A DNA stretch of 64,000 nucleotides, from contig JAZQQB010000009.1 of NCBI GenBank assembly GCA_045628865.1, positions 1 to 64,000 on the forward strand, given 5' to 3'. The notes under the pieces were generated by a model. The model made no database searches. It was not told the origin of the DNA and saw only the letters and a program-made list of their open reading frames with translations. This DNA is from Lachnospiraceae bacterium. GTDB lineage: Bacteria > Bacillota > Clostridia > Lachnospirales > Lachnospiraceae. The position numbers and the translations under genes are program-made. Positions 1 through 64,000 of the stretch are shown in pieces. How positions within the stretch are numbered: position 1 is the stretch's first letter; each line of letters starts with the position of its first letter.

Positions 1-150
1 AAAAATGTCCCTTTAACAGGGACGATCAGTGAATATGGTGCGGTTGGGGCCTTTAATTTCGTGGGCCCTTTGAGGGCCAAGCCGGTAACCGAGCCTTACA
101 GGCTCAGAGCAAACCACCAGCTGTCGCTGGTGGTCATGATTTTTCATATA
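1..150. other. cluster of four GC-rich hairpins; possible 3' end of a structured RNA or compound bidirectional terminator, truncated by window edge
   Basis: inverted repeats gtccctttaacagggac, ggccctttgagggcc, gagccttacaggctc, ccaccagctgtcgctggtgg then T-run; GC-rich island in AT-rich DNA; no ORF. Confidence 0.3.
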
Positions 151-156
151 ATCTCT

Positions 157-945
157 TTAGAAAATCTGAGACAAAGCATTGACAGCGTCATGATCAATCA
201 CAGTTTCATAATGCTCTTCTAAAAATGCCACAGAAGCACAACCTGTTTTTTCAAGATAGCCATATTCAGATAAAGTATTACAAACCTTATTGAATTCGTT
301 TGGTGTATGATGATCTCTGTAAACAACAAGCATATATCTTCCTGTATTGGTATTTTTGTATAATGCGTTGGATCCTTTGTAGTATTTACATAATACACTA
401 GAAACACGTGTTAAATCGTTTAAGGTGTAGAAAGAAAAAATCTTGGAAATGTTTCCAGAGGCCTCTTTCAATGGTTTGGCAGATACTTCTTTAACATCTG
501 TGTTAGCCGTATCATCCTGGCTTTTTTTTGCTCCCTCATGAAGTTTTCTGAATAAATCCAATACTTCATCAGAAGAATCACTTTCATCTGTGAGAGTATT
601 ACCGATTTCTTCTACATCATCATATTCCTCATCATCTATATCATCCTCATCAGACACATTTGGTGCAAAGTTAGAAAAACGAGTGTCCAATTCTTCAGGA
701 TCTTCAACCTTTGTAATAATCAGTACAATACAGTCAGAATTAAGAGGAATTGCTTCAATCATGAGTGGTATATCATCTGCTTCGAAACCAAACTGGTAAG
801 CAGCCTGTTGCATCATATCGCGAAAAAGAGATTTCGCTTTTTCTGTACCATATGCCAATTCGCTGATTTTTAGTTCACGATCAGCCAGGTCATTTTTAGT
901 TAAGGTGCAACGAATCTGATGGTCATTTACTTTTTCTATTTTCAT
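157..945 (-). CDS. mecA: MecA-like adaptor protein (ClpC adaptor family)
   Basis: N-terminus MKIEKVNDHQIRCTLTKNDLADRELKISEL matches MecA family start; acidic central linker and C-terminal domain architecture typical of MecA. Confidence 0.7.
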   Translation of the reverse strand: MKIEKVNDHQIRCTLTKNDLADRELKISELAYGTEKAKSLFRDMMQQAAYQFGFEADDIPLMIEAIPLNSDCIVLIITKVEDPEELDTRFSNFAPNVSDEDDIDDEEYDDVEEIGNTLTDESDSSDEVLDLFRKLHEGAKKSQDDTANTDVKEVSAKPLKEASGNISKIFSFYTLNDLTRVSSVLCKYYKGSNALYKNTNTGRYMLVVYRDHHTPNEFNKVCNTLSEYGYLEKTGCASVAFLEEHYETVIDHDAVNALSQIF

Positions 946-1109
946 GAAATCACATCCTTACTGTATAAGATATCAAAATGAGGATAAAATGTTCATCATA
1001 CAATAACAATCCTATTCTCATTATCAATTATCTTATACTGAATATAAGTTTGAGTCAATGGACAAAAACCTGGAAATTAAATATTTTAGAAAAAAATTAT
1101 AAAAAGGTA

Positions 1110-1138
1110 TTGCAATTTACATTAAATGAAACTATAAT
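1110..1138 (+). promoter_or_regulatory. sigma-A-like promoter TTGCAA-N17-TATAAT
   Basis: TTGCAA at 1110, 17-nt spacer, TATAAT at 1133; lies ~540 nt upstream of GH18 gene. Confidence 0.35.
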
Positions 1139-1682
1139 ACCGAACCATAGACGCTGGAACAATCGTTATCAGGATTGGAGGATTGTACAGGCGGCCACAA
1201 TTTGAGTAGTATAACAGAAATATTTCTTTATTTCTTAAATTTCAATACTCTTAGATCCTATGGATCTGTCTTACAAGTATATGAACTTGTATCCCTTTTT
1301 ATTTCACCATTTTTTTCAAGTATTATAAAGCAGGTGTTAATATTTGGTTGTCTTTTGATAGGTTTCAGAGTCCACTATGGCTATATCTATGTATCGTCAT
1401 TTTTCTTACAAAAAAGAATAGGCAAATTGAAAAAAATACAATATATCACAAAAAATGTTTTTTAAGCCATGATTTGCAATGTCATTCTAAAAATACGGCG
1501 CCCCAAAACTGATAGGAAGAATGACAGACTGTCTGGACAAAAAGCGGGAAATTCTACGATTTTGTCAAAAAATAAAATAAGAGAATGACGGTATAGGAAT
1601 AGTCTGTTATAATAGAAGAATCGTAACAAAAAATATAGGGTTATGTAGGAAAAAAGTAAACTCTACGTAGGAGGAGCATAAG

Positions 1683-3392
1683 TTGAAGAATGTATTAAAA
1701 AGAACAATTCCAGTGTTTGTTGCGCTGATTCTCATTGCTGTGATTAGTGCGATCTATATCGTGCCACAGCTTTATGAAAAATATTCATACTCGAAAGAGA
1801 GATATGATTTAAGTGATTACTATCAGATTTTTTATAATGATGATGTACCAATTATTTTACAGTCAGAAATATTACATATAAACGCAAAAGCGAAATATGA
1901 TACATATTATTTTGATTATGAAACTGTGAAATCATACTTCACAGACAGATTCTATATTAATAAGGAAGAAAATTATATTTGCTTTACATTACCTGACAGA
2001 TTAGTGAAGGCTGAACTGGGTGAGGAAGTAAATGTTTATTATAATGGTGAGGAGACAATTAGTACTCCATATCCTATTGCATTTAGTTATAATGATATTA
2101 CGTATATTGCAGTCGATTTTGTAAAAATGTTTACAAATTTCTCATACGAAATATTCGAGGGTCCTACTCGTATGCAGGTATATACAGAGTGGACAGATAT
2201 GACTGCCTCCAATTTGGAAAAGGATGATTATGTAAGATTTCGTGGAGGACCAAAGAGTGAGATTCTTACAAAGGTTTCTAAGGGAGATATGGTATTCATC
2301 TTAGAGGAATTCGAAAATTGGGTTCAGGTTCAGACGATGGATGGTTATATTGGCTATATTGAAAAAAAAGTACTTGGAAACCGTTATACATATACACAGG
2401 AACCAGTCACAGAGGTTGCGTTTGATTATACAGGAAATGTTTTCCCTGCAAAGATCAATATGGCATTTCAGCAGATTTTTGCTGAAAATGATGGAGGTAT
2501 TGTAAATAGTGGTCTCGCCAATACACAGGGAGTTAATGTCATTGCACCAACATGGTTTAGATTGAAGGATGTTGGAGGTTCTTTTCAGAGTCTTGCAAAT
2601 CAAAACTATGTTTCTACAGCACATGATAAGGGAGTCCAAGTATGGGCTGTGTTGACAGATGTTGATGAAGTTAGTGATGTTGTTGATGAATACACGTTGT
2701 TCTCTACAACAGAATACAGAAAAAATTTAATCACAGGGCTGATTGATAAAATGTTGGAGTATCATATTGATGGAATTAATGTGGATTTAGAGAAAATTGA
2801 TTCAGCTACAGGTCCACATTATGTACAGTTTTTAAGAGAACTTTCCATCCAGACAAGAGCACATGGATTATACCTGTCAGTAGATAATTATGTACCTACA
2901 GCATCTACGTCATATTATAATAGGAAAGAACAGGGAATCGTTTGTGACTATGTTGTCATTATGGGATATGATGAACATTGGTCTGGTGGAGGAGAAGCAG
3001 GTAGCGTTGCATCGTTACCATATGTATCAGATGGTATTGCCAATACCATGAAAAATGTGCCAGCAGAAAAGATTATCAATGCCATTCCTTTCTATACACG
3101 AATCTGGTGTACAGATGGTGGAACAGTAACAAATGAAACAGTTGGAATGCAAATGTCCTTTGACTGGGTTACGAATCATGGTTTAACCAAAGAGTGGGAT
3201 GATGCAACCGGTCAGAACTATGCAACCTACACAGAGGGCAGTAAGACTTATGAAGTATGGATCGAGGATGCTGAGTCGATTGACGCGAAGTTAGGTGTTA
3301 TGCAGACATATGAAATAGCAGGCGTAGCTGAGTGGAAACTTGGATTTGAAACTGCTGATGTATGGGACAAAATTTCAGCATACGTACAATAG
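1683..3392 (+). CDS. membrane-anchored SH3b + GH18-like glycoside hydrolase (YaaH/YdhD-like spore peptidoglycan hydrolase family)
   Basis: TTG start after GGAGGAG RBS; N-terminal TM; SH3b-like segment (YVRFRGGP...WVQVQTMDGYIGYI); GH18 DxxDxDxE-like motif DGINVDLE. Confidence 0.7.
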   Translation: MKNVLKRTIPVFVALILIAVISAIYIVPQLYEKYSYSKERYDLSDYYQIFYNDDVPIILQSEILHINAKAKYDTYYFDYETVKSYFTDRFYINKEENYICFTLPDRLVKAELGEEVNVYYNGEETISTPYPIAFSYNDITYIAVDFVKMFTNFSYEIFEGPTRMQVYTEWTDMTASNLEKDDYVRFRGGPKSEILTKVSKGDMVFILEEFENWVQVQTMDGYIGYIEKKVLGNRYTYTQEPVTEVAFDYTGNVFPAKINMAFQQIFAENDGGIVNSGLANTQGVNVIAPTWFRLKDVGGSFQSLANQNYVSTAHDKGVQVWAVLTDVDEVSDVVDEYTLFSTTEYRKNLITGLIDKMLEYHIDGINVDLEKIDSATGPHYVQFLRELSIQTRAHGLYLSVDNYVPTASTSYYNRKEQGIVCDYVVIMGYDEHWSGGGEAGSVASLPYVSDGIANTMKNVPAEKIINAIPFYTRIWCTDGGTVTNETVGMQMSFDWVTNHGLTKEWDDATGQNYATYTEGSKTYEVWIEDAESIDAKLGVMQTYEIAGVAEWKLGFETADVWDKISAYVQ

Positions 3393-3416
3393 AATAGAAA
3401 AAATTGTTTAATTGTG

Positions 3417-3454
3417 AAAAGAACTGATTCAAAAGAAATCAGTTCTTTTTTTTA
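3417..3454 (+). terminator. rho-independent terminator after GH18 gene
   Basis: stem agaactgatt/aatcagttct plus 8 T. Confidence 0.6.
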
Positions 3455-3500
3455 TGAAATCCCATATAAAAATATTAAGAGAATCATTAGGTGGAAACAA

Positions 3501-4313
3501 ATGAATCAGATTGAGAAAAAAATGAAACAGCTCCAAAAACCAACAGGGAAAAGAATTACATCCTTTGGATTTTTGGTGATTACAGGAATAGTTCTATTGG
3601 TATTTTTTGGATTGGGAAGAGGAATAGCATATTTTATCGCAAAAGAGGACTGTATGAAACCGGAGAGAGAAGAAACGTTAGAAGAAGTAAATGAAACAGA
3701 ATCGATGTTGTTGGATTCTGCTGGAAATCAAGTTTGTATTGTGGTAGATGCAGGACATGGGGGAAAGGATCCAGGAAAAGTTGGAGATAATAATGTGTTA
3801 GAAAAGGATATTAATCTGTCGATTGCTACAAAACTTTCTGAACGTTTACAGGAACTTGGAATTCACATAATAATGACAAGAACCAGCAATGATGCGTTAT
3901 GTTCAGATACAGATAAAAATCAAAAAATAACCGATTTGAACAATCGGATAAAACTTATTGAGGAAAGTTCTCCCACTTTTGTTGTTAGTATCCATCAAAA
4001 TAGCTATACGGATGGTAGTGTCAAGGGCGCGCAGGTTTTTTATCTGGCAGCTGATTCGGAAGGTAAGAAATTGGCGTCTTTCATCCAGAATTCATTAAAT
4101 AAAGAAATAGAGTTTGAAAAGCCACGTGAGATCAAGGGGAATGGTTCCTACTATCTATTGAAGAAAGCACCAGCAGTAACTGCAATTGTAGAATGTGGTT
4201 TTTTGTCTAATAAAGAGGAGTGCCAGCTTTTGACTGAAGATTCCTATCAGGAAAAAATAGTAGAGGCAATTACAAAAGGTATATTAGAGTATTTAGGAGG
4301 ATTTACGGAGTAA
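3501..4313 (+). CDS. cwlD: N-acetylmuramoyl-L-alanine amidase, germination-specific CwlD-like (Amidase_3)
   Basis: DAGHGGKDPG, IIMTR, SIHQNS, GFLSN, KGILEY motifs align with B. subtilis CwlD; start moved to ATG at 3501 (GGTGGA RBS) because upstream part of ORF overlaps terminator. Confidence 0.8.
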   Translation: MNQIEKKMKQLQKPTGKRITSFGFLVITGIVLLVFFGLGRGIAYFIAKEDCMKPEREETLEEVNETESMLLDSAGNQVCIVVDAGHGGKDPGKVGDNNVLEKDINLSIATKLSERLQELGIHIIMTRTSNDALCSDTDKNQKITDLNNRIKLIEESSPTFVVSIHQNSYTDGSVKGAQVFYLAADSEGKKLASFIQNSLNKEIEFEKPREIKGNGSYYLLKKAPAVTAIVECGFLSNKEECQLLTEDSYQEKIVEAITKGILEYLGGFTE

Positions 4314-4405
4314 AATACATATATCTTTGCATAAATGTTTCTTTGTGCTATAATTTAATAAATTGAAAAGTCTGAAAATAGCAGACAAGGAAGGGCGCAA
4401 AGTAA

Positions 4406-5455
4406 ATGCAGACAAAAGTAATCAAAGTATCAGAAGAATCTTTTGAGGGTGAAGATTTACTTGAAGCTGGGGAGATTATAAAAAATGGAGGGCTAGTTGC
4501 TTTTCCAACAGAAACTGTCTACGGTCTGGGAGGAGATGCACTCAATGCAAAATCAAGTGCAAAGATTTATCATGCCAAGGGAAGACCGAGTGATAATCCA
4601 CTCATTGTGCATATTGCAGAGTGGGAGGATATTTATAAAATAACAACAAAGGTACCAGAAAGTGGAATGAAGCTTGCGAAAGCATTTTGGCCTGGGCCTT
4701 TGACGATGATCTTTGAAAAAAATGACCAGGTACCTTTTGAAACAACAGGGGGCCTGAATACGGTTGCAGTCCGAATGCCTTCTCATAAAGTAGCCAGGGA
4801 GTTTATTCGTGCCGCAGGTGGATTTGTGGCTGCACCAAGTGCGAATATATCAGGAAGACCAAGTCCTACCTTGGCGAAATATGTTATTGAGGATATGGAC
4901 GGTAGAATAGAAATGATCATTGATGGTGGAGAAATCGGTATTGGATTAGAATCAACAATTGTTGATTTGACAGTAAATCCACCAATGATCTTACGACCGG
5001 GTTTTGTTACAGCAGAAATGGTGAAAAAAGTGCTTGGGGATGTGCAATGTGATGTTACTATGATGGAAGTAAAAAAGGATGTTGCACCAAAGGCACCAGG
5101 AATGAAATATCGACATTATGCACCTAAGGGTGACCTTTGTATTGTGACAGGGGAGTACCCAAAGGTAATAGACTACATCAATACGCAGGTTCAATTAGCA
5201 AAGGCGGAAGGTAAAAGAACTGGCGTGATTGCAACTTCAGAAACAGAAAAGTTTTACCATGCAGATATTGTGAAAAATGTGGGAAGCAGAGCAGATGAGG
5301 AGACAATTGCTAAGGGCCTGTATCGAGTTCTTCGTGAGTTTGATGATGAAGATGTAGAAGTAATGTTTACAGAGAGCTTTGATACTTGCGGAATGGGACA
5401 GGCAATCATGAATCGTCTGTTGAAGGCAGCAGGTCATAAAGTAATACATGTATAA
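4406..5455 (+). CDS. tsaC: L-threonylcarbamoyladenylate synthase (Sua5/YwlC type, with C-terminal Sua5 domain)
   Basis: GGLVAFPTETVYGLGGDALN, KGRPSDNPLIVHI, SANISGRPSPT motifs of YrdC/Sua5 family; 349 aa. Confidence 0.85.
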   Translation: MQTKVIKVSEESFEGEDLLEAGEIIKNGGLVAFPTETVYGLGGDALNAKSSAKIYHAKGRPSDNPLIVHIAEWEDIYKITTKVPESGMKLAKAFWPGPLTMIFEKNDQVPFETTGGLNTVAVRMPSHKVAREFIRAAGGFVAAPSANISGRPSPTLAKYVIEDMDGRIEMIIDGGEIGIGLESTIVDLTVNPPMILRPGFVTAEMVKKVLGDVQCDVTMMEVKKDVAPKAPGMKYRHYAPKGDLCIVTGEYPKVIDYINTQVQLAKAEGKRTGVIATSETEKFYHADIVKNVGSRADEETIAKGLYRVLREFDDEDVEVMFTESFDTCGMGQAIMNRLLKAAGHKVIHV

Positions 5456-5478
5456 AACTTAGAGAGGAAGAAAAGGAA

Positions 5479-5910
5479 ATGATAGCAATTGGATGTGATC
5501 ACGGCGGATTTGATTTAAAACAGGAGGTTATGGAACACCTGAAATCAAAGGGTTATGAAGTAAAGGATTGTGGTTGTTTTGATAAATCATCTTGCGATTA
5601 TCCAGAATTTGGACATGCTGTAGGAAAGGCAGTAGCATCAAAGGAATGTGAAAAAGGAATCGTTATTTGTACAACAGGAATTGGAATCTCAATTTCGGCA
5701 AATAAGATCAAGGGAGTTAGAGCAGCATTATGTTCTGAACCATTATCAGCAAAAATGACAAGGCTTCATAATGATGCAAATGTATTGGCACTTGGTGCAG
5801 CGATGATTGGAAAAAATCTTGCACTGGAAATTGTAGATACATTCTTAACAACAGAGTTTAGCGCAGAAGAACGTCATCAGAGAAGAATTGACAAAATTGA
5901 AGAATTTTAA
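5479..5910 (+). CDS. rpiB: ribose-5-phosphate isomerase B
   Basis: MIAIGCDHGGFDLK..., ICTTGIGISISANK RpiB/LacAB signature; 143 aa. Confidence 0.85.
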   Translation: MIAIGCDHGGFDLKQEVMEHLKSKGYEVKDCGCFDKSSCDYPEFGHAVGKAVASKECEKGIVICTTGIGISISANKIKGVRAALCSEPLSAKMTRLHNDANVLALGAAMIGKNLALEIVDTFLTTEFSAEERHQRRIDKIEEF

Positions 5911-5954
5911 TACTTTTTGAGAAAAGGAAATAGATTTAGTAGGAGGATAAATAA

Positions 5955-6584
5955 ATGGCAAAAGTAGTTGTATTAGATCATCCATTATTACAGCATAAGA
6001 TTGGTTATATTCGTAGAAAGGATGTTGGAACAAAGGATTTCAGACAGGTGATTGGAGAAATTGCTATGTTAGAAACCTATGAGGCAACTAGAGATTTAGA
6101 ACTTTCAGATGTTGAAATCGATACACCAATTTGCCATGCAAAAGTGAAAGAACTTGCTGGAAAGAAGATGGCTATTATACCAATCCTGCGAGCAGGATTG
6201 GGAATGGTGGATGGTGTGTTACAGTTGATTCCAGCTGCAAAAGTTGGCCATATTGGATTATACAGAGATCCAGAAACTTTAGCACCAGTTGAGTATTATT
6301 GTAAGCTCCCTGCAGATTGTGCAGAGAGAGAGGTATTTGTAGTAGATCCAATGCTTGCAACAGGTGGCTCTAGTGTTGCAGCAATTCAGATGTTAAAGGA
6401 TAAGGGATGTAAAAATATCCATTTTATGTGTATCATTGCCGCTCCAGAGGGTGTTGAAAAAATGAAAGAAGCACATCCAGATGTAGATATCTATATTGGA
6501 GCATTGGATGAAAAGCTGAATGAGCATGGATATATTGTACCAGGTCTTGGTGATGCAGGAGATCGAATTTTTGGTACAAAGTAA
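5955..6584 (+). CDS. upp: uracil phosphoribosyltransferase
   Basis: [33 protein letters not shown] Upp signature; 209 aa. Confidence 0.9.
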
Positions 6585-6633
6585 TTGTTCCTAATAAATG
6601 ATTGGATTTCAAACGAAAGATGGAGGGGGAGAT

Positions 6634-7113
6634 TTGAAAAACCAAAATTATATTTCCTGGGATGAGTATTTTATGGGAGTTTCCAAAATGGCAGGTATGA
6701 GATCGAAAGATCCGAATACACAGGTGGGGGCTTGTATTGTTAGTGAGGATAACAAAATCTTGTCCATGGGATACAATGGGTTACCTTTGGGGTGTTCTGA
6801 TGATGAGTTCCCGTGGGACAGAGAAGGAGAAGAGCTGGATACCAAGTATCCATATGTAACGCATAGTGAATTAAATGCAATTTTAAATTATCGGGGCGGT
6901 AGCCTTTCGGGCGCAAAGTTGTATGTAACATTATTTCCGTGTAATGAGTGTGCAAAAGCAATCATTCAGGCAGGAATTAGAACTGTAATCTATGACTCCA
7001 ATAAATATGATGGAACAAATTCCATCATTGCTTCAAAAAGAATGTTTGATGCTGCTGGAGTAAAATATATACAGTATAAACGCAGTAATCGTAAGATTGA
7101 ACTGGAATTGTAG
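6634..7113 (+). CDS. deoxycytidylate (dCMP) deaminase, ComEB-like
   Basis: SWDEYFM, HSELNAI (HAE zinc motif), PCNECAK (PCxxC) cytidine/deoxycytidylate deaminase signature; likely TTG start after AGGGGGA RBS (ORF tool start 6598). Confidence 0.75.
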   Translation: MKNQNYISWDEYFMGVSKMAGMRSKDPNTQVGACIVSEDNKILSMGYNGLPLGCSDDEFPWDREGEELDTKYPYVTHSELNAILNYRGGSLSGAKLYVTLFPCNECAKAIIQAGIRTVIYDSNKYDGTNSIIASKRMFDAAGVKYIQYKRSNRKIELEL

Positions 7114-7163
7114 TTTAGGGAGAGTATTCATATTTTATTCTGAAGGGAACGAAAGGAAACAAT

Positions 7164-8327
7164 ATGATTACAAAGAAAAGACTATTTAGAGTAGTGGCTT
7201 TGGGGGTATTGATAGGACTTTGTTTACAAGGTTCCACAGCTGTATACGCGGGTAAATCTACCCAGGAACAGATCAATGAAAAGGAGCAGGAGAAGCAGCA
7301 AACAGAGGCTGAACTTGCTCAGACACAAAATGAATTGGATGGCTTGCGAGATACTCAGGGTGGTTTGAAGGTAGAATTGAACACGCTGAATGATAATCTT
7401 GCGCAGGTAAGTAGTGATTTAGAACAGCTGGAATTGGATATCAGTGTCAAGGAATCAGAGATATTACAGACAGAGCTTGAATTAGAATACGCAGTTTCTG
7501 TGGAGAAAGCCCAGTATGAATCTATGAAAGAGCGAATCAAATTTATGTATGAATGTGGGAATTCTTTGTATTTTGAGATGCTCTTGTCAGCAGAAAGTTA
7601 TGGAGATTTTCTTAATAAGGCGGACTATATTGAGCAACTTTCAGCCTATGATAGAAATCAATTGATGGCTTACACAGCAAGTAGAACTGCTACTGAAGAA
7701 AAAAGAAATCAGCTTTTTCAGGAACAGTCTGAATTGCAGGTCCTTAAGACTGAGGTTGAAGAGAAGAAAGCAAATGTGGAAAGTATGGTTAATTCTACTT
7801 CTAATTCCATTGCCAATTATGCAGATCAGATTTCTGATATGGAACAAGAGGCTCTGGCATATGAAGCGCAGATAGAGCAGCAGGATAAGGATTTAGTTGC
7901 ATTATATAAAAAACTGGAAGAAGAAATTGCTCTTTCGAAACTGGCTTCCCAATCAGCAAAACGTGATATATCAGAGGTACATTTTGATGAAGGTGACAGA
8001 TATTTGCTGGCAAATCTAATTTACTGTGAAGCTGGTGGAGAACCGTATGAAGGACAGGTTGCTGTTGGTGCAGTTGTAATAAACAGGGTGCTTAGCTCTG
8101 TTTATCCGGATACCATAGTTGGTGTTATCTATCAAAGTGGTCAGTTTTCACCAGTAGGAAGTGGAAGACTTGCCCTTGCCCTTGCTTCTGATAAAGCAAC
8201 AGCCAAGTGTTATCAGGCGGCAGATGAAGCTATGAGTGGAATTACCAATGTGGGAGACTGTGTATATTTCAGAACTCCGATAGAGGGATTGACAGGAATT
8301 AGTATTGGTGGACATATTTTCTATTAG
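7164..8327 (+). CDS. secreted coiled-coil protein with C-terminal SleB/CwlJ-family cell-wall hydrolase (Hydrolase_2) domain
   Basis: signal peptide; ~250 aa heptad-rich region; C-terminal YLLANLIYCEAGGEPYEGQVAVGAVVINRV...VIYQSGQFSP typical Hydrolase_2. Confidence 0.6.
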   Translation: MITKKRLFRVVALGVLIGLCLQGSTAVYAGKSTQEQINEKEQEKQQTEAELAQTQNELDGLRDTQGGLKVELNTLNDNLAQVSSDLEQLELDISVKESEILQTELELEYAVSVEKAQYESMKERIKFMYECGNSLYFEMLLSAESYGDFLNKADYIEQLSAYDRNQLMAYTASRTATEEKRNQLFQEQSELQVLKTEVEEKKANVESMVNSTSNSIANYADQISDMEQEALAYEAQIEQQDKDLVALYKKLEEEIALSKLASQSAKRDISEVHFDEGDRYLLANLIYCEAGGEPYEGQVAVGAVVINRVLSSVYPDTIVGVIYQSGQFSPVGSGRLALALASDKATAKCYQAADEAMSGITNVGDCVYFRTPIEGLTGISIGGHIFY

Positions 8328-8372
8328 GATGACATCTTTTTATTGTAGAATAAATGGACATAAGAAAAACGA

Positions 8373-8406
8373 TTTAAAACAGAACTGTTTTAAATTGTTT
8401 TTTTGT
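8373..8406. terminator. bidirectional terminator between convergent genes
   Basis: perfect palindrome ttaaaacag-aa-ctgttttaa followed by T-run. Confidence 0.55.
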
Positions 8407-8456
8407 AGTAAAAGAAACGAAAATATGTTACGATATATATGTTTAATTGTATAAAT

Positions 8457-8951
8457 TTATAGAATTTCCCATGGACTTGGAATTTTATCCAAAAGGGACT
8501 GCAAATCCATAAACGTTTGATCGTAAATAGTTTTAAGAAGGAAATTTAAGCTGTTTAGTGATTGCAACAAGAGTTGTTCAGAAATCAGATTCTGAGCCCT
8601 TGCTTCAGACAACTCATCTAAATCAACTACCTTGTAGCTTCCATCCGGATAAATCAAGACATCAGCAAGAAGATCAATTGTATAGAGGGAATTCTCTTCC
8701 TTGTTTTCTTCGAAGGTCATAATATCACAATACCAACAGATCAGATTCTTATCGTGGTCATAGAATTTGCTGATTTTAAGTCCCTCATGAAAAAGAAATA
8801 AAGATGTGCCAAAAGCAAGATCTCTTTTGGGTTTAATGCTTTTCCAGCTGGTGATCATATAGTCATTGTTTTTCTCATGAATATAATCACTTGTAAGTTT
8901 TAGACATTCATCTGGGATGAAACGTCTTCGGTAAAGAGTAAGCTCCTGCAT
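8457..8951 (-). CDS. DUF402 family protein (YgaC/FomD-like)
   Basis: pattern RRRFIP...W...KP..D.A.G...F......K..KFYD.D.....WYCDI... matches DUF402; start chosen at MQELTLY with GGAGG RBS. Confidence 0.5.
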   Translation of the reverse strand: MQELTLYRRRFIPDECLKLTSDYIHEKNNDYMITSWKSIKPKRDLAFGTSLFLFHEGLKISKFYDHDKNLICWYCDIMTFEENKEENSLYTIDLLADVLIYPDGSYKVVDLDELSEARAQNLISEQLLLQSLNSLNFLLKTIYDQTFMDLQSLLDKIPSPWEIL

Positions 8952-9023
8952 AGAATTCCTCCGTATGATTCGTTTCATTTATAGTACTATTTTCGGAAAT
9001 AAAAGTCAATATTTAGATTTTTA

Positions 9024-9053
9024 TAGACAATTCGCGTGAATTGCGTGTATAAT
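9024..9053 (+). promoter_or_regulatory. putative sigma-A promoter of atp operon (TAGACA-N18-TATAAT)
   Basis: sequence elements upstream of atpZ in divergent intergenic region. Confidence 0.3.
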
Positions 9054-9074
9054 TATAGAGTATAGGTAAAAAGT

Positions 9075-9299
9075 ATGCATAAAATCATCATGAAATATTT
9101 ATCGTTGTTCACTCAGTTTTTTTTGTTCATGATTGTTCCAATTGCAGGTTGTTCTGCACTAGGATGGTATATTGACAAAAAGATGGGAACCTCCTTTTGG
9201 ATCATCATATTGTTTTTTATAGGTGCTATTTCAGGATTTACTAATATTTATAAATTAGCCATGAAGATGACAAATGATCCCAAAAATCCAAAGAAATAA
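9075..9299 (+). CDS. atpZ: AtpZ-like small membrane protein (ATPase_gene1 family)
   Basis: 74 aa, two TM helices, first gene of atp operon. Confidence 0.5.
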   Translation: MHKIIMKYLSLFTQFFLFMIVPIAGCSALGWYIDKKMGTSFWIIILFFIGAISGFTNIYKLAMKMTNDPKNPKK

Positions 9300-9303
9300 G
9301 AGG

Positions 9304-9831
9304 ATGGACATGAATAGATTTAGAATTGAAGATGATACTAATACACTAAAGGAAGTGTGGTTGGGTATCATAATATATGGATGCATTTGTGAATTTGCAG
9401 GTGTGTTTTTTGTCAAGGCCAAGCTATTCTATAGTTTAGGTATTGTAGCAGGAACCATAACAGCACTTGTTTATATTTATCACATGCTTTGGACGTTGGA
9501 ACAAAGCATCGACCAGGGTGAGGATTTTGCAACCAGATATATGCGGAAACATAATGTGATTCGTTATATGGTATTGGTGGTATTGATGCTAGTATTTGTA
9601 TATACCAAGTTGTTGAATCCGTTGAGCTGGTTTTTGGGACTTATGGGCGTAAAGGCAGCAGCTTATCTGCAGCCGTTTACACATAAATTTCTGCTTGGAA
9701 GGGAAGGTAGATTACAGGAGAAGCTGAAAGAGGAACAGTTCTTAAAGGAATATGAGGAAAAAGTTGCCCTAGAAGGCTATCCTGATGATGAAGATGAGGA
9801 GGATGAAGAATTTTTTTTCAAGGAAAAATAA
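9304..9831 (+). CDS. atpI: ATP synthase protein I (AtpI), with unusual acidic C-terminal tail
   Basis: position before atpB; 4 TM helices; start at MDMNRF after AAGAGGA RBS; tail DDEDEEDEEFFFKEK. Confidence 0.6.
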   Translation: MDMNRFRIEDDTNTLKEVWLGIIIYGCICEFAGVFFVKAKLFYSLGIVAGTITALVYIYHMLWTLEQSIDQGEDFATRYMRKHNVIRYMVLVVLMLVFVYTKLLNPLSWFLGLMGVKAAAYLQPFTHKFLLGREGRLQEKLKEEQFLKEYEEKVALEGYPDDEDEEDEEFFFKEK

Positions 9832-9881
9832 AGGAATCTTATATGGATAATTAAATATAGTAGAAATAAGGAGGTGAAAAC

Positions 9882-10625
9882 ATGAGATTCGTAGCTTTTG
9901 CTTCTTCGGATGAAATGCCATTTATGATCAAAAAAGTATTTTCTTACAATTGCTTTGGACATGATGTATGGATTACAACATCCCATATTTGCTTACTGAT
10001 TGTAGTAGTGTTGCTGATGGCTTTTTGCATTTTTGGTGGAAGAGCTGTTACACGGGCTGCAACAAGTAAAAACAGTGTACCAAAAGGATTTGCTAATGCA
10101 GTAGAGATGATTGTTGAAATGCTTGATAACATGATCAAGGGGACTATGGGGAAGCATGCACCGGTTTTTGCTAATTATATAGGAACCATTTTTATGTTCA
10201 TATTTATTAGTAATATTTCTGGTTTACTTGGTTTAAGACCACCAACAGCAGATTATGGTGTAACTTTACCACTAGGTATTCTGACATTCTGTATGATCCA
10301 TTTTGTGCAGTTTAAGCATCAGAAGCCGAAGGCGATTTGGACAGATTTCTGTTCACCATTGCCACCGTGGTTACCAATTTGGTTGCCAATCAACTTGATC
10401 AGTGAACTTGCAGTACCAATTTCATTGTCATTGCGTTTGTTTGCGAATGTTTTATCTGGAACCATTATGATGGCTCTTATCTACACATTGCTTGGCAAAA
10501 TCGCAATCATTTGGCCAGGTGCATTACATGCATATTTTGATATTTTCTCGGGAGCAATCCAGACGTATGTATTCTGTATGTTAACAATGACATATATTAC
10601 AAACGCTTATGCAGATGAGGAATAA
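9882..10625 (+). CDS. atpB: F0F1 ATP synthase subunit a
   Basis: LSLRLFANVLSGTIMMALIY conserved Arg motif of subunit a. Confidence 0.9.
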   Translation: MRFVAFASSDEMPFMIKKVFSYNCFGHDVWITTSHICLLIVVVLLMAFCIFGGRAVTRAATSKNSVPKGFANAVEMIVEMLDNMIKGTMGKHAPVFANYIGTIFMFIFISNISGLLGLRPPTADYGVTLPLGILTFCMIHFVQFKHQKPKAIWTDFCSPLPPWLPIWLPINLISELAVPISLSLRLFANVLSGTIMMALIYTLLGKIAIIWPGALHAYFDIFSGAIQTYVFCMLTMTYITNAYADEE

Positions 10626-10937
<312 letters not shown>

Positions 10938-10972
10938 GAATGAGGCAAAGAAACTAGAAAGGAGGTAGACGC

Positions 10973-11527
10973 GTGACTATTGCTTATGTAGGCGCAGCGT
11001 TTGCTGAAGCAGATACAAGATTATTCGATCTGGATTTTCAGCTCCTTCATGATTCTGTCCTCACCATCATTGCAGTCATGGCTTTGTTCTTTGTGGCATC
11101 TCATTTCCTGTTTAACCCAGTTAGAAAGGTGTTACAGGATCGTTCAGAGAAAATTCAGAACGATATCAATGCGGCAGCAGTTGATAAAGCAGAAGCGCAG
11201 AAGAGCCGTGCAGAGTATGAGCTCAGACTAAAGGAAGCAGACAAAGAAACGGAAGTCATCTTAAGTGAGGCAAGAAAGAAAGCACTTGCTAATGAAGCGA
11301 AGATTGTGGCAGAAGCAAAAGAGGATGCGGCACGTATCATCGAGCATGCTAACAAAGAAGCAGAACTTGAAAAGCAGAAGGTTGCAGATGAAGTAAAGCA
11401 GGAAATAATTTCTGTAGCTACATTAATGGCTGGAAAGGTTGTTTCTGCGAACCTAACAAAGGATGATCAGGAAAAATTAATCCAGGAAACCTTGAATGAA
11501 ATAGGGGATGAAACATGGCTAAGCTAG
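10973..11527 (+). CDS. atpF: F0F1 ATP synthase subunit b (GTG start)
   Basis: single N-terminal TM then long charged helix; operon position. Confidence 0.85.
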   Translation: MTIAYVGAAFAEADTRLFDLDFQLLHDSVLTIIAVMALFFVASHFLFNPVRKVLQDRSEKIQNDINAAAVDKAEAQKSRAEYELRLKEADKETEVILSEARKKALANEAKIVAEAKEDAARIIEHANKEAELEKQKVADEVKQEIISVATLMAGKVVSANLTKDDQEKLIQETLNEIGDETWLS

Positions 11528-12060
11528 TAACAAAAACTTACGGAAAAGCTTTGCTTGACCTGGCAGTAGAAGAGAACAAGGTGGATGAGCTTTATGAAGA
11601 AGCAAAAGCACTTCTAACTGTTGTTTTGAATAATCCAGATTTGAAATTGTTGATGACACATCCTAAGATTTCAGAACAGGAAAAGTTAGAATCATTAAAT
11701 GCGATTTTCGGTGGGCGTATTTCTAATGAGATGCTTGGATTTTTAAAGATTCTCATTGAGAAAGAACGATTCAAAGAAATAGATGGTGTACTAAACTTTT
11801 TCCTGGATGAAGTGAAAGAAATCAAAGGAATAGGAGTTGCGAAGGTTATCTCAGCTGTTCCATTAAATGTGGTGGAACAAAAGAGAATAGAAGAAAAACT
11901 TTTGGTAACTACCAAATATCAAAGTGTAGAAATCGACTATGAAGTGGATGAGGCTTTGATTGGCGGAATGATCATTCGAATGAAAGATCGAGTCATTGAC
12001 GGAAGTGTTCAAACAAAGATTTCCGAAATGAAAAAGCAATTAATGAAAATTCAGTTATAA
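11515..12060 (+). CDS. atpH: F0F1 ATP synthase subunit delta (OSCP)
   Basis: operon position, 181 aa, OSCP-like sequence. Confidence 0.85.
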   Translation: MAKLVTKTYGKALLDLAVEENKVDELYEEAKALLTVVLNNPDLKLLMTHPKISEQEKLESLNAIFGGRISNEMLGFLKILIEKERFKEIDGVLNFFLDEVKEIKGIGVAKVISAVPLNVVEQKRIEEKLLVTTKYQSVEIDYEVDEALIGGMIIRMKDRVIDGSVQTKISEMKKQLMKIQL

Positions 12061-12080
12061 GAAAAAGAAGAAAGGCGTAG

Positions 12081-13592
<1,512 letters not shown>

Positions 13593-13619
13593 TCTTTGAA
13601 AGGGTTAAGGTGAAGTATT

Positions 13620-14483
13620 ATGGCCTCTATGAGAGACATCAAGAGACGAAAAAGTAGTATTCAAAGTACCCAGCAGATTACGAAAGCCATGAAACTGGTT
13701 TCTACCGTAAAGTTACAGCGTGCAAGACAAAAAGCAGAATCTGCAAAGCCTTACTTTACATGTATGTATGAAACCGTGACAGCAACCCTTGCAAGATGTG
13801 GAGACATTGAACATCCGTTTTTAAAACCAACACCTAATGGAAAAACAGCTATTGTAGCGATCACTTCCAATAGAGGTTTGGCTGGTGGATACAACAACAA
13901 TGTCTGCAAACTGATTACAACGGGTAATTATCCAACGGACGATGTGAACATTTATGCCATTGGTAAAAAAGGTCGAGAAGTTCTTGCAAAAGCAGGTTAT
14001 GATATCAAAAAAGATTATTCTGATATGATAGAAGAACCGCTATACGCAGACGCAATGATCCTTTGCAAGGAATTGTTAGATTCGTATGTGGCAGGTGAAA
14101 TTGATGAAATCGTTTTGGCGTACACATCATTCAAAAATACAGTTGTGCATGAACCTACGCTGTTAAAGCTTCTTCCGGTAGATGCAGATGCGTTAAAAAG
14201 GGATGGAGATAAACAGACAGCACAGGCACTTATGAACTTTGAACCAGAGGAAGAGGAAGCCATTGAGCTTATTATTCCTAAGTATGTCACAAGCTTGATC
14301 TATGGAGCAATGCTTGAGGCTGTTGCAAGTGAAAATGGTGCGAGAATGCAGGCTATGGATAATGCGACAAGCAATGCTGAGGAAATGATCAGCAGTTTAT
14401 CACTGCTATACAATAGAGCTCGTCAGGGATCTATTACACAGGAATTAACAGAAATTATCGCCGGTGCTTCGGCGATTTCATAG
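13620..14483 (+). CDS. atpG: F0F1 ATP synthase subunit gamma
   Basis: MASMRDIKRRKSSIQSTQQITKAMKLVS... gamma N-terminus; 287 aa. Confidence 0.9.
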   Translation: MASMRDIKRRKSSIQSTQQITKAMKLVSTVKLQRARQKAESAKPYFTCMYETVTATLARCGDIEHPFLKPTPNGKTAIVAITSNRGLAGGYNNNVCKLITTGNYPTDDVNIYAIGKKGREVLAKAGYDIKKDYSDMIEEPLYADAMILCKELLDSYVAGEIDEIVLAYTSFKNTVVHEPTLLKLLPVDADALKRDGDKQTAQALMNFEPEEEEAIELIIPKYVTSLIYGAMLEAVASENGARMQAMDNATSNAEEMISSLSLLYNRARQGSITQELTEIIAGASAIS

Positions 14484-14636
14484 AAACAATTTTTCAAAAT
14501 TTACGAAAAAACTGCTCGCAGTTTTATTCGATAAATCTTGAAAAATGTACGAAGATGAGCACGAAATGCGTAGCATGAGAGTGCGAATCTTCGCAGGATT
14601 GCGGGAGTGCTTGCATGGAGCAATCTGTGTTTCTAA

Positions 14637-16064
<1,428 letters not shown>

Positions 16065-16085
16065 GACCTGGCGGGAGGTGGAATC

Positions 16086-16472
16086 ATGAAATGTAAAATC
16101 ATCACACCGGAGCGTCTTTTCTATGAAGGTGACGTTGAAATGGTAGAAATGAATACAACAGAAGGAGAAATCGGTGTATATGAGAAACATATTCCGATGA
16201 CTCTTATCGTTTCTCCAGGAGTACTTACCATTACAGAAAAAAATGGGAAAAAGGAAGCGGCACTTCATGCAGGCTTTGTTCAAATATTAGAAGATTCTGT
16301 TACTATTTTGGCAGAAGCCATAGAGTGGCCAGATGAAATTGATCAAAACAGAGCAGAAGAAGCTAGAAGACGTGCAGAAGCACGTTTGAATAGTCATGAT
16401 GATAATATAGATTATCTGCGTGCAGAGATTGCATTAAAGAAGGCAATCTGTCGAATCAATATGGTAAGATAA
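16086..16472 (+). CDS. atpC: F0F1 ATP synthase subunit epsilon
   Basis: 128 aa, beta-sandwich plus C-terminal helices, last gene of operon. Confidence 0.9.
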   Translation: MKCKIITPERLFYEGDVEMVEMNTTEGEIGVYEKHIPMTLIVSPGVLTITEKNGKKEAALHAGFVQILEDSVTILAEAIEWPDEIDQNRAEEARRRAEARLNSHDDNIDYLRAEIALKKAICRINMVR

Positions 16473-16482
16473 AATGTAACAA

Positions 16483-16517
16483 GGGGACAGGAAATAACCT
16501 GTCCCCTGTAACGTTTT
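16483..16517 (+). terminator. atp operon terminator
   Basis: ggggacagg-aaataa-cctgtcccc hairpin then T-rich. Confidence 0.55.
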
Positions 16518-16536
16518 GAAGAAAGATATGGGGAGC

Positions 16537-17250
16537 ATGATGGAAAGGGATTTGTTTTTGCCAATTAAAAACTACTTCAATGCAAAGGGATATATAGGTG
16601 ATGGTGAAGTAGAAGATATTGACCTTTACATGGAAAAAGAGGATGAAAGCATTGCTGTAGAGTTAAAGCAAACACTTGATTTTAAAGCAGTTCAGCAGGC
16701 TGCACTTCGTCAAAAGGTCACGGAGAGTGTATATATTGGCATCTTTAGACCAAAGGATCTCTTTAAAAGAAGTTTTCAAGATAAAATCTATTTGTTAAAA
16801 AGATTGGGTATTGGTTTGATTGTTGTTTCCAAGAAAACCAAAGAGGTTACAATCGTAAGTGAACCTGTTGTAAGTGAATTATCTGTTTTTCAGTCAAGAA
16901 ATAAAGGTAAGAAAAAGAAGCTTCATACAGAGTTTCAGAAAAGAAAAGCCAAAAATAATATTGGAGGCGTAAGAAGGGAAAAGCTTATTTCCAGCTATCG
17001 GGAGGATGCACTTTTGGTGTTAGATGCTTTGATGGAATTAGGCGGAAATGGTTCTACCAAAAACATAAGAGAGATATCCAAAGTAAAAACCTCTACAAGG
17101 ATTTTGTATGATAATCATTATGGATGGTTTGAAAATGTAGAGAAAGGCCAGTATAAAGTTACTGAGGCTGGATTCGATGCTTTAGAGGAATATGAAAAAA
17201 CCTTGTACATGTTAAAGAAGAAGTCTTTCGAGGTACAAGATAATGAGTAA
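16537..17250 (+). CDS. hypothetical protein: N-terminal restriction-endonuclease-like (PD-(D/E)xK-type) motif + C-terminal winged-helix-like domain
   Basis: D..x..EKEDESIAVELK D/E-K motif arrangement; basic linker; C-terminal helix-rich region; start uncertain (16516-16540). Confidence 0.4.
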   Translation: MMERDLFLPIKNYFNAKGYIGDGEVEDIDLYMEKEDESIAVELKQTLDFKAVQQAALRQKVTESVYIGIFRPKDLFKRSFQDKIYLLKRLGIGLIVVSKKTKEVTIVSEPVVSELSVFQSRNKGKKKKLHTEFQKRKAKNNIGGVRREKLISSYREDALLVLDALMELGGNGSTKNIREISKVKTSTRILYDNHYGWFENVEKGQYKVTEAGFDALEEYEKTLYMLKKKSFEVQDNE

Positions 17251-17309
17251 TCATATAAATTGACACATGAATAGAATAAAATGCATATAGTAAAAGAAAG
17301 AATGAAAAT

Positions 17310-17864
17310 GTGGAGAACAATATGTTTTCTATTGCAAATCAGAATTTATTTTTAACATATCCATTACCAAACTTTCACGAAACAAATCTAATGGACTATA
17401 GTTATTTAGAGGAGTTATATCCAGTAACAATCAAAGTATATCAGATAAAAGTGAAGGAAGCAGTAAATCAGCTGGATTATCCTGGCAGTATGATTTATGA
17501 TGAGTATCCAGATGCATTGAGTTTATATCGAATCGCAAGTCAGATTTCAGATGATATTTTGCTGAATCAGACATTGGAGAAGAAGATAGATGAGGAATTG
17601 CAGGATATGGTATTGCAACAGAAAGAAATAGAAGAAAGAACGAATGAAAAAGGACCTTGTAAGTTGATTGAATTGATACAGGTCCTTTTATATATGGAAA
17701 TTCATAAAAGAAGAGTAGCAAAAAATTCAGTGATGAGTACACCCATTTTTATACCGGAAAATCGAATCATGAGACGTGAATATACAGAAATGAAAGAAGA
17801 TATGACATCGAACTTTAAGAATAAAGTTGAGAAAATAGAAAAAACGTTTTACAATAAAGAGTAA
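17310..17864 (+). CDS. hypothetical protein (184 aa)
   Basis: ORF with RBS, no recognisable domain. Confidence 0.35.
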   Translation: MENNMFSIANQNLFLTYPLPNFHETNLMDYSYLEELYPVTIKVYQIKVKEAVNQLDYPGSMIYDEYPDALSLYRIASQISDDILLNQTLEKKIDEELQDMVLQQKEIEERTNEKGPCKLIELIQVLLYMEIHKRRVAKNSVMSTPIFIPENRIMRREYTEMKEDMTSNFKNKVEKIEKTFYNKE

Positions 17865-17916
17865 TGCGATGAAAAGAGCGTGGAATATGTAACGGGTAAT
17901 TTTTGGAGGAACAGCT

Positions 17917-20469
17917 TTGAAGAAGTGGATCATAAAAACGATCATTTTTATATCAGTCTTTTTGATTTCAGTAATCGTAATCAGTAAGATTATCAATAAA
18001 GGAAACTTAGATTTGACTCGGGAGGTAACAGGAACAAAAAATCCGTGTGCTTATGTTGTCATTGAGGGTGAACGAGCCAATGCCATGTTTGGTTATGCGC
18101 AGACTATGGATACCCAGACCTTAAAGCAGCATATTACACCGATTGGTGAAGACCGTTCCGTTGCATTTGAGGTGGATACTTTTGGAACAAAAATATCCAA
18201 GGTATCTTACGAAGTGAGAAGCGTTGATGGAAAAAGACTGGTAGAAAGCACACAAGTTTATAACTATACCTTGGTGCAGAATTTGTTGAAGATTTATTTT
18301 TCTGTTAAGGATCTGATTTCAGAAAACAATCAGTATACCTTGGTTCTTTTATTGGAAAAAGAAGATGGTGAGGTACTGCGATATTATACAAGAATCATGC
18401 AGACGTCCAATGTACATTTACAGGAGCAGATGGAGTTTGCAAAGGAATTTCATGAGTCTACTTTTGACAAGGATTCTACTGGGATAATTAAGGATCATGT
18501 GGAAAGTAATTACCTTGGAGATAATACAACGTATGCTTATGTCAATATTCATAGTAAGCTTGATCAGATCACATGGGGAGCTCTTCCAATTTCCAATGTA
18601 TCCAAACCAGTATATGAAATTGTGGAGATTGGAAAAGAAACGGCATCTATTGTTATCCGTTATACATTGCAAATAGAGGATAATGGAAAGTACTATACTT
18701 ATCCGGTAGAGGAATATTTTAGAACCAAATATACCACAGACAGAATGTATCTTCTTGCATATGAGAGAAAAATGAATCAATTGATAGAATCTTCAAATCT
18801 TGTTGTTGCTAACGATAAGATTATGCTAGGTATTTCAAATGGAGATGTATCTTTGGTAGAGAATGCATCGGGAACAATCATTGCTTTCTCTGAGAACAAT
18901 GCATTATATAGTTTTTCTGTTTCCGAGAATAAACTGGCTAACATATATACACCATATGAAACAACACAGAGTGATTATCGAACTATTTTTGCAAATCAGC
19001 ATGTTAAGGTCTTATCTATTAGTGAGACTGGTAGTATTGCATACATGATTTATGGACATATGAGCCAGGGAGAACGAGAGGGCTATGTTGGTGTTCAAAT
19101 CCTAAATTATGATAGTATGACCAATACCATAGAGGAAAAGGCATTTATTCCATCTACAAAATCAGAAGAAATTCTTATGGCTGAAATGGAGCAGATGGCA
19201 TATATTAACGTTAACAATGTGGTATTCTTTATTTTAGATAATAATCTGTATAGGGTTGATTTAAATGAAGTTTCAGTAAAGGTAGTTGCCAAGGATCTGC
19301 AACCTATCAATTATGAATGCGCCGAAGATTGCAGCATGATTGTATGGCAGATCAATGAAGATGAGACGGTGGTTGATGATCCATATGCATGCTCAAAGCT
19401 GATACTTTATAATCTTGCAACAGAAGAAAAATCAACAATCCAGGCAGATGAGGATTCCTATATCATGCCATTGGGATTTATGGGAATCGATCTGATTTAT
19501 GGAGAAGCCAAGAAAACAGATATCAGAAAAGAGTATACTGGTCACACCATTTTTCCAATGTACTATTTAAAGATTCAGGATGGAAATGGAAATGTTTTGA
19601 AAGAGTATAAAAAGGATTCTGTATATGTAACAGAGATTAGAATGGAAAATAATCTTATCACATTAAAACGTGTGAAGCCTTTTGATGGACTTGGACCATA
19701 TCAGGAAACAACAGATGATCAGATTATTTGTAGTGAGATTGAATCAACAGGAAAAAATACCTTGATCACGGTTGCAACAGAAAACTATCAAAAAATATAC
19801 GAAATACTGTTAACAAAATCCGTTTCAAAGGACAAAACATTGGTATTAACACCAAAGCAGGTAGTTGTAGAAGCACCTAGAGAAATACTTTTGACACAAG
19901 AGGAAAAAAGTTATGGACGATTTTATGTGTATTCAAAAGATGGTGTGATTGGAATCTATACAGATGAGGCAAAAGCAGTATCACTTGCTGATAGTGTAGC
20001 AGGTGTTGTGACAGATGATACTGGAAAGTATGTATGGAGAAGCGGCAATCGTTTGTTAAGTAATCAGATTATGGCAATTGAAGCTGATAAGGCATCAGAT
20101 TCTAAATCTAGCGCGGCGGTATGTATTGAGTCGATTCTGTCCTTTGAGGGAATCACTCGTAATGCAGAGGTAATGCTTCGTGAAGGTCAGAGTGTTGTAG
20201 AAATCTTAAGTGATCATTTGCCAGAAGGGTGCCAAGTATTGGAATTATCTGGATGTAGTTTAAGCTCTGCATTGTATTATGTTAGTGAGGAGTATCCAGT
20301 AATGGCGGTTATGAAAGACGGAAGTGCAGTTTTGATTGTTGGTTACAATTCACAGAATACAGTAATCTTGGATCCTGCCAAAGGTACCATTGCAAAAAAA
20401 GGAATGAATGATTCCAAACAATGGTTTGAAGAAAATGGAAATGTATTTATTACCTATATTAAGGAGTAA
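17917..20469 (+). CDS. hypothetical N-terminally anchored extracytoplasmic protein (850 aa) with degenerate C39-like peptidase-fold C-terminus
   Basis: TTG start after GGAGGA; single N-terminal TM; C-terminal VLIVGYNSQNTVILDPAKG resembles C39-like domain but no obvious catalytic His. Confidence 0.45.
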   Translation: MKKWIIKTIIFISVFLISVIVISKIINKGNLDLTREVTGTKNPCAYVVIEGERANAMFGYAQTMDTQTLKQHITPIGEDRSVAFEVDTFGTKISKVSYEVRSVDGKRLVESTQVYNYTLVQNLLKIYFSVKDLISENNQYTLVLLLEKEDGEVLRYYTRIMQTSNVHLQEQMEFAKEFHESTFDKDSTGIIKDHVESNYLGDNTTYAYVNIHSKLDQITWGALPISNVSKPVYEIVEIGKETASIVIRYTLQIEDNGKYYTYPVEEYFRTKYTTDRMYLLAYERKMNQLIESSNLVVANDKIMLGISNGDVSLVENASGTIIAFSENNALYSFSVSENKLANIYTPYETTQSDYRTIFANQHVKVLSISETGSIAYMIYGHMSQGEREGYVGVQILNYDSMTNTIEEKAFIPSTKSEEILMAEMEQMAYINVNNVVFFILDNNLYRVDLNEVSVKVVAKDLQPINYECAEDCSMIVWQINEDETVVDDPYACSKLILYNLATEEKSTIQADEDSYIMPLGFMGIDLIYGEAKKTDIRKEYTGHTIFPMYYLKIQDGNGNVLKEYKKDSVYVTEIRMENNLITLKRVKPFDGLGPYQETTDDQIICSEIESTGKNTLITVATENYQKIYEILLTKSVSKDKTLVLTPKQVVVEAPREILLTQEEKSYGRFYVYSKDGVIGIYTDEAKAVSLADSVAGVVTDDTGKYVWRSGNRLLSNQIMAIEADKASDSKSSAAVCIESILSFEGITRNAEVMLREGQSVVEILSDHLPEGCQVLELSGCSLSSALYYVSEEYPVMAVMKDGSAVLIVGYNSQNTVILDPAKGTIAKKGMNDSKQWFEENGNVFITYIKE

Positions 20470-20511
20470 GTATAGAGCTCTGTTGTAAAACAGAGCTCTT
20501 ATCACAAAGAA

Positions 20512-21234
20512 ATGGCACAAAAGAAAACAAAAACAGAGAATCTGATTTTTCACGGATACAAAGTGTTACTTGAACAGAAAAGAATGAAGAATATTTATTT
20601 GAGAGTAAAAGAAAATGGACTGTTACACGTAACAGCCCCTCTTTTTGTGACAAAAGAGGATGTTTTTCACTTTTTAGAAGAAAGACGCGAATGGATTACA
20701 CAACATGTATCAGAAAAAGAAAGAAGAGCTGAACGTGAAGCAAAAAGAGAATATATAACAGGGGAAACGATTTTTTTATGGGGTGAACCTTACAATTTGG
20801 TTGTAGAAGCATACGGAGCAAGAAGTAAAGCTATTATTGACAAGGACAAACTCTTTTTGACAGTGCCACAAGGTGCAACCCTAGAAATGAGAAAAAAGGC
20901 GTTGGAGTTTTTTTTCAAAAAACAAATGGAGGATGCTGTAGAGAGAGCCTTTTTACGGTGGGAGCAGGTGGTTATGAAAAAACATAATGCAGTTACTCTT
21001 CGAAATATGAAAAGCCGATGGGGAAGCTGTAATGTAAAAACAGCTCATATTACATTAAATCTAAGATTAGTAACGAAATCACCAGAGTGTTTGGACTATG
21101 TGGTGGTTCATGAATTAACACATTTATGGGTAGCTAATCATGGACCGGATTTTCATGCAAAAATGGATCAGTTTTATCCAGAATGGAGACGGGTAAGACA
21201 AATCTTGAATACTGAAATTGATGAAGATGAATAA
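20512..21234 (+). CDS. YgjP-like M48-family metallopeptidase (DUF45)
   Basis: C-terminal HELTHL (HExxH) zinc motif in ~240 aa protein with DUF45-like layout. Confidence 0.7.
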   Translation: MAQKKTKTENLIFHGYKVLLEQKRMKNIYLRVKENGLLHVTAPLFVTKEDVFHFLEERREWITQHVSEKERRAEREAKREYITGETIFLWGEPYNLVVEAYGARSKAIIDKDKLFLTVPQGATLEMRKKALEFFFKKQMEDAVERAFLRWEQVVMKKHNAVTLRNMKSRWGSCNVKTAHITLNLRLVTKSPECLDYVVVHELTHLWVANHGPDFHAKMDQFYPEWRRVRQILNTEIDEDE

Positions 21235-21272
21235 GGGTGTTATTTACAAACAATTATTTGGAGGGAAAAAGA

Positions 21273-22661
21273 GTGACACAGCAAAAGAAATGGATAGAAA
21301 GAATCATTTTGATTATATACATTGCAGGATACTTATCTATGAGTATAACGCTGGCAATCTATCAGCCACATATCGACCATGTGTCAGTACAGGAATTGAG
21401 TCCACCGGATGAAGCTTCAAGGATCTTGGTACCAATGTATATATGTAAGCATGGAACGCTACCAACTGGATTTGAAGAGGAGGTGCGAATTGCACCATAT
21501 GGCTTTTCCTATGCTCTGTACAATGTATTTCCTTATATTGTGCAGGGATATGCAATGAGAGCAGCCATTGGTTTTACGGATTCCTTTGAAATGCTTTTGT
21601 ATACAGGAAGATTTGTGAATGTGATTTTTGGAAGCATTATGTGTATTGTTGTATATTTACTTGGAAAAGCAGCTTTTACAGATCAAAGATTTCGTTGGAT
21701 ATTTTGTTTTGGGGTAAGCTATTTGCCACAGGCGTTATTTGTGCATACCTATATCAATACAGATTCTTGTGCCATGCTTTCAACAGCAATGATCACATAT
21801 GGGTTGTATAGAGCATATCAGGATAGATTTAATGTAAGAAATTCATTGTGGATTGCATTTGGAATCATTTTGTGTTCTTTATCCTACTACAATGCATATG
21901 GATATATTTTATGCAGTATCCTTTTGTTTTTTGGAGCATATGTGAAAAAAGAAAATAAAAAAATTCAGTATGAATGGAGAAAGATGTTACCCCTTTGTGG
22001 ATTGATTACTGGAGTGGTTTTATTGGGAGCTGGCTGGTGGTTTATCAGAGCATTTATCTTATTGGATGGAGATATTTTGGGACTATCTACATTGACAAAA
22101 ATGAAGGATCTTTACGGTGATGTTTCCATTACATACGCTGCCACTTATAAAGCTAGAGGAATCAGTATTATTACCATGATTAAGGAAAATCATTTTTTTA
22201 CCTGTGCATATCAGTCTTTTATTGCTGCATTTGGTTCATTGTGTATTCTTCCATATGGATGGGTATATCAGTTTTATAAATTGTTTTTTGGAGTTGGTGT
22301 GCTCAGCTGGTGTATTGCACTTGGAACACAGAGAAATTTAAGAATGTTAAATGGAAAACGAATCTTTTTTCACTGTAATATGATTTTATGTATTGTGATA
22401 CCTTTGGTATTGCTGATTCGCTATGCATATACCATGGATTATCAGGCACAGGGCAGATATCTGTTACCTGCGCTGGTTCCTGTGATGTATTATATGGCAA
22501 AAGGTTATGAGCATGCTAGTAACACAGAAATAGCTGGGAAAAAAATTTCTCAAAAAGTTATAACCGTAGCGAGCGTTGTGTTGGTTGGTATGATGGTGGT
22601 AAGCTGTGCTACTACAGTTTTCGTAAGGGCTTTGCCAATGTATTTAAAAATTAAATTGTAA
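21273..22661 (+). CDS. polytopic integral membrane protein, possibly GT-C-type glycosyltransferase (PMT/ArnT-like)
   Basis: ~12 predicted TM helices; GTG start after GGAGGG RBS; family assignment is tentative. Confidence 0.4.
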   Translation: MTQQKKWIERIILIIYIAGYLSMSITLAIYQPHIDHVSVQELSPPDEASRILVPMYICKHGTLPTGFEEEVRIAPYGFSYALYNVFPYIVQGYAMRAAIGFTDSFEMLLYTGRFVNVIFGSIMCIVVYLLGKAAFTDQRFRWIFCFGVSYLPQALFVHTYINTDSCAMLSTAMITYGLYRAYQDRFNVRNSLWIAFGIILCSLSYYNAYGYILCSILLFFGAYVKKENKKIQYEWRKMLPLCGLITGVVLLGAGWWFIRAFILLDGDILGLSTLTKMKDLYGDVSITYAATYKARGISIITMIKENHFFTCAYQSFIAAFGSLCILPYGWVYQFYKLFFGVGVLSWCIALGTQRNLRMLNGKRIFFHCNMILCIVIPLVLLIRYAYTMDYQAQGRYLLPALVPVMYYMAKGYEHASNTEIAGKKISQKVITVASVVLVGMMVVSCATTVFVRALPMYLKIKL

Positions 22662-22668
22662 ATAAATG

Positions 22669-22706
22669 GCAATATTTGATAAGTTGGTAGCAATATTTGA
22701 TAAGTT
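22669..22706. promoter_or_regulatory. 17-bp direct repeat gcaatatttgataagtt x2 (21-bp period) upstream of GH30 gene
   Basis: exact duplication seen in sequence at 22669-22685 and 22690-22706. Confidence 0.4.
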
Positions 22707-22780
22707 TATATATTACGGAAATATTACGATAAACAAGTAACTTAATAACAAAATCATACAAAATAATTGGGAGAAAAAGT

Positions 22781-25015
22781 ATGAAGAACAAACTTATCAA
22801 ACGAATCGGTAGAATAGCTACCGCAGTAACACTTGCTGTTACAATGTGTATTCCAAGCGGGTCGAATACCATTAAAGTACAGGCAGCAAGCGACGTAGTA
22901 GTGGATCTTTCCACAGAGTATCAGACAATGCAGGGTATTGGTGGTATGAACCATCCGGTATGGATTTCAGACCTGACTGCATCACAGAGACAGACAGCAT
23001 TCGGTAACGGTGCGAATCAGCTTGGATTTAGTATTTTACGAATCCATATTGATGAGAACAAAAATAACTGGTCAAAAGAGTTAGCAACTGCTCAGGCTGC
23101 AGTGAAAAATGGGGCAATTGTATTTGCTTCTCCATGGAATCCACCAGCGAGTATGTGTGAGAAATTTACACGTAATGGAAAACCTAATCAGCAGAGATTA
23201 AAATACTCTTCTTATGGCGCGTATGCTGATTATTTAAATGAATTCGTTGATTACATGAAGAAAAATGGTGTTGAACTGTATGCGATTTCAATTCAGAACG
23301 AGCCAGACTATGCAGATACCTGGACATGGTGGACACCACAGGAAATGCTGAACTTTATGGAAAATTATGCAGGTAAGATTAACTGTAGAGTCATTGCACC
23401 TGAATCATTCCAGTATTTAAAGAATATGTCAGATCCAATTTTAAAGAGCTCAAAAGCCCTTGCTAATATGGATATTTTAGGAACACATTTCTATGGAACA
23501 CAGGTTAGCAATATGAGTTATCCATTATTCCAGCAGAAAGGTGCAGGAAAAGAATTGTGGATGACAGAAGTATATGTTCCAGATTCAACAACAAATGCAG
23601 ATGTATGGCCTAATGCTTTACAGGTATCCGTTAACATGAACAACGCATTTGCAGTTGGTAACATGCAGACCTATGTATGGTGGTACATTAGAAGAAGCTA
23701 TGGACCAATGAAAGAAGATGGTACAATCAGTAAACGTGGTTACTGTATGGCACAGTATTCGAAATTCATTCGCCGTGGTTATAAACGTGTAGGATGTACA
23801 ATGAGTCCAGCAAGCAAGGTATATGTATCGGCATATAAGGGCGATGGAAAGGTTGTTATTGTAGCAACAAATGATAGCGATTCAACATATAGCCAGAAGT
23901 TTACTGTAACAAACGGAACTATTTCAAAAGTCGATCGTTATAGAACATCTGCTTCAGAAAATCTTGCATTGACTTCTAACTTGGATCTTACAGGTAATGG
24001 TTTCTGGGCTAGTCTTCCAGCAAGAAGTGTTTCTACATTCGTTTGTGATCTTTCTAATGGAAGTGTAACTCCAAGTAACCCAACACAGCCAAGTAACCCA
24101 CAGCCATCAAATCCAGAACCAAGTAACCCACAGCCATCAAATCCAACAGCCCAGGCAGGACAGATTGCTGATGGATACTACTACATCAAAGGTGTAGGCT
24201 CACAGAAATACTTATCAGTAAGTGGAAATACAGGTAAAAATGTTCAGAACGTTGTAATCAGCACAGGAACAGGTGTAGACGGTCAGGTTTGGAAAGTAAC
24301 AAATACAGGAAACGGCTACTTCACATTAACAAGTAAATTAGGAAGCTTTAACCTTGATATTGGAAATGGTTCGGCTGATAATGGTGCGAATGTTCAGATC
24401 TATCAATCACATGGTGGAGAAGCTCAGCAGTTTATGGTGAAAACAACTAGCCAAAGCGGAGCATATCAGATCTGCACAAGATGTTCAGGAGCAGAGAAGG
24501 TTCTTGATGTAGAGGGTAAAAAGACAGATGATGGTACAAATGTATGTCAGTATATTTCAAATGGACAGACAAACCAGATGTGGATTTTTGAGCCTGTAAA
24601 TAATCAGCCAAGTCAGTCAACACAGCCAAGTAATCCAGCACAACCAAGTGAACCAAGTCAGCCAACACAGCCAAGCGAACCAAGTCAGCCATCTAATCCT
24701 TCAACAGCAGAAGGTTTACCAGCTGGAGTAAGTTGTGAATATACTGTAATTGGTGATTGGGGCGGAAGCTACCAGGCACAGATTGTGTTAACAAACAATT
24801 CAGCAGCAACATTAAACAACTGGAAATTGGCATTTGAATATGGCAATAAGATTACCAATCTTTGGGGGGCAGAGCTTTCAGGACAGACAGGTAGTTCTGT
24901 TTTGGTTTCAGCACCAAGCTGGGATCCAAACTTAGCTCCAGGAAAATCAGTAACAATCCAGTTTATTGCATCTGGAAACAGTTCAGTAGCACCATCTGGA
25001 TATTCATTAAAATAA
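22781..25015 (+). CDS. secreted multimodular GH30-family xylanase (glucuronoxylanase XynC-like) with CBM13 (ricin-B) and CBM2 modules separated by Pro/Ser/Gln-rich linkers
   Basis: signal peptide; GH30-like catalytic region (ELWMTEVY); QxW-type ricin-B repeats (QVWKV, QQFMV, QMWIF); C-terminal CBM2-like Trp pattern. Confidence 0.65.
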   Translation: MKNKLIKRIGRIATAVTLAVTMCIPSGSNTIKVQAASDVVVDLSTEYQTMQGIGGMNHPVWISDLTASQRQTAFGNGANQLGFSILRIHIDENKNNWSKELATAQAAVKNGAIVFASPWNPPASMCEKFTRNGKPNQQRLKYSSYGAYADYLNEFVDYMKKNGVELYAISIQNEPDYADTWTWWTPQEMLNFMENYAGKINCRVIAPESFQYLKNMSDPILKSSKALANMDILGTHFYGTQVSNMSYPLFQQKGAGKELWMTEVYVPDSTTNADVWPNALQVSVNMNNAFAVGNMQTYVWWYIRRSYGPMKEDGTISKRGYCMAQYSKFIRRGYKRVGCTMSPASKVYVSAYKGDGKVVIVATNDSDSTYSQKFTVTNGTISKVDRYRTSASENLALTSNLDLTGNGFWASLPARSVSTFVCDLSNGSVTPSNPTQPSNPQPSNPEPSNPQPSNPTAQAGQIADGYYYIKGVGSQKYLSVSGNTGKNVQNVVISTGTGVDGQVWKVTNTGNGYFTLTSKLGSFNLDIGNGSADNGANVQIYQSHGGEAQQFMVKTTSQSGAYQICTRCSGAEKVLDVEGKKTDDGTNVCQYISNGQTNQMWIFEPVNNQPSQSTQPSNPAQPSEPSQPTQPSEPSQPSNPSTAEGLPAGVSCEYTVIGDWGGSYQAQIVLTNNSAATLNNWKLAFEYGNKITNLWGAELSGQTGSSVLVSAPSWDPNLAPGKSVTIQFIASGNSSVAPSGYSLK
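24071..24150 (+). repeat. in-frame ~30-bp tandem repeats encoding PSNPQPSNP linker
   Basis: aagtaacccacagccatcaaatcca repeated. Confidence 0.6.
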
Positions 25016-25036
25016 ATAAAATCAAAATATGAATTT

Positions 25037-25077
25037 AAACACACTGTATTTATTGGTGAAATACAGTGTGTTTTTTG
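25037..25077 (+). terminator. rho-independent terminator after GH30 gene
   Basis: aaacacactgtattt/aatacagtgtgttt stem plus T-run. Confidence 0.65.
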
Positions 25078-25206
25078 CATAATGGGATAGATACAATATA
25101 ATGCAAACTTGTGACAAAATAGCCTAAAATATTGAAATAATCTGACAACTAAAATAAAATATACATGTGATTGATACTATATTGACTATTTAGAAAGGTG
25201 GTTAAA

Positions 25207-26568
25207 ATGGGACTTTTTAATTCAGATAATCCAAAGGAAGCAAATCATTCGGGTATATTAGGCGCGTTTTCAGTAGATACGATTAAATGGGAGCCAGATA
25301 CAACGAATATAATTGCGCATAGATATGAATATGAGGATTTTCCTAATGGGTCTTATCTACATGTGGCAGATTCGCAAATGGCTATTTTTACGAATAACAT
25401 AACAGCAGGGAATTCGCTTGAATCGAATGGAATGGGACAGTCACAAGTCTCTATTTTTGTAGGCCCTTGTAAAATTAAATTAGAAACAGGGGATTCCCGT
25501 TTTGCACCTTTTAGAAACATCTCTCATTCACTAACTGGTGGAGAATCTGCTTTTCATAGCGTTGTGTACTTTATTAACAATACATATTTGAATGATTTGC
25601 CATGGGGAACACAGTCACCATTTCTAATTGTTGATCCAGTGGAACAGGTAAATGTTCATGTACGTGCACAGGGATTTTATGGAATTCATTTAGAACAATT
25701 AGATTCAAGTGTTGCTCAAGTGCAAGCAAGAGAATTTATTAAAAAGGTAGTTGGAACACAAAGGGATTTTACAAAAGATGAGTTAAATAAGTTTTTAAGA
25801 CAGCAGATTTTATCAAATGTACCAGCGATTGTTCATGGAAAGATGAAATCAGATCAATTGAGCATTCTTGATATCACTTCTTATCTTGGTGATTTGTCAA
25901 AATTGGTATTTGATAGATTAATCGAAGTGTTTAAAAACTTTGGTATCGTTTTAGATAGCTTTTCATTTACTAGCATTTCGGTACCAGACGAAGATATAGA
26001 AGCAATCAATGAAGAAAAAATTAAAGCGAAACAGGCACAATTCAAGGCTCAGCAAATGGATATAGAATCAGAGGCATTGGCTCGAAAACGTCAAAGAGAA
26101 GGATATACGTATCAGCAAGAACAAGCTTTTTCAGTTTTGGGAGCTGCTGCATCTAACGAAGGAAATTCATCAGGAATGATGGGAGCAGGAATGGGATTAG
26201 GAATGGGTTTTGGACTCGGTGGAACATTCGGGGCAGGAATGGGTCAATTAGCACAAGCTACCATGTCAAATGTGAATATGACGGCACCTCAACTAGGAAA
26301 CACAAATGCAGCGGCAGAAAATACGGAAGGTAAAAAGTGTAGCAATTGTGGTGCTATGATTCCGAAATCAAGCAAGTTTTGCCCAGAATGTGGGGAGAAG
26401 AGCTCGACAGAAAAGAAGTGTCCAAGTTGCGGAGTGAGTGTTGGTGAAAATTGTAAGTTTTGTTCAGAATGTGGATTTAAATTTGAAGCGAAATTTATTT
26501 GTCCATCGTGTGGAATAGAATTTGCACCAGGAAGTAAATTCTGTCCAGAGTGTGGCACACGTATTTAA
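25207..26568 (+). CDS. SPFH/Band-7 superfamily protein (COG4260/YdjI-like) with Gly/Met-rich linker and C-terminal array of four CxxC...CxxC zinc ribbons
   Basis: N-terminal region resembles YdjI-type SPFH proteins; C-terminus CSNCG...CPECG, CPSCG...CSECG, CPSCG...CPECG. Confidence 0.55.
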   Translation: MGLFNSDNPKEANHSGILGAFSVDTIKWEPDTTNIIAHRYEYEDFPNGSYLHVADSQMAIFTNNITAGNSLESNGMGQSQVSIFVGPCKIKLETGDSRFAPFRNISHSLTGGESAFHSVVYFINNTYLNDLPWGTQSPFLIVDPVEQVNVHVRAQGFYGIHLEQLDSSVAQVQAREFIKKVVGTQRDFTKDELNKFLRQQILSNVPAIVHGKMKSDQLSILDITSYLGDLSKLVFDRLIEVFKNFGIVLDSFSFTSISVPDEDIEAINEEKIKAKQAQFKAQQMDIESEALARKRQREGYTYQQEQAFSVLGAAASNEGNSSGMMGAGMGLGMGFGLGGTFGAGMGQLAQATMSNVNMTAPQLGNTNAAAENTEGKKCSNCGAMIPKSSKFCPECGEKSSTEKKCPSCGVSVGENCKFCSECGFKFEAKFICPSCGIEFAPGSKFCPECGTRI

Positions 26569-26579
26569 GGAGGATAGAA

Positions 26580-27269
26580 ATGAGAAATCTGAAAAAAGGA
26601 ATAATAATAGAACTAATGGTATTGGTTACTTGGATCATTTCTATGATTCTTCTAGTTGATTTTGATAAAGTATCAACATTTTTTTGGATAGAAGGTGCTT
26701 TTGTTTTATTGGCCTATTTAATTGTGATAGTAACAAATCTAGTTGTACCGAATGGAAATGAAGGAACCTGTGAAGTAAATGCTATTCCGTTTATTATTTC
26801 CATAATTTATCTGATATCACAGATTATTACAAACTCTATAGCAATGCTTATTTTTCCAGGTAAGAAAAATAAACTAATAATCATTATGGATTGTATTGTA
26901 ATAGTAGTGTATGTTACTGCATTAATGTTTGCTGTCCAGTATGCAAAACGTTTGAACAAGCAGATTGAGAAGGTTAACCATAAGACAACACCAACAGTAA
27001 ATTATGTAGCACAGATAGGAGTTATGCTGTCTGCAACAAAAGATGCAGAAATCAAAGAGGAATTATTGAGCTTAAAGAAAAATGTTGAATATGGATCTAA
27101 TATGAGTCAAAAACAGACACAAGAGATTGAAGGAACATTTTTATCGCAACTAACATATATTCAACAGTTGATAAATCAAAATCAAGGAAAAGAAGACATA
27201 ATCGCTGCAATAAAAGAAGCGAATGCAATTTGGATGCAAAGAAGTAGCATTTCATCAGCGATTAGATAG
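26580..27269 (+). CDS. membrane protein, 4 predicted TM helices + cytoplasmic helical tail
   Basis: GGAGGA RBS; hydrophobic segments; 12-bp gap to upstream gene. Confidence 0.5.
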   Translation: MRNLKKGIIIELMVLVTWIISMILLVDFDKVSTFFWIEGAFVLLAYLIVIVTNLVVPNGNEGTCEVNAIPFIISIIYLISQIITNSIAMLIFPGKKNKLIIIMDCIVIVVYVTALMFAVQYAKRLNKQIEKVNHKTTPTVNYVAQIGVMLSATKDAEIKEELLSLKKNVEYGSNMSQKQTQEIEGTFLSQLTYIQQLINQNQGKEDIIAAIKEANAIWMQRSSISSAIR

Positions 27270-27279
27270 AGAGGCAAAA

Positions 27280-28086
27280 ATGGAAATAGAAGGTATTGTA
27301 TGTGATGGATGTGGAAGTGCATATATTGAGTTTAATCCAAGGAATAGAACAGTTTTATGCAATCAATGTGGAAAACTATCAACATATGCTAGATCTACAC
27401 TGAATAAAAACGGGAAAATCTGCTTTCAAAGAGAAAATGCAATAAAGCAGTTTTCTTCAGGAAAAATGGATGAAGCACAATCCTATGCACATGAAGTTTT
27501 GAACATTTTTGTTGATAATGCACCTGCATTATTTATCATGTCATACTACGATGAATTTATAAATAAAAGAATCGGAAGCATGAAGAAATTTTTTGAGGAA
27601 ATACAAAGTGCAGCGCTTGAATATGATGAGGTAATGGAACTAGAGTCTTTGTTTTTAGCGGCTGCTTACAATATGACTGATTATGAAGCAGAAATTATCA
27701 AACTAATTTGTGCGAATATGCAGGCTGAGCAGGATAAAAAATCTTTATGTGATTTTTTTGATACATTGTGTCCATATATGATTTCCAAAAGAACATCAAT
27801 GAATTTCTTTGATGATGAACGGGTAGGAATGTATAAAGATTTAGCGGGTCATTGTGGTATTCCTAAAACATGTTTTGCTTTATTAAAGGCGATAGAAGCG
27901 AATCCAGATTCTCCATATGTGGGCAACAGTTTTTACTTAGAAACAAAGGCTAGATATTTTTACGATAAATTTGTTATTCCAGTTGGTGAAGTGGTACAAG
28001 CAATCAATAACATGGAATTCAGAGAAAAATTCATTATGGTATATAAACAGAAGAGAGAAAAATACAAAATAGATGCAAAGTTATAA
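27280..28086 (+). CDS. N-terminal zinc-ribbon protein with alpha-helical C-terminal domain
   Basis: CDGCG...CNQCG ribbon at N-terminus; no TM. Confidence 0.5.
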   Translation: MEIEGIVCDGCGSAYIEFNPRNRTVLCNQCGKLSTYARSTLNKNGKICFQRENAIKQFSSGKMDEAQSYAHEVLNIFVDNAPALFIMSYYDEFINKRIGSMKKFFEEIQSAALEYDEVMELESLFLAAAYNMTDYEAEIIKLICANMQAEQDKKSLCDFFDTLCPYMISKRTSMNFFDDERVGMYKDLAGHCGIPKTCFALLKAIEANPDSPYVGNSFYLETKARYFYDKFVIPVGEVVQAINNMEFREKFIMVYKQKREKYKIDAKL

Positions 28087-28120
28087 GATTACATAAGGCA
28101 AAAGCTTGAAAGGAGAAAAG

Positions 28121-29779
28121 ATGGCAGATTATGTGAATCTAACCCCGGTCATAAACGAGGTGAAGCAGGTACAAAGAAAGGTTGATCAATTATCTGCAGT
28201 TACAGCAGCTATAGGAACAGAGGTGGCTGCTGTGAATAATGCGGTAGCAATGGTTGACAGGGAAGTAAAAGAATTATCTGAACAATTTCTTAAAATGATG
28301 AGTGAACAACAGAGATTAGCGAATTTGCAACAAGCTCAGACGGAAATTATTCGTATCAGACAAGAAATTGAGAATAAGTTTTCAAATTATAGAATTGTTA
28401 GAGAAAATATGATAGGTGTGCTTCAGGCTACGGATCTTGCGTTAGTAAAACAATCAACAATTTCGAGAGTTTCAGAGGAGTTGATGCTTGCAACACCAGA
28501 TTATTGGTTAGCCCCTTGTCTAGTAGCAATATCAGCCTGGATAGGAAATGATAAGGATTTGGCTGAAAGAGCAATCAAAGAAGCTATGCGTAGAGACAAG
28601 GAAAGAACCGCATTGACAATGGCACTAGTTTGTAGAAGAAATCAACGTACAGCAACGTGCTATGAGTGGCTCCAGATATATTTTGATACACAAAGAGGCG
28701 ACTGTTTTTCAGAAGGTACATTTACTTATGTAGATGCATATTTGAATGGTATTTTTGGCCCGGATGAAAATCACATGTGTGATGATTACATAACAAAATG
28801 GATGAATGAAGTTCAAAAGGGAGAAAACTTTGCAGAACAGCAGGCGGCGGTTTGGAAAGAGTATTATACTTCTTATCAGGTAAATATGTCTTCAAATTAT
28901 CCAGATTTAATGTCTAATGTGACAGAATTTCCACAGATTAATAATTTTATTGGTAGAATTACTTCAATCAATACAATTCAGAATGATATCGGAAGCATTA
29001 CATCTGCTGACATTGACTTTGATAAATTGACAAAAGATATTGATTCTCATTTAATGACTCTTGTATGTAGATATAATACAAATGAAGAACCTTTAAGAAA
29101 AGAGGAAGAGCTTAATCAAGAAATTATCAATTTTGATGGAGATAGAGAAAAAGCAAAGGCAGTTGTTAAATTGCGAGAAATTGAACGTAAAGAGAAGACA
29201 TTGAATTTAGTGGAGCAGATGACAAAAGTTATTACATCAGATCAAAATTCATCTCAATCAGAAAAGAAGACTGCTATTTCATTTTTGAGTGGATATATGA
29301 GAAAAGGTTTTGAAGAGTATATTTCTGAAAATAGACCAATGTTTCCACAAGGGATTACAATTAATATAGATGGATGGGCAGGAACAACGGTTGATGGAAC
29401 AAATGCTCAACAGCTTTATTACGAATATGAACAGCATATGAATATGGCTAGAACACAGGCAATCAACAATGCTTCAAATAAGAAACCTACTATTTTTATG
29501 GCGGGTGGAATTGCAGCAATGGTAATCGGACTGATTTTATGTTTATGTGGTGTTGCAATTTTAGGTGTTCCTGCAATGATTGGTGGAGTAGTATGTTTTG
29601 TTAAGATGACACAATGTAAAAAGAATTTGCAAAACGAAATTGGAATGCTTAATCAGCAATTCACACAGCAAATCGAAATGGGAAGGCAAAAACTTGCTGC
29701 CATATTAGGACAATGGCAAAATGCGAGGGAAATGGCTAATTGGTATGATCAGAATCCTAGACCAGAGATTATTGCATAG
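28121..29779 (+). CDS. large coiled-coil protein with C-terminal double TM anchor (553 aa), unknown function
   Basis: N-terminal heptad-rich region, central Cys/Trp-containing domain, TM pair near C-terminus followed by short coiled coil. Confidence 0.5.
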   Translation: MADYVNLTPVINEVKQVQRKVDQLSAVTAAIGTEVAAVNNAVAMVDREVKELSEQFLKMMSEQQRLANLQQAQTEIIRIRQEIENKFSNYRIVRENMIGVLQATDLALVKQSTISRVSEELMLATPDYWLAPCLVAISAWIGNDKDLAERAIKEAMRRDKERTALTMALVCRRNQRTATCYEWLQIYFDTQRGDCFSEGTFTYVDAYLNGIFGPDENHMCDDYITKWMNEVQKGENFAEQQAAVWKEYYTSYQVNMSSNYPDLMSNVTEFPQINNFIGRITSINTIQNDIGSITSADIDFDKLTKDIDSHLMTLVCRYNTNEEPLRKEEELNQEIINFDGDREKAKAVVKLREIERKEKTLNLVEQMTKVITSDQNSSQSEKKTAISFLSGYMRKGFEEYISENRPMFPQGITINIDGWAGTTVDGTNAQQLYYEYEQHMNMARTQAINNASNKKPTIFMAGGIAAMVIGLILCLCGVAILGVPAMIGGVVCFVKMTQCKKNLQNEIGMLNQQFTQQIEMGRQKLAAILGQWQNAREMANWYDQNPRPEIIA

Positions 29780-29800
29780 TTTTTAGTGGAGGTACTTAAC

Positions 29801-29965
29801 ATGGATATGAATGATATGGAATTAGATTTAGCAGCAATGTTTGATGTGACAGAAGAAGAAAATGACAAAATGAGCAAAATGGAGAGCGTAGTATTAACTC
29901 AAAACCTTGAGGGATTTGCAAGTTGTTTTCCAGATTGGGATTTGCATCCTCCAGTTATTAGATAA
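29801..29965 (+). CDS. small acidic protein (54 aa), not in supplied ORF track
   Basis: ATG 29801 preceded by GGAGG at -8; MDMNDMELDLAAMFDVTEEENDKMSKMESVVLTQNLEGFASCFPDWDLHPPVIR. Confidence 0.3.
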   Translation: MDMNDMELDLAAMFDVTEEENDKMSKMESVVLTQNLEGFASCFPDWDLHPPVIR

Positions 29966-29974
29966 AAACCATCT

Positions 29975-30003
29975 TGACAGAAGAATTATAATGGATTTAT
30001 AAT
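29975..30003 (+). promoter_or_regulatory. sigma-A promoter TTGACA-N17-TATAAT for ileS leader
   Basis: consensus -35 and -10 with 17-nt spacer. Confidence 0.55.
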
Positions 30004-30009
30004 ACATTA

Positions 30010-30275
30010 TTGAATCGAATAAGAAAGACGTTGACGAAGACAGTACGTCATATGTGAAGCCTCAGAGAGTCGGAAATGGTGTGAACCGATGCAAGTAGCG
30101 TATGAAAGAAAATCACTTCTGAGTTGCATTCCCAAAAGTAATCGAGTAGGGAATGACGGAATCCTCCGTTATTGGAAACCATATAAAACCGCAATGCGGG
30201 GAGTATGATGTAATAGGTGGTATAACGAGTTTATTTTGACCTCGTCCTTTTACAGGACGGGGTCTTTTTATTTCA
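30010..30275 (+). ncRNA. T-box riboswitch leader (Ile specifier AUC) with terminator
   Basis: CAGAGAG stem-I motif, AAUCAC specifier region, GGUGGUA T-box-like element, terminator gacctcgtcc/ggacggggtc + T-run directly upstream of ileS. Confidence 0.6.
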
Positions 30276-30290
30276 AAAGGAGATGAGAGT

Positions 30291-33200
30291 ATGTATAACA
30301 AAGTTGATACGAATATGAATTTCGTAGAACGTGAAAAACAGACAGTGAATTTCTGGAAAGAAAATGATATTTTTCAGAAATCTATGGATAGCCGTAAAGA
30401 GGGTCCTACCTATACATTTTATGATGGACCACCTACAGCCAATGGTAAACCACATATCGGACACGTATTAACACGTGTAATCAAGGATATGATTCCTAGA
30501 TACCGTACAATGAAAGGTTACATGGTACCAAGAAAAGCAGGATGGGATACACATGGTCTTCCTGTTGAATTGGAAGTTGAGAAATTATTGGGCTTAAATG
30601 GTAAAGAACAGATTGAAGAATATGGTATGGAACCATTTATCAAACAGTGTAAAGAATCTGTTTGGAAATACAAAGGTATGTGGGAAGACTTCTCAGGTAC
30701 TGTAGGTTTCTGGGCTGATATGGATAATCCATATGTAACATATGATGATAACTTTATCGAGTCTGAATGGTGGGCATTAAAGGAAATCTGGAACAAGGGT
30801 TTACTTTACAAAGGATTTAAAATTGTACCTTACTGCCCACGTTGTGGAACTCCTTTATCAACAGCAGAGGTTTCTCAGGGATATAAGACTGTAAAAGAAC
30901 GTTCTGCAGTAGTTCGTTTCAAATGTATTGGAGAAGATGCTTACTTTTTAGCATGGACAACCACTCCATGGACATTACCTTCAAACGTTGCACTTTGTGT
31001 AAATCCAGATGATACATATGTAAAAGTAAAGGCTGCTGATGGATATACTTATTACATGGCAGAAGCTTTACTTGATAAAGTACTTGGTAAACTTGGTTCA
31101 GAAGAAACAAAAGCTTATGAAGTATTAGAAACATACAAGGGTAAAGATTTAGAATATAGAGAATACGAGCCATTATTTGCATGTGCTGGTGATGCAGCTG
31201 CAAAGCAGGGCAAGAAAGCTCATTTTGTAACATGTGATTCCTATGTTACTATGTCAGATGGTACTGGTATCGTTCATATCGCACCTGCATTTGGTGAAGA
31301 TGATGCCAATGTTGGTCGTAAATATGATCTTCCATTTGTTCAGTTTGTAAATGGTAAGGGTGAATTAACAGAGGATACACCTTACGCTGGTTTATTTGTA
31401 AAGAAAGCAGATCCAGAAGTGATCAAAGATCTTGATGCAGAAGGTAAATTGTTTGATGCACCTAAGTTTGAACATGAATATCCTCATTGCTGGAGATGTG
31501 ATACTCCACTGATTTACTATGCAAGAGAGTCATGGTATATCAAGGAAACTGCAGTAAGAGATGATTTGATCCGTAATAACAACACAGTTAACTGGATCCC
31601 AGAATCAATTGGTAAAGGACGTTTCGGTAACTGGCTTGAAAATATCCAGGATTGGGCTATTTCACGTAACCGTTATTGGGGTACTCCATTAAATATCTGG
31701 GAGTGTGAAGGTTGTGGACACCAGGATTGTATTGGTGGACGTGAAGACTTAAAGGAAAAGAGTGGCAATGAGGCTGCACTTACTGTAGAACTTCACAGAC
31801 CATATATTGATGAAATCACATGTAAGTGTCCGGAATGTGGTGGCACAATGAAGAGAGTTCCAGAAGTACTTGACTGCTGGTTTGACTCAGGCGCAATGCC
31901 TTTTGCACAGCATCACTATCCATTTGAAAATAAGGAAGTATTTGAGGCTCAGTTCCCAGCTCAGTTTATTTCAGAAGCTGTTGACCAGACTCGTGGATGG
32001 TTCCATTCATTGATGGCAGAATCTACTTTATTATTTAATAAAGCTCCATACGAGAATGTTATTGTACTTGGACATGTTCAGGATGAGAACGGTCAGAAGA
32101 TGAGTAAGTCTAAGGGTAATGCAGTAGATCCATTTGATGCATTAGAAACTTATGGTGCAGATGCTATCCGTTGGTATTTCTATATTAACTCAGCTCCATG
32201 GTTGCCTAACAGATTCCATGGAAAGGCAGTTCAGGAAGGTCAGCGTAAGTTCATGGGTACATTATGGAATACATATGCGTTCTTTGTACTCTATGCAAAT
32301 ATCGATAACTTTGATGCAACGAAATATTCATTAGATTATGATAAATTATCTGTTATGGATAAATGGTTACTTTCTAAGTTAAATTCAGTGGTTGGTGAAG
32401 TAGATGGTCATTTAGAAAACTATCGTATCCCAGAAGCTGCAAGAGCATTGGATAACTTCGTAGATGAAATGAGCAACTGGTATGTAAGACGTGGTCGTGA
32501 GCGTTTTTGGGCTAAGGGAATGGAACAGGATAAGATCAATGCGTACATGACTCTTTATACAGCATTGGTTACTATTTCTAAGGCAGCAGCTCCTATGATC
32601 CCATTTATGACCGAAGAAATCTATCAGAATTTGGTAAGAAGCTTAGACCAGTCAGCTCCAGAATCAATTCACTTATGTGATTATCCAACAGTTGATGAGA
32701 AACTCATCGATAAGACTTTGGAAGAGAACATGGAACATGTATTAAAAGCTGTTGTTATGGGTCGTGCTTGTAGAAATACAGCAAATATCAAGAATCGTCA
32801 GCCAATCGGGAACATGTTTATCAAAGCACCATTTACATTAGATGACTTTTTCAAAGAGATCATTGAAGAAGAATTAAATGTAAAGAATGTTACCTTTACA
32901 GATGATGTTCGCGATTTCACTTCTTATACATTCAAGCCACAGCTCCGTACTGTTGGACCTAAATATGGTAAACAGTTAGGAGGCATCCAGAAGACTTTAG
33001 GATCTATTGATGGAAATGCAGCAATGGATGAATTGAAAACAAATGGCGCTATCAAGTTTATGGTAGGCGATGTAGAAGTAGCTTTAGCAGAAGAAGATTT
33101 ACTGATTGATGTAGCTCAGAAGGAAGGCTATGTTACAGAGGCTGATAATGTTGCTACAGTAGTTTTGGATACAAACTTAACTGAAGACTTATTAGAAGAG

Positions 33201-33443
33201 GGTAATGTATTAGAAATCATCAGTAAGATCCAGACAATGCGTAAGGATATCAATTTTGAAGTAACAGATCATATTACTGTATCAATCAGTGGTAATGAGA
33301 AGTTACAGACATTATTTGCAAAGAATGAAGATTCTATTGCAAGTAAGGTATTAGCTGATAAAGTCGTTTATGGTAGTGATGTTGCCAATGCAAGAGAATG
33401 GAACATCAATGGCGAGACTTGTGTGATCGGTGTTGAAAAATAA
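30291..33443 (+). CDS. ileS: isoleucine--tRNA ligase
   Basis: HIGH (PHIGHV) and KMSKS motifs, 1050 aa. Confidence 0.95.
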   Translation: MYNKVDTNMNFVEREKQTVNFWKENDIFQKSMDSRKEGPTYTFYDGPPTANGKPHIGHVLTRVIKDMIPRYRTMKGYMVPRKAGWDTHGLPVELEVEKLLGLNGKEQIEEYGMEPFIKQCKESVWKYKGMWEDFSGTVGFWADMDNPYVTYDDNFIESEWWALKEIWNKGLLYKGFKIVPYCPRCGTPLSTAEVSQGYKTVKERSAVVRFKCIGEDAYFLAWTTTPWTLPSNVALCVNPDDTYVKVKAADGYTYYMAEALLDKVLGKLGSEETKAYEVLETYKGKDLEYREYEPLFACAGDAAAKQGKKAHFVTCDSYVTMSDGTGIVHIAPAFGEDDANVGRKYDLPFVQFVNGKGELTEDTPYAGLFVKKADPEVIKDLDAEGKLFDAPKFEHEYPHCWRCDTPLIYYARESWYIKETAVRDDLIRNNNTVNWIPESIGKGRFGNWLENIQDWAISRNRYWGTPLNIWECEGCGHQDCIGGREDLKEKSGNEAALTVELHRPYIDEITCKCPECGGTMKRVPEVLDCWFDSGAMPFAQHHYPFENKEVFEAQFPAQFISEAVDQTRGWFHSLMAESTLLFNKAPYENVIVLGHVQDENGQKMSKSKGNAVDPFDALETYGADAIRWYFYINSAPWLPNRFHGKAVQEGQRKFMGTLWNTYAFFVLYANIDNFDATKYSLDYDKLSVMDKWLLSKLNSVVGEVDGHLENYRIPEAARALDNFVDEMSNWYVRRGRERFWAKGMEQDKINAYMTLYTALVTISKAAAPMIPFMTEEIYQNLVRSLDQSAPESIHLCDYPTVDEKLIDKTLEENMEHVLKAVVMGRACRNTANIKNRQPIGNMFIKAPFTLDDFFKEIIEEELNVKNVTFTDDVRDFTSYTFKPQLRTVGPKYGKQLGGIQKTLGSIDGNAAMDELKTNGAIKFMVGDVEVALAEEDLLIDVAQKEGYVTEADNVATVVLDTNLTEDLLEEGNVLEIISKIQTMRKDINFEVTDHITVSISGNEKLQTLFAKNEDSIASKVLADKVVYGSDVANAREWNINGETCVIGVEK

Positions 33444-33612
33444 AATCGATATTTTCTATAAGAAACGTCTGTTTTTTCAAAAAGCAGGCGTTTTCATATT
33501 ATTGTATATATTTAGCAATATATAGGCAGACGAAGGGACAAAGAACCATTATAGTATCATTGAGAGATTGAAAATTGATTTTTAATGAAAAGTGACACGC
33601 AAAGGAATTGCT

Positions 33613-35403
33613 ATGAAAATGAAACATAAGTTATTCAAAAGACAATTTATATTGGAAAAAATCAACCGTTATAGTTTAAAGAAAAAAATGCTGATTTTAC
33701 AGCTGTTTTGTGTAATTTTGCCATTGTTGATCACGGATAGTGTCATTATTTCTATGTTACTAAACGAGGAAAGGAAAGCAAATGTGCAGGAAATGAAGGA
33801 TATCGCTGAAGCTGTAAGTAATACTGTTATTTCAACAGAGGAATCAACAGTGTCTATGATGCAGGATATCTATTTCAATCGTGAAATCAATGATTTCTTA
33901 GGAGAGAGGTTTCAATCTCCATTAGATTATTACAACAAACGTTTTGCTTTGTTAAGAGATTATTCTTATAAAATTGCTGTAGGTGGATTGGAAAGATCGA
34001 TTGTTACGATATATTCAAACAGTCCTGGAACAGTAAATGGCGGAGCATTTCAAAAATTAGATAAGATACACAATGAAGAATGGTATCAAAAGTATTTAGA
34101 GGGTCAGCAGGATGTTATGCTTTTTGCTGATTATTCAAAAGTCAATTGGGAAACACGTCGAAATATATTTTTTGTAAGAAAACTGAATTATTATGACAAG
34201 AAAAATGAAAGTGTTCTTCGTGTAGATTTAGATTATAGTGATTTAGCGAGAAAAATAATTAATGCAAAATATGCTTCAACAGTGTATGTATGCGAGGGAA
34301 ATCGAATTCTTTTCTCGAATGAAGGTAAAGGTGGATTGTACGCACCTTTTGAAACAATATCTGCTGATATGATTGCGCAGTCGGGAGCACAATTGTCAAC
34401 AAGTTTATATAATACAACCTGGGATATATATGTTATGCCAGGAAAAAATATTGTGTACGAGGCATTATATGGAAACAGATATTTTATATGTTTGCTATTT
34501 TTGATGAATGTAGTGTTTCCGTTTGTGATGTTCCATTTCTTAAGTCAGTCCTTTACAGTGCGTTTACATACCTTAGATGAAGCACTTCGAAAGGTGGAAA
34601 AAAACGGGTTATATAAATTGCCAGAAATCAGTGGAAGTGATGAAATCAGTATGCTGATGAAGACCTATAACGAAATGGCAGAGAAATTGAATTCACTCAT
34701 TGAGAATGAATACAAAAACAAATTAAAACGTCAGGAAAGTGATATTGCCAGACAAAGAGCAGAGTTATTGGCACTTCATAGTCAGATTAACCCTCATTTT
34801 CTTTTTAATGCACTTGAGAGCATTCGTATGCACAGTGTAATCAAAAAGGAAACGGAAACAGCCTGTATGGTTGAGAAATTAGCTTTGATTCATAGACAGA
34901 ATGTGGAATGGGGTAGTGACCTTGTTACGGTTTCCAATGAGGTTCAGTTTGTTGAGGCATATTTGGAATTACAGAAATATCGATTTGGAAATAAACTGAC
35001 TTGTGAGGTTAGTGTAGATGAGGATTGTAAGGATTATCAGATACCAAAGCTTTCCTTAGTAACCTTTGTAGAAAATGCATGTGTTCATGGAATGGAGAAG
35101 AAAACCTCTGCCTGTTGGATTTTTGTTCGTATTTCTAAAAATAATGAATATGTGATTATGGAAATAGAAGATACCGGAAGTGGAATGACAGAAGAGATGC
35201 GAAGAAATCTCGAAGAAGCAATCAATCATGTAGATATGGATATGCTTCGTGAGAATCATCGTATAGGTATATTGAATGCTGCATTGCGTTTAAAAATGTT
35301 TTTTAAAGATCAGGTATGCTTTGAACTGGATAGTGAACCTGGAGCAGGAACACTTGTTACGATCAAGATAGGTGTAGATAGTATTGAACAAATTAAGTTG
35401 TAG
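33613..35403 (+). CDS. sensor histidine kinase, YesM-like (two TM + HAMP + His_kinase + HATPase)
   Basis: LHSQINPHFLFNAL H-box region, C-terminal GHKL ATPase motifs. Confidence 0.75.
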   Translation: MKMKHKLFKRQFILEKINRYSLKKKMLILQLFCVILPLLITDSVIISMLLNEERKANVQEMKDIAEAVSNTVISTEESTVSMMQDIYFNREINDFLGERFQSPLDYYNKRFALLRDYSYKIAVGGLERSIVTIYSNSPGTVNGGAFQKLDKIHNEEWYQKYLEGQQDVMLFADYSKVNWETRRNIFFVRKLNYYDKKNESVLRVDLDYSDLARKIINAKYASTVYVCEGNRILFSNEGKGGLYAPFETISADMIAQSGAQLSTSLYNTTWDIYVMPGKNIVYEALYGNRYFICLLFLMNVVFPFVMFHFLSQSFTVRLHTLDEALRKVEKNGLYKLPEISGSDEISMLMKTYNEMAEKLNSLIENEYKNKLKRQESDIARQRAELLALHSQINPHFLFNALESIRMHSVIKKETETACMVEKLALIHRQNVEWGSDLVTVSNEVQFVEAYLELQKYRFGNKLTCEVSVDEDCKDYQIPKLSLVTFVENACVHGMEKKTSACWIFVRISKNNEYVIMEIEDTGSGMTEEMRRNLEEAINHVDMDMLRENHRIGILNAALRLKMFFKDQVCFELDSEPGAGTLVTIKIGVDSIEQIKL

Positions 35404-35423
35404 TGAAAGGAGTGAGATAGAGA

Positions 35424-36566
35424 GTGTTAAAGGTAATATTTGTGGACGATGAGCCGTTCATCATGCAGGGTTTGTCCATGATCATAGATTGGGAAGCCAA
35501 TGGTTATGAAATTGTAGGTATGGCAGGAAATGCAGGGGAAGCTTTAGAACTTATTGAACAGAAGAATCCAGAGCTTGTGATTGCGGATGTTCATATGCCT
35601 GAAATGAGCGGTTTGGAGCTTTTGGAAAATGTTCATCAGAAAAGCAAGGATACTTCTTTTATTATGCTTTCAGGGTATAGTGAGTTTGGATATGTTCGAA
35701 AAGCCCTGATGGAAGGTTGTATAGATTATTTGTTAAAGCCTGTTAATAAGCAGGATCTGTTAGCTGCTCTTGAAAAGGTTCGTAACATTCAAAAAGAACA
35801 AAATGAATTAAAAAAATGGACAGATACCATTAGCAAAACTCCTTTATTTCATTTCTTTACCCAGTTTAATCCAAAGGAAACGATTTCGGATATGGAGGCT
35901 AACTCCTGGAATTCCAATGAAGCATCCGATAGTAAGAAATTGTCTGATGAGTTAATTCATGCTGTGGAAACGAATAATAAAGATTTGATCATGGAAAAAT
36001 CCAAGGCGCTTCACTGGATGTTGACACAGGCGGACGATTTATTTGTCAATATGGAATTAAACTATATTATTTATGAATTGCTTCATTTGGCAATTACAGT
36101 TGATGACAGTATTGATCAGCAGGAAGTATTACAGTTTATCAGTGATAGTGTATTGGATAACAAAGAGAAGGAAAAAGAAGAGAATAGTCTTCAAAAAGTA
36201 ATGCTTGATTATGGAGAATATCTATGTGAATTGAGAGGAAATCAGTCTATCGGTATGATGGGTGAAATAGAAAACTATATGAAAAAGCATTACGCAGAAA
36301 ATATTACATTGAAAGATCTTGGTAAACGATTTTATGTTAACTCTGCATATTTAGGTCAGATTTTTAAAAAACAGTTCGGGGAGTCATTTAAAGACTATTT
36401 GAATGGCCTTCGTATTCAAAAAGCAGAGGAATTATTGATTTATTCTGATAAGAAAATTTATGAAATTGCTTCAGAGATAGGGTATAAAGACATTGATTAC
36501 TTTATCAATAAATTTATTGCTGCTAAAGGATGTACCCCTGCAAAATTTAGAAAACAGATGAAATGA
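35424..36566 (+). CDS. response regulator with AraC-type HTH output (YesN-like)
   Basis: receiver domain with conserved Asp (IADVHMP), C-terminal AraC HTH. Confidence 0.8.
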   Translation: MLKVIFVDDEPFIMQGLSMIIDWEANGYEIVGMAGNAGEALELIEQKNPELVIADVHMPEMSGLELLENVHQKSKDTSFIMLSGYSEFGYVRKALMEGCIDYLLKPVNKQDLLAALEKVRNIQKEQNELKKWTDTISKTPLFHFFTQFNPKETISDMEANSWNSNEASDSKKLSDELIHAVETNNKDLIMEKSKALHWMLTQADDLFVNMELNYIIYELLHLAITVDDSIDQQEVLQFISDSVLDNKEKEKEENSLQKVMLDYGEYLCELRGNQSIGMMGEIENYMKKHYAENITLKDLGKRFYVNSAYLGQIFKKQFGESFKDYLNGLRIQKAEELLIYSDKKIYEIASEIGYKDIDYFINKFIAAKGCTPAKFRKQMK

Positions 36567-36583
36567 TGGATAATCCTCTATAA

Positions 36584-36640
36584 TTTGTCGGGATTAATTC
36601 TAATTTTTGTCGGGTTGAGAAAATAAAATGCAGCGTCTAC
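36584..36640 (+). promoter_or_regulatory. direct repeats TTTGTCGGG x2 (22-bp period) abutting a TTGAGA-N17-TACAAT promoter upstream of ABC transporter genes
   Basis: repeats at 36584 and 36606; -35 at 36615. Confidence 0.35.
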
Positions 36641-36688
36641 AATCTTATGTAGACGGGAGGACGTCATTATTATAAGGAGGACATTAGT

Positions 36689-38344
36689 ATGAAAAAGAGA
36701 TTAGTTTCAACTCTTCTTGTTGGTGCAATGGTAGCTTCTATGTTATCAGGTTGTGCTGGCAAAGATTCAGAATCAGCTGCAACTACTAAAGATGGTGTAA
36801 CAGAATTCACTTACTTTATTACAATGCCAGGTTCTGAAAAAAATGATGACAACGAAATTGCTCAGATAATTGCTGAGAAAACAGGTGTCAAGGTAAAAGA
36901 AATTTGGTTAACAGGTCAGACTGCTGCTGAAGCAACAGGTACATTGATTGCTGGTGGTGAGTACCCAGACTTCATCGATAGTGATGAAATGGCAATGCTC
37001 GTTGATGCAGATGCATTAATTCCACTTGATGAGTATATTGATAAGTATCCAGAGTTTAAAGAAACTTGGTTTACTGAAGCAGAATGGGAGAAGTTCCGTC
37101 AGCCAGATGGACATATCTACTGGATTAACCCATTCGGTAATACATACGGCGAAAGCAAACAGACAACACATAATGATGAAGCATTCTGGATTCAGGCAAA
37201 GGTTCTTGAATGGGCTGGTTATCCAAAGGTAGAAACTATGGATGATTACTTCGAATTAATTGAAAGCTACGTAGCTGAAAACCCAACAATGGAAGATGGA
37301 ACACCATATATTCCATACACAATTCTTTGTGAAGACTGGAGATACTTCTGTTTGGAAAACGCAGGACAGTTCCTTGGCGGATATCCTAATGATGGATCTG
37401 TAATCGTTGACAAAGATACAATGACAGTAGGTGACTACAATGTATCAGAAGATACACGTTTATACTTACAGAAATTAAACGAAGAATATCACAAAGATAT
37501 GATTGATAAAGAATCATTTACACAGACATACGATGAATACATCGCTAAACTTTCTACAGGTCGTGTACTTGGTATGGTTGATCAGTATTGGGATTTCTCT
37601 TCAAATGTAAATGATGCATTTAAACAGCAGGGTCTTGATGCACAGGGTTGCAACTATGTACCACTTGGTTTGACAACAGAACCAGGTATGGAAAACAGAT
37701 GGCACACATATGATGATACAGTTAACCAGGCATCTGGTATTGCTATTTCAACAGACTGTAAAGATCCAGAAAAAGCGTTCGAATTCTTAGTAAAAGTTTG
37801 TATGGATCAGGAACTTCATGATTTAAGATTCTGGGGTGTTAAAGGCGTTGACTACGAAGTAGATGAAAATGGTCTTTACTACCGTACAGATGAAATGAGA
37901 GCTCGTTGTGCAGATACAGCTTACAAGGCTTCTCATTTATGTGAGTACTCATACTTCCCACAGTGGGGTGGTACAAGCCAGGATGGAATCAACGCAATGA
38001 AACCTGATGAACAGCCTTCAGAATTCATGAATGATATGGCTGAACCATTGGTAAATTGTTTCAATGCTTACAATGTTACTACATATCCAGAAATGATCGG
38101 ATCTGTAAAAGAAACAAATGGTCCTTGGTTCCCAATGTACAGTTTCTCTAACAACTTTACAACAGAAACACCAGGTGGTGTAGCGTTTACAAAGATGTCA
38201 GATCTGAAACATGAATGGTTACCAAAAGTTATCATGGAAGATGATTTTGATGCAACATGGAATGATTACATGGCAGCATATGCTGAAATTAAGCCAGAAG
38301 ACTTTATTTCAGAAATGCAGGAAATTTTAGACACATTTAAGTAA
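36689..38344 (+). CDS. extracellular solute-binding lipoprotein of CUT1 sugar ABC transporter
   Basis: lipobox LSGCAG; SBP family 1 size and pattern. Confidence 0.8.
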   Translation: MKKRLVSTLLVGAMVASMLSGCAGKDSESAATTKDGVTEFTYFITMPGSEKNDDNEIAQIIAEKTGVKVKEIWLTGQTAAEATGTLIAGGEYPDFIDSDEMAMLVDADALIPLDEYIDKYPEFKETWFTEAEWEKFRQPDGHIYWINPFGNTYGESKQTTHNDEAFWIQAKVLEWAGYPKVETMDDYFELIESYVAENPTMEDGTPYIPYTILCEDWRYFCLENAGQFLGGYPNDGSVIVDKDTMTVGDYNVSEDTRLYLQKLNEEYHKDMIDKESFTQTYDEYIAKLSTGRVLGMVDQYWDFSSNVNDAFKQQGLDAQGCNYVPLGLTTEPGMENRWHTYDDTVNQASGIAISTDCKDPEKAFEFLVKVCMDQELHDLRFWGVKGVDYEVDENGLYYRTDEMRARCADTAYKASHLCEYSYFPQWGGTSQDGINAMKPDEQPSEFMNDMAEPLVNCFNAYNVTTYPEMIGSVKETNGPWFPMYSFSNNFTTETPGGVAFTKMSDLKHEWLPKVIMEDDFDATWNDYMAAYAEIKPEDFISEMQEILDTFK

Positions 38345-38422
38345 GAGGTAAAAAGCTAGGCGGCAATTGTTCAGAATGATTGGCGGTTGCCGCCTATTTT
38401 TTATGAAATGGAGTAGATTATC

Positions 38423-39367
38423 ATGGCTCAAGCACGGAATGTTCAACCGAACAGAGATAAAAAAATCACATGGAAAGAAATTAAGAGACAGAAGTTTCTA
38501 TTAATTGTTTCTTTCTTTATGGTCGTATATGGATTGATTTTCTATTATTGGCCACTAACAGGCTGGATTATGGCCTTTGAAAAATATAAACCAAAGACAG
38601 GTTTGCTTGGATCTGAGTTTATCGGTATGGATAAATTCAAATTCTTATTTGAAGATGAAGTATTTATCAGAGTAATTTGGAATACGTTTTGTATGGGATT
38701 TATCAATTTGGTTACCACAACAGTTATGGCAATCTTATTTGCAATCCTATTAAATGAAATTAGACATAATATGACAAAGAAAGTGATCCAGACGGTATCG
38801 TACTTGCCTCACTTTTTATCATGGATTATTGTAACTGGTATTTTACATGATTCATTATCTACATCAGGTATTGTTAATGATGTGTTATTAAAAACACATG
38901 CAGTTGATGAAGCAATCAATTTCTTTGCACATCCTTCATACTTCTGGCCAATCGTTGCATTTGCAAACTGTTGGAAAGAAACAGGATGGAACGCAATCAT
39001 TTACTTGGCAGCAATTACATCAATTGATCCTTGTCTTTATGAAGCAGCTTCCATCGATGGTGCAGGTAGACTTGCAAAGATTCGATATATTACTCTTCCA
39101 GGAATTAAGCCTACTATCATGATCTTATTGTTAATGAATGTAGGTAACGTTCTGAATGCAGGATTTGAAGTTCAGTACTTACTTGGAAATGGTTTGGTAC
39201 AGCGTGTATCACAGACAATTGATATCTATGTTTTGAAATGGGGTATCAGTCAGAACGACTTCTCATTGGGAACAGCAGCCGGAATCTTTAAGAGTGCCGT
39301 TAGTATTTTATTGATTGTAATCTTTAATACTATGGCTCGTAAAACTGGTGAAGAAAGACTGTTCTAG
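38423..39367 (+). CDS. sugar ABC transporter permease (LplB/YesP-like)
   Basis: 6 TM, EAAxxDGA motif region (EAASIDGAG). Confidence 0.8.
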   Translation: MAQARNVQPNRDKKITWKEIKRQKFLLIVSFFMVVYGLIFYYWPLTGWIMAFEKYKPKTGLLGSEFIGMDKFKFLFEDEVFIRVIWNTFCMGFINLVTTTVMAILFAILLNEIRHNMTKKVIQTVSYLPHFLSWIIVTGILHDSLSTSGIVNDVLLKTHAVDEAINFFAHPSYFWPIVAFANCWKETGWNAIIYLAAITSIDPCLYEAASIDGAGRLAKIRYITLPGIKPTIMILLLMNVGNVLNAGFEVQYLLGNGLVQRVSQTIDIYVLKWGISQNDFSLGTAAGIFKSAVSILLIVIFNTMARKTGEERLF

Positions 39368-39378
39368 GAGGTGAGAAT

Positions 39379-40272
39379 ATGGACAAGAAGAAAATGAAAA
39401 GATCTGCAGGAGATAGAATATTCTCACTTATTATTGCAGTGTTTATGATCGTATTTGTTACGATTACATTATATCCTGTTATCAATACCGCAGTATTATC
39501 TTTTAATGATGGTATTGATGCAGTACGTGGAGGAATTTATTTGATTCCACGTAAATTTACAATGAAAAACTACGATACCGTTTTAGGTATGAAAAACTTA
39601 GTAACAGGTTTTAAGATTTCAGTATTAAGAACTGTAATAGGAACTTTACTTGCTTTGGTTGTAAATGCATTATTAGCATTCGTAGTAAGTCGTAAGAGAT
39701 TTATTTTTAAATCACAGTTATCCCTTTTTTGGGTTTTAACAATGTATGTAAATGGTGGTATGATTCCTACCTACCTTTTGTATAGAAACTTAAACTTAAC
39801 AAACAGCTTTTGGGTATATGTTATCCCAGGTGCTGTAAGTGCATGGAATATGTTGGTAATCAGAACATACATGTTGGGATTACCAGACAGTTTGGAAGAA
39901 TCTGCTCAGCTTGATGGAGCAGGATACTGGACTGTATTTGTAAAGATTATTTCACCATTGTGTAAACCAGTTTATGCTACAGTTGCATTATTCGTAGCTG
40001 TATGGCAGTGGAACTCATGGTTTGATGCAATGTTATATAACCGTATGAGAACAGAATATACTACTTTACAGTATGAGTTGATGAAATTACTTTCATCCGT
40101 TATGCAGCAGAGTGGTAGTGCAGACACAGCGAAGTATAGTACAAGTTCAGTAACCCCACTGACAATTCGTTCAGCTGCATCTGTTGTTACAATGCTCCCA
40201 ATTATTTGTTTATACCCATTCCTACAGCGATATTTCGTAACAGGACTCACCATTGGTGGTGTAAAGGAATAA
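39379..40272 (+). CDS. sugar ABC transporter permease (LplC/YesQ-like)
   Basis: 6 TM, EESAQLDGAG permease motif. Confidence 0.8.
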   Translation: MDKKKMKRSAGDRIFSLIIAVFMIVFVTITLYPVINTAVLSFNDGIDAVRGGIYLIPRKFTMKNYDTVLGMKNLVTGFKISVLRTVIGTLLALVVNALLAFVVSRKRFIFKSQLSLFWVLTMYVNGGMIPTYLLYRNLNLTNSFWVYVIPGAVSAWNMLVIRTYMLGLPDSLEESAQLDGAGYWTVFVKIISPLCKPVYATVALFVAVWQWNSWFDAMLYNRMRTEYTTLQYELMKLLSSVMQQSGSADTAKYSTSSVTPLTIRSAASVVTMLPIICLYPFLQRYFVTGLTIGGVKE

Positions 40273-40289
40273 ACATTTTATTCTACCTA

Positions 40290-40328
40290 CTCACTTTAGA
40301 TTCTCCCGGATCTAAAGTGAGTTTTTTT
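40290..40328 (+). terminator. terminator after transporter operon
   Basis: ctcactttagat/atctaaagtgag stem + 7 T. Confidence 0.6.
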
Positions 40329-40499
40329 GTCGCCCATTAAGTGACCATATTAATATATGATTGAGGTATGATAGTGATGTCAAAGGAAATAGGGATTAGA
40401 AACCAAAAAAAGAGATTCTTTCTAAGTAATGAAAACTGTGATATACTGTGGATTTAGAAAGAGTAAAAGGTTGTCCTTAGATACAAGGAGGAAGAAAAA

Positions 40500-41702
40500 A
40501 TGAAGCAGATTATTACAAGCTTATTAGAAACTGATATGTATAAATTTAGTATGGGTCAGGCCATCTATCACCAGTTCAGTGATTATAAAACCACATGGAC
40601 ATTTAAGTGCAGAAACAAGGATGTTCACTTTACACCAGAAATGGTAGAAGAAATACGTAATCAGATTAAAGCATATTGTGATCTTCGATTTACAGAGGAA
40701 GAATTGGAATATCTTGAGAATATTACATGGATCAAGGGCTCTTATGTAGATTTTCTTCGCTTGTGGAAACCAAGATTTGAAGATTTTGAAATTACAGATC
40801 AAGCAGAATGTGGACTTGCATTGGATGCAAGAGGTACTTGGTTAAACACTTCTATGTATGAGATTCCAGCCCTTGCTATTATCAATGAAGTATACTTTAG
40901 AATGGCATATGATTATGATACTTTAATGGATTCCTTCAAGGAAAGATTAAGTGCAAAACTTACAAAATTAGAAGATGGTACATATAAGATTGGAAACTTT
41001 TCAGAATTTGGTTTGAGAAGAAGACTTTCAGGAGAGGCACAGGAGCTTGCTGTGAAGGAACTTTGCGGTCGTAAATATGATGGTTCTAAGTGTGTAGGTA
41101 CTTCCAATGTGTATCTTGCTAAGAAGTATGGAGTAACACCTGTAGGAACTATGGCTCATGAATGGATCATGTGTGTTGGTCAGGGTAATCATAAACACAA
41201 TCCAGCATATTCTAACTGGTATGCATTGGATGCATGGGTAAAGGAATACGGCGTATTGAATGGTACTGCTTTAACAGATGCTATTACAACAGATTGTTTC
41301 TTAAGAGATTTCCAGTTGACATATGCAACACTCTTTAGTGGTGTAAGACACGACAGTGGAGATCCATATGAATGGGGCGACAAGATGATCGCACACTATG
41401 AAGAGTTTGGTATCGATGCTGCTTCAAAGACACTTCTTTTTAGTGATAGTCTTGACTTTGAAAGAGCACATAAATTGAATGAATATTTTAAGGGAAGAGC
41501 AAGAGTTGCGTTTGGTATTGGAACTTACTTAAGTAATGATACCAATGAGCATGCATTGAACATTGTCATGAAAACAACAGCTTGTAATGGAATGGATGTT
41601 GCGAAAATATCTGATACTCCAGGAAAAGGTATGTGCAAGAATCCACAATATGTTGAATATTTGGAAAGATGTATCAAGTGGAGAATGGAAAACGATAAAT
41701 AA
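40500..41702 (+). CDS. pncB: nicotinate phosphoribosyltransferase
   Basis: LLETDMYKFSM and FGLRRR NAPRTase motifs, 400 aa. Confidence 0.85.
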   Translation: MKQIITSLLETDMYKFSMGQAIYHQFSDYKTTWTFKCRNKDVHFTPEMVEEIRNQIKAYCDLRFTEEELEYLENITWIKGSYVDFLRLWKPRFEDFEITDQAECGLALDARGTWLNTSMYEIPALAIINEVYFRMAYDYDTLMDSFKERLSAKLTKLEDGTYKIGNFSEFGLRRRLSGEAQELAVKELCGRKYDGSKCVGTSNVYLAKKYGVTPVGTMAHEWIMCVGQGNHKHNPAYSNWYALDAWVKEYGVLNGTALTDAITTDCFLRDFQLTYATLFSGVRHDSGDPYEWGDKMIAHYEEFGIDAASKTLLFSDSLDFERAHKLNEYFKGRARVAFGIGTYLSNDTNEHALNIVMKTTACNGMDVAKISDTPGKGMCKNPQYVEYLERCIKWRMENDK

Positions 41703-41791
41703 GAGGCGGTTTGGCACGTAACAGTAGTCGGCTAATCAATGAATGGTTAGCCGACTACTTAATTAGTGGTAATATAAGGGAGAAACAGAAG

Positions 41792-42475
41792 ATGATCAAA
41801 GTCATTTTATGGGATATAGATGGCACTATGCTGAATTTTGAAGAAGCAGAAAAGATAGCAATCAGAAAATGCTTTGCCAAATTTGAGCTAGGTGAATGTA
41901 CGGATGAAATGCTTCATACATATTCTGGAATTAATCAGAAGTACTGGGAGAAACTGGAACGTGGTGAAATGACAAAGTCCGAGATTTTGGTAGGGCGATT
42001 TGTTGATTTTTTTACGGTTTCAGGAATGGATGTATCCAAAGCTGTTCCTTTTAACGAGGAATATCAAATAAGGCTTGGTGATACGGCTGTTTTTTATGAA
42101 GGTGGTCTAGAAACAGTAAAGGCATTGAAAGGAAAAGTACTTCAGTGTGCAGTGACAAATGGAACAAAAACAGCGCAGAATCTGAAATTGAAAAATTCAG
42201 GGTTGGTTCAGTTGCTTGATCATATTTTTATTTCAGAAGAAATGGGAATTGAAAAACCGGGAATTGGATTTTTCAATAAGGTATTCGATGTGATTGGCGA
42301 TTATGCAAAGGATGAAATCTTGATTGTGGGAGATTCATTAACAAGTGACATTCAGGGTGGAAATAATGCAGGGATAAAAACCTGCTGGTTTAACTTAAAC
42401 GGTAAGAAAAATGAATTAGGACTTCGAGTGGATTATGAAATCCGAAGTCTGTCAGAAGTGTTAAATATTGTATAG
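41792..42475 (+). CDS. HAD-family hydrolase, YjjG-like pyrimidine 5'-nucleotidase subfamily
   Basis: DIDGT motif I, C-terminal GDSLTSD motif; start at MIKVILWDIDGT. Confidence 0.65.
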   Translation: MIKVILWDIDGTMLNFEEAEKIAIRKCFAKFELGECTDEMLHTYSGINQKYWEKLERGEMTKSEILVGRFVDFFTVSGMDVSKAVPFNEEYQIRLGDTAVFYEGGLETVKALKGKVLQCAVTNGTKTAQNLKLKNSGLVQLLDHIFISEEMGIEKPGIGFFNKVFDVIGDYAKDEILIVGDSLTSDIQGGNNAGIKTCWFNLNGKKNELGLRVDYEIRSLSEVLNIV

Positions 42476-42556
42476 TATGTTGGGGGCGGTCCTTTTTGTC
42501 ACGAGGACCGCTCCCAATGCATTGATTCCCCTTAAAAAAAATGATAAACTTACCGT

Positions 42557-43180
42557 ATGAGCGAACATATATTAACGATCAACAATAGAATATCGTATTT
42601 AAAAGCAAGTGAAAATCCGTTATCAGCAGATGTGGGTGTGATAAAAGGGGAATCACGACAGTGGTTTTTTGATGTAGGAAGCAATGAGGAAGCGTATCAA
42701 CTGATTTTAAATGAATCCATAGATATCGGAATTGTGATTTCTCATTTTCATCCGGATCATATGGCAAATCTTGGAAAGATCATGGAGTCCAGAGAAGGAG
42801 GTTCATGTTTATATGTAGGGGACAATACCTTCAAATACTGCAAGATGGGAGAGGTTGTTTCAAAGGACATCTATATTGAAGATGGTTGCAAGCTTCATAT
42901 TTTTCCATTACCGTCTTCTCATGCGAAAGGTTCCTTAGGATTAGAAATAGATGAGGAATATTGTTTTTTAGGTGATGGAACGTATTCAACCAATAAGGGT
43001 GGAAAGATTGCATATAATGTACAGCTTCTACGGGAAGAAATTAAAGTTCTTTCAGGATTGAAGGCAACATATTTTATATTAAGTCACCGGGATCCGATTG
43101 TTCAGAAAAAGGAAGATGTGCTAAAGCAGTTAAATCGAATTTATGCTATGCGAAAAAAGGATGAGGCATATATCTACTGA
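42557..43180 (+). CDS. MBL-fold metallo-hydrolase
   Basis: HFHPDH metal-binding motif. Confidence 0.6.
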   Translation: MSEHILTINNRISYLKASENPLSADVGVIKGESRQWFFDVGSNEEAYQLILNESIDIGIVISHFHPDHMANLGKIMESREGGSCLYVGDNTFKYCKMGEVVSKDIYIEDGCKLHIFPLPSSHAKGSLGLEIDEEYCFLGDGTYSTNKGGKIAYNVQLLREEIKVLSGLKATYFILSHRDPIVQKKEDVLKQLNRIYAMRKKDEAYIY

Positions 43181-43208
43181 AACACTTATTTGTGATAAGA
43201 GCTTTTTC

Positions 43209-43237
43209 TTGTCATAAGAAAGTGATAATTGTATAAT
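43209..43237 (+). promoter_or_regulatory. sigma-A promoter TTGTCA-N17-TATAAT
   Basis: upstream of ThyX-like gene. Confidence 0.5.
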
Positions 43238-43284
43238 GCAAATACGTATATGTTATTTAGAAAAGCAAGTATGAGGGGGAAAGT

Positions 43285-44499
43285 ATGGTTAGTGTACAGG
43301 CAATTGCAGTAACAAGAGAAATTGAGAATCTTTCACCAATACAGATGAATGATTCTCTTACAATATTATCAGGCAAGTTTGGTGGGACTTGTTATGCAAA
43401 GGAAGGGTATGAAACCATCAAGACTCAACCAATTGAGAAAGCATTATCCAGAGCTGAGAATACAGCAAAGAGCGGACACCATTCTGTTTATCAGCATGGT
43501 TGTGTTACTATGGAAGTAAAGTGTTCGAAGATGCTTGCAATGCTTTTAAACTCTATTGGTATTTCCAATACATCTGAAAAAAGTGCGAGATATACAAAGA
43601 TGCAGCCGAAAAGTGCGTTAGAAGAAAAACTGTATTACAAGTGGCATGATATTTTTGTAAAATTGATCAATGAAGAATATCAGGACACCTTTACAGAAAA
43701 AGAAGTCGATAAGTTAGCATTTGAAAATGCAAGATATATGATTTCTGTATTTACACCAACTTCAATGGTATATACTTTACCATTTAGAAATATTTTCTAC
43801 GTACTTGATTGGTGTGAGGGAATGATTGAAAATCTGTCAAAGTTAGAAGGGGGCTTTAATCAAAAACTTAGAGAAGAGTTGATAGAGCTTGTAGATGCAC
43901 TTTCTGGTGTGGTTGGAGATAAGAGAAACTTTCATGATAATAAAAAAGAGCATTTTCGATTTATGCCTTATCAGGCAACTGGTGAGTTAGAGGATGATTC
44001 CTTACCTTATTATGGAGATGTGTATACTTCAAATTATCTGGCGTCCTTTGCATGTATTGCCCAGGAGCAGCGTCATAGAACACTTCGCGTTAAGATTAAT
44101 TTTTCTGGAAAAGATGCAGAGGAATATGGTTTCTATGTTCCTGAGATGATCAAAAATACGGTGTATGAACAAGGTTGGATTGAAGATTTACGTTCTGTGA
44201 AAGAATACTATCCTCAAGCAACATTGTTATTTGTCACAGAGCAGGGTATTTTTGAGGATTTCCAGTTAAAGTGTAAGGAACGTATGTGTGGACGTGCGCA
44301 GCTTGAAATTATGAAGTTAAATGAATGGATGACTGAACAGTTTATGGACCATAAAGAATGTCTATCAAGGGCTAATCAGAAGAGGTTGGAGTGTATGACA
44401 CCAAATGGGGATGTATGTCCAAGATGTATGTTCAAGGACTTTGCCTGTCAGGAAGGTTGTAAATGGGGACCTAAGGGTGCACTTAACAGATTGATTTAA
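43285..44499 (+). CDS. divergent ThyX-fold (flavin-dependent thymidylate synthase-like) protein with C-terminal Cys-rich extension
   Basis: SGHHSVYQHGCVTMEVK aligns to ThyX H.SV.EH/FTFHVK; SNTSEKSARY aligns to S.NE.SGRY; canonical RHR absent at expected site but RHRx8S occurs ~200 aa later; C-terminal CxxGxxCxxC...C...C cluster. Confidence 0.5.
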   Translation: MVSVQAIAVTREIENLSPIQMNDSLTILSGKFGGTCYAKEGYETIKTQPIEKALSRAENTAKSGHHSVYQHGCVTMEVKCSKMLAMLLNSIGISNTSEKSARYTKMQPKSALEEKLYYKWHDIFVKLINEEYQDTFTEKEVDKLAFENARYMISVFTPTSMVYTLPFRNIFYVLDWCEGMIENLSKLEGGFNQKLREELIELVDALSGVVGDKRNFHDNKKEHFRFMPYQATGELEDDSLPYYGDVYTSNYLASFACIAQEQRHRTLRVKINFSGKDAEEYGFYVPEMIKNTVYEQGWIEDLRSVKEYYPQATLLFVTEQGIFEDFQLKCKERMCGRAQLEIMKLNEWMTEQFMDHKECLSRANQKRLECMTPNGDVCPRCMFKDFACQEGCKWGPKGALNRLI

Positions 44500-44642
44500 A
44501 TTGAATGGGGACGAGAAATATTTCTCGTCCCCAACGTCTTCTATGACATTTTAGAATTAAAAATGTATATTTCAGAGGTTATCCCTTTTTCTTTATAAGG
44601 GATTTGATATGATTGCTATATCAAGAAGAAAGGAAACAATGA

Positions 44643-45386
44643 ATGGAAATTAGTCTCATATTTTGTATTACAGTTGTTGTAGCATTATTGATTTGTATTT
44701 CAATTTTTGTTCGAATGCTGAAGAATTTGAGAAATGATTACGATACGGTGATTGCCAGCTATCAGAATCTAGAAATACTAAATCAGACCTTAAGAGCTCA
44801 GAGGCATGATTACATGAATCATCTTCAAGTGGTGATCAGTATGATTGAGCTAGAGGAATACGATAATCTTAAAGATTATTTGGAACCAGTTTATCAAGAT
44901 ATTCAGAAAACGGGAAAAGCACTGAAAACTTCTAAGCCAGCAGTCAATGCTTTGTTGGCAGTAAAAGCCAATGAAACAAAGACAAAGGGAATTGATATGT
45001 ATCTTCAAATCAAATCGAATTTAAAGGAACTGCATATTCCTGATTGGGAGCTTTGCAAGGTATTATCTAATATTATTGATAATGCAGCCACGGCATTAGA
45101 TGGAAGTCAGAAAGAAAAAAAAGAGATTATTGTAGATGTAACAGAAGACCAGGATAGATACATTTTTGAGATATCCAATAACGGACCCAAAATTCCAGAT
45201 GAAATGCAAAAACAGATATTCCAATATGGAGTAACTTCTAAAAAAGAAGAGGGACATGGAATAGGGTTAGCCATTGTTGATAAGGTAGTGAAAGATTATC
45301 ATGGAGAAATTAAGCTTTCTTCGGATGATAAAGAAACAAAATTTATCGTTGTTTTTGATAAAAAGACAGGAGGTGAAAGCAAATGA
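44643..45386 (+). CDS. small membrane-anchored GHKL sensor histidine kinase (SpoB_a/DcuS-like H-box RHDYMNHL)
   Basis: one N-terminal TM, H-box, GHKL ATPase N/G boxes. Confidence 0.7.
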   Translation: MEISLIFCITVVVALLICISIFVRMLKNLRNDYDTVIASYQNLEILNQTLRAQRHDYMNHLQVVISMIELEEYDNLKDYLEPVYQDIQKTGKALKTSKPAVNALLAVKANETKTKGIDMYLQIKSNLKELHIPDWELCKVLSNIIDNAATALDGSQKEKKEIIVDVTEDQDRYIFEISNNGPKIPDEMQKQIFQYGVTSKKEEGHGIGLAIVDKVVKDYHGEIKLSSDDKETKFIVVFDKKTGGESK

Positions 45387-45856
45387 ATACATTTGAAACC
45401 ATCGGATTGATTTTATTGATTTTAGGTTTGATTCTGGTTTTCATTGAAATGCTTTTACCGGGCTTCGGTGCACCGGGAATATCGGGTGCCATCTGCCTGG
45501 TTGTGGGCATAGGAATGATGACGAAAACATTGGAGCAGACGTTGACACTTGCCATTATTGTAGTGGTGGCAATTGCTGTGATGATGACCATTGTCGTTTT
45601 GTTTTTTCATCGTGGACGAGATCGATCGCCAATTAAGTTACAGGAGAAGATGGAAGCTCCAGAGGGATTTTTAAATGAGTCAGATATTAAGTATCTAGTT
45701 GGTAAGGAAGGTGTTGCATTAACCGATTTAAGACCAGCAGGAAAATGTGATATTGATGGTATAACCTTTGATGTAAGATCAGAGGGGCAATACATCAACA
45801 AGGGATCAGTTATCAAAATTGTTCGAGTTGAAGGAAATACATTGATTGTTAAATAG
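45383..45856 (+). CDS. NfeD-family membrane protein (YqeZ-like, OB-fold C-terminus)
   Basis: hydrophobic N-terminus plus C-terminal beta-rich domain; 4-nt overlap with upstream HK. Confidence 0.7.
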   Translation: MNTFETIGLILLILGLILVFIEMLLPGFGAPGISGAICLVVGIGMMTKTLEQTLTLAIIVVVAIAVMMTIVVLFFHRGRDRSPIKLQEKMEAPEGFLNESDIKYLVGKEGVALTDLRPAGKCDIDGITFDVRSEGQYINKGSVIKIVRVEGNTLIVK

Positions 45857-45878
45857 AGCATGATAAGGAGTGAGGATA

Positions 45879-46871
45879 ATGGAAATTAAGATAGCGATTA
45901 TTTCAGTAGTTGCATTGGTTTTGTTATTGTTTTTTACATTTGTACCAGTAGGATTGTGGATTTCAGCAATTGCATCAGGAGTTAAGATTGGTATTTTTGA
46001 CCTAGTTGGAATGAGACTTAGACGTGTTAGACCATCTAGCATTGTACTTGCATTGATCAAGGCAACTAAGGCAGGATTAACCTTAAAAGCGAATCAGTTA
46101 GAGGCACATTATTTAGCTGGAGGTAGTGTAGATCAGGTAGTAAATGCATTGATTGCTGCAGAACGTGCAGGAATTCAGTTGTCATTTGAAAAAGCATCTG
46201 CAATTGATCTTGCCGGTAGAAATGTTTTTGAAGCAGTTAAGATGAGCGTAACACCAAAGGTTATTGAAACTTCTGTAATCTCAGCAGTTGCAAAAGACGG
46301 AATTGAATTGATGGTAAAAGCAAGAGTTACTGTTCGAACAAATATTGACAGATTGATCGGTGGTGCTGGTGAAGATACAGTTCTTGCTCGAATTGGTGAA
46401 GGTATTGTTACTACAGTAGGTTCTGCACAGACTCATAGTGAAGTGTTGGAGAATCCAGATGAAATTTCAAAGGTTATTCTTCAAAAGGGATTGGATGCAG
46501 GTACTGCATTTGAAATCATTTCTATTGATATTGCTGATATTGATATTGGAAGAAACGTTGGAGCGAACTTATTAAGTCTTCAGGCTGAGGCAGATAATAA
46601 GATTGCACAGGCAAGAGCTGAGGAAAGACGTGCAATGGCGGTTGCATTAGAGCAAGAAATGAAGGCCGATGTAGTAAAAGCAAAGGCAGACGTTGTCAGA
46701 GCTGAAGCAGAGGTTCCTAAGGCACTTGCAGAAGCACTTAGAAATGGAAATATTGGTGCAATGGATTACTATACAATGAAAAATGTTATTGCTGATACAG
46801 AAATGAAAACTGGAATTCAGAATGCAACAAATGCCTATGCCAGCAACAAAGAAAATGACAAGAGAGAATAA
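45879..46871 (+). CDS. floA: flotillin-like protein FloA (UPF0365/YqfA family, SPFH)
   Basis: MEIKIAII...[29 protein letters not shown] strongly resembles YqfA/FloA N-terminus. Confidence 0.8.
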
Positions 46872-46888
46872 TAAAGTAGGTACTAGTA

Positions 46889-47635
46889 ATGATCAAAGTT
46901 ATGGTGATTGAGGATGAACCAGAAATCAGAAGATTGCTTATAAAAATGATAGAAAGAAAGGAAGGCTTCACAGTTGTCTGTGAGGCCGATTCCAATATGC
47001 AGGCAGTTTCTCTTTTTACTGTGAATCGTCCACAGGTTGTTTTTGTAGATGTGGATTTAAATGGGGAAAATGGATTAGAGTGTGCAAAAGTTTTGACTGA
47101 AATCGATCCAAAGGTAAAGATTATTTTTGCAACTGCACATAGTGAATATATGGCTAATGCATTTGAAATATATGCATTTGATTATTTGTTAAAACCATTC
47201 AAAATTGAGCGAATCATGAAAACTCTTTCCAAAATTGAAGAGATGAATCTGGCAGCTGAGAAAGAAGGAAATGATTCATTGGTGCAGATCTCTGCGAAAA
47301 GTGACGAAGATGATAAGTTATTGATTAAGGGAAAGGAGCAGGTCTTTTTCATAGAGAAAAAGGATATTGTTTTTGTGGAGCGTGAAAACAGTGTTACTAA
47401 TATTATAACTTTGGAAGACTCTTATCATACCTCTACATCCTTAAGTGATTTAGAGGAAAAACTTCCAGAGAATCAGTTTATGCGCTGCCATAAATCTTAT
47501 ATTATCAATGTGAAAAAAATCAGTTCTGTAGAGCCATATGGAAGATGGACCTATGTGGTTCACTTTAAGGGTATGAAAGAAACAGCATTGATCACACATG
47601 AAAAGTATAATGAGATTAAGGATCGATATTTGTAA
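46889..47635 (+). CDS. LytTR-family response regulator
   Basis: receiver domain (VDVDLNG) + C-terminal LytTR domain. Confidence 0.8.
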   Translation: MIKVMVIEDEPEIRRLLIKMIERKEGFTVVCEADSNMQAVSLFTVNRPQVVFVDVDLNGENGLECAKVLTEIDPKVKIIFATAHSEYMANAFEIYAFDYLLKPFKIERIMKTLSKIEEMNLAAEKEGNDSLVQISAKSDEDDKLLIKGKEQVFFIEKKDIVFVERENSVTNIITLEDSYHTSTSLSDLEEKLPENQFMRCHKSYIINVKKISSVEPYGRWTYVVHFKGMKETALITHEKYNEIKDRYL

Positions 47636-47703
47636 TTGTTCAGAGCTATGCGCATGGATTTGAAATAGTTACCGTTATATATGACAAATAAAATAATAGG
47701 GAT

Positions 47704-47731
47704 AAAAAAGAGTGCGAAGCACTCTTTTTTT
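47704..47731 (+). terminator. strong rho-independent terminator
   Basis: agagtgc-gaa-gcactct + 7 T. Confidence 0.75.
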
Positions 47732-47888
47732 GTCTGACAATGTCGATTTTTGACGGAAAGTGAAAAGCGAAAGTACAATATGTTGCTTTATTTTATTTAA
47801 AATATCGTTTATAATGAGTTGATAGAGTGAAAATAGAGTAACCACACTCTGTATACTATCACTGAATCATATCATTGGAGGATCGCTT

Positions 47889-50360
47889 ATGAAAAATACG
47901 CCAAAGGCTAAAGTTCCGTTTGATAAGGAGCATTTTAAACAGGAAGTCATTACTAATTTAAAGACTTTATACAGAAAAAGTATTGATGAAGCAACCGATC
48001 AGCAGATCTTTCAGGCAGTTGCTTATGCATTAAAGGATGATATAGTAGATCAGTGGATGGAAACCCAAAAAAAATATGCTCAGCAGGATGTAAAATATGT
48101 ATATTACATGTCCATGGAATTTTTGATGGGTAGAGCACTTGGAAATATGATGATCAATATCCAGGCATATGATGAGATAAAAGCGGCATTGGAGGAACTG
48201 GGACTTGATCTAAATGTGATTGAAGATCAGGAGCCAGATGCAGCTTTAGGAAATGGTGGCTTGGGACGTTTAGCAGCCTGCTTTTTGGATTCTCTTGCAA
48301 CCTTAAATTATCCTGCATATGGTTGTGGTATTCGATATAAATACGGAATGTTTAAGCAGGAAATTCAGAATGGATATCAGGTTGAAGTGCCGGATAACTG
48401 GCTTGTGGATGGAAATCCTTTTGAACTTCGTCGGCCAGAATATGAAAAAGAGATTCGCTTTGGCGGATATGTAAGAGTAGAAAAGGATGAAAATGGCAGA
48501 GATCATTTCATTCAGGAAAATTATCAGGCGGTTAAAGCAATTCCATATGATATTCCTATTGTTGGTTATGGAAATGGTGTTGTAAATACCCTTCGAATTT
48601 GGGATGCACAGCCAGTTAACTGTTTCCAGTTAGATTCTTTTGATAAGGGAGATTATCAAAGAGCTGTTGAACAGGAAAATTTAGCAAAGAATATTGTAGA
48701 GGTTCTTTATCCAAACGATAATCATTATGCAGGTAAGGAATTACGATTAAAACAGCAGTATTTCTTTATTTCAGCTTCTGTTCAGTCAGCAGTTGCAAAG
48801 TATTTAAAGTCCCATAAGGATATTCGCAAGTTCTATGAGAAGGCAACCTTTCAGTTAAATGATACACATCCAACAGTTGCTGTTGCAGAACTGATGCGTG
48901 TTTTGATGGATGATTATGGATTAAACTGGGAAGAGGCGTGGGAAGTAACAACAAAGACTTGTGCATATACCAACCATACCATTATGGCGGAAGCCCTTGA
49001 GAAATGGCCAATTGAATTATTCTCAAGACTGCTTCCAAGAATTTATCAGATTGTGGAAGAAATCAACCGTCGATTCTTACTAGAGGTTGAAAAGAAATAT
49101 CCAGGCAATCAGGAAAAAGTGCGTAAAATGGCAATTATTTACGATGGTCAGGTTAAAATGGCACATTTAGCCATTGTTGCAGGTTTTTCTGTGAATGGTG
49201 TTGCAAGACTTCATACAGAGATTTTGAAAAATCAGGAGTTACGTGATTTTTATGAAATGTTTCCTGATAAGTTTAATAATAAAACCAATGGTATCACACA
49301 AAGAAGATTCTTGCTTCATGGAAATCCATTGCTTGCAAGCTGGGTAACAGATCATGTGGGATATGACTGGATCACCAATCTGCCAGCCATTGAAAAGCTA
49401 AAAATATATGCAGAGGATCCAAAAGCTCAGGCTGAGTTTATGAATATCAAGTATAAAAACAAGGTTCGTTTAGCAGAGTATATCAAAGAACACAATGGCA
49501 TTGATGTAGATCCAAGATCCATGTTTGATGTTCAGGTTAAGAGACTTCATGAGTATAAACGCCAGTTATTGAATATTTTGCATGTAATGTACTTGTATAA
49601 CGAAGTAAAGGCACATCCAGATATGCCGTTTGTACCAAGAACATTTATTTTTGGTGCCAAAGCGGCAGCAGGCTATAAGACAGCAAAGCTTACAATTAAG
49701 CTGATCAATTCTGTAGCAGATGTGATCAACAATGACAGTTCTATCAATGGAAAAATCAAGGTTGTATTTATTGAGAACTATCGTGTATCCAATGCAGAGC
49801 TTATTTTTGCAGCAGCAGATGTTTCTGAACAGATTTCGACAGCAAGTAAAGAAGCATCTGGAACTGGTAATATGAAATTTATGCTAAATGGTGCGTTAAC
49901 TCTTGGAACAATGGATGGTGCGAACGTTGAAATTGTAGAAGAGGTTGGAGAAGACAATGCCTTTATTTTTGGATTATCATCAGACGAAGTAATTCGTTAT
50001 GAGAATCAGGGTGGGTATGATCCATCTGAGGTATTTAACAACAATCCAGCAGTACGTCAGGTTTTGATGCAGCTGATCAATGGAACCTATGCGCCAAATG
50101 ATCCAGATCTTTTCAGACCACTATATAACTCCTTGTTAAATACAATGGAGGGTGGAAAAGCAGATAGATACTTTATTTTAAAGGATTTCGATTCCTATAG
50201 GGAAGCACAGCAGAAGGTTTCAAGAGCCTATGAGAATCAGGCAGGCTGGGCAAAGAGTGCAATCTTAAATGTTGCCAGTGTTGGAAAGTTTTCATCAGAT
50301 AGAACCATTGAGGAATATGTGAATGATATCTGGAAGTTAGATAAGGTGAAAATGAAATAA
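47889..50360 (+). CDS. glgP: glycogen/maltodextrin phosphorylase
   Basis: EASGTGNMKF PLP-lysine motif, 823 aa. Confidence 0.9.
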   Translation: MKNTPKAKVPFDKEHFKQEVITNLKTLYRKSIDEATDQQIFQAVAYALKDDIVDQWMETQKKYAQQDVKYVYYMSMEFLMGRALGNMMINIQAYDEIKAALEELGLDLNVIEDQEPDAALGNGGLGRLAACFLDSLATLNYPAYGCGIRYKYGMFKQEIQNGYQVEVPDNWLVDGNPFELRRPEYEKEIRFGGYVRVEKDENGRDHFIQENYQAVKAIPYDIPIVGYGNGVVNTLRIWDAQPVNCFQLDSFDKGDYQRAVEQENLAKNIVEVLYPNDNHYAGKELRLKQQYFFISASVQSAVAKYLKSHKDIRKFYEKATFQLNDTHPTVAVAELMRVLMDDYGLNWEEAWEVTTKTCAYTNHTIMAEALEKWPIELFSRLLPRIYQIVEEINRRFLLEVEKKYPGNQEKVRKMAIIYDGQVKMAHLAIVAGFSVNGVARLHTEILKNQELRDFYEMFPDKFNNKTNGITQRRFLLHGNPLLASWVTDHVGYDWITNLPAIEKLKIYAEDPKAQAEFMNIKYKNKVRLAEYIKEHNGIDVDPRSMFDVQVKRLHEYKRQLLNILHVMYLYNEVKAHPDMPFVPRTFIFGAKAAAGYKTAKLTIKLINSVADVINNDSSINGKIKVVFIENYRVSNAELIFAAADVSEQISTASKEASGTGNMKFMLNGALTLGTMDGANVEIVEEVGEDNAFIFGLSSDEVIRYENQGGYDPSEVFNNNPAVRQVLMQLINGTYAPNDPDLFRPLYNSLLNTMEGGKADRYFILKDFDSYREAQQKVSRAYENQAGWAKSAILNVASVGKFSSDRTIEEYVNDIWKLDKVKMK

Positions 50361-50428
50361 AAAGATCCGTGGTATAGGATTATCACAAAAGGGGCTGTTT
50401 TTTACAGTCCCTTTTAAAATGCGTTACA

Positions 50429-51493
50429 TTATAGATATGGTTCCAAAATAACATGCTTAGGCGCAGCACTAACCGGAATACTGGCATCCATAGCATACGG
50501 ATTATTATCGGTATATGGATTATCTGCATATGGATTATCTGCATATGGATTATCGGTATGCTGCTGATTATATGATGCTTCTACACCAGATAAAGCTGGG
50601 TGAATTAAATATGCAGGCATTTTTTCTTCGTCATCTAAGTTTAGAAAAAATTCATCAACATCATCGGGTCTTTCATCAGGTTGTTCCCAACTGTTAGTTA
50701 GAAGCTGATTTGATTCAGATGCATTTAAAACCCTTGGCCCTTGCGCCATCTTATTGGATTCGAACTGATCGGAATAGGATCTGGAGATGGAGTCAACTGA
50801 TATAGAAGATATATGATGAAACAGATCTTTATAACCGTCTAGCGATGAGGTTTGAACTGCGTTTTCAGTTTCGTGATTACCAACAGCTTCCTGATAGGCA
50901 TTATATTCTTTTAGGATAATATTGTACGCATATTCGTAACGCTTAATATTGTAAAGCCGGATTCGTTTGGAAGAACACCTTTTCTGCTCTTTCACACTAT
51001 GCTTATTTCGTGGAGAAATTGGCATTCCATTATAAAGTTTTTTTTCAAGGTTATCAAATTTTAAGATAATATCACCAACATCAAAGAGAGAATCATAAAA
51101 GCTGCGGTCAACAAAGTGAGAATTCAAAGTACGGATTGGAAAGCTATAATGCAATACACCATGTATTCCCTGAAAGATATGAACACGATGTCTGGTAACA
51201 ATAAAATAACTGTTTCGATAATTCAACATACCACGAATCAAAGTAATACAAAAATGAGTGAAAGGGATCAAATTTATTATTAAAATTGTAGTGGCAACTA
51301 TAGGATTTTTGAATAAGCCAAAATGTGTTGTGCCTGTAAGAACAACAAAATGATAGAATTCAAATGCCAATAATAATAAAAGACTTAATAAGCTTTTGTT
51401 AAAGATACTTTCTATAAGTGTAACTGTTTTATCTGGTTTCCCTTGCCATAAAATCTTTTCCTCTGGAGCAATTTCAGAAAAATAGTTGTACAT
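50429..51493 (-). CDS. membrane protein with bPH2 (DUF304, YdbS/YdbT-like) domain and low-complexity C-terminus with DNPYA pentapeptide repeats
   Basis: ILWQGKPDK...2 TM...YFIVTRHRVHIFQG bPH2 pattern; C-terminal DNPYADNPYADNPYTDNNPYA. Confidence 0.55.
   Translation of the reverse strand: MYNYFSEIAPEEKILWQGKPDKTVTLIESIFNKSLLSLLLLLAFEFYHFVVLTGTTHFGLFKNPIVATTILIINLIPFTHFCITLIRGMLNYRNSYFIVTRHRVHIFQGIHGVLHYSFPIRTLNSHFVDRSFYDSLFDVGDIILKFDNLEKKLYNGMPISPRNKHSVKEQKRCSSKRIRLYNIKRYEYAYNIILKEYNAYQEAVGNHETENAVQTSSLDGYKDLFHHISSISVDSISRSYSDQFESNKMAQGPRVLNASESNQLLTNSWEQPDERPDDVDEFFLNLDDEEKMPAYLIHPALSGVEASYNQQHTDNPYADNPYADNPYTDNNPYAMDASIPVSAAPKHVILEPYL
50495..50557. repeat. ~4 tandem copies of 15-bp unit atatggattatctgc (coding, encodes DNPYA repeats on minus strand)
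   Basis: seen directly in sequence. Confidence 0.8.
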
Positions 51494-51803
51494 GGTAATA
51501 CTCCTAAATATAATATCATCATCACATATGAATAAAAGTGCATCAATATAATTATAGTACTATGGTACTATATATGCAAGAGTTTAAAAAATGATAAGAA
51601 AAATACAGAATAAAAAATATAATTGCTTCGGATTTCTTTTTGACAAATTTCGTGAAAAGTATTGAAGAAAATATGAAAATCTTGTATATTAACTAAGAAT
51701 GTATACATGTGTACTATTTTGTATACAATTTGTTTTTACTGTTTTTTTTCTTAGTAATATTAAGAAAAAATGGATGTGTAAGTCTTTATGTTGGAGGTTT
51801 TTT

Positions 51804-54092
51804 ATGATTAATTTACTAGAAGGTGGAGCATATCTGTTAAATGGAACAGAGATCGTTCCAGATGGAGTTGACGCCCAGGCTTTGGTGAAATCAAAGACAG
51901 GCATGGATGTAACAAAAGAAGAAGCTGCAAAGAATACTATTGCATATGGTATTTTGACAGATCATAATACTTCTGGCAATGATAAGAAGTTGAAGATTAA
52001 ATTTGATAAATTAACTTCTCACGATATCACTTTCGTAGGTATCATTCAGACCGCCAGAGCTTCAGGACTTGAGAAGTTCCCTATTCCTTATGTTTTGACA
52101 AACTGTCATAACTCTCTTTGTGCAGTTGGTGGAACAATCAATGAAGATGACCATATGTTTGGTCTTTCATGTGCTAAGAAATATGGTGGAATGTATGTAC
52201 CACCTCATCAGGCAGTTATTCATCAGTTTGCAAGAGAAATGCTTGCTGGTGGTGGAAAGATGATCTTAGGTTCAGATTCTCATACTCGTTATGGTGCACT
52301 TGGTACTATGGCTATGGGTGAAGGTGGACCAGAGCTTGTAAAACAGTTACTTTCTCAGACATATGATATCAATATGCCAGGTGTTGTTGCTGTATATATG
52401 ACAGGAGAACCTGTAAAGGGCGTAGGTCCTCAGGACGTTGCTCTTGCTATTATTGGTGCGGTATTTAAGAATGGCTATGTAAAGAATAAAGTAATGGAAT
52501 TCGTAGGACCAGGTGTATCTAGTTTATCTGCTGATTTCCGTATCGGTATCGATGTAATGACAACTGAAACAACCTGTTTATCATCTATCTGGAGAACAGA
52601 CGATGAAATCAAAGATTTTTATGAAACACATTACCGTGGAAATGAATACAAAGAATTAAACCCAGGTGCAGTGGCATATTATGATGGTGTGATCGAAGTG
52701 GATCTTTCTAAGGTTAGACCTATGATCGCTATGCCATTCCATCCAAGTAATACATATACCATTGAAGAAGTAAACAAGAATTTAATGGATATTTTAGATG
52801 AATGTGAAAAGAGAGCACTTGTATCATTAGATGGAGCTGTAGATTTCACATTAAAGAATAAAGTAAAAAATGGTAAATTATATGTAGATCAGGGTATCAT
52901 TGCAGGATGTGCAGGTGGTGGATTTGAAAATATCTGTGCAGCAGCTGATATCTTAGACGGAACAAGTATTGGTGCTGATGACTTTACATTAAGTGTATAT
53001 CCAGCTTCTATGCCTGTTTATATGGAACTTGTACGTAATGGTTGCGCAGCTAAGATCATGCAGACAGGTGCTATTATGAAAACAGCATTCTGTGGTCCAT
53101 TTTTTGGTGCTGGTGATACACCTGCTAACAATGCATTTTCTATCCGTCATTCAACACGTAACTTCCCTAACCGTGAAGGTTCTAAGTTACAGAGTGGTCA
53201 GATTGCTTCCGTTGCTTTAATGGATGCTCGTTCAATTGCAGCAACAGCAGCAAACAAAGGATATTTAACACCAGCTACAGATATTGAAACTCCAATCGGT
53301 AAATACAAATATTTCTTCGACAAGAAGATTTATGAGAACCGTGTATTTGATTCTAAGGGTGTTGCAGATCCTGAAACAGAAATTAAGTTTGGTCCTAATA
53401 TCAAAGACTGGCCAGCAATGGTAGCTTTGACAGATAACTTATTATTAAAGGTTGTATCTGAAATCCATGACCCAGTTACAACAACAGATGAATTGATTCC
53501 TTCAGGAGAAACTTCTTCTTACAGATCAAATCCACTTGGTCTTGCAGAATTTACTTTATCAAGAAAAGATCCAGCATACGTTGGTCTTGCAAAAGAAGTA
53601 CAGAAAGCTGAAAAAGCTCGTGAAGATGGATCATGTCCATGCGAAGCAAATGAAGAAGTTAAGGCTGTATGGAATGTGATGAAGGAAATTACACCAGATG
53701 CCGATTCTAAGAATACAGGTATTGGTTCAACAATCTTTGCTGTAAAACCAGGTGATGGTTCTGCTCGTGAGCAGGCTGCAAGTTGCCAGAAGGTACTTGG
53801 TGGCTGGGCTAATATTGCCAATGAATATGCAACAAAGAGATACCGTTCAAACTTGATCAACTGGGGTATGCTTCCATTTATCATAAAAGAAGGCGAATTA
53901 CCATTTAAGAATCTTGATTATTTATTTGTTCCTGGAATCCGTAAGGCAATTGAGGAGAAGACAGAAGAAATTACTGCTTATGTTGTTTCAGATGGTAAAA
54001 AGACACCATTTACATTAACAGTAGGTGAGTTAACAGATGAAGAAAGAGAAATCATCCTAAAGGGATGTTTGATCAACTACAATAGAATCTAG
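51804..54092 (+). CDS. aconitase-family hydratase (aconitate hydratase, AcnA-like domain order)
   Basis: GSDSHT Fe-S ligand region, C-terminal swivel-domain motifs GSAREQAA and [12 protein letters not shown]; start at ATG 51804 after GGAGG (ORF tool start 51699 is over-extended). Confidence 0.75.
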
Positions 54093-54099
54093 TATCTAA

Positions 54100-54129
54100 T
54101 AGGCTACGCATTTAGCGTAGCCTATTTTT
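54100..54129 (+). terminator. terminator after aconitase gene
   Basis: taggctacgc/gcgtagccta + T-run. Confidence 0.7.
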
Positions 54130-54185
54130 AACAGGAAACATTGTGTATCTCATGAAGTTTCCTGCCGACCTTTGATGGTTTTATG

Positions 54186-54214
54186 TTGACTGTAGGACAA
54201 AAGTACTATATAAT
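54186..54214 (+). promoter_or_regulatory. sigma-A promoter TTGACT-N17-TATAAT
   Basis: consensus elements ~120 nt upstream of GGDEF regulator gene. Confidence 0.5.
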
Positions 54215-54332
54215 AAAAGACGTTCGTGGGGAACAAAAAGACAAAAAATTGAAAGACAAAAAACTAAATAGTAGCAGCAAAAAGTAGTATTCATGAGAAC
54301 ATGTTTGGGGAAACATGCAGGGAGCGGTTATA

Positions 54333-55244
54333 ATGAAAAAGAAGGTTATTTTGACAGTGGATGATAATGCTGTCAGCTGCAGACTTATTGAGCGTTTTTT
54401 CAGTCGGGCGTATGATGTAATGAAAACATATTCTGGATATGAAGCATTACAGATTTTGAAAGAGAAAACGGTTGATTTGATTCTTTTGGACGTTGATATG
54501 CCAAAAATGAATGGGTTTGAGGTGATGGAAAGGTTAAAGCTGGATACGAAAACAGCTGGGATACCAGTGATTTTTTTGACAGGACTTGAGGACAAGAATG
54601 AGGAACTAAGGGGACTTAGAATGGGTGCTGTCGATTATATTCAGAAACCATTTTATCCAGAAATTCTGATGCAAAGAATTGAGAGTGCGATTAAGCAAAG
54701 TGAGAGCCAGAAGAATCTGTATGATTTTGTACAGATGAAAATTGAAGAGGTAGAGAATTTTAGGAGATTGGCTTACTTGGATCCGTTAACAGAGCTTTGG
54801 AACCGTCATTATTTTGAAAATCAAGTAGATATATATCTGCAGGAAAGAAATCCTAGTGGCTATTTTTTGATTTTGGATGTAGATAATTTTAAAAACATCA
54901 ATGATAAATATGGACATATTGAGGGTGATAAGGTACTTATGGAACTTGCAGAGATCTTACGTAGGGCAGAAACTGGCAGTGTTTTGACTGCACGGTTAGC
55001 AGGGGATGAATTTGTTCTTTTTATTAAGGATATAGATGACGAAAGCTATGCGAAAATAGTGGCAGATTCGGTGTTGATGGAGATTGCTTCCATTAGTGGT
55101 AAACATCAGATGCATGTTACAGCATCCATTGGCATAGCTAGAGTTACTACAATGGATAAATCGTTTGTTCAGCTTTATGGAAAAGCAGATAAGGCTTTGT
55201 ATCAGGCAAAGGAATCTGGAAAGGGTATCTACCATGTAGCATAA
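54333..55244 (+). CDS. response regulator receiver + GGDEF-domain diguanylate cyclase (signature variant AGDEF)
   Basis: receiver Asp (LLDVDMPKMNG), GGDEF-domain with RLAGDEF. Confidence 0.75.
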   Translation: MKKKVILTVDDNAVSCRLIERFFSRAYDVMKTYSGYEALQILKEKTVDLILLDVDMPKMNGFEVMERLKLDTKTAGIPVIFLTGLEDKNEELRGLRMGAVDYIQKPFYPEILMQRIESAIKQSESQKNLYDFVQMKIEEVENFRRLAYLDPLTELWNRHYFENQVDIYLQERNPSGYFLILDVDNFKNINDKYGHIEGDKVLMELAEILRRAETGSVLTARLAGDEFVLFIKDIDDESYAKIVADSVLMEIASISGKHQMHVTASIGIARVTTMDKSFVQLYGKADKALYQAKESGKGIYHVA

Positions 55245-55383
55245 ATCGAATGACTGCACGTATAAGTATGAACGAATATATGTGAATTGTAAGAATTGTA
55301 TAAATATTTCTATTTGCACTTCCGATATAGTAGTTGCACGAGATCTACTGGCCAGTAGTCTTGTCGAATCGAAGTGACCATGG

Positions 55384-55430
55384 AAGGTCTTTTGAAAAAA
55401 ATTTTTTCAAAAGACCTTTTTTGTTTTTTT
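55384..55430 (+). terminator. long-stem terminator
   Basis: aaggtcttttgaaaaaa/ttttttcaaaagacctt + T-run. Confidence 0.7.
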
Positions 55431-55465
55431 GAAACCGACAGGCACAATGTAGAATCGAGGTAAAA

Positions 55466-56545
55466 ATGAAAATTGAATCTAGTAATGTATCAATGTATGC
55501 ACAAAGAACGTATGAAGCGGAACGAACTGTAAATACTACTTTTGAAACACAAATTTTGAAGGCGGATGTCATGATTGGAAAGGACAAGGAGGAACAGACC
55601 TTTGCTGATATGATCAATGGATCGGAAGCAGTTGAAAAAGGAGATATTTTCCAAAAAGAAAAAATGGAAAACTCTTTGGTTCCAGCTTCTGAACGCATTT
55701 CGAAACAGGCTGAAAAAGCAAGTTATCAAACGATACGACATAGATGTATTCTGTATTTGTTACAGATTCTGTGCAATGGAAAGAAAGTGCAGCATGACAA
55801 ATTTGAGGATATGATGCAGCAAATGAACCAGGGTAGTACGCAGGAATTAACCAATGTGACACTTATGCAACCCATGAAGGAATTGAAGTTGAATCTGAAA
55901 CAACAGGAATATTATTACGAAGCAGAAAAGACAAATTTTCAATCGAAAGGAGTTGTAAGAACTGCTGATGGAAGAGAATTTGGATTCAACATGGATGTTA
56001 GTATGAGTCGGGAGTTTGCTTCTTATTCGGAATTTACCCAGGAAATAACCAATTTTATCGATCCGTTGGTGATTAATTTAGATGGAAACATAGCGGGAAT
56101 GTCTGATCAGAAGTTTATGTTTGATATAGATGCTGATGGAACCCTCGATCGAGTTTCGATGTTGGATACAGGAAGTGGTTTTTTAGCACTTGATCGAAAT
56201 CATGATGGTGTGATTAATGATGGCTCAGAACTTTTTGGAACTACTTCTGGAGACGGATTTCAAGATTTAGCAGCCTATGATGAGGATGGGAATGGCTGGA
56301 TTGATGAAGGAGATTCAATTTTTGAAAAATTAATGATTTGGACAAAGGACGAGTCAGGAAATGATGAATTGTATAGTTTAAAAAGGGCTGGAGTTGGAGC
56401 AATTTGTCTTAAAAAAGCAGAAACAGATTTTTCATTAACGAGTATCAAAAATAATCAATTAAACGGTAAGGTTCGTTCCACAGGCATTTTTCTATATGAA
56501 AATGGTAATGTAGGTAGTTTACAACATTTAGATGTTGCGACCTGA
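55466..56545 (+). CDS. hypothetical protein with three EF-hand-like calcium-binding loops
   Basis: DIDADGTLD, DRNHDGVINDGSE, DEDGNGWIDEGD match DxDxDG loop pattern. Confidence 0.4.
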   Translation: MKIESSNVSMYAQRTYEAERTVNTTFETQILKADVMIGKDKEEQTFADMINGSEAVEKGDIFQKEKMENSLVPASERISKQAEKASYQTIRHRCILYLLQILCNGKKVQHDKFEDMMQQMNQGSTQELTNVTLMQPMKELKLNLKQQEYYYEAEKTNFQSKGVVRTADGREFGFNMDVSMSREFASYSEFTQEITNFIDPLVINLDGNIAGMSDQKFMFDIDADGTLDRVSMLDTGSGFLALDRNHDGVINDGSELFGTTSGDGFQDLAAYDEDGNGWIDEGDSIFEKLMIWTKDESGNDELYSLKRAGVGAICLKKAETDFSLTSIKNNQLNGKVRSTGIFLYENGNVGSLQHLDVAT

Positions 56546-56640
56546 TTCGTTACATGCATAATTTCTAAAAATATGGAAATGCTGATTGTAGCAATAAAAC
56601 TATCAGCAAAGACATATATCAGAATAAACGGAGGTTATGC

Positions 56641-57603
56641 ATGAAAGAGGAACATGATTTAAAAGAACTGAATAAAGGAAAAAAGAAAATACAAGAAAAA
56701 AAGTCAAGCGATCGAAGCAGAATCAAAACGGAAAAGGTTATTATGTTAGCATCATCAGTGATGCTTTTATCAGGATTGACTGCAACGGGAATTTATTTTA
56801 AGGCCAATGAAAAGCCTGCGGAGCAATTGAAAATCGATCTGTCTGGTATGGAAGAAAATATTGATCAAAAAGCAACTGAGATTTTGCAGGGAGAAACAGT
56901 AGAAAATCCAATGAATATTGCAAATTCAGATCTTGATTATGATCCAGAGTGGAAAGAAGATGCAGGTATTTCTAATGAGGAATTGAAAACAGATCTAGTA
57001 TCAGGAACTGCAATTGCTCAGACCCATGTGGAGGATATTGAGGCGCAGTTAGATGATTTTCTGAATCCAGTAGAAAGTGAAGATAGCAGTACGGAGAGTG
57101 AAGCACAGGAGCAACTGGATATTGTTCTGGAAGATACAGAAAGTGATAGTACTGTATCAGCGAAAGCATACGAAACTGCTGAGTTGAGTTTCTCTGAAGA
57201 AGATACCCTTGCATGGCCAATTGTTGGAACAGTTTTAATGGATTATAGTATGGATGCAACGGTTTATTATAAAACGCTAGATCAGTATCGGTATCAGCCT
57301 GGTATGGTGATTGGTGCCAATAAGGGAGAAACTATAACAGCTGCAGCAACATGTCAGGTGACAGAGATTGATGTGGATCCAGTGCTTGGAAATACGGTTA
57401 AAATGAATTTGGGTGGTGGCTATGAGTTGCTTTATGGTCAGTTAGAGAATATTAAAGTGGCAGAAGGAGATATTTTGCATGCAGGAGATATTGTTGGAGC
57501 AGTAGCAGACCCGACAAAGTATTATAGTGTAGAAGGAACTAATTTGTTTATTGAAGTCACTAAGGATGGGGTACCAGTAAATCCGATGACATTGCTTCCT
57601 TGA
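56641..57603 (+). CDS. membrane-anchored protein with degenerate M23/LytM peptidase domain (catalytic His residues replaced; SpoIIQ/EnvC-like non-catalytic type)
   Basis: C-terminal GDIVGAV...TNLFIEVTKDGVPVNP in place of canonical HLHFEV...G.PV.P. Confidence 0.5.
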   Translation: MKEEHDLKELNKGKKKIQEKKSSDRSRIKTEKVIMLASSVMLLSGLTATGIYFKANEKPAEQLKIDLSGMEENIDQKATEILQGETVENPMNIANSDLDYDPEWKEDAGISNEELKTDLVSGTAIAQTHVEDIEAQLDDFLNPVESEDSSTESEAQEQLDIVLEDTESDSTVSAKAYETAELSFSEEDTLAWPIVGTVLMDYSMDATVYYKTLDQYRYQPGMVIGANKGETITAAATCQVTEIDVDPVLGNTVKMNLGGGYELLYGQLENIKVAEGDILHAGDIVGAVADPTKYYSVEGTNLFIEVTKDGVPVNPMTLLP

Positions 57604-57624
57604 AATATGGATTTTTTAATGTGC

Positions 57625-57660
57625 CACTGGGACAAAGATTTTGTCCCGGTGGTATTTTTC
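57625..57660 (+). terminator. terminator
   Basis: ccactgggacaaa/tttgtcccggtgg + T-run. Confidence 0.65.
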
Positions 57661-57860
57661 ATTTAACAGGAAATTCCTCAGATCTCCTGTTATAAAAAAG
57701 CTCCGCAAAGATCATAATGTTAAAATCGTGCGCATAAATATTGTGTATTAGTCATGAATATGATATTTTTTAAAGACTAAATTTGGTATCTTCTGTGTAT
57801 GGAAAAAAAGAACAGCCATGTATGCGGAATGCATGGAACCACAATGAAGGGATGAATGCT

Positions 57861-60836
57861 ATGAAAAAGAAGTACTTATTGAAGCAAACAGCAATTCTCT
57901 TTTCTTGTCTCTTAGTACTAGGTAATTTTGCGGGATGTGATTGTGGGGACGAACCAAAAGAGACTGTAACACAGCCTACTGAGGGTGAGGAGGACGAAAC
58001 CTCAGAAACAGTAGAATCTTCTGAAACAGATACGGATGAAAGTTCTGAAACAGAAGAAAGTTCTGAAACAGAAGAAAGCTCTGAAACAGAAGAAACCAAT
58101 GAAGACACAGATCAGGATCAAGAGAAACCGGGAGTCTCTGGAGTTGATTTGAGTGAGTATGCGTTGGTGTGGGAAGACTCATTTGATGGTAATGAACTGG
58201 ACAGAAGTAATTGGAATGTGGAACTTCACGATCCAGGATGGGTAAACAGTGAATTACAATCTTATGTGGATTCGGATGAGAATATTTTCTTAAAAAATGG
58301 AAAACTTGTCATTCAGCCAGTGAAGACAGTAGATGAGGAAGGAAATGTAATATATACTTCCGGTAGACTCACTACACAGAATAAGGAAGCCTTCACATAT
58401 GGATATTTTGAAGCAAGATGTAAGGTGCCGGCAGGTCAGGGATTTTTACCAGCATTTTGGTTGATGGCCAATGATGAATCCGTTTATGGACAATGGCCAA
58501 AATGTGGTGAGATTGACATTATGGAGGTAATGGGGCAGGATACTCAGACTTCCTACGGAACCATTCATTATGGAAATCCATATAAACAGAGTCAGAATAC
58601 ATATGTATTGGATGAAGGAGATTTTTCTGAAGAATTTCACACATTTAGCCTAGAATGGGAACCAGGAAGCATCAAATGGTTTGTAGACGGAACTTTATTC
58701 CATGAGGAGCATGACTGGTATTCACAGGCAGAAGGTCAGGGAATGGTATCTTATCCAGCACCATTTGACCAGCCATTTTATGTAATTTTAAATCTTGCTG
58801 TAGGTGGAAGTTGGGTTGGAAATCCTGGTGAAACAACAACTTTTGATTCTGCATATGAAATTGATTATGTAAAAGTTTATCAGAAAGATAGCTATAACGA
58901 AGATGTGAAGAAACCAGAAGTGATGCTTCGTGAACCAAATGCGGATGGAAACTACATCAACAATGGTGATTTTGCAGATATAGAAGATTTAACAGATGAG
59001 GTTGACTGGAAATTCTTGACAGCATTAGAAGGAGAAGCAAGTGCTGAAATCAAGGATAACACCATGATAATTCGTACACAGCATGATGGTACAGTTGATT
59101 ATAGTGTACAGCTTGTACAGGCCAATCTTCCATTTGAAAAAGGCGCAACCTATCAGGTTTCATTTGATGCATATGCGTCAGGTGATAGAACTATGAAAAC
59201 AGCAATCAAGGCTCCTGATCGAGATTATATTGAGTATATGGAGTCACAGGTTGTAGAACTTACAACAAAACCAAAGACCTATACATACTCTTTCAAGATG
59301 GAACAAGAGAGTGATGCGAACGGTCGTTTGGAATTTAATATGGGTGCTACAGGATCTTTAGATGACATCTGTATCCAGAATGTATCTGTTAGAAAGATCA
59401 AAGATATGGATCCATATGAGGAAGAAACAAAAACAATTCGTGCAGATGGAAATTATGTGTATAATGGTTCCTTTCAGGAAGGAAATCAGCATATGGGATT
59501 CTGGTGGATTACCAATAACTGTGGTGCACAGTATGGTGTAACAAGTTTAGAAGATGGAAGAAGATTCCATTTGTCAGTTGCAGGACAGGCTACATCAGAA
59601 GCATTTGTACTGAAACAAAAGGATTTGGCTTTTGAAGAGGGAGCAGCATATAAGCTTTCTTTTGAAGCAGAGTCAGATCAGGATATGACAATGACAGTTT
59701 CACTTGGTGGAACAGAGTATGAGGTAACAATTGTAGCAGGAAAGAACAATTATGAAATTGAAATTCCTAATACAGTTACATATACTAACAAAAATCTTAT
59801 ATTTGAGTTAGGAAATGCAAATGATCTTTACTTAGATCAGATCAAACTGATGGGAGCTGCAAAGATTCAGAATGGATCCTTTGACAATGGAATGTCAGGA
59901 TATGAAATGTATGTAGACTCTTCAGCAGATGCAAGCTATGCAGTTATCAAGGAAGATAACAATGCGGTTATGGATATCACAATTAACAACACTGCAGATC
60001 AGGATTGGAAGATTCAGTTAAAACAGAATAATATTTCTTTGCAAGAGGGTAAATGGTACCGATTAAGTATTGCGGCAAAGGCCTCTGAAGAAAGAGATAT
60101 TCGTGTAATCATGCAGGGCGATGAGTCAAAGGGATGGGCTGTATATTCAGGTGAAAACCAGATTGCTCTTACTAATGAATGGGAGACCTATACAAAAGAA
60201 TTTAAGATGACAGCTGATGCGGACGAGGCTGCATTCTTAAGTATCTGTTTAGGTAATGTTAGTGGTGAGATCACAACAAAGCATCATGTATGGTTAGATC
60301 AAATCTCATTGGAAGAAATCAATGCACCAGAGGTTACACCTGGAGAGGATGAAGAAATCATTAGTCCTACACAGGGAGAAAATCTTTTAAAGAATGCAGA
60401 TTTTTCCAACGGTTTAGATGGTTGGATTGAAACTATTGCGAACTGGGGTGGAGATTATATTGCAGATGCGGAAAGCAATACGAATAGCGGTAGTATTGTT
60501 TATACGATCAACAATCCTGGTACGGAGGATTGGAATGTACAGTTAAAACAAAGCGGAATTGTTTTAGAAAAAGGCTGTACCTACGAAGTTTCCTACACAA
60601 TCGTTTCTTCTTCTGCAAGACAGATTAAGAGTGGTGTAATGAGCACAGACTATGTATGGTATGGTGGTGCTGATCCAGTTTTAAAGGCAGGAGAAGAAAT
60701 GAAGGTTCACTTCGAATTTACGATGGATGTTGCAGATCCAAAAGCAGACTTCTATATTTCATTAGGAAAGATAGAAGGTGAGGACACTAAAGCAGGCAAG
60801 ATTACTATTTCAAACCTGTCATTCATCAAGAAGTAA
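57861..60836 (+). CDS. lipoprotein GH16 endo-beta-1,3(4)-glucanase (laminarinase-like) with acidic SETEE linker and four CBM4/9-like modules
   Basis: lipobox LGNFAGC; GH16 catalytic motif EIDIMEVMG; four repeated N.xF..G..GW modules. Confidence 0.7.
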   Translation: MKKKYLLKQTAILFSCLLVLGNFAGCDCGDEPKETVTQPTEGEEDETSETVESSETDTDESSETEESSETEESSETEETNEDTDQDQEKPGVSGVDLSEYALVWEDSFDGNELDRSNWNVELHDPGWVNSELQSYVDSDENIFLKNGKLVIQPVKTVDEEGNVIYTSGRLTTQNKEAFTYGYFEARCKVPAGQGFLPAFWLMANDESVYGQWPKCGEIDIMEVMGQDTQTSYGTIHYGNPYKQSQNTYVLDEGDFSEEFHTFSLEWEPGSIKWFVDGTLFHEEHDWYSQAEGQGMVSYPAPFDQPFYVILNLAVGGSWVGNPGETTTFDSAYEIDYVKVYQKDSYNEDVKKPEVMLREPNADGNYINNGDFADIEDLTDEVDWKFLTALEGEASAEIKDNTMIIRTQHDGTVDYSVQLVQANLPFEKGATYQVSFDAYASGDRTMKTAIKAPDRDYIEYMESQVVELTTKPKTYTYSFKMEQESDANGRLEFNMGATGSLDDICIQNVSVRKIKDMDPYEEETKTIRADGNYVYNGSFQEGNQHMGFWWITNNCGAQYGVTSLEDGRRFHLSVAGQATSEAFVLKQKDLAFEEGAAYKLSFEAESDQDMTMTVSLGGTEYEVTIVAGKNNYEIEIPNTVTYTNKNLIFELGNANDLYLDQIKLMGAAKIQNGSFDNGMSGYEMYVDSSADASYAVIKEDNNAVMDITINNTADQDWKIQLKQNNISLQEGKWYRLSIAAKASEERDIRVIMQGDESKGWAVYSGENQIALTNEWETYTKEFKMTADADEAAFLSICLGNVSGEITTKHHVWLDQISLEEINAPEVTPGEDEEIISPTQGENLLKNADFSNGLDGWIETIANWGGDYIADAESNTNSGSIVYTINNPGTEDWNVQLKQSGIVLEKGCTYEVSYTIVSSSARQIKSGVMSTDYVWYGGADPVLKAGEEMKVHFEFTMDVADPKADFYISLGKIEGEDTKAGKITISNLSFIKK
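58012..58091 (+). repeat. 18-bp tandem repeat gaaagttctgaaacagaa x3 (+partial), encodes SSETEE linker
   Basis: seen directly. Confidence 0.8.
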
Positions 60837-60878
60837 GTGGATAACGCCAAAAAGAAAAAAAGAAAAAAGTTCAAAAAA

Positions 60879-60917
60879 GAGATGCCTGACTATATTTTGG
60901 TCAGGTGTCTTTTTTTA
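60879..60917 (+). terminator. terminator after GH16 gene
   Basis: imperfect stem gatgcctgac/gtcaggtgtc + 7 T. Confidence 0.55.
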
Positions 60918-60958
60918 TGGTTTGCGCGCCATGAAAGAAGCCTTTACACTCTTTTTTA

Positions 60959-60987
60959 TTGCCTTGTGAATAAAGCAGCGTTATAAT
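60959..60987 (+). promoter_or_regulatory. sigma-A promoter TTGCCT-N17-TATAAT
   Basis: consensus elements upstream of lipoprotein gene. Confidence 0.5.
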
Positions 60988-61041
60988 AAGCAGGATAAAC
61001 GGATAAATCATTTTGGAATGATTAGTTTTTAGGGGGAGTAT

Positions 61042-62385
61042 ATGAGTCATAATCGGAAAAAAGGACTTGTAGTTTTTTTACTGATCTCTCTTTTTACAGG
61101 TTGTGGGAAGTCTGATTTGAAGCCTGCAACAGAGGAAAAGTTACAGGATCCTGAGATTGTAACCTGGTTTACAGGAGAAACAGTTCCAATTCAATATGAA
61201 ATACCAAAGACAAGACCATATATCGTTGTAGATCAGCTTGGCTATCTTCCTTCCAGTATGAAAAAATGTCTTTGTCAGGATATTGTGGAAGAGACTGCGT
61301 TTGAAGTGATTGATCAAGAAACAGGAAATAGTGTTTATCAAGGAGTTTTGAAAAAAACAGAGGATGAACTGACCTATTCGGGAGATTTCTCGGAGGTGAC
61401 TACGCCAGGAACGTATTATATCAAAACAGAGTATTTAGGGGAATCCTATCCTTTTGAAATATCAGATCAAGCATATAATTGTCAGATATCAGAGTTACTA
61501 CAAGCTATTGAAAAAATGGACTGGACAAAGGATATCAAAGAAAGTTGTATGGTGATTGATACCTTAATGCTTGCGTTTGAGCTTTATCCGGAGGTATTTG
61601 TCAGCGAAGATTCCACGGAACTTCCAGAGGTACTTCAGATTTGTCAGGATGGAATTCAGCAGATACTTACGTTTCAGAATCATAAAAATGGTGCAGTTTT
61701 TGAAAAGGTTGTAGAAGATAAGGGTGACTTTAAAGATGGAGATAGAAACCTGACAGCTCTTTTTGTTGGGACCGTTGCAAAACATTGTTATTCTTTGAAG
61801 GAATATGATGCAAGAAAAGCAACAGAATTGCTTCAGTATGCCAGCTTAGGATGGCAATATATGAACAAGGATATGGATTCTATTGGGGAAGATCATTTTT
61901 TCTTTGCATGTGCTGAGATGTATCGGGTAACAGGACAAAGTAAATACCGATATGTCATGCAGGATAAATTACCGACAACAGAAAGAATCACTTCGGATGG
62001 GGAATATGATCTGGCATACTTTGGAAACATTACTTATCTATGTACCTCATATAAGGTGGAGCTGGATTATTGCAATCTTGCCATTGACAGTATGATTCGT
62101 GAAGCGACTGAAATTACAGAAGAGTCAAAGGCAGAAACTTATCTTGTCAGAGATGATACAACAGAATATGCAATATTAAAAGATGCAGCTACAATTGTTT
62201 TTGCAAGTCGTGTTAATTATAATCAGGAGTATATGACAGTATTAGAAAACCATATCCATTTTTTGACAGGGATGAATCTGGAAAATTACAATTATTTCAT
62301 ACAGACGGATTCCTGGGTCAATACCAGTGATTATGGAAAAAGTATGGCAATTTTGGCATATAGTTTATTAATAGAAAGGATTTAA
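61042..62385 (+). CDS. lipoprotein with GH9-type N-terminal Ig-like (CelD_N-like) domain, function unknown
   Basis: lipobox LFTGCG; PYIVVDQLGYLPSSMKK resembles start of cellulase N-terminal Ig-like domain. Confidence 0.4.
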   Translation: MSHNRKKGLVVFLLISLFTGCGKSDLKPATEEKLQDPEIVTWFTGETVPIQYEIPKTRPYIVVDQLGYLPSSMKKCLCQDIVEETAFEVIDQETGNSVYQGVLKKTEDELTYSGDFSEVTTPGTYYIKTEYLGESYPFEISDQAYNCQISELLQAIEKMDWTKDIKESCMVIDTLMLAFELYPEVFVSEDSTELPEVLQICQDGIQQILTFQNHKNGAVFEKVVEDKGDFKDGDRNLTALFVGTVAKHCYSLKEYDARKATELLQYASLGWQYMNKDMDSIGEDHFFFACAEMYRVTGQSKYRYVMQDKLPTTERITSDGEYDLAYFGNITYLCTSYKVELDYCNLAIDSMIREATEITEESKAETYLVRDDTTEYAILKDAATIVFASRVNYNQEYMTVLENHIHFLTGMNLENYNYFIQTDSWVNTSDYGKSMAILAYSLLIERI

Positions 62386-62393
62386 GAATTATT

Positions 62394-63431
62394 ATGAATA
62401 TTGTAGTATTAGCAGGTGGAACAAGTACGGAAAGAGATGTTTCTTTAATTTCAGGCAAAAAAATTTATGCAGCATTAAAGGAGAATGGCCATAAGGTAAT
62501 TCTTTGTGATGTGTTCTTAGGAATTCCAGATCATGAAGTGGACGGTTTATTTGAGAAAGAAATTGATTGGGTTGCGGGAATCAATAACATTAGTGAAACA
62601 AGTCCTGATATTGAAAAGGTGAAGGCCATGAGAGTGAATCCGGAAATTGGATTTTTTGGACCAAATGTAATCAGTCTTTGTCAAAAGGCAGATATTGTTT
62701 TTATGGCACTTCACGGAGAAAATGGTGAGAATGGTAAGATTCAGGCAGCCTTTGATCTTTTGGATATCAAATATACAGGAACAGATTATTTAAGCTCTGC
62801 CCTTTCTATGGATAAGGCTTTAACCAAAGAAATCTTTATTCAGAATGAAGTGCCTACTCCGAAAGGAACCTCCTTCCATAAGGGAGAGGAAGAGAAGGAT
62901 AATGTACCTTTCCCTAAGGTTGTGAAGGTTTCAACTGGTGGTTCTAGTGTCGGTGTATATATTGTAAATGATGAGAAAGAGTATAAGGAAGCATTAGAGG
63001 AAGCTTTCCAGTATGGGGAAGAGGTTGTTGTTGAACAGTATATCAAGGGACGTGAATTTTCAGTAGGTGTGTTAGAAGGAAAAGCACTTCCTATCATTGA
63101 GATTGCACCATTACAGGGATTTTATGATTATAAGAATAAATACCAGGCAGGAAGTACTGTTGAAACATGTCCAGCTGTGCTTTCAAAAGAAAAAACAGAG
63201 GAAATGCAGGCAGCGGCAGAAAAGGGTTATGCAGCTTTACGTTTACACACCTACGCAAGACTTGATTTTATGATGAGTGAGGTAGACGGTTCTATTTATT
63301 GTCTGGAAGCAAATACCTTACCAGGTATGACTCCAACTTCTTTACTTCCACAGGAAGCAGCAGCAGTTGGAATTGATTTTAGAGCTTTATGTGAAAAGAT
63401 TATGGAGATGTCACTCCGTAAATATCAGTAA
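62394..63431 (+). CDS. ddl: D-alanine--D-alanine ligase
   Basis: MNIVVLAGGTSTERDVSLISG N-terminus and ATP-grasp pattern, 345 aa. Confidence 0.9.
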   Translation: MNIVVLAGGTSTERDVSLISGKKIYAALKENGHKVILCDVFLGIPDHEVDGLFEKEIDWVAGINNISETSPDIEKVKAMRVNPEIGFFGPNVISLCQKADIVFMALHGENGENGKIQAAFDLLDIKYTGTDYLSSALSMDKALTKEIFIQNEVPTPKGTSFHKGEEEKDNVPFPKVVKVSTGGSSVGVYIVNDEKEYKEALEEAFQYGEEVVVEQYIKGREFSVGVLEGKALPIIEIAPLQGFYDYKNKYQAGSTVETCPAVLSKEKTEEMQAAAEKGYAALRLHTYARLDFMMSEVDGSIYCLEANTLPGMTPTSLLPQEAAAVGIDFRALCEKIMEMSLRKYQ

Positions 63432-63470
63432 AATGGCTGATGAGTTAGAAAGAGGATAAGTGTGTAAATA

Positions 63471-64000
63471 TGAAAAATATGACTTTGGAAAATATTGCAA
63501 AAGCAGTAGGAGGAGAACTTCACGCTGATGGCCTTTTAAAAGAAAAAGAGGTAGAAGGAATCGTATTGGATTCCCGTAAAATCGAAAAAGATTTTTTATT
63601 TGTAGCTACTGTAGGGGAACGTGTTGATGGTCATTCCTTTATTGCAAAGGTAAAGGAAATGGGGGCATTGGCAGTTATTTGTGAGAAGGTTCCAGAGGTT
63701 GAAATTCCATATATTCTTGTAAAGGATTCCTTTAAGGCACTTCGTGATGCAGCAAGCTTTTATAGAAGACAGCTTTCTGCAAAGGTAGTTGGAATTACAG
63801 GAAGTGTTGGAAAGACCAGTACCAAGGAAGTAATTGCAAGTGTGTTGGCTCAGAAATTCAAAGTATGCAAAACACAGGGTAATTTTAATAATGAGGTAGG
63901 TGTACCACTGACAATCTTTTCTATTAAGGATACAGATGAAATTGCGGTATTGGAAATGGGCATCAATCATTTCGGAGAAATGCATCGTTTAGGTGAGATG
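63471..64000 (+). CDS. murF: UDP-N-acetylmuramoyl-tripeptide--D-alanyl-D-alanine ligase, 5' partial (runs off window)
   Basis: VVGITGSVGKTSTKE Mur ligase P-loop; follows ddl. Confidence 0.8.

What the first reader, a model, noticed from the sequence alone, without database searches (positions are those of the whole stretch)
25037..29965. Tight five-gene operon: SPFH protein with a four-zinc-ribbon tail, 4-TM protein, zinc-ribbon protein, 553-aa coiled-coil TM protein and a 54-aa acidic ORF
The five ORFs sit between a strong terminator (25037-25077) and the ileS promoter. Gaps between them are only 11-34 bp and each has its own RBS, so they are very likely one transcript. The first protein is YdjI/COG4260-like (SPFH) but ends in four tandem CxxC...CxxC ribbons. 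The partners are a membrane protein and a zinc-ribbon protein; this echoes B. subtilis PspA-YdjGHI in composition (the membrane protein/YdjH and zinc-ribbon protein/YdjG correspondences are only guessed), but no PspA/IM30 gene is present. Instead the operon ends with a large coiled-coil double-TM protein and a tiny acidic ORF, neither resembling any family I recognise. The module appears inserted between a CAZyme gene and housekeeping ileS. It is a candidate uncharacterised envelope-stress, membrane-remodelling or phage-defence-type system.
Basis: partly seen in the sequence, partly recalled or inferred. Interest (0 to 1): 0.78.

Follow-up and report, generated by a model that had tools for sequence, protein, structure and literature searches.

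The report
Uncharacterised SPFH-linked membrane operon, mobile core
This is a real five-gene operon for a membrane-attached protein complex of unknown function; its last two genes, not the recognisable SPFH gene, form a core that recurs across at least five bacterial phyla and on mobile elements with no name or known role.

Summary
Five co-directional genes (A 25207-26568, B 26580-27269, C 27280-28086, D 28121-29779, E 29801-29965) lie 10-34 bp apart. Each has its own Shine-Dalgarno site. They sit between a strong terminator and the ileS T-box leader. One correction: A carries three zinc ribbons, not four.

The same A-B-C-D-E order recurs in more than 80 loci from Lachnospiraceae, Oscillospiraceae, Christensenella and Atopobium, with different flanks in almost every lineage.

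Only A has a known family: Band_7_1 SPFH plus zinc ribbons, the YdjI type. B and C are not YdjH or YdjG, and there is no PspA. C models as a zinc ribbon plus a TPR-like solenoid. D models as a long helix, a helical-repeat domain, a transmembrane hairpin and a second long helix.

D and E are the conserved core. D's family has 827 clusters at 50% identity. A tiny protein with a [FL]PxW[DS][LIV] motif followed it in 74 of 82 further loci. In a second operon type this core pairs with an AAA+ ATPase and two unknown proteins instead of A-B-C. That type occurs on a Streptococcus phage satellite and on plasmids.

No function is demonstrated. My best guess is a membrane-acting defence or conflict module. 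A PspA-like membrane-maintenance role is nearly as likely.

The parts
25037..25073 (+). Intrinsic terminator of the upstream GH30/CBM gene. It marks the 5' boundary of the operon.
   Evidence: 15-bp stem, dG -17.7 kcal/mol, z -4.97, followed by a U-run.
25074..25160 (+). Candidate sigma-70-type promoters of the operon: TTTGCA-17-TATAAT at 25074-25102 and TTGAAA-17-TAAAAT at 25132-25160.
   Evidence: Consensus scan, 10 of 12 matches each. Not tested. Such sites occur at chance frequency in this AT-rich DNA.
25207..26568 (+). Gene A: soluble YdjI-type SPFH protein, 453 aa. It has an N-terminal beta region, an SPFH domain (aa ~105-283), a Gly/Met-rich low-complexity linker and three C-terminal zinc ribbons.
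   Evidence: Pfam Band_7_1 1.5e-24, Band_7 3.5e-07, Zn_Ribbon_1 with three stretches, DZR. No hydrophobic segment. Mean 56% identity across cassette loci.
26338..26553 (+). Zinc-ribbon tail of A, aa 378-449. Three CxxC...CxxC ribbons, with CxxC motifs at aa 378/392, 405/416 and 432/446.
   Evidence: Regex on the translation and Pfam. The same ribbon type is fused to the E-like peptide in type II operons.
26580..27269 (+). Gene B: 229-aa membrane protein with four transmembrane segments and a ~105-aa cytoplasmic helical tail. It is the fast-evolving, dispensable member.
   Evidence: Hydropathy. No Pfam, NCBIfam or PADLOC family. A same-size ORF is present in about 50 of 57 cassette loci and absent in L010, L012, L044, L051 and L062. 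Mean 26% identity. Conserved polar transmembrane residues and an LKE.vDYs.N motif.
27280..28086 (+). Gene C: 268-aa soluble protein with an N-terminal zinc ribbon (aa 8-30) and an all-helical TPR-like solenoid (aa 46-266).
28121..29779 (+). Gene D: 552-aa core protein. It has a long helix (aa 8-102), a helical-repeat domain (111-402), a beta-hairpin (412-423), a transmembrane hairpin (~455-497) and a C-terminal long helix (to 544).
29483..29611 (+). Transmembrane hairpin of D, aa 455-497.
   Evidence: Single 43-residue hydrophobic stretch, modelled as two helices, 456-475 and 479 onward.
29801..29965 (+). Gene E: 54-aa acidic protein, the second core component.
   Evidence: A conserved ORF directly after D in type I loci. 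214 small standalone homologues of 38-68 aa. Mean 56% identity.
29906..29953 (+). Nearly invariant C-terminal motif of E, LEGFASCFPDWDLHPP (aa 36-51). The family-wide form is [FL]PxW[DSN][LIV]xPP.
   Evidence: Listing of 41 E sequences from cassette loci. In the 82 further loci L066-L150, an ORF directly after D carries the motif in 74; these include type II operons in other phyla. Also seen on the satellite and plasmid copies.
29974..30252 (+). 3' boundary, not part of the module: a consensus promoter (29974-30003) and the T-box leader (30022-30252) of ileS.
   Evidence: 12 of 12 promoter match. Rfam T-box 93.1 bits. ileS by Pfam.

Best explanation
The locus is a horizontally mobile five-gene operon that builds a complex on the cytoplasmic face of the membrane.

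Core. D is an oligomerising coiled-coil and alpha-solenoid protein, held in the membrane by a transmembrane hairpin. E is a small acidic protein. Its nearly invariant C-terminal peptide (GFxxCFP[DE]WDLHPP) most likely docks on the strongly conserved part of D's solenoid and keeps D in a resting state.

Accessory set. A (soluble YdjI-type SPFH protein with three zinc ribbons), B (four-transmembrane protein) and C (zinc ribbon plus TPR-like adaptor) form a sensing and scaffolding set. In other bacteria an AAA+ ATPase set takes its place.

Proposed role. The module is an accessory defence or conflict system that acts at the membrane, of the abortive-infection or exclusion type. D is the membrane effector or scaffold. 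It is released or reorganised when A-C perceive an insult such as phage infection or membrane damage.

Shown: the operon structure, the co-occurrence of the genes, the D+E core, the alternative accessory sets, carriage on mobile elements, and the folds and topology.

Inferred: all protein-protein contacts, the gating of D by E, and the biological role.
For: - Operon and conservation. The cassette is colinear in more than 80 loci. 422 flanking proteins fall into 288 clusters, so it sits at a different site in almost every lineage.
- Phylum crossing. The same cassette occurs in Clostridia and in Atopobium/Coriobacteriia.
- Core. D's family has 827 clusters, nearly all full length at 540-680 aa.
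- Core motif. The ORF right after D carries [FL]PxW.[LIV] in 74 of 82 loci. These include Corynebacterium, Comamonas, Komagataeibacter and Streptococcus elements.
- Module swapping. In type II, D-E' is followed by a ~150-aa helical protein and a Cdc48-D2-like AAA+ ATPase. A ~165-aa 'CYLG' protein usually follows as well. There is no SPFH, B or C.
- Fusion link. In type II the E motif is usually fused to the same Zn_Ribbon_1/DZR ribbons that form A's tail. This ties ribbons, peptide and D together.
- Mobile carriage. Type II occupies about 4.6 kb at the end of the 14-kb Streptococcus satellite phage Javan368 opposite its integrase. It also lies on a 26-kb Komagataeibacter plasmid next to an IS3 transposase and an integrase, and on a Comamonas megaplasmid.
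- Conflict-type neighbours in single loci. A Ser/Thr kinase lies inside one type II operon. A TIR/LRR gene lies next to one D-E pair. A ParE/Phd pair lies next to one type I cassette.
- Dispensability. There is a decayed cassette in Butyrivibrio NC3005 (L065), a C-D-E-only locus (L008), and five loci without B.
- Folds. C and D have TPR-like peptide-binding-type solenoids. D has the cassette's only membrane-inserting element besides B.
Against: - No protein of either operon type matches a PADLOC defence model. The only hits are generic AAA and kinase cross-hits.
- D relatives were not found in IMG/VR viral contigs or by fold in BFVD.
- The flanks of the window-type cassette are mostly housekeeping or metabolic genes. 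Only a few of 150 are integrases, restriction enzymes or defence genes, and there was no control set, so a defence-island signal is not established.
- In the window itself the neighbours are a CAZyme and ileS, and base composition is unremarkable.
- The mobile-element evidence concerns type II, not the SPFH type found in the window.
- The only characterised relative of any component, YdjI/SamI, works in envelope-stress signalling, not defence (PMC8581546; bioRxiv 10.64898/2026.02.06.704340).
- There is no experimental or structural evidence for any contact among A-E.
Confidence: 0.38

Rival explanations
1. It is a PspA-like membrane-maintenance or envelope-stress module that uses a different effector. 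D would be a functional analogue of PspA/ESCRT-III: a long-helix scaffold that polymerises on damaged membrane. The SPFH protein A would recruit and organise it, as YdjI does for PspA. In type II operons an AAA+ ATPase would remodel it, as Vps4 does for ESCRT-III. E would be an assembly regulator. Any phage resistance would be a by-product of membrane protection.
For: - A belongs to the YdjI family (Band_7_1 plus C-terminal ribbon). YdjI needs membrane partners and is required for PspA foci (PMC8581546).
- PspA homologues are reported to associate independently with band-7 proteins and with AAA+ ATPases (PMC11237479). These are the same two partner classes found with D.
- No enzymatic effector is present in the window-type cassette.
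- Flanks are mostly housekeeping.
- A recurrent TGTCGA(A) element lies within or after the promoters of 16 of 59 cassettes, against 3.6 expected. This suggests regulated rather than constitutive expression.
- A membrane-repair dynamin is reported to give phage resistance in B. subtilis (abstract of PMC8844932, as listed).
Against: - D has no PspA_IM30 or Snf7 match at E<=1.
- The ESCRT-III fold scores are no better than those for generic helical bundles and TPR proteins.
- D is an integral membrane protein with a large solenoid, unlike PspA.
- The distribution is sparse and patchy: 61 species representatives were found in a 185,579-species collection.
- The cassette sits at a different locus in nearly every lineage and shows decay. 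The core is carried on a satellite and on plasmids. This is atypical for housekeeping stress systems.
- No linked two-component system, ECF sigma factor or PspC/LiaF-type sensor was seen.
Confidence: 0.3
2. It is simply the clostridial orthologue of the B. subtilis pspA-ydjGHI (samGHI) system, with B=YdjH and C=YdjG.
For: A shares YdjI's architecture.
Against: - YdjH has a TPM domain. YdjG has two ribbons, an NTF2-like domain and a transmembrane segment (PMC11237479).
- B has no TPM hit and has four transmembrane segments.
- C has one ribbon, a TPR-like solenoid and no transmembrane segment.
- There is no PspA in the operon or next to it.
- D and E have no counterpart in ydjGHI.
Confidence: 0.03
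3. It is some other membrane-associated machine. One possibility is a protein quality-control or extraction platform: the SPFH cage or the AAA+ unfoldase would act on membrane clients, with E as an adaptor or substrate mimic. Another is a secretion or cell-division accessory.
For: - SPFH proteins such as HflK/C cage the AAA protease FtsH (established knowledge; cited in PMC10936438).
- The type II partner is a Cdc48-D2-like unfoldase.
- TPR-like domains in C and D are typical client or adaptor binders.
- One public record labels a D homologue as a 'type VII secretion ta...' (name truncated), with a weak precomputed T7SS_ESX_EspC hit.
Against: - No protease, secretion ATPase or division gene is linked.
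- The T7SS label rests on a weak precomputed hit. It was not reproduced for the window protein.
- The sparse, mobile distribution argues against a core cellular function.
Confidence: 0.2

Closest known systems
B. subtilis pspA-ydjGHI (samGHI) envelope-stress operon
   Same: Both contain a soluble Band_7_1 SPFH protein with a low-complexity linker and a C-terminal zinc ribbon (A resembles YdjI/SamI). In both, that protein is encoded alongside membrane proteins and another zinc-ribbon protein. A likely depends on membrane partners for localisation.
   Different: There is no pspA here. B is a four-transmembrane protein without a TPM domain, so it is not YdjH. C is a soluble protein with one zinc ribbon and a TPR-like solenoid, with no NTF2-like domain or transmembrane segment, so it is not YdjG. 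A has three ribbons instead of one. D and E have no equivalent. The window cassette is sporadic and mobile, and no sigma-W-type control was detected.
PspA/Vipp1/ESCRT-III scaffolds with their band-7 or AAA+ (Vps4-type) partners
   Different: D has no sequence or profile match to PspA_IM30 or Snf7. It has a transmembrane hairpin and a ~290-residue solenoid domain. It always comes with the E peptide protein. The structural similarity is no better than to generic helical bundles.
Unnamed 'type II' operon: (CYLG)-D-E'-P150-AAA+. Examples: Streptococcus satellite phage Javan368 JavanS368_0004-0001; Komagataeibacter plasmid RI056_RS18810-18830; Comamonas HUK68_RS20095-20115.
   Same: It has a homologous D (about 25-35% identity, same architecture). 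A small protein with the same C-terminal motif follows immediately, often carrying the same zinc-ribbon type as A's tail. It is a tight operon of similar size.
   Different: It has no SPFH, B or C. Instead it has a ~150-aa helical protein, a ~520-aa Cdc48-D2-like AAA+ ATPase, and usually a ~165-aa protein with a CYLGxP..DH motif. One locus also has a Ser/Thr kinase. It is found in Actinomycetota, Pseudomonadota, Fusobacteriota, Bacillota and candidate division KSB3, and on mobile elements. It is itself annotated only as hypothetical proteins.
SPFH-NfeD pairs and HflK/C-FtsH cages
   Same: In both, an SPFH protein is encoded in an operon with membrane partners. Oligomeric ring or cage formation is expected.
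   Different: A lacks a membrane anchor. No NfeD, FtsH or other protease is linked.

Membership tests
Band_7_1 / YdjI-type SPFH proteins (gene A) | SPFH domain matching Pfam PF13421 above the gathering score. | tested here: met
   87.3 bits against a cut-off of 24, E 1.5e-24, aa 105-269.
Band_7_1 / YdjI-type SPFH proteins (gene A) | No transmembrane anchor, a low-complexity linker, and C-terminal zinc ribbon(s). | tested here: met
   No hydrophobic segment. Gly/Met-rich stretch at aa ~320-350. Three ribbons at aa 378-449. The YdjI architecture is as described in PMC8581546 and PMC11237479.
pspA-ydjGHI / samGHI operon | A PspA/IM30 gene in the operon. | tested here: not met
   No PspA_IM30 hit in any of the five proteins at E<=1. 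The neighbours are a GH30/CBM gene and ileS.
pspA-ydjGHI / samGHI operon | A YdjH-type partner: a membrane-associated TPM domain protein. | tested here: not met
   B has no TPM_phosphatase hit and no family hit above threshold. It has four transmembrane segments plus a helical tail.
pspA-ydjGHI / samGHI operon | A YdjG-type partner: two zinc ribbons, an NTF2-like (YpeB-related) domain and a transmembrane segment. | tested here: not met
   C has one ribbon, an all-helical TPR-like fold and no hydrophobic segment.
PspA/ESCRT-III superfamily (gene D) | A sequence-profile match to PspA_IM30 or Snf7. | tested here: not met
   Absent from the Pfam scan at E<=1. A profile search of PDB sequences finds only generic coiled coils, E>=0.003.
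PspA/ESCRT-III superfamily (gene D) | The ESCRT-III fold: an alpha1-alpha2 hairpin with packed alpha3-5. | tested here: inconclusive
Known anti-phage defence systems (PADLOC-DB 2.0) | At least one component matches a defence-system model. | tested here: not met
   No hit for A, B, C or E. D has only E>=0.05 noise. Type II components give only generic AAA (IetA-like) and kinase hits. The database dates from 2023. Newer catalogues were not available.
Defence-island / mobile-element cargo | Recurrent location next to defence or mobility genes. | tested here: inconclusive
   Type II lies on a satellite phage and on plasmids beside IS and integrase genes. Type I flanks are mostly housekeeping, with a few integrase, restriction or PDC hits and no control set.
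   Neither family appears at E<=1.
SPFH-NfeD operons | An adjacent NfeD-domain membrane protein. | tested here: not met
   No NfeD hit in B-E.

The most novel reading that the evidence does not exclude
D plus E define a previously unrecognised, widespread two-component membrane core. D is a solenoid and coiled-coil protein anchored by a transmembrane hairpin. E is a tiny protein whose conserved [FL]PxW[DS][LIV]xPP peptide gates D. The core plugs into at least two alternative control modules: SPFH/zinc-ribbon/TPR, or an AAA+ unfoldase. It would constitute a new class of membrane-acting immunity or conflict system spread by satellites, plasmids and chromosomal transfer across at least five phyla.
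Probability: 0.35. Interest if true: 0.85.

Novelty: categorically new. Interest (0 to 1): 0.72.

Why it matters
- Four of the five proteins have no family, structure or literature. That includes a core pair found in hundreds of sequence clusters from gut, rumen, oral, skin and environmental bacteria.
- If the module is an immune or membrane-repair system, it would add a new mechanism built around an SPFH scaffold and a peptide-gated membrane protein.
- It would give the poorly understood soluble YdjI-type SPFH proteins a second, PspA-independent context.
- It would explain the cargo of some phage satellites and plasmids.
- The two operon types form a natural experiment in which an SPFH set replaces an AAA+ ATPase set. 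This makes hypotheses about what SPFH scaffolds do directly testable.

Tried and rejected
- Family scans. Pfam, NCBIfam and PADLOC scans of all five proteins gave nothing beyond SPFH and zinc ribbons for A.
- PDB by sequence. Profile searches with the D and C alignments, and a search with A, found only coiled-coil noise and ribosomal-type ribbons.
- Viral structures. A BFVD search with D found nothing. The afdb50 library was unavailable.
- Viral and phage sequence. The IMG/VR scan with the D alignment found no relatives. A phage GenBank tblastn gave a single hit, and that was a satellite.
- Names. Cluster look-ups for 20 distant D relatives returned only 'hypothetical protein'.
- E fusions. 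The homologue search for E looked for domain fusions. All hits are standalone proteins of 38-68 aa.
- Literature. Searches for YdjGHI, Band_7_1, SPFH with defence, satellite cargo, and accession numbers found no description of this cassette or of the D family.
- Island test by composition. GC and skew across 15-40 kb show no anomaly.
- Island test by flanks. Pfam and PADLOC summaries of 150 type I and 90 type II flanking proteins are not decisive.
- Synteny with the closest relative. The decayed cassette in Butyrivibrio NC3005 is not at the GH30/ileS site.
- Rejected: a RiPP-precursor reading of E. The conserved part is the C-terminal 'core', no modifying enzyme is linked, and the motif persists in fusions to zinc ribbons.
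- Rejected: the T7SS label on one homologue. It is a weak precomputed hit that was not reproduced.

Full report
**1. What is in the window**

Five co-directional ORFs lie on the + strand. Shine-Dalgarno sites and alignment with homologues fix the starts as follows:
- A: 25207-26568, 453 aa.
- B: 26580-27269, 229 aa.
- C: 27280-28086, 268 aa.
- D: 28121-29779, 552 aa.
- E: 29801-29965, 54 aa.

The spacers are 11, 10, 34 and 21 bp, and each is preceded by a GGAGG/GAAAGG-type site.

Boundaries:
- The upstream gene is a secreted GH30/ricin-B/CBM2 enzyme. It ends in a 15-bp-stem hairpin at 25037-25073 with dG -17.7 kcal/mol and z -5, followed by a U-run.
- Immediately after E comes a perfect TTGACA-18-TATAAT, then a T-box leader at 30022-30252, then ileS.
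- Inside the operon there is no credible terminator, and promoter-like hexamers occur at the shuffled-sequence rate.

A has six CxxC motifs, which make three zinc ribbons, not four.

**2. What the proteins are**

- A matches Pfam Band_7_1 (E 1.5e-24) and has three Zn_Ribbon_1/DZR ribbons. It has no hydrophobic segment and carries a Gly/Met-rich linker. This is the architecture described for B. subtilis YdjI/SamI (PMC8581546; PMC11237479).
- B has four transmembrane segments and a ~105-residue cytoplasmic helical tail. It matches no family.
- D (pLDDT 80) has a ~95-residue helix, a ~290-residue helical-repeat domain, a beta-hairpin, a transmembrane hairpin (hydrophobic stretch 455-497) and a ~65-residue C-terminal helix. 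Both termini should therefore be cytoplasmic.
- E is acidic, with 13 D/E against 3 K/R.

None of B-E matches Pfam, NCBIfam, PADLOC or any PDB sequence.

**3. Is it a module?**

Yes.
- D has 545 detectable homologues in the word-indexed search.
- Three look-ups (Butyrivibrio, a Clostridiales MAG, Acetatifactor) showed the same A-B-C-D-E order with unrelated flanks.
- A scan of one genome per GTDB species found 61 loci. They come from Lachnospiraceae, Oscillospiraceae, Christensenella and, across a phylum boundary, Atopobium/Coriobacteriaceae.
- tblastn and ORF tables show A, C, D and E colinear wherever the contig allows. A B-sized ORF lies between A and C in about 50 of 57 loci.
- Variants exist. 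Five loci lack B. L008 has only C-D-E. Butyrivibrio NC3005 carries a decayed remnant at a non-syntenic site.
- Mean identity to the window proteins is A 56%, B 26%, C 50%, D 43% and E 56%.
- The three genes on each side of 83 cassettes fall into 288 clusters out of 422 proteins. The cassette therefore sits somewhere different in nearly every lineage, and there is no sixth conserved gene.

**4. The core is D+E, not the SPFH gene**

E is the best-conserved part. LEGFASCFP[DE]WDLHPP is almost invariant.

An exhaustive profile search found 827 D-family clusters at 50% identity, almost all full length. Every member that carries a public name is a 'hypothetical protein', including members from Corynebacterium resistens and candidate division KSB3.

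Distant members lack A, B and C. They keep a small ORF right after D that ends in the same motif, for example FPEWDILPP, LPDWSLEP, FPDWDLD and LPSWDIVPP.

A metagenome scan with HMM annotation separates two operon types:
- Type I is the window type, A-B-C-D-E.
- Type II is D, then E', then a ~150-aa helical protein, then a ~520-aa classical-clade AAA+ ATPase (best PDB matches VAT/p97 D2, E 1e-55). A ~165-aa 'CYLG' protein usually follows.

Over the 82 additional loci, an ORF with [FL]PxW.[LIV] follows D in 74. Most of the others are truncated contigs.

In type II, E' usually carries one or two zinc ribbons of the same Pfam type as A's tail. This is a fusion-type link between ribbon, peptide and D.

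**5. Mobility**

- Type II occupies the end of Streptococcus satellite phage Javan368 opposite its integrase. The E' ORF there is unannotated.
- It also lies beside an IS3 transposase and an integrase on a 26-kb Komagataeibacter plasmid.
- It lies on a Comamonas megaplasmid.
- D relatives are absent from IMG/VR viral contigs and from BFVD.
- Flanks of type I are mostly housekeeping. A few are integrase, restriction or PDC hits.
- Flanks of type II include resolvase, rve and MobA genes among diverse others.
- The window's base composition is unremarkable.

**6. Comparison with the known system**

The B. subtilis operon encodes four proteins (PMC11237479):
- PspA.
- YdjG, with two ribbons, an NTF2-like domain and a transmembrane segment.
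- YdjH, with a TPM domain.
- YdjI.

Only A has a counterpart here. B and C fail the YdjH and YdjG feature tests, and no PspA is present. The cassette is therefore not a YdjGHI orthologue.

There is still a functional parallel. PspA homologues associate independently with band-7 proteins and with AAA+ ATPases, and these are the two partner classes seen with D.

**7. Mechanism**

Shown:
- A tight operon.
- An obligatory D-E pair.
- Alternative accessory sets.
- Cytoplasm-facing topology.
- TPR-like peptide-binding-type folds in C and D.
- A soluble SPFH protein.
- Sporadic, mobile distribution.

Inferred:
- E's C-terminal peptide docks on D's invariant solenoid surface (around Y128, W129, P132, W140, R172, R173 and W183).
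- A, B and C assemble on D through ribbons and TPR surfaces, with A oligomerising as SPFH proteins do.
- An input releases or reorganises D at the membrane.

Probabilities:
- About 0.38 on a defence or conflict role, based on mobile carriage, patchiness, module swapping, decay, and kinase/TIR/toxin-antitoxin neighbours in single loci.
- About 0.30 on a PspA-like membrane-maintenance role, based on the YdjI precedent, the partner-class parallel, housekeeping flanks, and a candidate operator.
- About 0.20 on other membrane machinery.
- About 0.03 on YdjGHI orthology.

**8. Novelty and limits**

No library, structure or paper available here describes B, C, D, E, the cassette or the type II operon.

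I rate the D-E-centred system as categorically new in kind. The caveats are:
- Its function is unknown.
- PADLOC is from 2023.
- afdb50 was unavailable.
- Complexes could not be modelled.
- All contacts and the biological role are inference.

Noticed in passing
Upstream of gene A in related loci, for example L020, L027, L016, L040 and L034. Not present in window 25016-25206.: A directional TGTCGA(A) element occurs in 16 of 59 non-redundant cassette upstream regions, against 3.6 expected. Fifteen of the 16 are on the coding strand. It usually lies in the spacer of, or just downstream of, a sigma-70-like promoter, and is sometimes a direct repeat. It may be an operator for an unidentified regulator.
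   Followed up: partly
L151 (Streptococcus satellite phage Javan368, MK448457) 11409-11585: An unannotated 58-aa ORF lies between JavanS368_0004 and _0003. It ends in GLPSWDIVPPQLLVRRKRQK, which makes it the E-like partner of the D homologue. The satellite's last ~4.6 kb is a complete type II operon.
   Followed up: yes
L067 7492-7995; L068 7650-7988; L143 12290-12805: The 'CYLG' protein family (~110-170 aa) of type II operons has a conserved CYLGxP(Y/F)xDH...EVY(S/T)DG motif. It has no Pfam, NCBIfam or PADLOC match. The Cys and His might form an enzymatic dyad. Its structure was not modelled.
   Followed up: partly
L065 (Butyrivibrio sp. NC3005) about 7500-8900: A decayed cassette. Only the ribbon tail of A, the N-terminus of B, a ~100-aa fragment of D (69-71% identical to the window protein) and E remain. 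It is not at the GH30/ileS site.
   Followed up: partly
L094 2303-4564, and the same genes in L082-L107: In one human-gut clade two further genes precede the cassette. Each starts with the same zinc-ribbon type: a 205-aa ribbon plus multi-transmembrane protein, and a 497-aa ribbon plus transmembrane plus extracytoplasmic-domain protein.
   Followed up: partly
window 14481-14635 (+): A Clostridiales-1 RNA (Rfam RF01699, 98.6 bits) lies between two protein genes.
   Followed up: no
window 17917-20469 (+): An 850-aa ORF with a TTG start has no Pfam match at E<=1e-5. It lies upstream of a YgjP-like metallopeptidase and a DUF2142 membrane protein.
   Followed up: no
window 27223-27279: The public gene call for C (287 aa, P0121) starts at ATG 27223 and overlaps the end of B. 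All homologues and the Shine-Dalgarno site support ATG 27280 (268 aa), so this is a probable start-site misannotation.
   Followed up: yes
L068 10217-11773; L070 5850-7745 (-): A Ser/Thr protein kinase is inserted between E' and the AAA+ gene in one type II operon. A ZnR-TIR-LRR protein is divergently adjacent to a stand-alone D-E pair.
   Followed up: no

Follow-up and report, generated by a model that had tools for sequence, protein, structure and literature searches.

Canonical flavin-dependent thymidylate synthases (ThyX or FDTS; PF02511), such as those of T. maritima (TM0449), M. tuberculosis, H. pylori and PBCV-1, consist of four identical subunits of 190-260 aa, and each active site of the homotetramer is assembled from three of these: subunit A provides the RHR residues and R174, subunit B provides Ser/Thr55 and R165, and subunit C provides R66/87, E86, S88, R90 and Y91. 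In other words, RHR and R174 come from another subunit than S88, R90 and Y91 (PMC6514825, PMC3498832); for the roles of S88, R90 and Y91, we follow PMC11940539. Clostridia depend mostly on enzymes of the ThyX type: among 49 genomes, ThyX is found in 43 and ThyA in 10 (PMC5954106). In polyoxin biosynthesis, UMP/dUMP methylation is carried out by PolB (PDB 4p5a and 4p5b), a homotetramer of single-domain subunits whose gene belongs to an antibiotic cluster. The Thy1 of Thermus thermophilus (270 aa, PDB 6j61) is a ThyX enzyme extended by a further C-terminal domain. Engineered ThyX heterotetramers come from Leduc and colleagues (2004, PNAS 101:7252, cited in PMC3498832). They were reportedly obtained by mixing differently inactivated subunits. 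The chlamydial ThyX, of roughly 530 aa, is reportedly an active FDTS, in work attributed to Griffin and colleagues in 2005. This chlamydial protein was too divergent for inclusion in early ThyX phylogenies (PMC6171736). Finally, long ThyX homologs occur in phages, among them gp020 of Microcystis phage Ma-LMM01 (491 aa) and a 413-aa protein of Bacillus phage SP-15; these are known from annotation only, gp020 being listed as a 'putative thymidylate synthase' (PMC5780444).

Here, we describe a ThyX-family protein of 404 aa, encoded on the forward strand (43285..44499, ATG start) of the window, by which we mean the whole 64,000-nt stretch of Lachnospiraceae DNA that was analysed. A ribosome-binding site, GAGGGGG (43274..43280, +), can be read from the sequence 4 nt upstream of the ATG, and is preceded by a sigma70-like promoter, TTGTCA-17-TATAAT (43209..43237, +), called as a consensus match only (11 of 12 positions). 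The start at 43209 given in the first-pass annotation is non-coding, and is the first base of this near-consensus promoter. A 12-bp GC-rich palindromic hairpin lies 7 nt past the stop codon (44506..44533, no strand assigned); it lacks a clear T-run on the forward strand and, as judged from the sequence, is the probable transcript end of the gene. No Rfam elements, including riboswitches, were found near the gene, and the exact protein had no record in the contig index.

Both halves of the protein are ThyX folds. Pfam Thy1 (PF02511) matches it in two stretches, scoring 54.2 bits where the gathering threshold is 24.8 (E=2e-14). The N-half (residues 1-212; 43285..43920, +) carries a complete ThyX fold that lacks RHR and R174 (Pfam Thy1 E=8e-12), and hhalign aligned it to TM0449 with a probability of 94% (E=1.6e-7), and the ThyX similarity initially noted for the N-terminal part is significant over the first ~175 aa. 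A linker (residues 213-243; 43921..44013, +), with low model confidence at residues 222-228, connects it to the C-half (residues 244-372; 44014..44400, +), which was assigned as a truncated second ThyX fold. Isolated C-halves matched Thy1 in 23 of 30 cases (best E=3.7e-6). By sequence, a C-half profile found nothing in the PDB, the family profile reaches PDB ThyX via the N-half only, and phmmer, run with the whole protein on the sequences in the PDB, returned nothing meaningful. As the profile-profile comparison of the two halves is likewise not significant (hhalign, E=0.07), internal duplication is not demonstrable from sequence alone, and rests on the Pfam matches of the C-halves together with the structure. 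The predicted full-length structure (pLDDT 81.6, pTM 0.82) matched no PDB entries other than ThyX and PolB, and on this model the protein has the ThyX three-dimensional fold. T. thermophilus Thy1 was among the Foldseek matches; its extra domain does not repeat the ThyX fold, and the enzyme presumably has a normal RHR in its single ThyX domain. The TIGR02170 thyX equivalog model scored the protein far below its curated cutoff (27.7 against 87.9 bits).

The length, nearly double that of canonical ThyX as had been noted from the sequence, could in principle be an artefact of this one assembly (frameshift, mis-assembly, or two adjacent genes run together), and nothing beyond the unusual length itself points that way. 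Searches returned 1,207 homologs, or 3,298 with the family profile; nearly all are 380-410 aa long with full-length coverage, and clustering them at 50% identity gives 681 groups. The same architecture recurs in thousands (>3,000) of independent full-length sequences from NCBI, ENA, JGI and Logan assemblies, which, together with a model that sets the domains confidently relative to each other, reduces the chance of an artefact to practically nil, and a sequencing error as the source of the extra length is ruled out by the number of full-length homologs. Wherever it was sampled, the family came from anaerobic Clostridia of the gut or of digesters, or from their phages, and it is present on IMG/VR phage contigs, although a tblastn search against INPHARED phages found no member. 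The family is found widely across gut Clostridia and extends to some of their phages; carriers include Lachnospira intestinalis CLA-AA-H89B (NZ_JBBMFS01), Jutongia hominis BX3 (NZ_JACRSW01), Clostridium sp. AM49-4BH (NZ_QUFB01) and the 1.48-Mb contig ERZ28761619:contig_10966.

We mapped the catalytic residues onto the protein using the TM0449 reference sequence, verified against 1kq4, and counted the conservation of each residue over 361 family members. The equivalents of T. maritima (Tm) H53, Q75, R78, H79, R80, E86, S88, R90, Y91, E144, R147, R165 and R174 each occur once per chain, and are divided between the two halves. In the N-half, HHSVYQH (43477..43497, +) contains H65 (Tm H53, 361/361), S67 (Tm T55, 354/361) and H71 (Tm H59); the loop SEKSARY (43573..43593, +) contains E98, S100, R102 and Y103 (Tm E86, S88, R90 and Y91; 353-360/361); and ENARY (43723..43737, +) contains E147 and R150 (Tm E144 and R147; 360/361 each). 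H65 and the latter six residues are thus conserved in 353-361 of the members, and R168, equivalent to R165, in 298. The RHR slot of this half is degenerate, being occupied by S90-I91-G92 (43552..43560, +), and holds RHR in no family member; the replacement of the canonical RHR by LLNSIGIS had been read exactly in the first-pass annotation. The C-half contains the only RHR of the protein, in QEQRHR (44062..44079, +), where Q260 corresponds to Tm Q75 (349/361) and R263-H264-R265 to Tm R78-H79-R80 (358-360/361). Further on, RMCGRAQLE (44281..44307, +), aligned by eye with NLRADSHAQWE, contains R333 (Tm R174, 360/361), C335 (361/361) and AQxE (Tm AQWE), which brings the conservation of Q260, R263, H264, R265 and R333 to 349-360 of 361. 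The reciprocal catalytic slots are variable in both halves alike. No domain has a contiguous RHRx7S, with S100 and the RHR sitting in separate domains. An RHRx8S had been proposed downstream, and the RHR is indeed present ~175 aa on, with S274 in place; S274 is coincidental, however, as it is kept in just 110 of the 361 relatives. Similarly, the suspicion of a displaced or missing catalytic motif was right in that the motif is absent from its canonical place, but the set is split between the halves rather than lost.

Given that the C-half supplies the role of RHR and R174, and the N-half that of S88, R90 and Y91, no unusual fold-back of the distal RHR is needed: it acts as the RHR of a neighbouring subunit. 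We therefore consider it likely, at a probability of roughly 0.7, that the protein works as a flavin-dependent thymidylate synthase in which two ThyX folds, joined in one chain, make up a pseudo-heterodimer with a four-cysteine (Cys4) metal site. Such a protein could have arisen by duplication or fusion, after which one role was kept per half, the C-half becoming dedicated to role 'A' (RHR, R174) and the N-half to role 'B/C'. Of the four active sites in a pseudo-tetramer of two such chains, two would be live and two dead, giving one FAD per chain. What we infer is the oligomer and the number of live sites, both from the role map, as well as the catalytic activity and the identity and role of the metal; the two folds, the complementary conservation of catalytic residues, the conserved four Cys with their ligand swaps and the operon contexts were observed. 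The most likely product is dTMP (dUMP + CH2-THF -> dTMP).

The proposed enzyme shares with canonical ThyX the fold, found in both halves, the dUMP- and FAD-binding and catalytic residues, and the composite active site built from several ThyX-fold units; the chemistry of FAD, CH2-THF and dUMP is presumed to be the same. It differs in that four identical subunits are replaced by a ~400-aa chain of two non-identical ThyX folds, in the split RHRx7S, in the added Cys4 site, in the failed TIGR02170 cutoff, and in that probably half of the sites would be live where canonical ThyX has four. The engineered heterotetramers reported for ThyX embody the principle that the natural fusion appears to exploit, but were made from laboratory point mutants of one gene, whereas here complementation is fixed by evolution in one polypeptide. 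The best whole-length structural matches in BFVD were the long phage ThyX homologs (TMq 0.55 over 488 columns), although their identity to the fused protein is only ~11%. In Ma-LMM01 gp020, the RHR slot of the N-half reads 'NTM', the residues E-R-S-T-R-Y are kept, and a single RHR is found at residue 363, indicating that the same split design recurs; gp020 lacks the Cys4 tail, having Cys in its C-half at 430 and 442 only. Should chlamydial ThyX prove truly double-length, it may be fused in the same way, and the design would then have a precedent that has been characterised. A literature search found no description of a fused, tandem, Fe-S or atypical ThyX, and no biochemical or structural description of any family member; on this search, a fused two-half ThyX with half of the catalytic residues in each half and a four-Cys site is an undescribed build.

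The first-pass annotation had instead raised a neofunctionalised enzyme in place of a thymidylate synthase. Such an enzyme would apply the same flavin- and folate-dependent C5-methylation to another substrate (UMP as for PolB, dCMP, or uracil in nucleic acids) or carry out another C1 transfer. The strong divergence from canonical ThyX seen in the TIGR02170 score and the phmmer search would fit such a change, as would the presence of PolB among the structural matches and a metal site near the substrate-binding Arg that could alter the chemistry. DNA of Bacillus phage SP-15, which encodes one of the long ThyX-like proteins, is hypermodified at thymine. Against this, every dUMP- or FAD-contacting residue of canonical ThyX is kept in one half or the other, and the family is broadly conserved and looks like a single-copy housekeeping gene. 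In addition, the fused gene lies in a FolD-SHMT-X-Tmk operon (X being the fused ThyX gene) in one divergent clade, in another is followed after 20 nt by DHFR (Pfam E=8e-65), and on phage contigs lies within replication modules, alongside helicases, a family-B DNA polymerase and a Pnkp-like gene. No biosynthetic-cluster context, including the nucleoside-antibiotic cluster typical of PolB, was found in >130 loci, whose neighbourhoods consist of housekeeping or phage replication genes. The linkage to folate and dTMP genes was seen in these two clades only, being absent from the clade of the window and from 80 sampled metagenome loci, and a tblastn search of DHFR, SHMT, FolD and Tmk against the window and the bacterial and metagenome loci L001-L114 found them only in the source loci L022-L027. 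In the same sequences, tblastn with E. coli ThyA and TM0449 found neither. Taken together, the operons and phage modules favour genuine dTMP synthesis, and we regard neofunctionalisation as rather unlikely.

A thymidylate synthase of this build would be relevant in several ways. Thymidylate synthesis is essential and a drug target, and the ThyX inhibitors in development are derived from homotetrameric enzymes, while the fused family, probably the dTMP source of many Lachnospiraceae, other gut Clostridia and some phages, is filed under a generic name and fails the curated thyX model. Fluoropyrimidines and antifolates also affect gut bacteria. Moreover, the family provides a clean natural case of subfunctionalisation within an oligomeric enzyme, with two dedicated, fused half-enzymes that show complementary losses.

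The Cys-rich C-terminal extension recognised at first reading was confirmed. The tail reads C370-x7-C378-x2-C381-x6-C388-x3-C392, with C330 and C335 upstream. Besides C335, which sits two residues past R333, three Cys are candidate ligands (C381-x6-C388-x3-C392; 44425..44460, +; conserved in 355, 361 and 359 of 361, respectively), and all four are present in 353 of the 361 members. Most of the exceptions have a compensating Cys elsewhere: members that lack C381 have either a substitute Cys after C392 or a C335-C336 doublet, which amounts to two independent kinds of ligand swap. This conservation and compensation indicates that C335, C381, C388 and C392 form an obligate metal site. By binding a metal, the site would tie the C-terminal tail to the loop just past the dUMP-binding R333.

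As to the metal, we give zinc and an Fe-S cluster roughly equal odds. The same thymidylate synthase could use its Cys4 site for a purely structural zinc, which would pin the C-terminal extension to the C-half and take no part in redox chemistry; for this we see a substantial chance, if somewhat short of even. Four Cys ligands, the CxxC knuckle C378-x2-C381 ('CARCG') in the clade of the window, and a tail modelled as confident coil (pLDDT 92-96) like that of zinc knuckles are all consistent with zinc, and canonical ThyX needs no extra redox centre. C378 is kept in only 138 of the 361 members, though, which argues against a general double-knuckle, and one clade has the adjacent pair C335-C336. 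Ligation by adjacent Cys residues is known from [4Fe-4S] clusters (complex I cluster N2, APS reductase), but is unusual for mononuclear Zn. Considering these doublet ligands and the confinement of the family to anaerobes, we lean slightly towards an Fe-S cluster. A more far-reaching and, in our view, doubtful proposal is that a [4Fe-4S] cluster beside the live active site relays electrons from reduced ferredoxin or flavodoxin to FAD, which would define a class of thymidylate synthases that is linked to ferredoxin, independent of NAD(P)H and specific to strict anaerobes and their phages, with a natural single-chain heterodimer and half-of-sites architecture. Should the site indeed hold a redox-active Fe-S cluster, this would be relevant to an old question, namely how anaerobes reduce the flavin of ThyX in vivo.

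Lastly, we examined the genes around the fused ThyX gene. Of the neighbours named at first reading, pncB (478 bits with NF003704, cutoff 379) and the nucleotidase of the YjjG family (189 bits with TIGR02254, cutoff 160) were identified correctly, while the MBL fold is only weakly supported. The nucleotide-metabolism neighbourhood that these genes had suggested did not hold up as a functional unit: none of the three lies near the homolog in any of 21 related genomes, and a predicted promoter of its own lies upstream of the fused gene, with the hairpin following the stop codon. The neighbours that do recur in these 21 genomes are TagF/TarI/TarJ-like genes, LeuCD and que genes, which look like plain synteny.

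The ORF at 43285..44499 (+; a single ORF of 404 aa with an ATG start) encodes a protein matched in two stretches by the Pfam profile Thy1 (PF02511; E=2e-14, passing the Pfam threshold), the best of which aligns residues 33-173 to profile positions 17-161 of 191. When its N-terminal half (N-half, residues 1-212) was aligned by hhalign to T. maritima ThyX (TM0449; Tm numbering below), a probability of 94% was obtained (E=1.6e-7), bearing out the ThyX fold that the first-pass annotation, a reading of the sequence alone, had placed there. Fold and Pfam threshold both place the protein in the ThyX/Thy1 superfamily. Two canonical ThyX features are absent: the score against the curated thyX equivalog TIGR02170 is 27.7 bits, under its cutoff of 87.9, and there is no contiguous RHRx7S motif. 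A phmmer search of the PDB with the window protein gave no match. The length, roughly double that of ThyX, is genuine: we found 1,207 homologs, nearly all of 400-408 aa with full coverage, and 3,298 with a diverse family profile. HMMER, run exhaustively over 1.84 billion representatives, yielded at 50% identity 681 clusters, of which 347 fall below 1e-30; almost all clusters are of 380-490 aa and span both halves. These homologs and clusters rule out a frameshift or other sequencing or assembly artefact. The fused form is widespread in gut Clostridia. The homologs come from Lachnospira, Jutongia, Clostridium sp., and uncultured Lachnospiraceae and Clostridia, and are automatically named “FAD-dependent thymidylate synthase” or “thymidylate synthase ThyX” at NCBI and JGI.

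What had been described as an extra domain is a second ThyX fold, minus roughly the first 55 canonical residues. The C-terminal half alone (C-half, residues 244-372) gives a weak Thy1 match to profile positions 66-124, the RHR region; among 30 divergent C-halves searched alone against Pfam, 23 match Thy1 (best E=3.7e-6), and every other family comes up at most twice. AlphaFold2 models point the same way (pLDDT 81.6 and pTM 0.82 at full length; pLDDT 88.1 for the C-half alone), and Foldseek retrieves ThyX and PolB chains exclusively with the full model. The two halves show no detectable similarity to each other in hhalign (E=0.07), indicating that the duplication or fusion is ancient, or that the halves have diverged strongly.

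To map residues, we combined two hhalign runs against TM0449, whose reference sequence is identical to PDB 1kq4_A and whose S88, Y91 and R174 numbering is fixed by mutant entries. The N-half keeps H65 (=Tm H53), S67 (T55), H71 (H59), E98 (E86), S100 (S88), R102 (R90), Y103 (Y91), E147 (E144), R150 (R147) and R168 (R165); it has lost R74 (M86), Q75 (L87) and the RHR motif R78-H79-R80 (S90-I91-G92), and has no equivalent of R174. Alignment of the family profile to PDB ThyX chains likewise retains S.RY and E.AR and places N89-S90-x opposite the canonical RHR, in agreement with the motif's reported absence from its usual slot. The sole RHR of the protein is R263-H264-R265, far downstream in the second domain, as had also been noticed. 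There, the C-half (E=0.0034 over 46 columns, including FYVP=FYIP) keeps Q260 (Q75) along with the RHR and, aligned by eye, R333-M-C-G-R-AQLE (R174-A-D-S-H-AQWE), and has lost S88 (F273), R90 (G275) and Y91 (K276). Among 361 full-length members aligned to the family HMM, the kept residues are conserved in 349-361, except R168 (298/361); the lost slots vary, and RHR is missing from the N-half of every member. We put the probability of a fused two-domain ThyX with a split site at about 95%.

This division follows the subunit roles assigned in M. tuberculosis (Mtb) and H. pylori (Hp) ThyX (PMC6514825). Subunit A contributes the RHR (Mtb 95-97) and Arg199 (=Tm R174), which bind the FAD phosphates and dUMP; subunit B contributes Ser71 and Arg190 (=Tm T55 and R165), which bind FAD; and subunit C contributes Arg87 (Hp R66), the backbone of residue 103 (=Tm E86), and Ser105, Arg107 and the Tyr108 lid (=Tm S88, R90 and Y91), which bind dUMP and cover the reacting atoms (PMC6514825). 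Gln75 and Arg182 come from one monomer and Ser88/Gln89 from the other (PMC3498832); S88 and Y91 are strictly conserved and critical, R78 stabilises FADH-, and H53 stacks on folate (PMC11940539). In the family, A-role residues are confined to the C-half, and B- and C-role residues to the N-half, including an invariant K82 at the Hp R66/Mtb R87 position. We infer that two chains assemble as a D2-like pseudo-tetramer, in which each C-half would be the core of one live site, with both N-halves supplying the rest, and the two sites needing an N-half in role A would be dead; a dimer would then carry two active sites and two FAD.

The Cys-rich C-terminus is present as annotated (C378-x2-C381-x6-C388-x3-C392), in a tail modelled as coil with pLDDT 92-96 in the C-half model. 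C335, C381, C388 and C392 occur together in 353 of 361 members; C378 (138/361), C330 (298/361), C358 and C370 are not general. Most of the remaining members compensate: several without C381 have a new Cys 3 or 4 residues past C392 (CVEPCIWGC, CKEPCIWNC, CKEPCYFGC, CSRPCFFTC), and a phage-associated clade without C381 has a C335-C336 doublet (ER[LI]C-C). Because the number of ligands stays at four through these two independent swaps, we favour an obligate metal centre with four Cys ligands; since C335 lies two residues past R333 (=R174), the putative centre is expected near the live active site. Judging from sequence patterns, the metal could be zinc, as the CxxC knuckle of the window's clade is the more zinc-like; the anaerobe-only distribution and the tandem-Cys variant lead us to favour Fe-S slightly, [4Fe-4S] clusters with tandem-Cys ligands being documented in complex I (cluster N2) and APS reductase. 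In two divergent clades, a radical SAM protein of 293-296 aa is encoded directly upstream of the ThyX-like gene (homolog loci L022, 9042-9932, and L029, 5057-5938); the two copies are 65% identical and activase-like (NrdG/PflA-type), far under every equivalog cutoff. This linkage may reflect a functional tie to the Cys4 site and its redox chemistry, or mere synteny. Loci L022-L024 also have a spore-photoproduct-lyase-family gene after DHFR.

A neofunctionalised enzyme rather than a thymidylate synthase had been suggested; the architectural part of that interpretation stands in part, and the functional part is probably wrong. A 396-aa clade (about 36% identical) has a tight operon of FolD, SHMT, the ThyX-like gene, thymidylate kinase and QueA, and in a 382-aa clade DHFR (Pfam E=8e-65) follows 20 nt after the ThyX-like gene. 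On IMG/VR contigs, full-length members adjoin family-B DNA polymerase, helicases and a Pnkp-like enzyme. Given these contexts and the intact catalytic set, dTMP synthesis is the best-supported predicted function, and we consider a working thymidylate synthase of fused split-site design likely. In general, Clostridia mostly carry ThyX and lack ThyA, with ThyX in 43 and ThyA in 10 of 49 genomes (PMC5954106); no other thymidylate synthase was found in the window or in the sampled bacterial and metagenome flanks. In several divergent clades, a DnaQ-like RNase_T exonuclease of about 205 aa lies downstream (L028, L031, L102, L107, L108, L112 and L115-L117; Pfam-confirmed in L028, L031, L102 and L112, and inferred from matching ORF sizes elsewhere); DUF2752 and a CD225-like small membrane protein frequently accompany it. 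IMG/VR classes L115-L117 as viral, yet they show this same bacterial context. Upstream flanks of L004-L013, translated and inspected by eye, contain a putative queuosine precursor cluster (QueD, QueE, FolE, QueC and QueF-like ORFs); it is present in about 7 Lachnospiraceae loci, at a distance of about 2-5 kb from the ThyX-like gene.

Chlamydial ThyX is reportedly double-length and enzymatically active. It has been described as too divergent for early phylogenies (PMC6171736). Among viral proteins, the best whole-length structural matches are likewise long ThyX homologs, one of 413 aa from Bacillus phage SP-15 and the other gp020 of Microcystis phage Ma-LMM01 (491 aa, “putative thymidylate synthase”; L132 15717-17192, -; TMq 0.55 over 488 columns). 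As in the window protein, RHR is missing from the N-half of gp020, whose slot reads NTM and which keeps E-R-S-T-R-Y there; the sole RHR of gp020 is at residue 363, and the Cys4 tail is absent. The split-site fusion thus turns up again in a lineage of only about 11% identity, known there by annotation alone (PMC5780444). No account of a fused, split-motif or metal-binding ThyX emerged from full-text literature searches. The family represents a new structural variant of a known enzyme: a natural single-chain pseudo-heterodimer with complementary half-sites and a conserved, putative Cys4 metal centre.

At the gene start first given, 43209, begins a near-consensus sigma70-like promoter (TTGTCA-17-TATAAT, 11/12 matches, +), followed by an RBS (GAGGGGG) before the ATG. 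As a 12-bp GC-rich hairpin follows the stop codon by 7 nt and the next gene is preceded by another promoter-like site, the ThyX-like gene looks like a separate transcription unit. Its neighbours were correctly named as pncB and a YjjG-family pyrimidine nucleotidase, and weakly so as an MBL-fold ORF; the proposed nucleotide-metabolism neighbourhood did not hold, as none of the three lies near the homolog in 21 related genomes, where the recurrent neighbours are unrelated housekeeping genes. The 207-aa ORF at 42557-43180 (+) contains HFHPDH, a motif characteristic of the MBL fold, and has weak NCBIfam MBL matches (E about 4e-3) and no Pfam match at 1e-5; its product appears to be a small divergent MBL-like protein. 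The YjjG-family ORF (41711-42475, +) is called from TTG, and its family match starts at residue 30; residue 28, an in-frame Met (MIKVILWDIDGT), makes a more likely start. Downstream, a tight block at 44643-47635 (+) encodes a SpoOB-like/GHKL histidine kinase, an NfeD-FloA (flotillin) pair and a LytTR response regulator. Unusually, this membrane-raft pair sits between the kinase and the regulator of a two-component system; the NfeD start overlaps the kinase stop codon. GC skew is positive in all 2-kb bins of the window (1-64000), and every substantial ORF in the 40-48 kb stretch examined is on the + strand, a pattern that fits a long leading-strand stretch in a Firmicute of low GC (about 36%). 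Elsewhere in the window, Rfam matches comprise a Clostridiales-1 sRNA at 14481-14635 (+; gathering-level, 98.6 bits) and a T-box leader at 30022-30252 (+; 93.1 bits, barely over the cutoff of 93).

What the first reader, a model, noticed from the sequence alone, without database searches (positions are those of the whole stretch)
44643..47731. Two-component system split around nfeD-floA: HK - NfeD - FloA (flotillin) - LytTR regulator in one operon
The flotillin pair NfeD/FloA (yqeZ-yqfA-like) is normally a stand-alone operon. Here it is flanked 5' by a minimal one-TM GHKL histidine kinase (its stop overlaps the nfeD start by 4 nt) and 3' by a LytTR response regulator, ending in a strong terminator. 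This suggests a signalling circuit physically coupled to flotillin/membrane-microdomain components. To my knowledge this arrangement is not described.
Basis: partly seen in the sequence, partly recalled or inferred. Interest (0 to 1): 0.6.

Follow-up and report, generated by a model that had tools for sequence, protein, structure and literature searches.

The report
Two-component system wired to flotillin operon
A minimal membrane-anchored sensor kinase and a LytTR-type regulator bracket the flotillin genes nfeD-floA in one self-regulated operon, and this arrangement recurs in well over a hundred Clostridia, which makes the control of bacterial flotillin directly testable.

Summary
At 44643-47635 there are four tightly packed same-strand genes: a one-TM histidine kinase, a short NfeD, FloA and a REC+LytTR regulator. 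An upstream hairpin and a strong downstream terminator bound the unit.

The arrangement is not a local accident. In 80 species-representative genomes, mostly Lachnospiraceae, every locus with enough DNA keeps the order HK-NfeD-FloA-RR, except one that lacks the RR. The flanking genes are not conserved. Relatives with a two-TM kinase (~290 aa), including Clostridium drakei, carry HK-NfeD-FloA-YqfB-RR.

I found a cassette-specific promoter element, TGACATTTCAG-N9-TGTATAATTCAG. It has the classic LytTR geometry of 9-bp direct repeats with a 12-bp spacer, and an extended -10 follows it. It occurs once in the 64-kb window. In the Lachnospiraceae form it lies upstream of the kinase gene. In the two-TM form it lies between the kinase gene and nfeD. 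So nfeD-floA and the RR gene are the conserved regulated unit.

Best reading: a self-contained, autoregulated membrane-stress module that makes flotillin on demand. It is functionally analogous to sigmaW control of yqeZ-floA-yqfB in Bacillus and to LiaFSR-LiaIH. The kinase is probably an intramembrane sensor, possibly gated by NfeD/FloA. That last step is inference.

I found no description of this cassette in the searchable literature.

The parts
44506..44533 (.). GC-rich hairpin (GGGGACGAGAAATATTTCTCGTCCCC) immediately after the stop of the upstream thyX-like gene. It marks the 5' boundary of the unit.
   Evidence: Sequence. Listed as terminator-like.
44544..44578 (+). Cassette-specific promoter element made of two direct repeats with a 21-nt period. 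R1 is TGACATTTTAG (44544-44554) and R2 is TGTATATTTCAG (44564-44575), followed by AGG. It is the proposed binding site of the LytTR regulator. It also reads as a sigma-A -35/-10 pair (ATGACA-17-TATATT).
   Evidence: Position weight matrix (PWM) built from 75 non-redundant loci. The window site scores 37.4 bits and is the only hit of 15 bits or more in 64 kb. The element is present in 76 of 79 Lachnospiraceae-type loci and in 45 non-redundant two-TM loci. The 14 positions outside the sigma-A hexamers score +12.8 bits, against -16 +/- 8.4 for 440 other promoter-like sites.
44605..44613 (+). Extended -10 element TGATATGAT, at a fixed distance from R2 (32 nt from the end of R2 to the hexamer). It is the probable RR-dependent promoter, with a predicted transcription start near 44620.
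   Evidence: The column consensus TGnTAnnnT is conserved without gaps in 75 loci (positions 61-69). Sequence.
44643..45386 (+). Minimal histidine kinase, 247 aa. It has one N-terminal TM helix with about 2 extracytoplasmic residues, continuous with the DHp helix that carries His55, followed by a GHKL catalytic domain.
   Evidence: Pfam and NCBIfam. H55, N143/D146/N147, NNGP179-182 and GHGxGL204-209 are invariant in 22 homologues. The AF2 model has pLDDT 81 with a single helix over residues 2-69. The closest solved structure is the AgrC kinase module 6e52.
45383..45856 (+). Short NfeD, 157 aa: three TM helices plus a C-terminal OB-fold partner-binding domain, and no ClpP-like protease domain. 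Its start overlaps the HK stop (ATGA).
   Evidence: PF24961 and PF01957. Overlap shown. Present in 77 of the 80 genome loci.
45870..46871 (+). FloA flotillin (SPFH family). The likely true start is the ATG at 45879.
   Evidence: PF12127 at 508 bits and NF010186 at 513.5 bits, above the 393 cut-off. Ribosome-binding-site spacing. Identity to cassette homologues is 72-92%.
46889..47635 (+). Response regulator with REC and LytTR DNA-binding domains. It is the last gene of the operon.
   Evidence: PF00072 at 86 bits and PF04397 at 82 bits. Best NCBIfam hits LytR and BtsR are below their cut-offs. Acidic pocket, phospho-acceptor region and K102 are conserved in 74 sequences.
47707..47731 (+). Intrinsic terminator (AAAAAGAGTGCGAAGCACTCTTTTTTT) that ends the operon.
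   Evidence: RNA fold -16.8 kcal/mol, z = -5.16, with 0 of 200 shuffles as stable.

Best explanation
The four genes form one autoregulated operon, and its purpose is to put flotillin (FloA) and its partner NfeD under a dedicated two-component system.

Shown by comparison:
- The HK, NfeD, FloA and the LytTR regulator are co-inherited as a cassette across Clostridia.
- A cassette-specific pair of 9-bp direct repeats (ACATTTCAG-N12-ATAATTCAG type) lies just upstream of a conserved -35 TTG / extended -10 promoter that drives nfeD-floA-(yqfB)-RR. In the Lachnospiraceae form found in this window, that promoter also drives the HK.

Inferred:
- The phosphorylated regulator binds the repeats and activates the promoter. 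This raises NfeD/FloA and its own level, a positive feedback.
- The kinase has no extracytoplasmic or cytoplasmic input domain. It has one TM helix here and two TM helices with a ~12-15 aa loop in relatives. It therefore senses within the membrane: either bilayer perturbation or the assembly or occupancy state of the NfeD-FloA complex made from the same transcript.
- On that view NfeD/FloA would close a feedback loop on the kinase, as LiaF, PspA or BceAB do in their systems.

Functionally this is the clostridial counterpart of sigmaW-dependent induction of yqeZ-floA-yqfB in Bacillus subtilis, that is, flotillin on demand during membrane stress.
For: 1. Domain identities and an intact phosphotransfer chemistry.

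2. Synteny. In 80 GTDB species genomes the order HK-NfeD-FloA-RR is kept in all 73 loci with enough DNA. Six loci are cut by contig ends and one (L059) lacks the RR. No flanking gene recurs in more than 9 loci.

3. Deep conservation. Two-TM relatives show the same linkage in 58 of 71 informative metagenome loci. The same holds in C. drakei and Maledivibacter. One lineage has the permuted order HK-NfeD-RR-FloA.

4. Cis element. It is found in 76 of 79 loci plus 45 non-redundant two-TM loci, with fixed spacing to TTG and TGnTAnnnT. It is unique in the 64-kb window. Across 1.55 Mb of loci it occurs essentially only at the cassette. It carries about 14 bits outside the sigma-A hexamers. Three 21-nt-spaced copies occur in L011/L012, and in L011, L012 and L142 R2 is R1-like and lacks TATAAT. 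The geometry equals the published LytTR consensus of 9-bp repeats with a 12-bp spacer (PMC2766830). It also resembles ComE sites, GCAnTTnAG-12n-ACAGnnGAG followed by an extended -10 (PMC12943804).

5. In two-TM cassettes the element sits between the HK and nfeD, so nfeD-floA is the conserved target.

6. HK architecture. A single continuous helix runs from the TM to the DHp. C18 and L15 in the TM are invariant in the 22-sequence alignment A1 and at least 85% conserved across the 81 cassette kinases.

7. The HK stop and nfeD start overlap or lie within 6 nt of each other in most Lachnospiraceae loci, which suggests translational coupling.

8. Precedent. Both B. subtilis flotillin operons are core sigmaW envelope-stress regulon (PMC3498285).
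Against: - There is no experimental evidence for RR binding, for the transcription start, or for the inducing signal.
- The repeats also read as a near-consensus sigma-A promoter (TGACA-17-TATAAT). R2 is systematically more TATAAT-like than R1, so RR binding could repress rather than activate, or the element could be a promoter with a specific discriminator.
- Thirteen of 71 two-TM kinase relatives are orphans without NfeD/FloA, so the kinase fold does not strictly need flotillin.
- A direct HK-NfeD/FloA contact could not be tested, because no multimer modelling was available.
- Only +/-5-6 kb flanks and one 64-kb window were scanned, so further regulon members elsewhere in the genomes cannot be excluded.
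Confidence: 0.55

Rival explanations
1. Scaffold-only model. FloA/NfeD are co-expressed because the kinase needs a flotillin platform to oligomerise and signal, as reported for KinC, PhoR and ResE in B. subtilis. On this view the real output regulon lies elsewhere in the genome, and the repeats at the operon only provide autoregulation.
For: Flotillins scaffold sensor kinases in B. subtilis (PMC4409396, listed). The HK and nfeD appear translationally coupled. Only local flanks were scanned for further sites.
Against: In the ancestral-looking two-TM form the kinase gene lies outside the regulated unit, while nfeD-floA lies directly behind the repeats. That points to nfeD-floA as a target rather than a helper. 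No second site was found in 1.55 Mb.
Confidence: 0.22
2. The conserved upstream element is simply a strong housekeeping sigma-A promoter plus a second promoter. On this view the RR does not act there, and the TCS and the flotillin genes merely share a transcript.
For: The -35-like ATGACA and -10-like TATATT with a 17-nt spacer score 10 of 12. TGTATAAT is the best-conserved block.
Against: Fourteen positions outside the hexamers are conserved, at +12.8 bits against -16 +/- 8.4 for 440 other sigma-A-like sites. TT(C/G)AG recurs with a 21-nt period. Some lineages have three repeats, or an R2 without TATAAT. The element co-occurs with the LytTR RR cassette and nowhere else.
Confidence: 0.13
3. An Agr/Com-like quorum-sensing system. 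The kinase detects a secreted peptide, and flotillin is one quorum-controlled output.
For: The catalytic core is closest to AgrC. A more distant relative (P0265) sits in an RR-HK-AgrB locus. The repeats resemble ComE boxes (PMC12943804).
Against: The kinase has one TM helix and about 2 external residues, or two TM helices with a ~12-15 aa loop in relatives. AgrC/ComD sensors have 6-7 TM helices. No agrB, peptide precursor or ABC exporter recurs next to the cassette in 150 or more loci.
Confidence: 0.07
4. A fortuitous local rearrangement placed an unrelated TCS around nfeD-floA.
For: None beyond the single window.
Against: The arrangement is conserved across 80 species genomes with unrelated flanks. 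It is also conserved across a second, deeply diverged kinase subfamily.
Confidence: 0.01

Closest known systems
Bacillus subtilis yqeZ(nfeD)-floA(yqfA)-yqfB operon under sigmaW/RsiW
   Same: It has the same core genes: NfeD, FloA and, in two-TM cassettes, a YqfB-like third gene. Expression is placed under a membrane-anchored envelope-stress signalling system (PMC3498285).
   Different: The regulator here is a histidine kinase plus LytTR response regulator encoded inside the operon, not an ECF sigma / anti-sigma pair encoded elsewhere. NfeD here is the short form without the protease domain. The window's Lachnospiraceae form has lost yqfB.
LiaFSR-LiaIH (and PspF-PspABC) envelope-stress modules
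   Same: These systems pair an intramembrane-sensing kinase that lacks an input domain with membrane-scaffold effectors encoded in the same autoregulated locus, and an accessory membrane protein feeds back on the kinase. That is the working model here.
   Different: The cassette has no LiaF/Toastrack, LiaI/LiaH or PspA homologue. The RR is LytTR, not NarL type. Feedback by NfeD/FloA is untested.
AgrCA / ComDE LytTR quorum-sensing systems
   Same: The kinase core is AgrC-like (6e52 is the top hit). The RR is LytTR type. The 9-bp direct repeats with a 12-bp spacer upstream of an extended -10 match this class, as does positive autoregulation.
   Different: The sensor is reduced to 1-2 TM helices. 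There are no peptide, AgrB or ComAB genes. The operon cargo is flotillin and NfeD.
Flotillin scaffolding of sensor kinases (FloT-KinC, FloA-PhoR, FloT-ResE) in B. subtilis
   Same: It links flotillin with histidine-kinase signalling (PMC4409396).
   Different: In B. subtilis the link is physical and functional between unlinked genes. Here it is a conserved genetic linkage with a shared promoter, and physical interaction has not been shown.
BceRS-BceAB type kinase-partner complexes
   Same: A minimal kinase relies on a membrane partner complex for its input. BceS in the BceAB-S complex appears among the structural matches (8g3a).
   Different: The partner there is an ABC transporter and the RR is OmpR type.

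Membership tests
Two-component system (HK + cognate RR) | H-box histidine, N/G1/G2 ATP-binding boxes in the kinase; acidic pocket, phospho-acceptor Asp and conserved Lys in the receiver | tested here: met
   H55, N143/D146/N147, NNGP179-182 and GHGxGL204-209 are invariant. The RR has EDE8-10, FVDVD51-55 and K102 conserved. Pfam scores are above cut-offs.
LytTR response regulators | C-terminal LytTR domain (PF04397) above the gathering score | tested here: met
   82.4 bits against a cut-off of 22.6.
LytTR response regulators | Target sites are 9-bp direct repeats separated by about 12 bp, upstream of the promoter | tested here: met
   ACATTTTAG-N12-ATATTTCAG at 44546-44575. The pattern is conserved in 76 of 79 loci plus 45 further loci. 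The geometry follows PMC2766830. Actual binding was not tested.
LytR / BtsR equivalogs (NCBIfam) | Score above the curated equivalog cut-off | tested here: not met
   LytR scores 153 against 375 and BtsR scores 128 against 246.
FloA flotillin (PF12127 / NF010186) | Full-length match above the curated cut-off | tested here: met
   PF12127 at 508 bits. NF010186 at 513.5 bits, above 393.
NfeD | NfeD membrane domain plus C-terminal OB-fold partner-binding domain | tested here: met
   PF24961 at 45.2 bits (cut-off 26) and PF01957 at 61.5 bits (cut-off 29.1).
Long NfeD (YqeZ / STOPP type) | N-terminal ClpP-like serine protease domain | tested here: not met
   The protein is only 157 aa and has no protease-domain hit.
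AgrC/ComD peptide-sensing kinases | Polytopic (6-7 TM) sensor domain | tested here: not met
   There is one TM helix, residues ~3-25, continuous with the DHp.
AgrC/ComD peptide-sensing kinases | Adjacent peptide precursor and processing/export genes (agrB/agrD, comC/comAB) | tested here: not met
   No recurrent neighbour exists beyond the four genes. There is no ORF between the hairpin and the HK.
AgrC/ComD peptide-sensing kinases | HPK10-like catalytic core | tested here: inconclusive
   The best solved match by sequence-plus-fold is the AgrC module 6e52, but at about 21% identity. HATPase_c_5 scores 63 bits.
DcuS/CitA/MalK kinases | Score above the family cut-off; periplasmic PAS/Cache and cytoplasmic PAS domains | tested here: not met
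   NF008298 scores 110 bits against a cut-off of 520, and only over the DHp and CA domains.
Intramembrane-sensing histidine kinases (Mascher definition) | Input region consists only of TM helices with an extracytoplasmic linker under 25 aa and no cytoplasmic input domain | tested here: met
   The window HK has 1 TM helix and about 2 external residues. Two-TM relatives have a ~12-15 aa loop. The classical definition assumes two TM helices, so the window protein is an extreme case.
LiaFSR / Bce modules | LiaF (Toastrack) or BceAB-type ABC transporter encoded with the TCS | tested here: not met
   Neither is present in the cassette or as a recurrent neighbour.
Anti-phage defence systems (PADLOC) | Match to a defence-system protein model | tested here: not met
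   Only a generic GHKL hit at 25 bits.

The most novel reading that the evidence does not exclude
The NfeD-FloA complex is itself the input module of the kinase. The minimal TM helix of the HK would read the assembly or load state of the flotillin/NfeD complex, or the lipid order that the complex controls. The LytTR regulator would then adjust nfeD-floA transcription, giving a homeostatic flotillin-sensing circuit. That would be the first dedicated signal-transduction pathway built around a bacterial SPFH protein. It would also be a natural system for asking what flotillins actually sense or do.
Probability: 0.3. Interest if true: 0.8.

Novelty: new variant of a known kind. Interest (0 to 1): 0.62.

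Why it matters
What bacterial flotillins do, and how they connect to signalling, is still debated. The existing evidence for flotillin-kinase links comes from co-localisation and pull-downs between unlinked genes in Bacillus and Staphylococcus. Here evolution has hard-wired a kinase, a regulator, NfeD and FloA into one promoter-defined unit. The unit is present in abundant gut and rumen Lachnospiraceae (Agathobacter, Roseburia, Butyrivibrio, Blautia-like) and in cultivable Clostridium species.

This provides three things:
- A defined promoter and candidate operator for reporter assays that can find the inducing signal.
- A minimal kinase whose only possible input is the membrane or its operon partners.
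- A comparative series (1-TM versus 2-TM kinase, with or without YqfB, promoter before or after the kinase gene) for dissecting the roles of each part.

It also indicates that stress-inducible flotillin expression is a conserved theme that different regulators implement in Bacilli (sigmaW) and Clostridia (TCS).

Tried and rejected
- I looked for recurrent neighbours beyond the four genes by all-against-all clustering of ORFs in the 80 loci. There are none. The largest extra cluster occurs in 9 loci, and the other large clusters are antisense shadow ORFs.
- I looked for additional motif sites that would indicate a regulon, in the window and in 1.49 Mb of loci. The only extra hit is one 23-bit site inside purC on the opposite strand in L039, which I treat as chance.
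- An Rfam search of the leader and operon found no riboswitch or leader family.
- A PADLOC search found no defence system.
- Sequence search of the PDB with FloA and NfeD found no solved relative.
- An exact-sequence look-up of the window kinase, meant to identify the source record, found nothing on record. The organism is therefore inferred only as a Lachnospiraceae close to Agathobacter-labelled MAGs, at 70% HK identity.
- A Pfam scan of the small floA-RR ORFs found no hit in the local Pfam copy. Only a precomputed weak PF27722 YqfB hit exists, for C. drakei.
- A six-frame regex search for the YqfB-like C-terminal motif in the window and in the Lachnospiraceae loci found it absent.
- Literature searches for flotillin/FloA/NfeD together with LytTR, histidine kinase or two-component terms found no paper describing the cassette.
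- I considered mirror-tree or coevolution analysis of the HK TM helix against the NfeD TM helices. I did not run it, because shared phylogeny would dominate the signal.
- Multimer structure prediction was not possible with the tools.
Full report
**1.

Region 44643-47635 carries four same-strand ORFs.
- A 247-aa histidine kinase with one N-terminal TM helix, a Spo0B-type DHp (PF14689, 60 bits) and a GHKL domain (PF02518 at 72 bits, PF14501 at 63 bits).
- A 157-aa short NfeD (PF24961 and PF01957).
- FloA (PF12127 at 508 bits; the NCBIfam equivalog scores 513.5 against a cut-off of 393).
- A REC+LytTR response regulator (86 and 82 bits).

The kinase stop overlaps the nfeD start (ATGA), with a GGAGG ribosome-binding site inside the kinase 3' end. 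The remaining gaps are 13 and 17 nt. FloA more probably starts at the ATG at 45879 than at the GTG at 45870.

A GC-rich hairpin at 44506-44533 follows the upstream thyX-like gene. A strong terminator at 47707-47731 closes the unit (-16.8 kcal/mol, z = -5.2). No Rfam family matches the leader or operon, and no PADLOC defence system matches the proteins.

**2. It is a conserved cassette, not a local accident**

The kinase belongs to a large family of ~240-249-aa proteins, with 852 clusters at E < 1e-5. Residues H55, the N-box and the G-boxes are invariant, and there is a conserved Cys (C18) in the TM helix.

A scan of one genome per GTDB species found 142 relatives. The best 80 loci come from distinct species, mostly Lachnospiraceae (labels include Agathobacter, Roseburia, Butyrivibrio, Faecalimonas, Acetatifactor, Parablautia and Candidatus Blautia), plus a few labelled Oscillospiraceae or Negativibacillus.
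- 73 loci have the complete order HK-NfeD-FloA-RR with tight or overlapping junctions.
- 6 loci are cut by contig ends.
- One locus (L059) has an OmpR-type TCS and an ABC transporter after FloA instead of the LytTR regulator.
- The window's flanking genes (thyX-like, glgP) are absent from all 80 loci.
- Clustering of all flanking ORFs finds no gene shared by more than 9 loci.

Occasional insertions occur inside the operon. A lipoprotein gene lies between promoter and kinase in L018 and L048. A membrane-protein gene lies between floA and the RR in L046, L052, L056 and L057.

**3. The linkage is much older than the Lachnospiraceae form**

A profile search of 1.84 billion representative proteins gave 616 clusters at E < 1e-30. 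Most are 280-300 aa, with an extra ~45-aa N-terminus that forms a second TM helix joined by a short loop.

Context look-ups for these two-TM kinases gave:
- HK-NfeD-FloA-small ORF-RR(LytTR) for P0132.
- The permuted order HK-NfeD-RR-FloA-small ORF for P0200.
- HK-NfeD-(cut) for P0123 and P0172.
- No linkage for a 463-aa polytopic relative (P0224).
- P0250, an orphan between pur and his genes.
- P0265, in an RR-158aa-HK-AgrB locus.

A metagenome scan with the two-TM alignment returned 80 loci: 38 complete HK-NfeD-FloA-ORF-RR, 20 HK-NfeD(-FloA) cut by contig ends, 13 orphans and 9 too short to judge.

The family includes cultured organisms such as Clostridium drakei, C. tagluense, C. thailandense, C. 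omnivorum, Maledivibacter and Haloimpatiens. C. drakei CP020953 and Maledivibacter carry the five-gene version.

The small ORF has a precomputed weak hit to Pfam YqfB in C. drakei. In all 39 examples it is a low-complexity protein. Only its C-terminal ~22 residues are conserved (...AIIxSEIlGkPkxkRRrrW). So the Bacillus-type core nfeD-floA-yqfB is bracketed in Clostridia by a kinase gene (5') and a regulator gene (3'). The window's lineage has lost TM1 of the kinase and has lost yqfB.

**4. A cassette-specific operator/promoter**

Upstream of the kinase, 76 of 79 Lachnospiraceae-type loci carry TG[AT]CATTTCA[GA]-N9-TGTATA[AT]TT[GC]AGAGA. An invariant T within a TTG follows 10 nt later, then TGnTAnnnT, all at fixed spacing without gaps.

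In the window the repeats are at 44544-44554 and 44564-44575, and the extended -10 (TGATATGAT) is at 44605-44613. A position weight matrix (PWM) built from the 75 non-redundant loci scores the window site at 37.4 bits. It finds no other site of 15 bits or more in the 64 kb.

In L018 and L048 the element lies 1.5 kb upstream, ahead of the inserted lipoprotein gene. This fits the element marking the operon start.

The same PWM finds the element in the two-TM cassettes, but there it lies between the kinase stop and the nfeD start. This holds for 45 non-redundant loci and for C. drakei at 25.8 bits.

The core is two 9-bp direct repeats with a 12-bp spacer (ACATTTCAG-N12-ATAATTCAG). That is the published LytTR site geometry (PMC2766830). 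It is also close to streptococcal ComE sites, GCAnTTnAG-12n-ACAGnnGAG followed by an extended -10 (PMC12943804).

The element also reads as a sigma-A promoter, ATGACA-17-TATATT. Four observations argue that it is more than that:
- About 14 bits of information lie outside the hexamers.
- 440 other sigma-A-like sites in 1.55 Mb score -16 +/- 8.4 bits at those positions, against +12.8 for cassette sites.
- L011 and L012 carry three copies at 21-nt spacing.
- In L011, L012 and L142 R2 is R1-like and lacks TATAAT.

**5. Mechanism**

Shown:
- A cognate-looking HK/RR pair with intact catalytic residues.
- Conserved linkage with nfeD-floA.
- A conserved LytTR-type repeat element directly upstream of nfeD-floA-(yqfB)-RR.

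Inferred:
- RR~P binds the repeats, which lie at about -78 to -45 relative to the predicted start, and activates the extended -10 promoter. This induces flotillin, NfeD and itself.
- The AF2 model (pLDDT 81) shows one uninterrupted helix from the TM segment through DHp helix 1 (residues 2-69) and no other input domain. Input must therefore arise within the membrane, either from bilayer perturbation or from the NfeD/FloA complex.
- The closest solved kinase is the AgrC cytoplasmic module, and a distant relative sits next to AgrB. The system probably descends from an Agr-like TCS whose polytopic sensor was reduced.

The functional precedent comes from B. subtilis. There both flotillin operons, yqeZ-yqfA-yqfB and yuaF-floT-yuaI, are core members of the sigmaW envelope-stress regulon (PMC3498285). 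LiaFSR-LiaIH offers the closest architectural analogy, a minimal kinase with its scaffold effectors in one autoregulated locus.

**6. Rivals**

- Scaffold-only model (0.22): flotillin helps the kinase, and the real regulon is elsewhere.
- Plain promoter without RR binding (0.13).
- Peptide quorum sensing (0.07): unlikely, given the 1-2 TM sensor and the absence of peptide or export genes.
- Fortuitous adjacency (about 0.01): refuted.

**7. Novelty**

Full-text searches combining flotillin/FloA/NfeD with LytTR, histidine kinase, two-component or Lachnospiraceae returned no paper describing this cassette. The only paper that holds both 'flotillin' and 'LytTR' treats them in unrelated contexts.

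The parts and the logic are known kinds: a TCS, LytTR autoregulation, and stress-induced flotillin. The dedicated, widely conserved TCS-flotillin module and its operator appear to be undescribed. I rate it a new variant of a known kind, with interest about 0.6.

The most novel reading still open is that the flotillin/NfeD complex is the kinase's sensory input (probability about 0.3).

Noticed in passing
L082 7543-7899; L173 7598-8005; 39 metagenome loci (L094-L171), between floA and the RR gene: There is a fifth conserved component in the two-TM cassettes: a 60-200-aa low-complexity, probably disordered protein. Only its C-terminal ~22 residues are conserved ([LA]xxAIIxSEI[LIV]G[KRP]PxxxRRRx[WF]). 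The C. drakei member has a precomputed weak hit to Pfam YqfB (PF27722). The protein is absent from the window and from all 80 Lachnospiraceae loci.
   Followed up: partly
window 45870-45879: The mechanical FloA ORF starts at the GTG at 45870, but the ribosome-binding site AAGGAG (45865-45870) overlaps it. The ATG at 45879, 8 nt downstream of the site, is the more plausible start.
   Followed up: yes
window 43285-44499 (+): A 404-aa protein has only a partial, weak ThyX/Thy1 match (residues 33-173; PF02511 at 54 bits; TIGR02170 at 27.7 bits against a cut-off of 87.9). It has a long C-terminal extension ending in a Cys-rich segment (CxxC-type motifs). It does not look like a canonical ThyX.
   Followed up: no
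window 50429-51493 (-): A 354-aa ORF has no Pfam hit. It has N-terminal hydrophobic segments and a C-terminal run of DNPYA/DNPYT repeats.
   Followed up: no
L018 4550-5869; L048 4530-5996: In two Lachnospiraceae-type loci a lipoprotein gene is inserted between the repeat element and the kinase gene, so it would be co-regulated. The L018 protein is 439 aa with no recognisable domain. The L048 protein is 488 aa with a papain-like QGxCWAY motif.
   Followed up: partly
L046 8259-8735; L052 8168-8926; L056 8227-8991; L057: A membrane-protein gene is inserted between floA and the RR gene in four loci. It encodes 158 aa in one lineage and ~252 aa with multiple TM helices in the other three.
   Followed up: partly
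L059 5471-7965: In one locus FloA is followed by an OmpR-type RR, a HisKA kinase and an ABC ATPase (Bce-like) instead of the LytTR regulator. The repeat element upstream of the kinase is retained.
   Followed up: no
L139, L147, L160, L172 and other high-GC metagenome loci: Orphan two-TM kinase relatives (~298 aa) lack NfeD/FloA. In L139 and L160 the kinase gene follows dnaE and a 244-aa sigma-factor-like gene. This may be a different signalling role for the same kinase scaffold.
   Followed up: no
L091 3733-6460 (GCA_050286925.1): A more distant kinase relative (P0265, 284 aa) lies in an agr-like locus: RR(LytTR), a 158-aa protein, the HK, then AgrB. This suggests that the flotillin-linked kinases derive from Agr-type systems.
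   Followed up: partly
L084-L086: A permuted cassette order, HK-NfeD-RR-FloA-98-aa ORF, occurs in one lineage immediately downstream of recA. The repeat element still lies between the HK and nfeD.
   Followed up: partly
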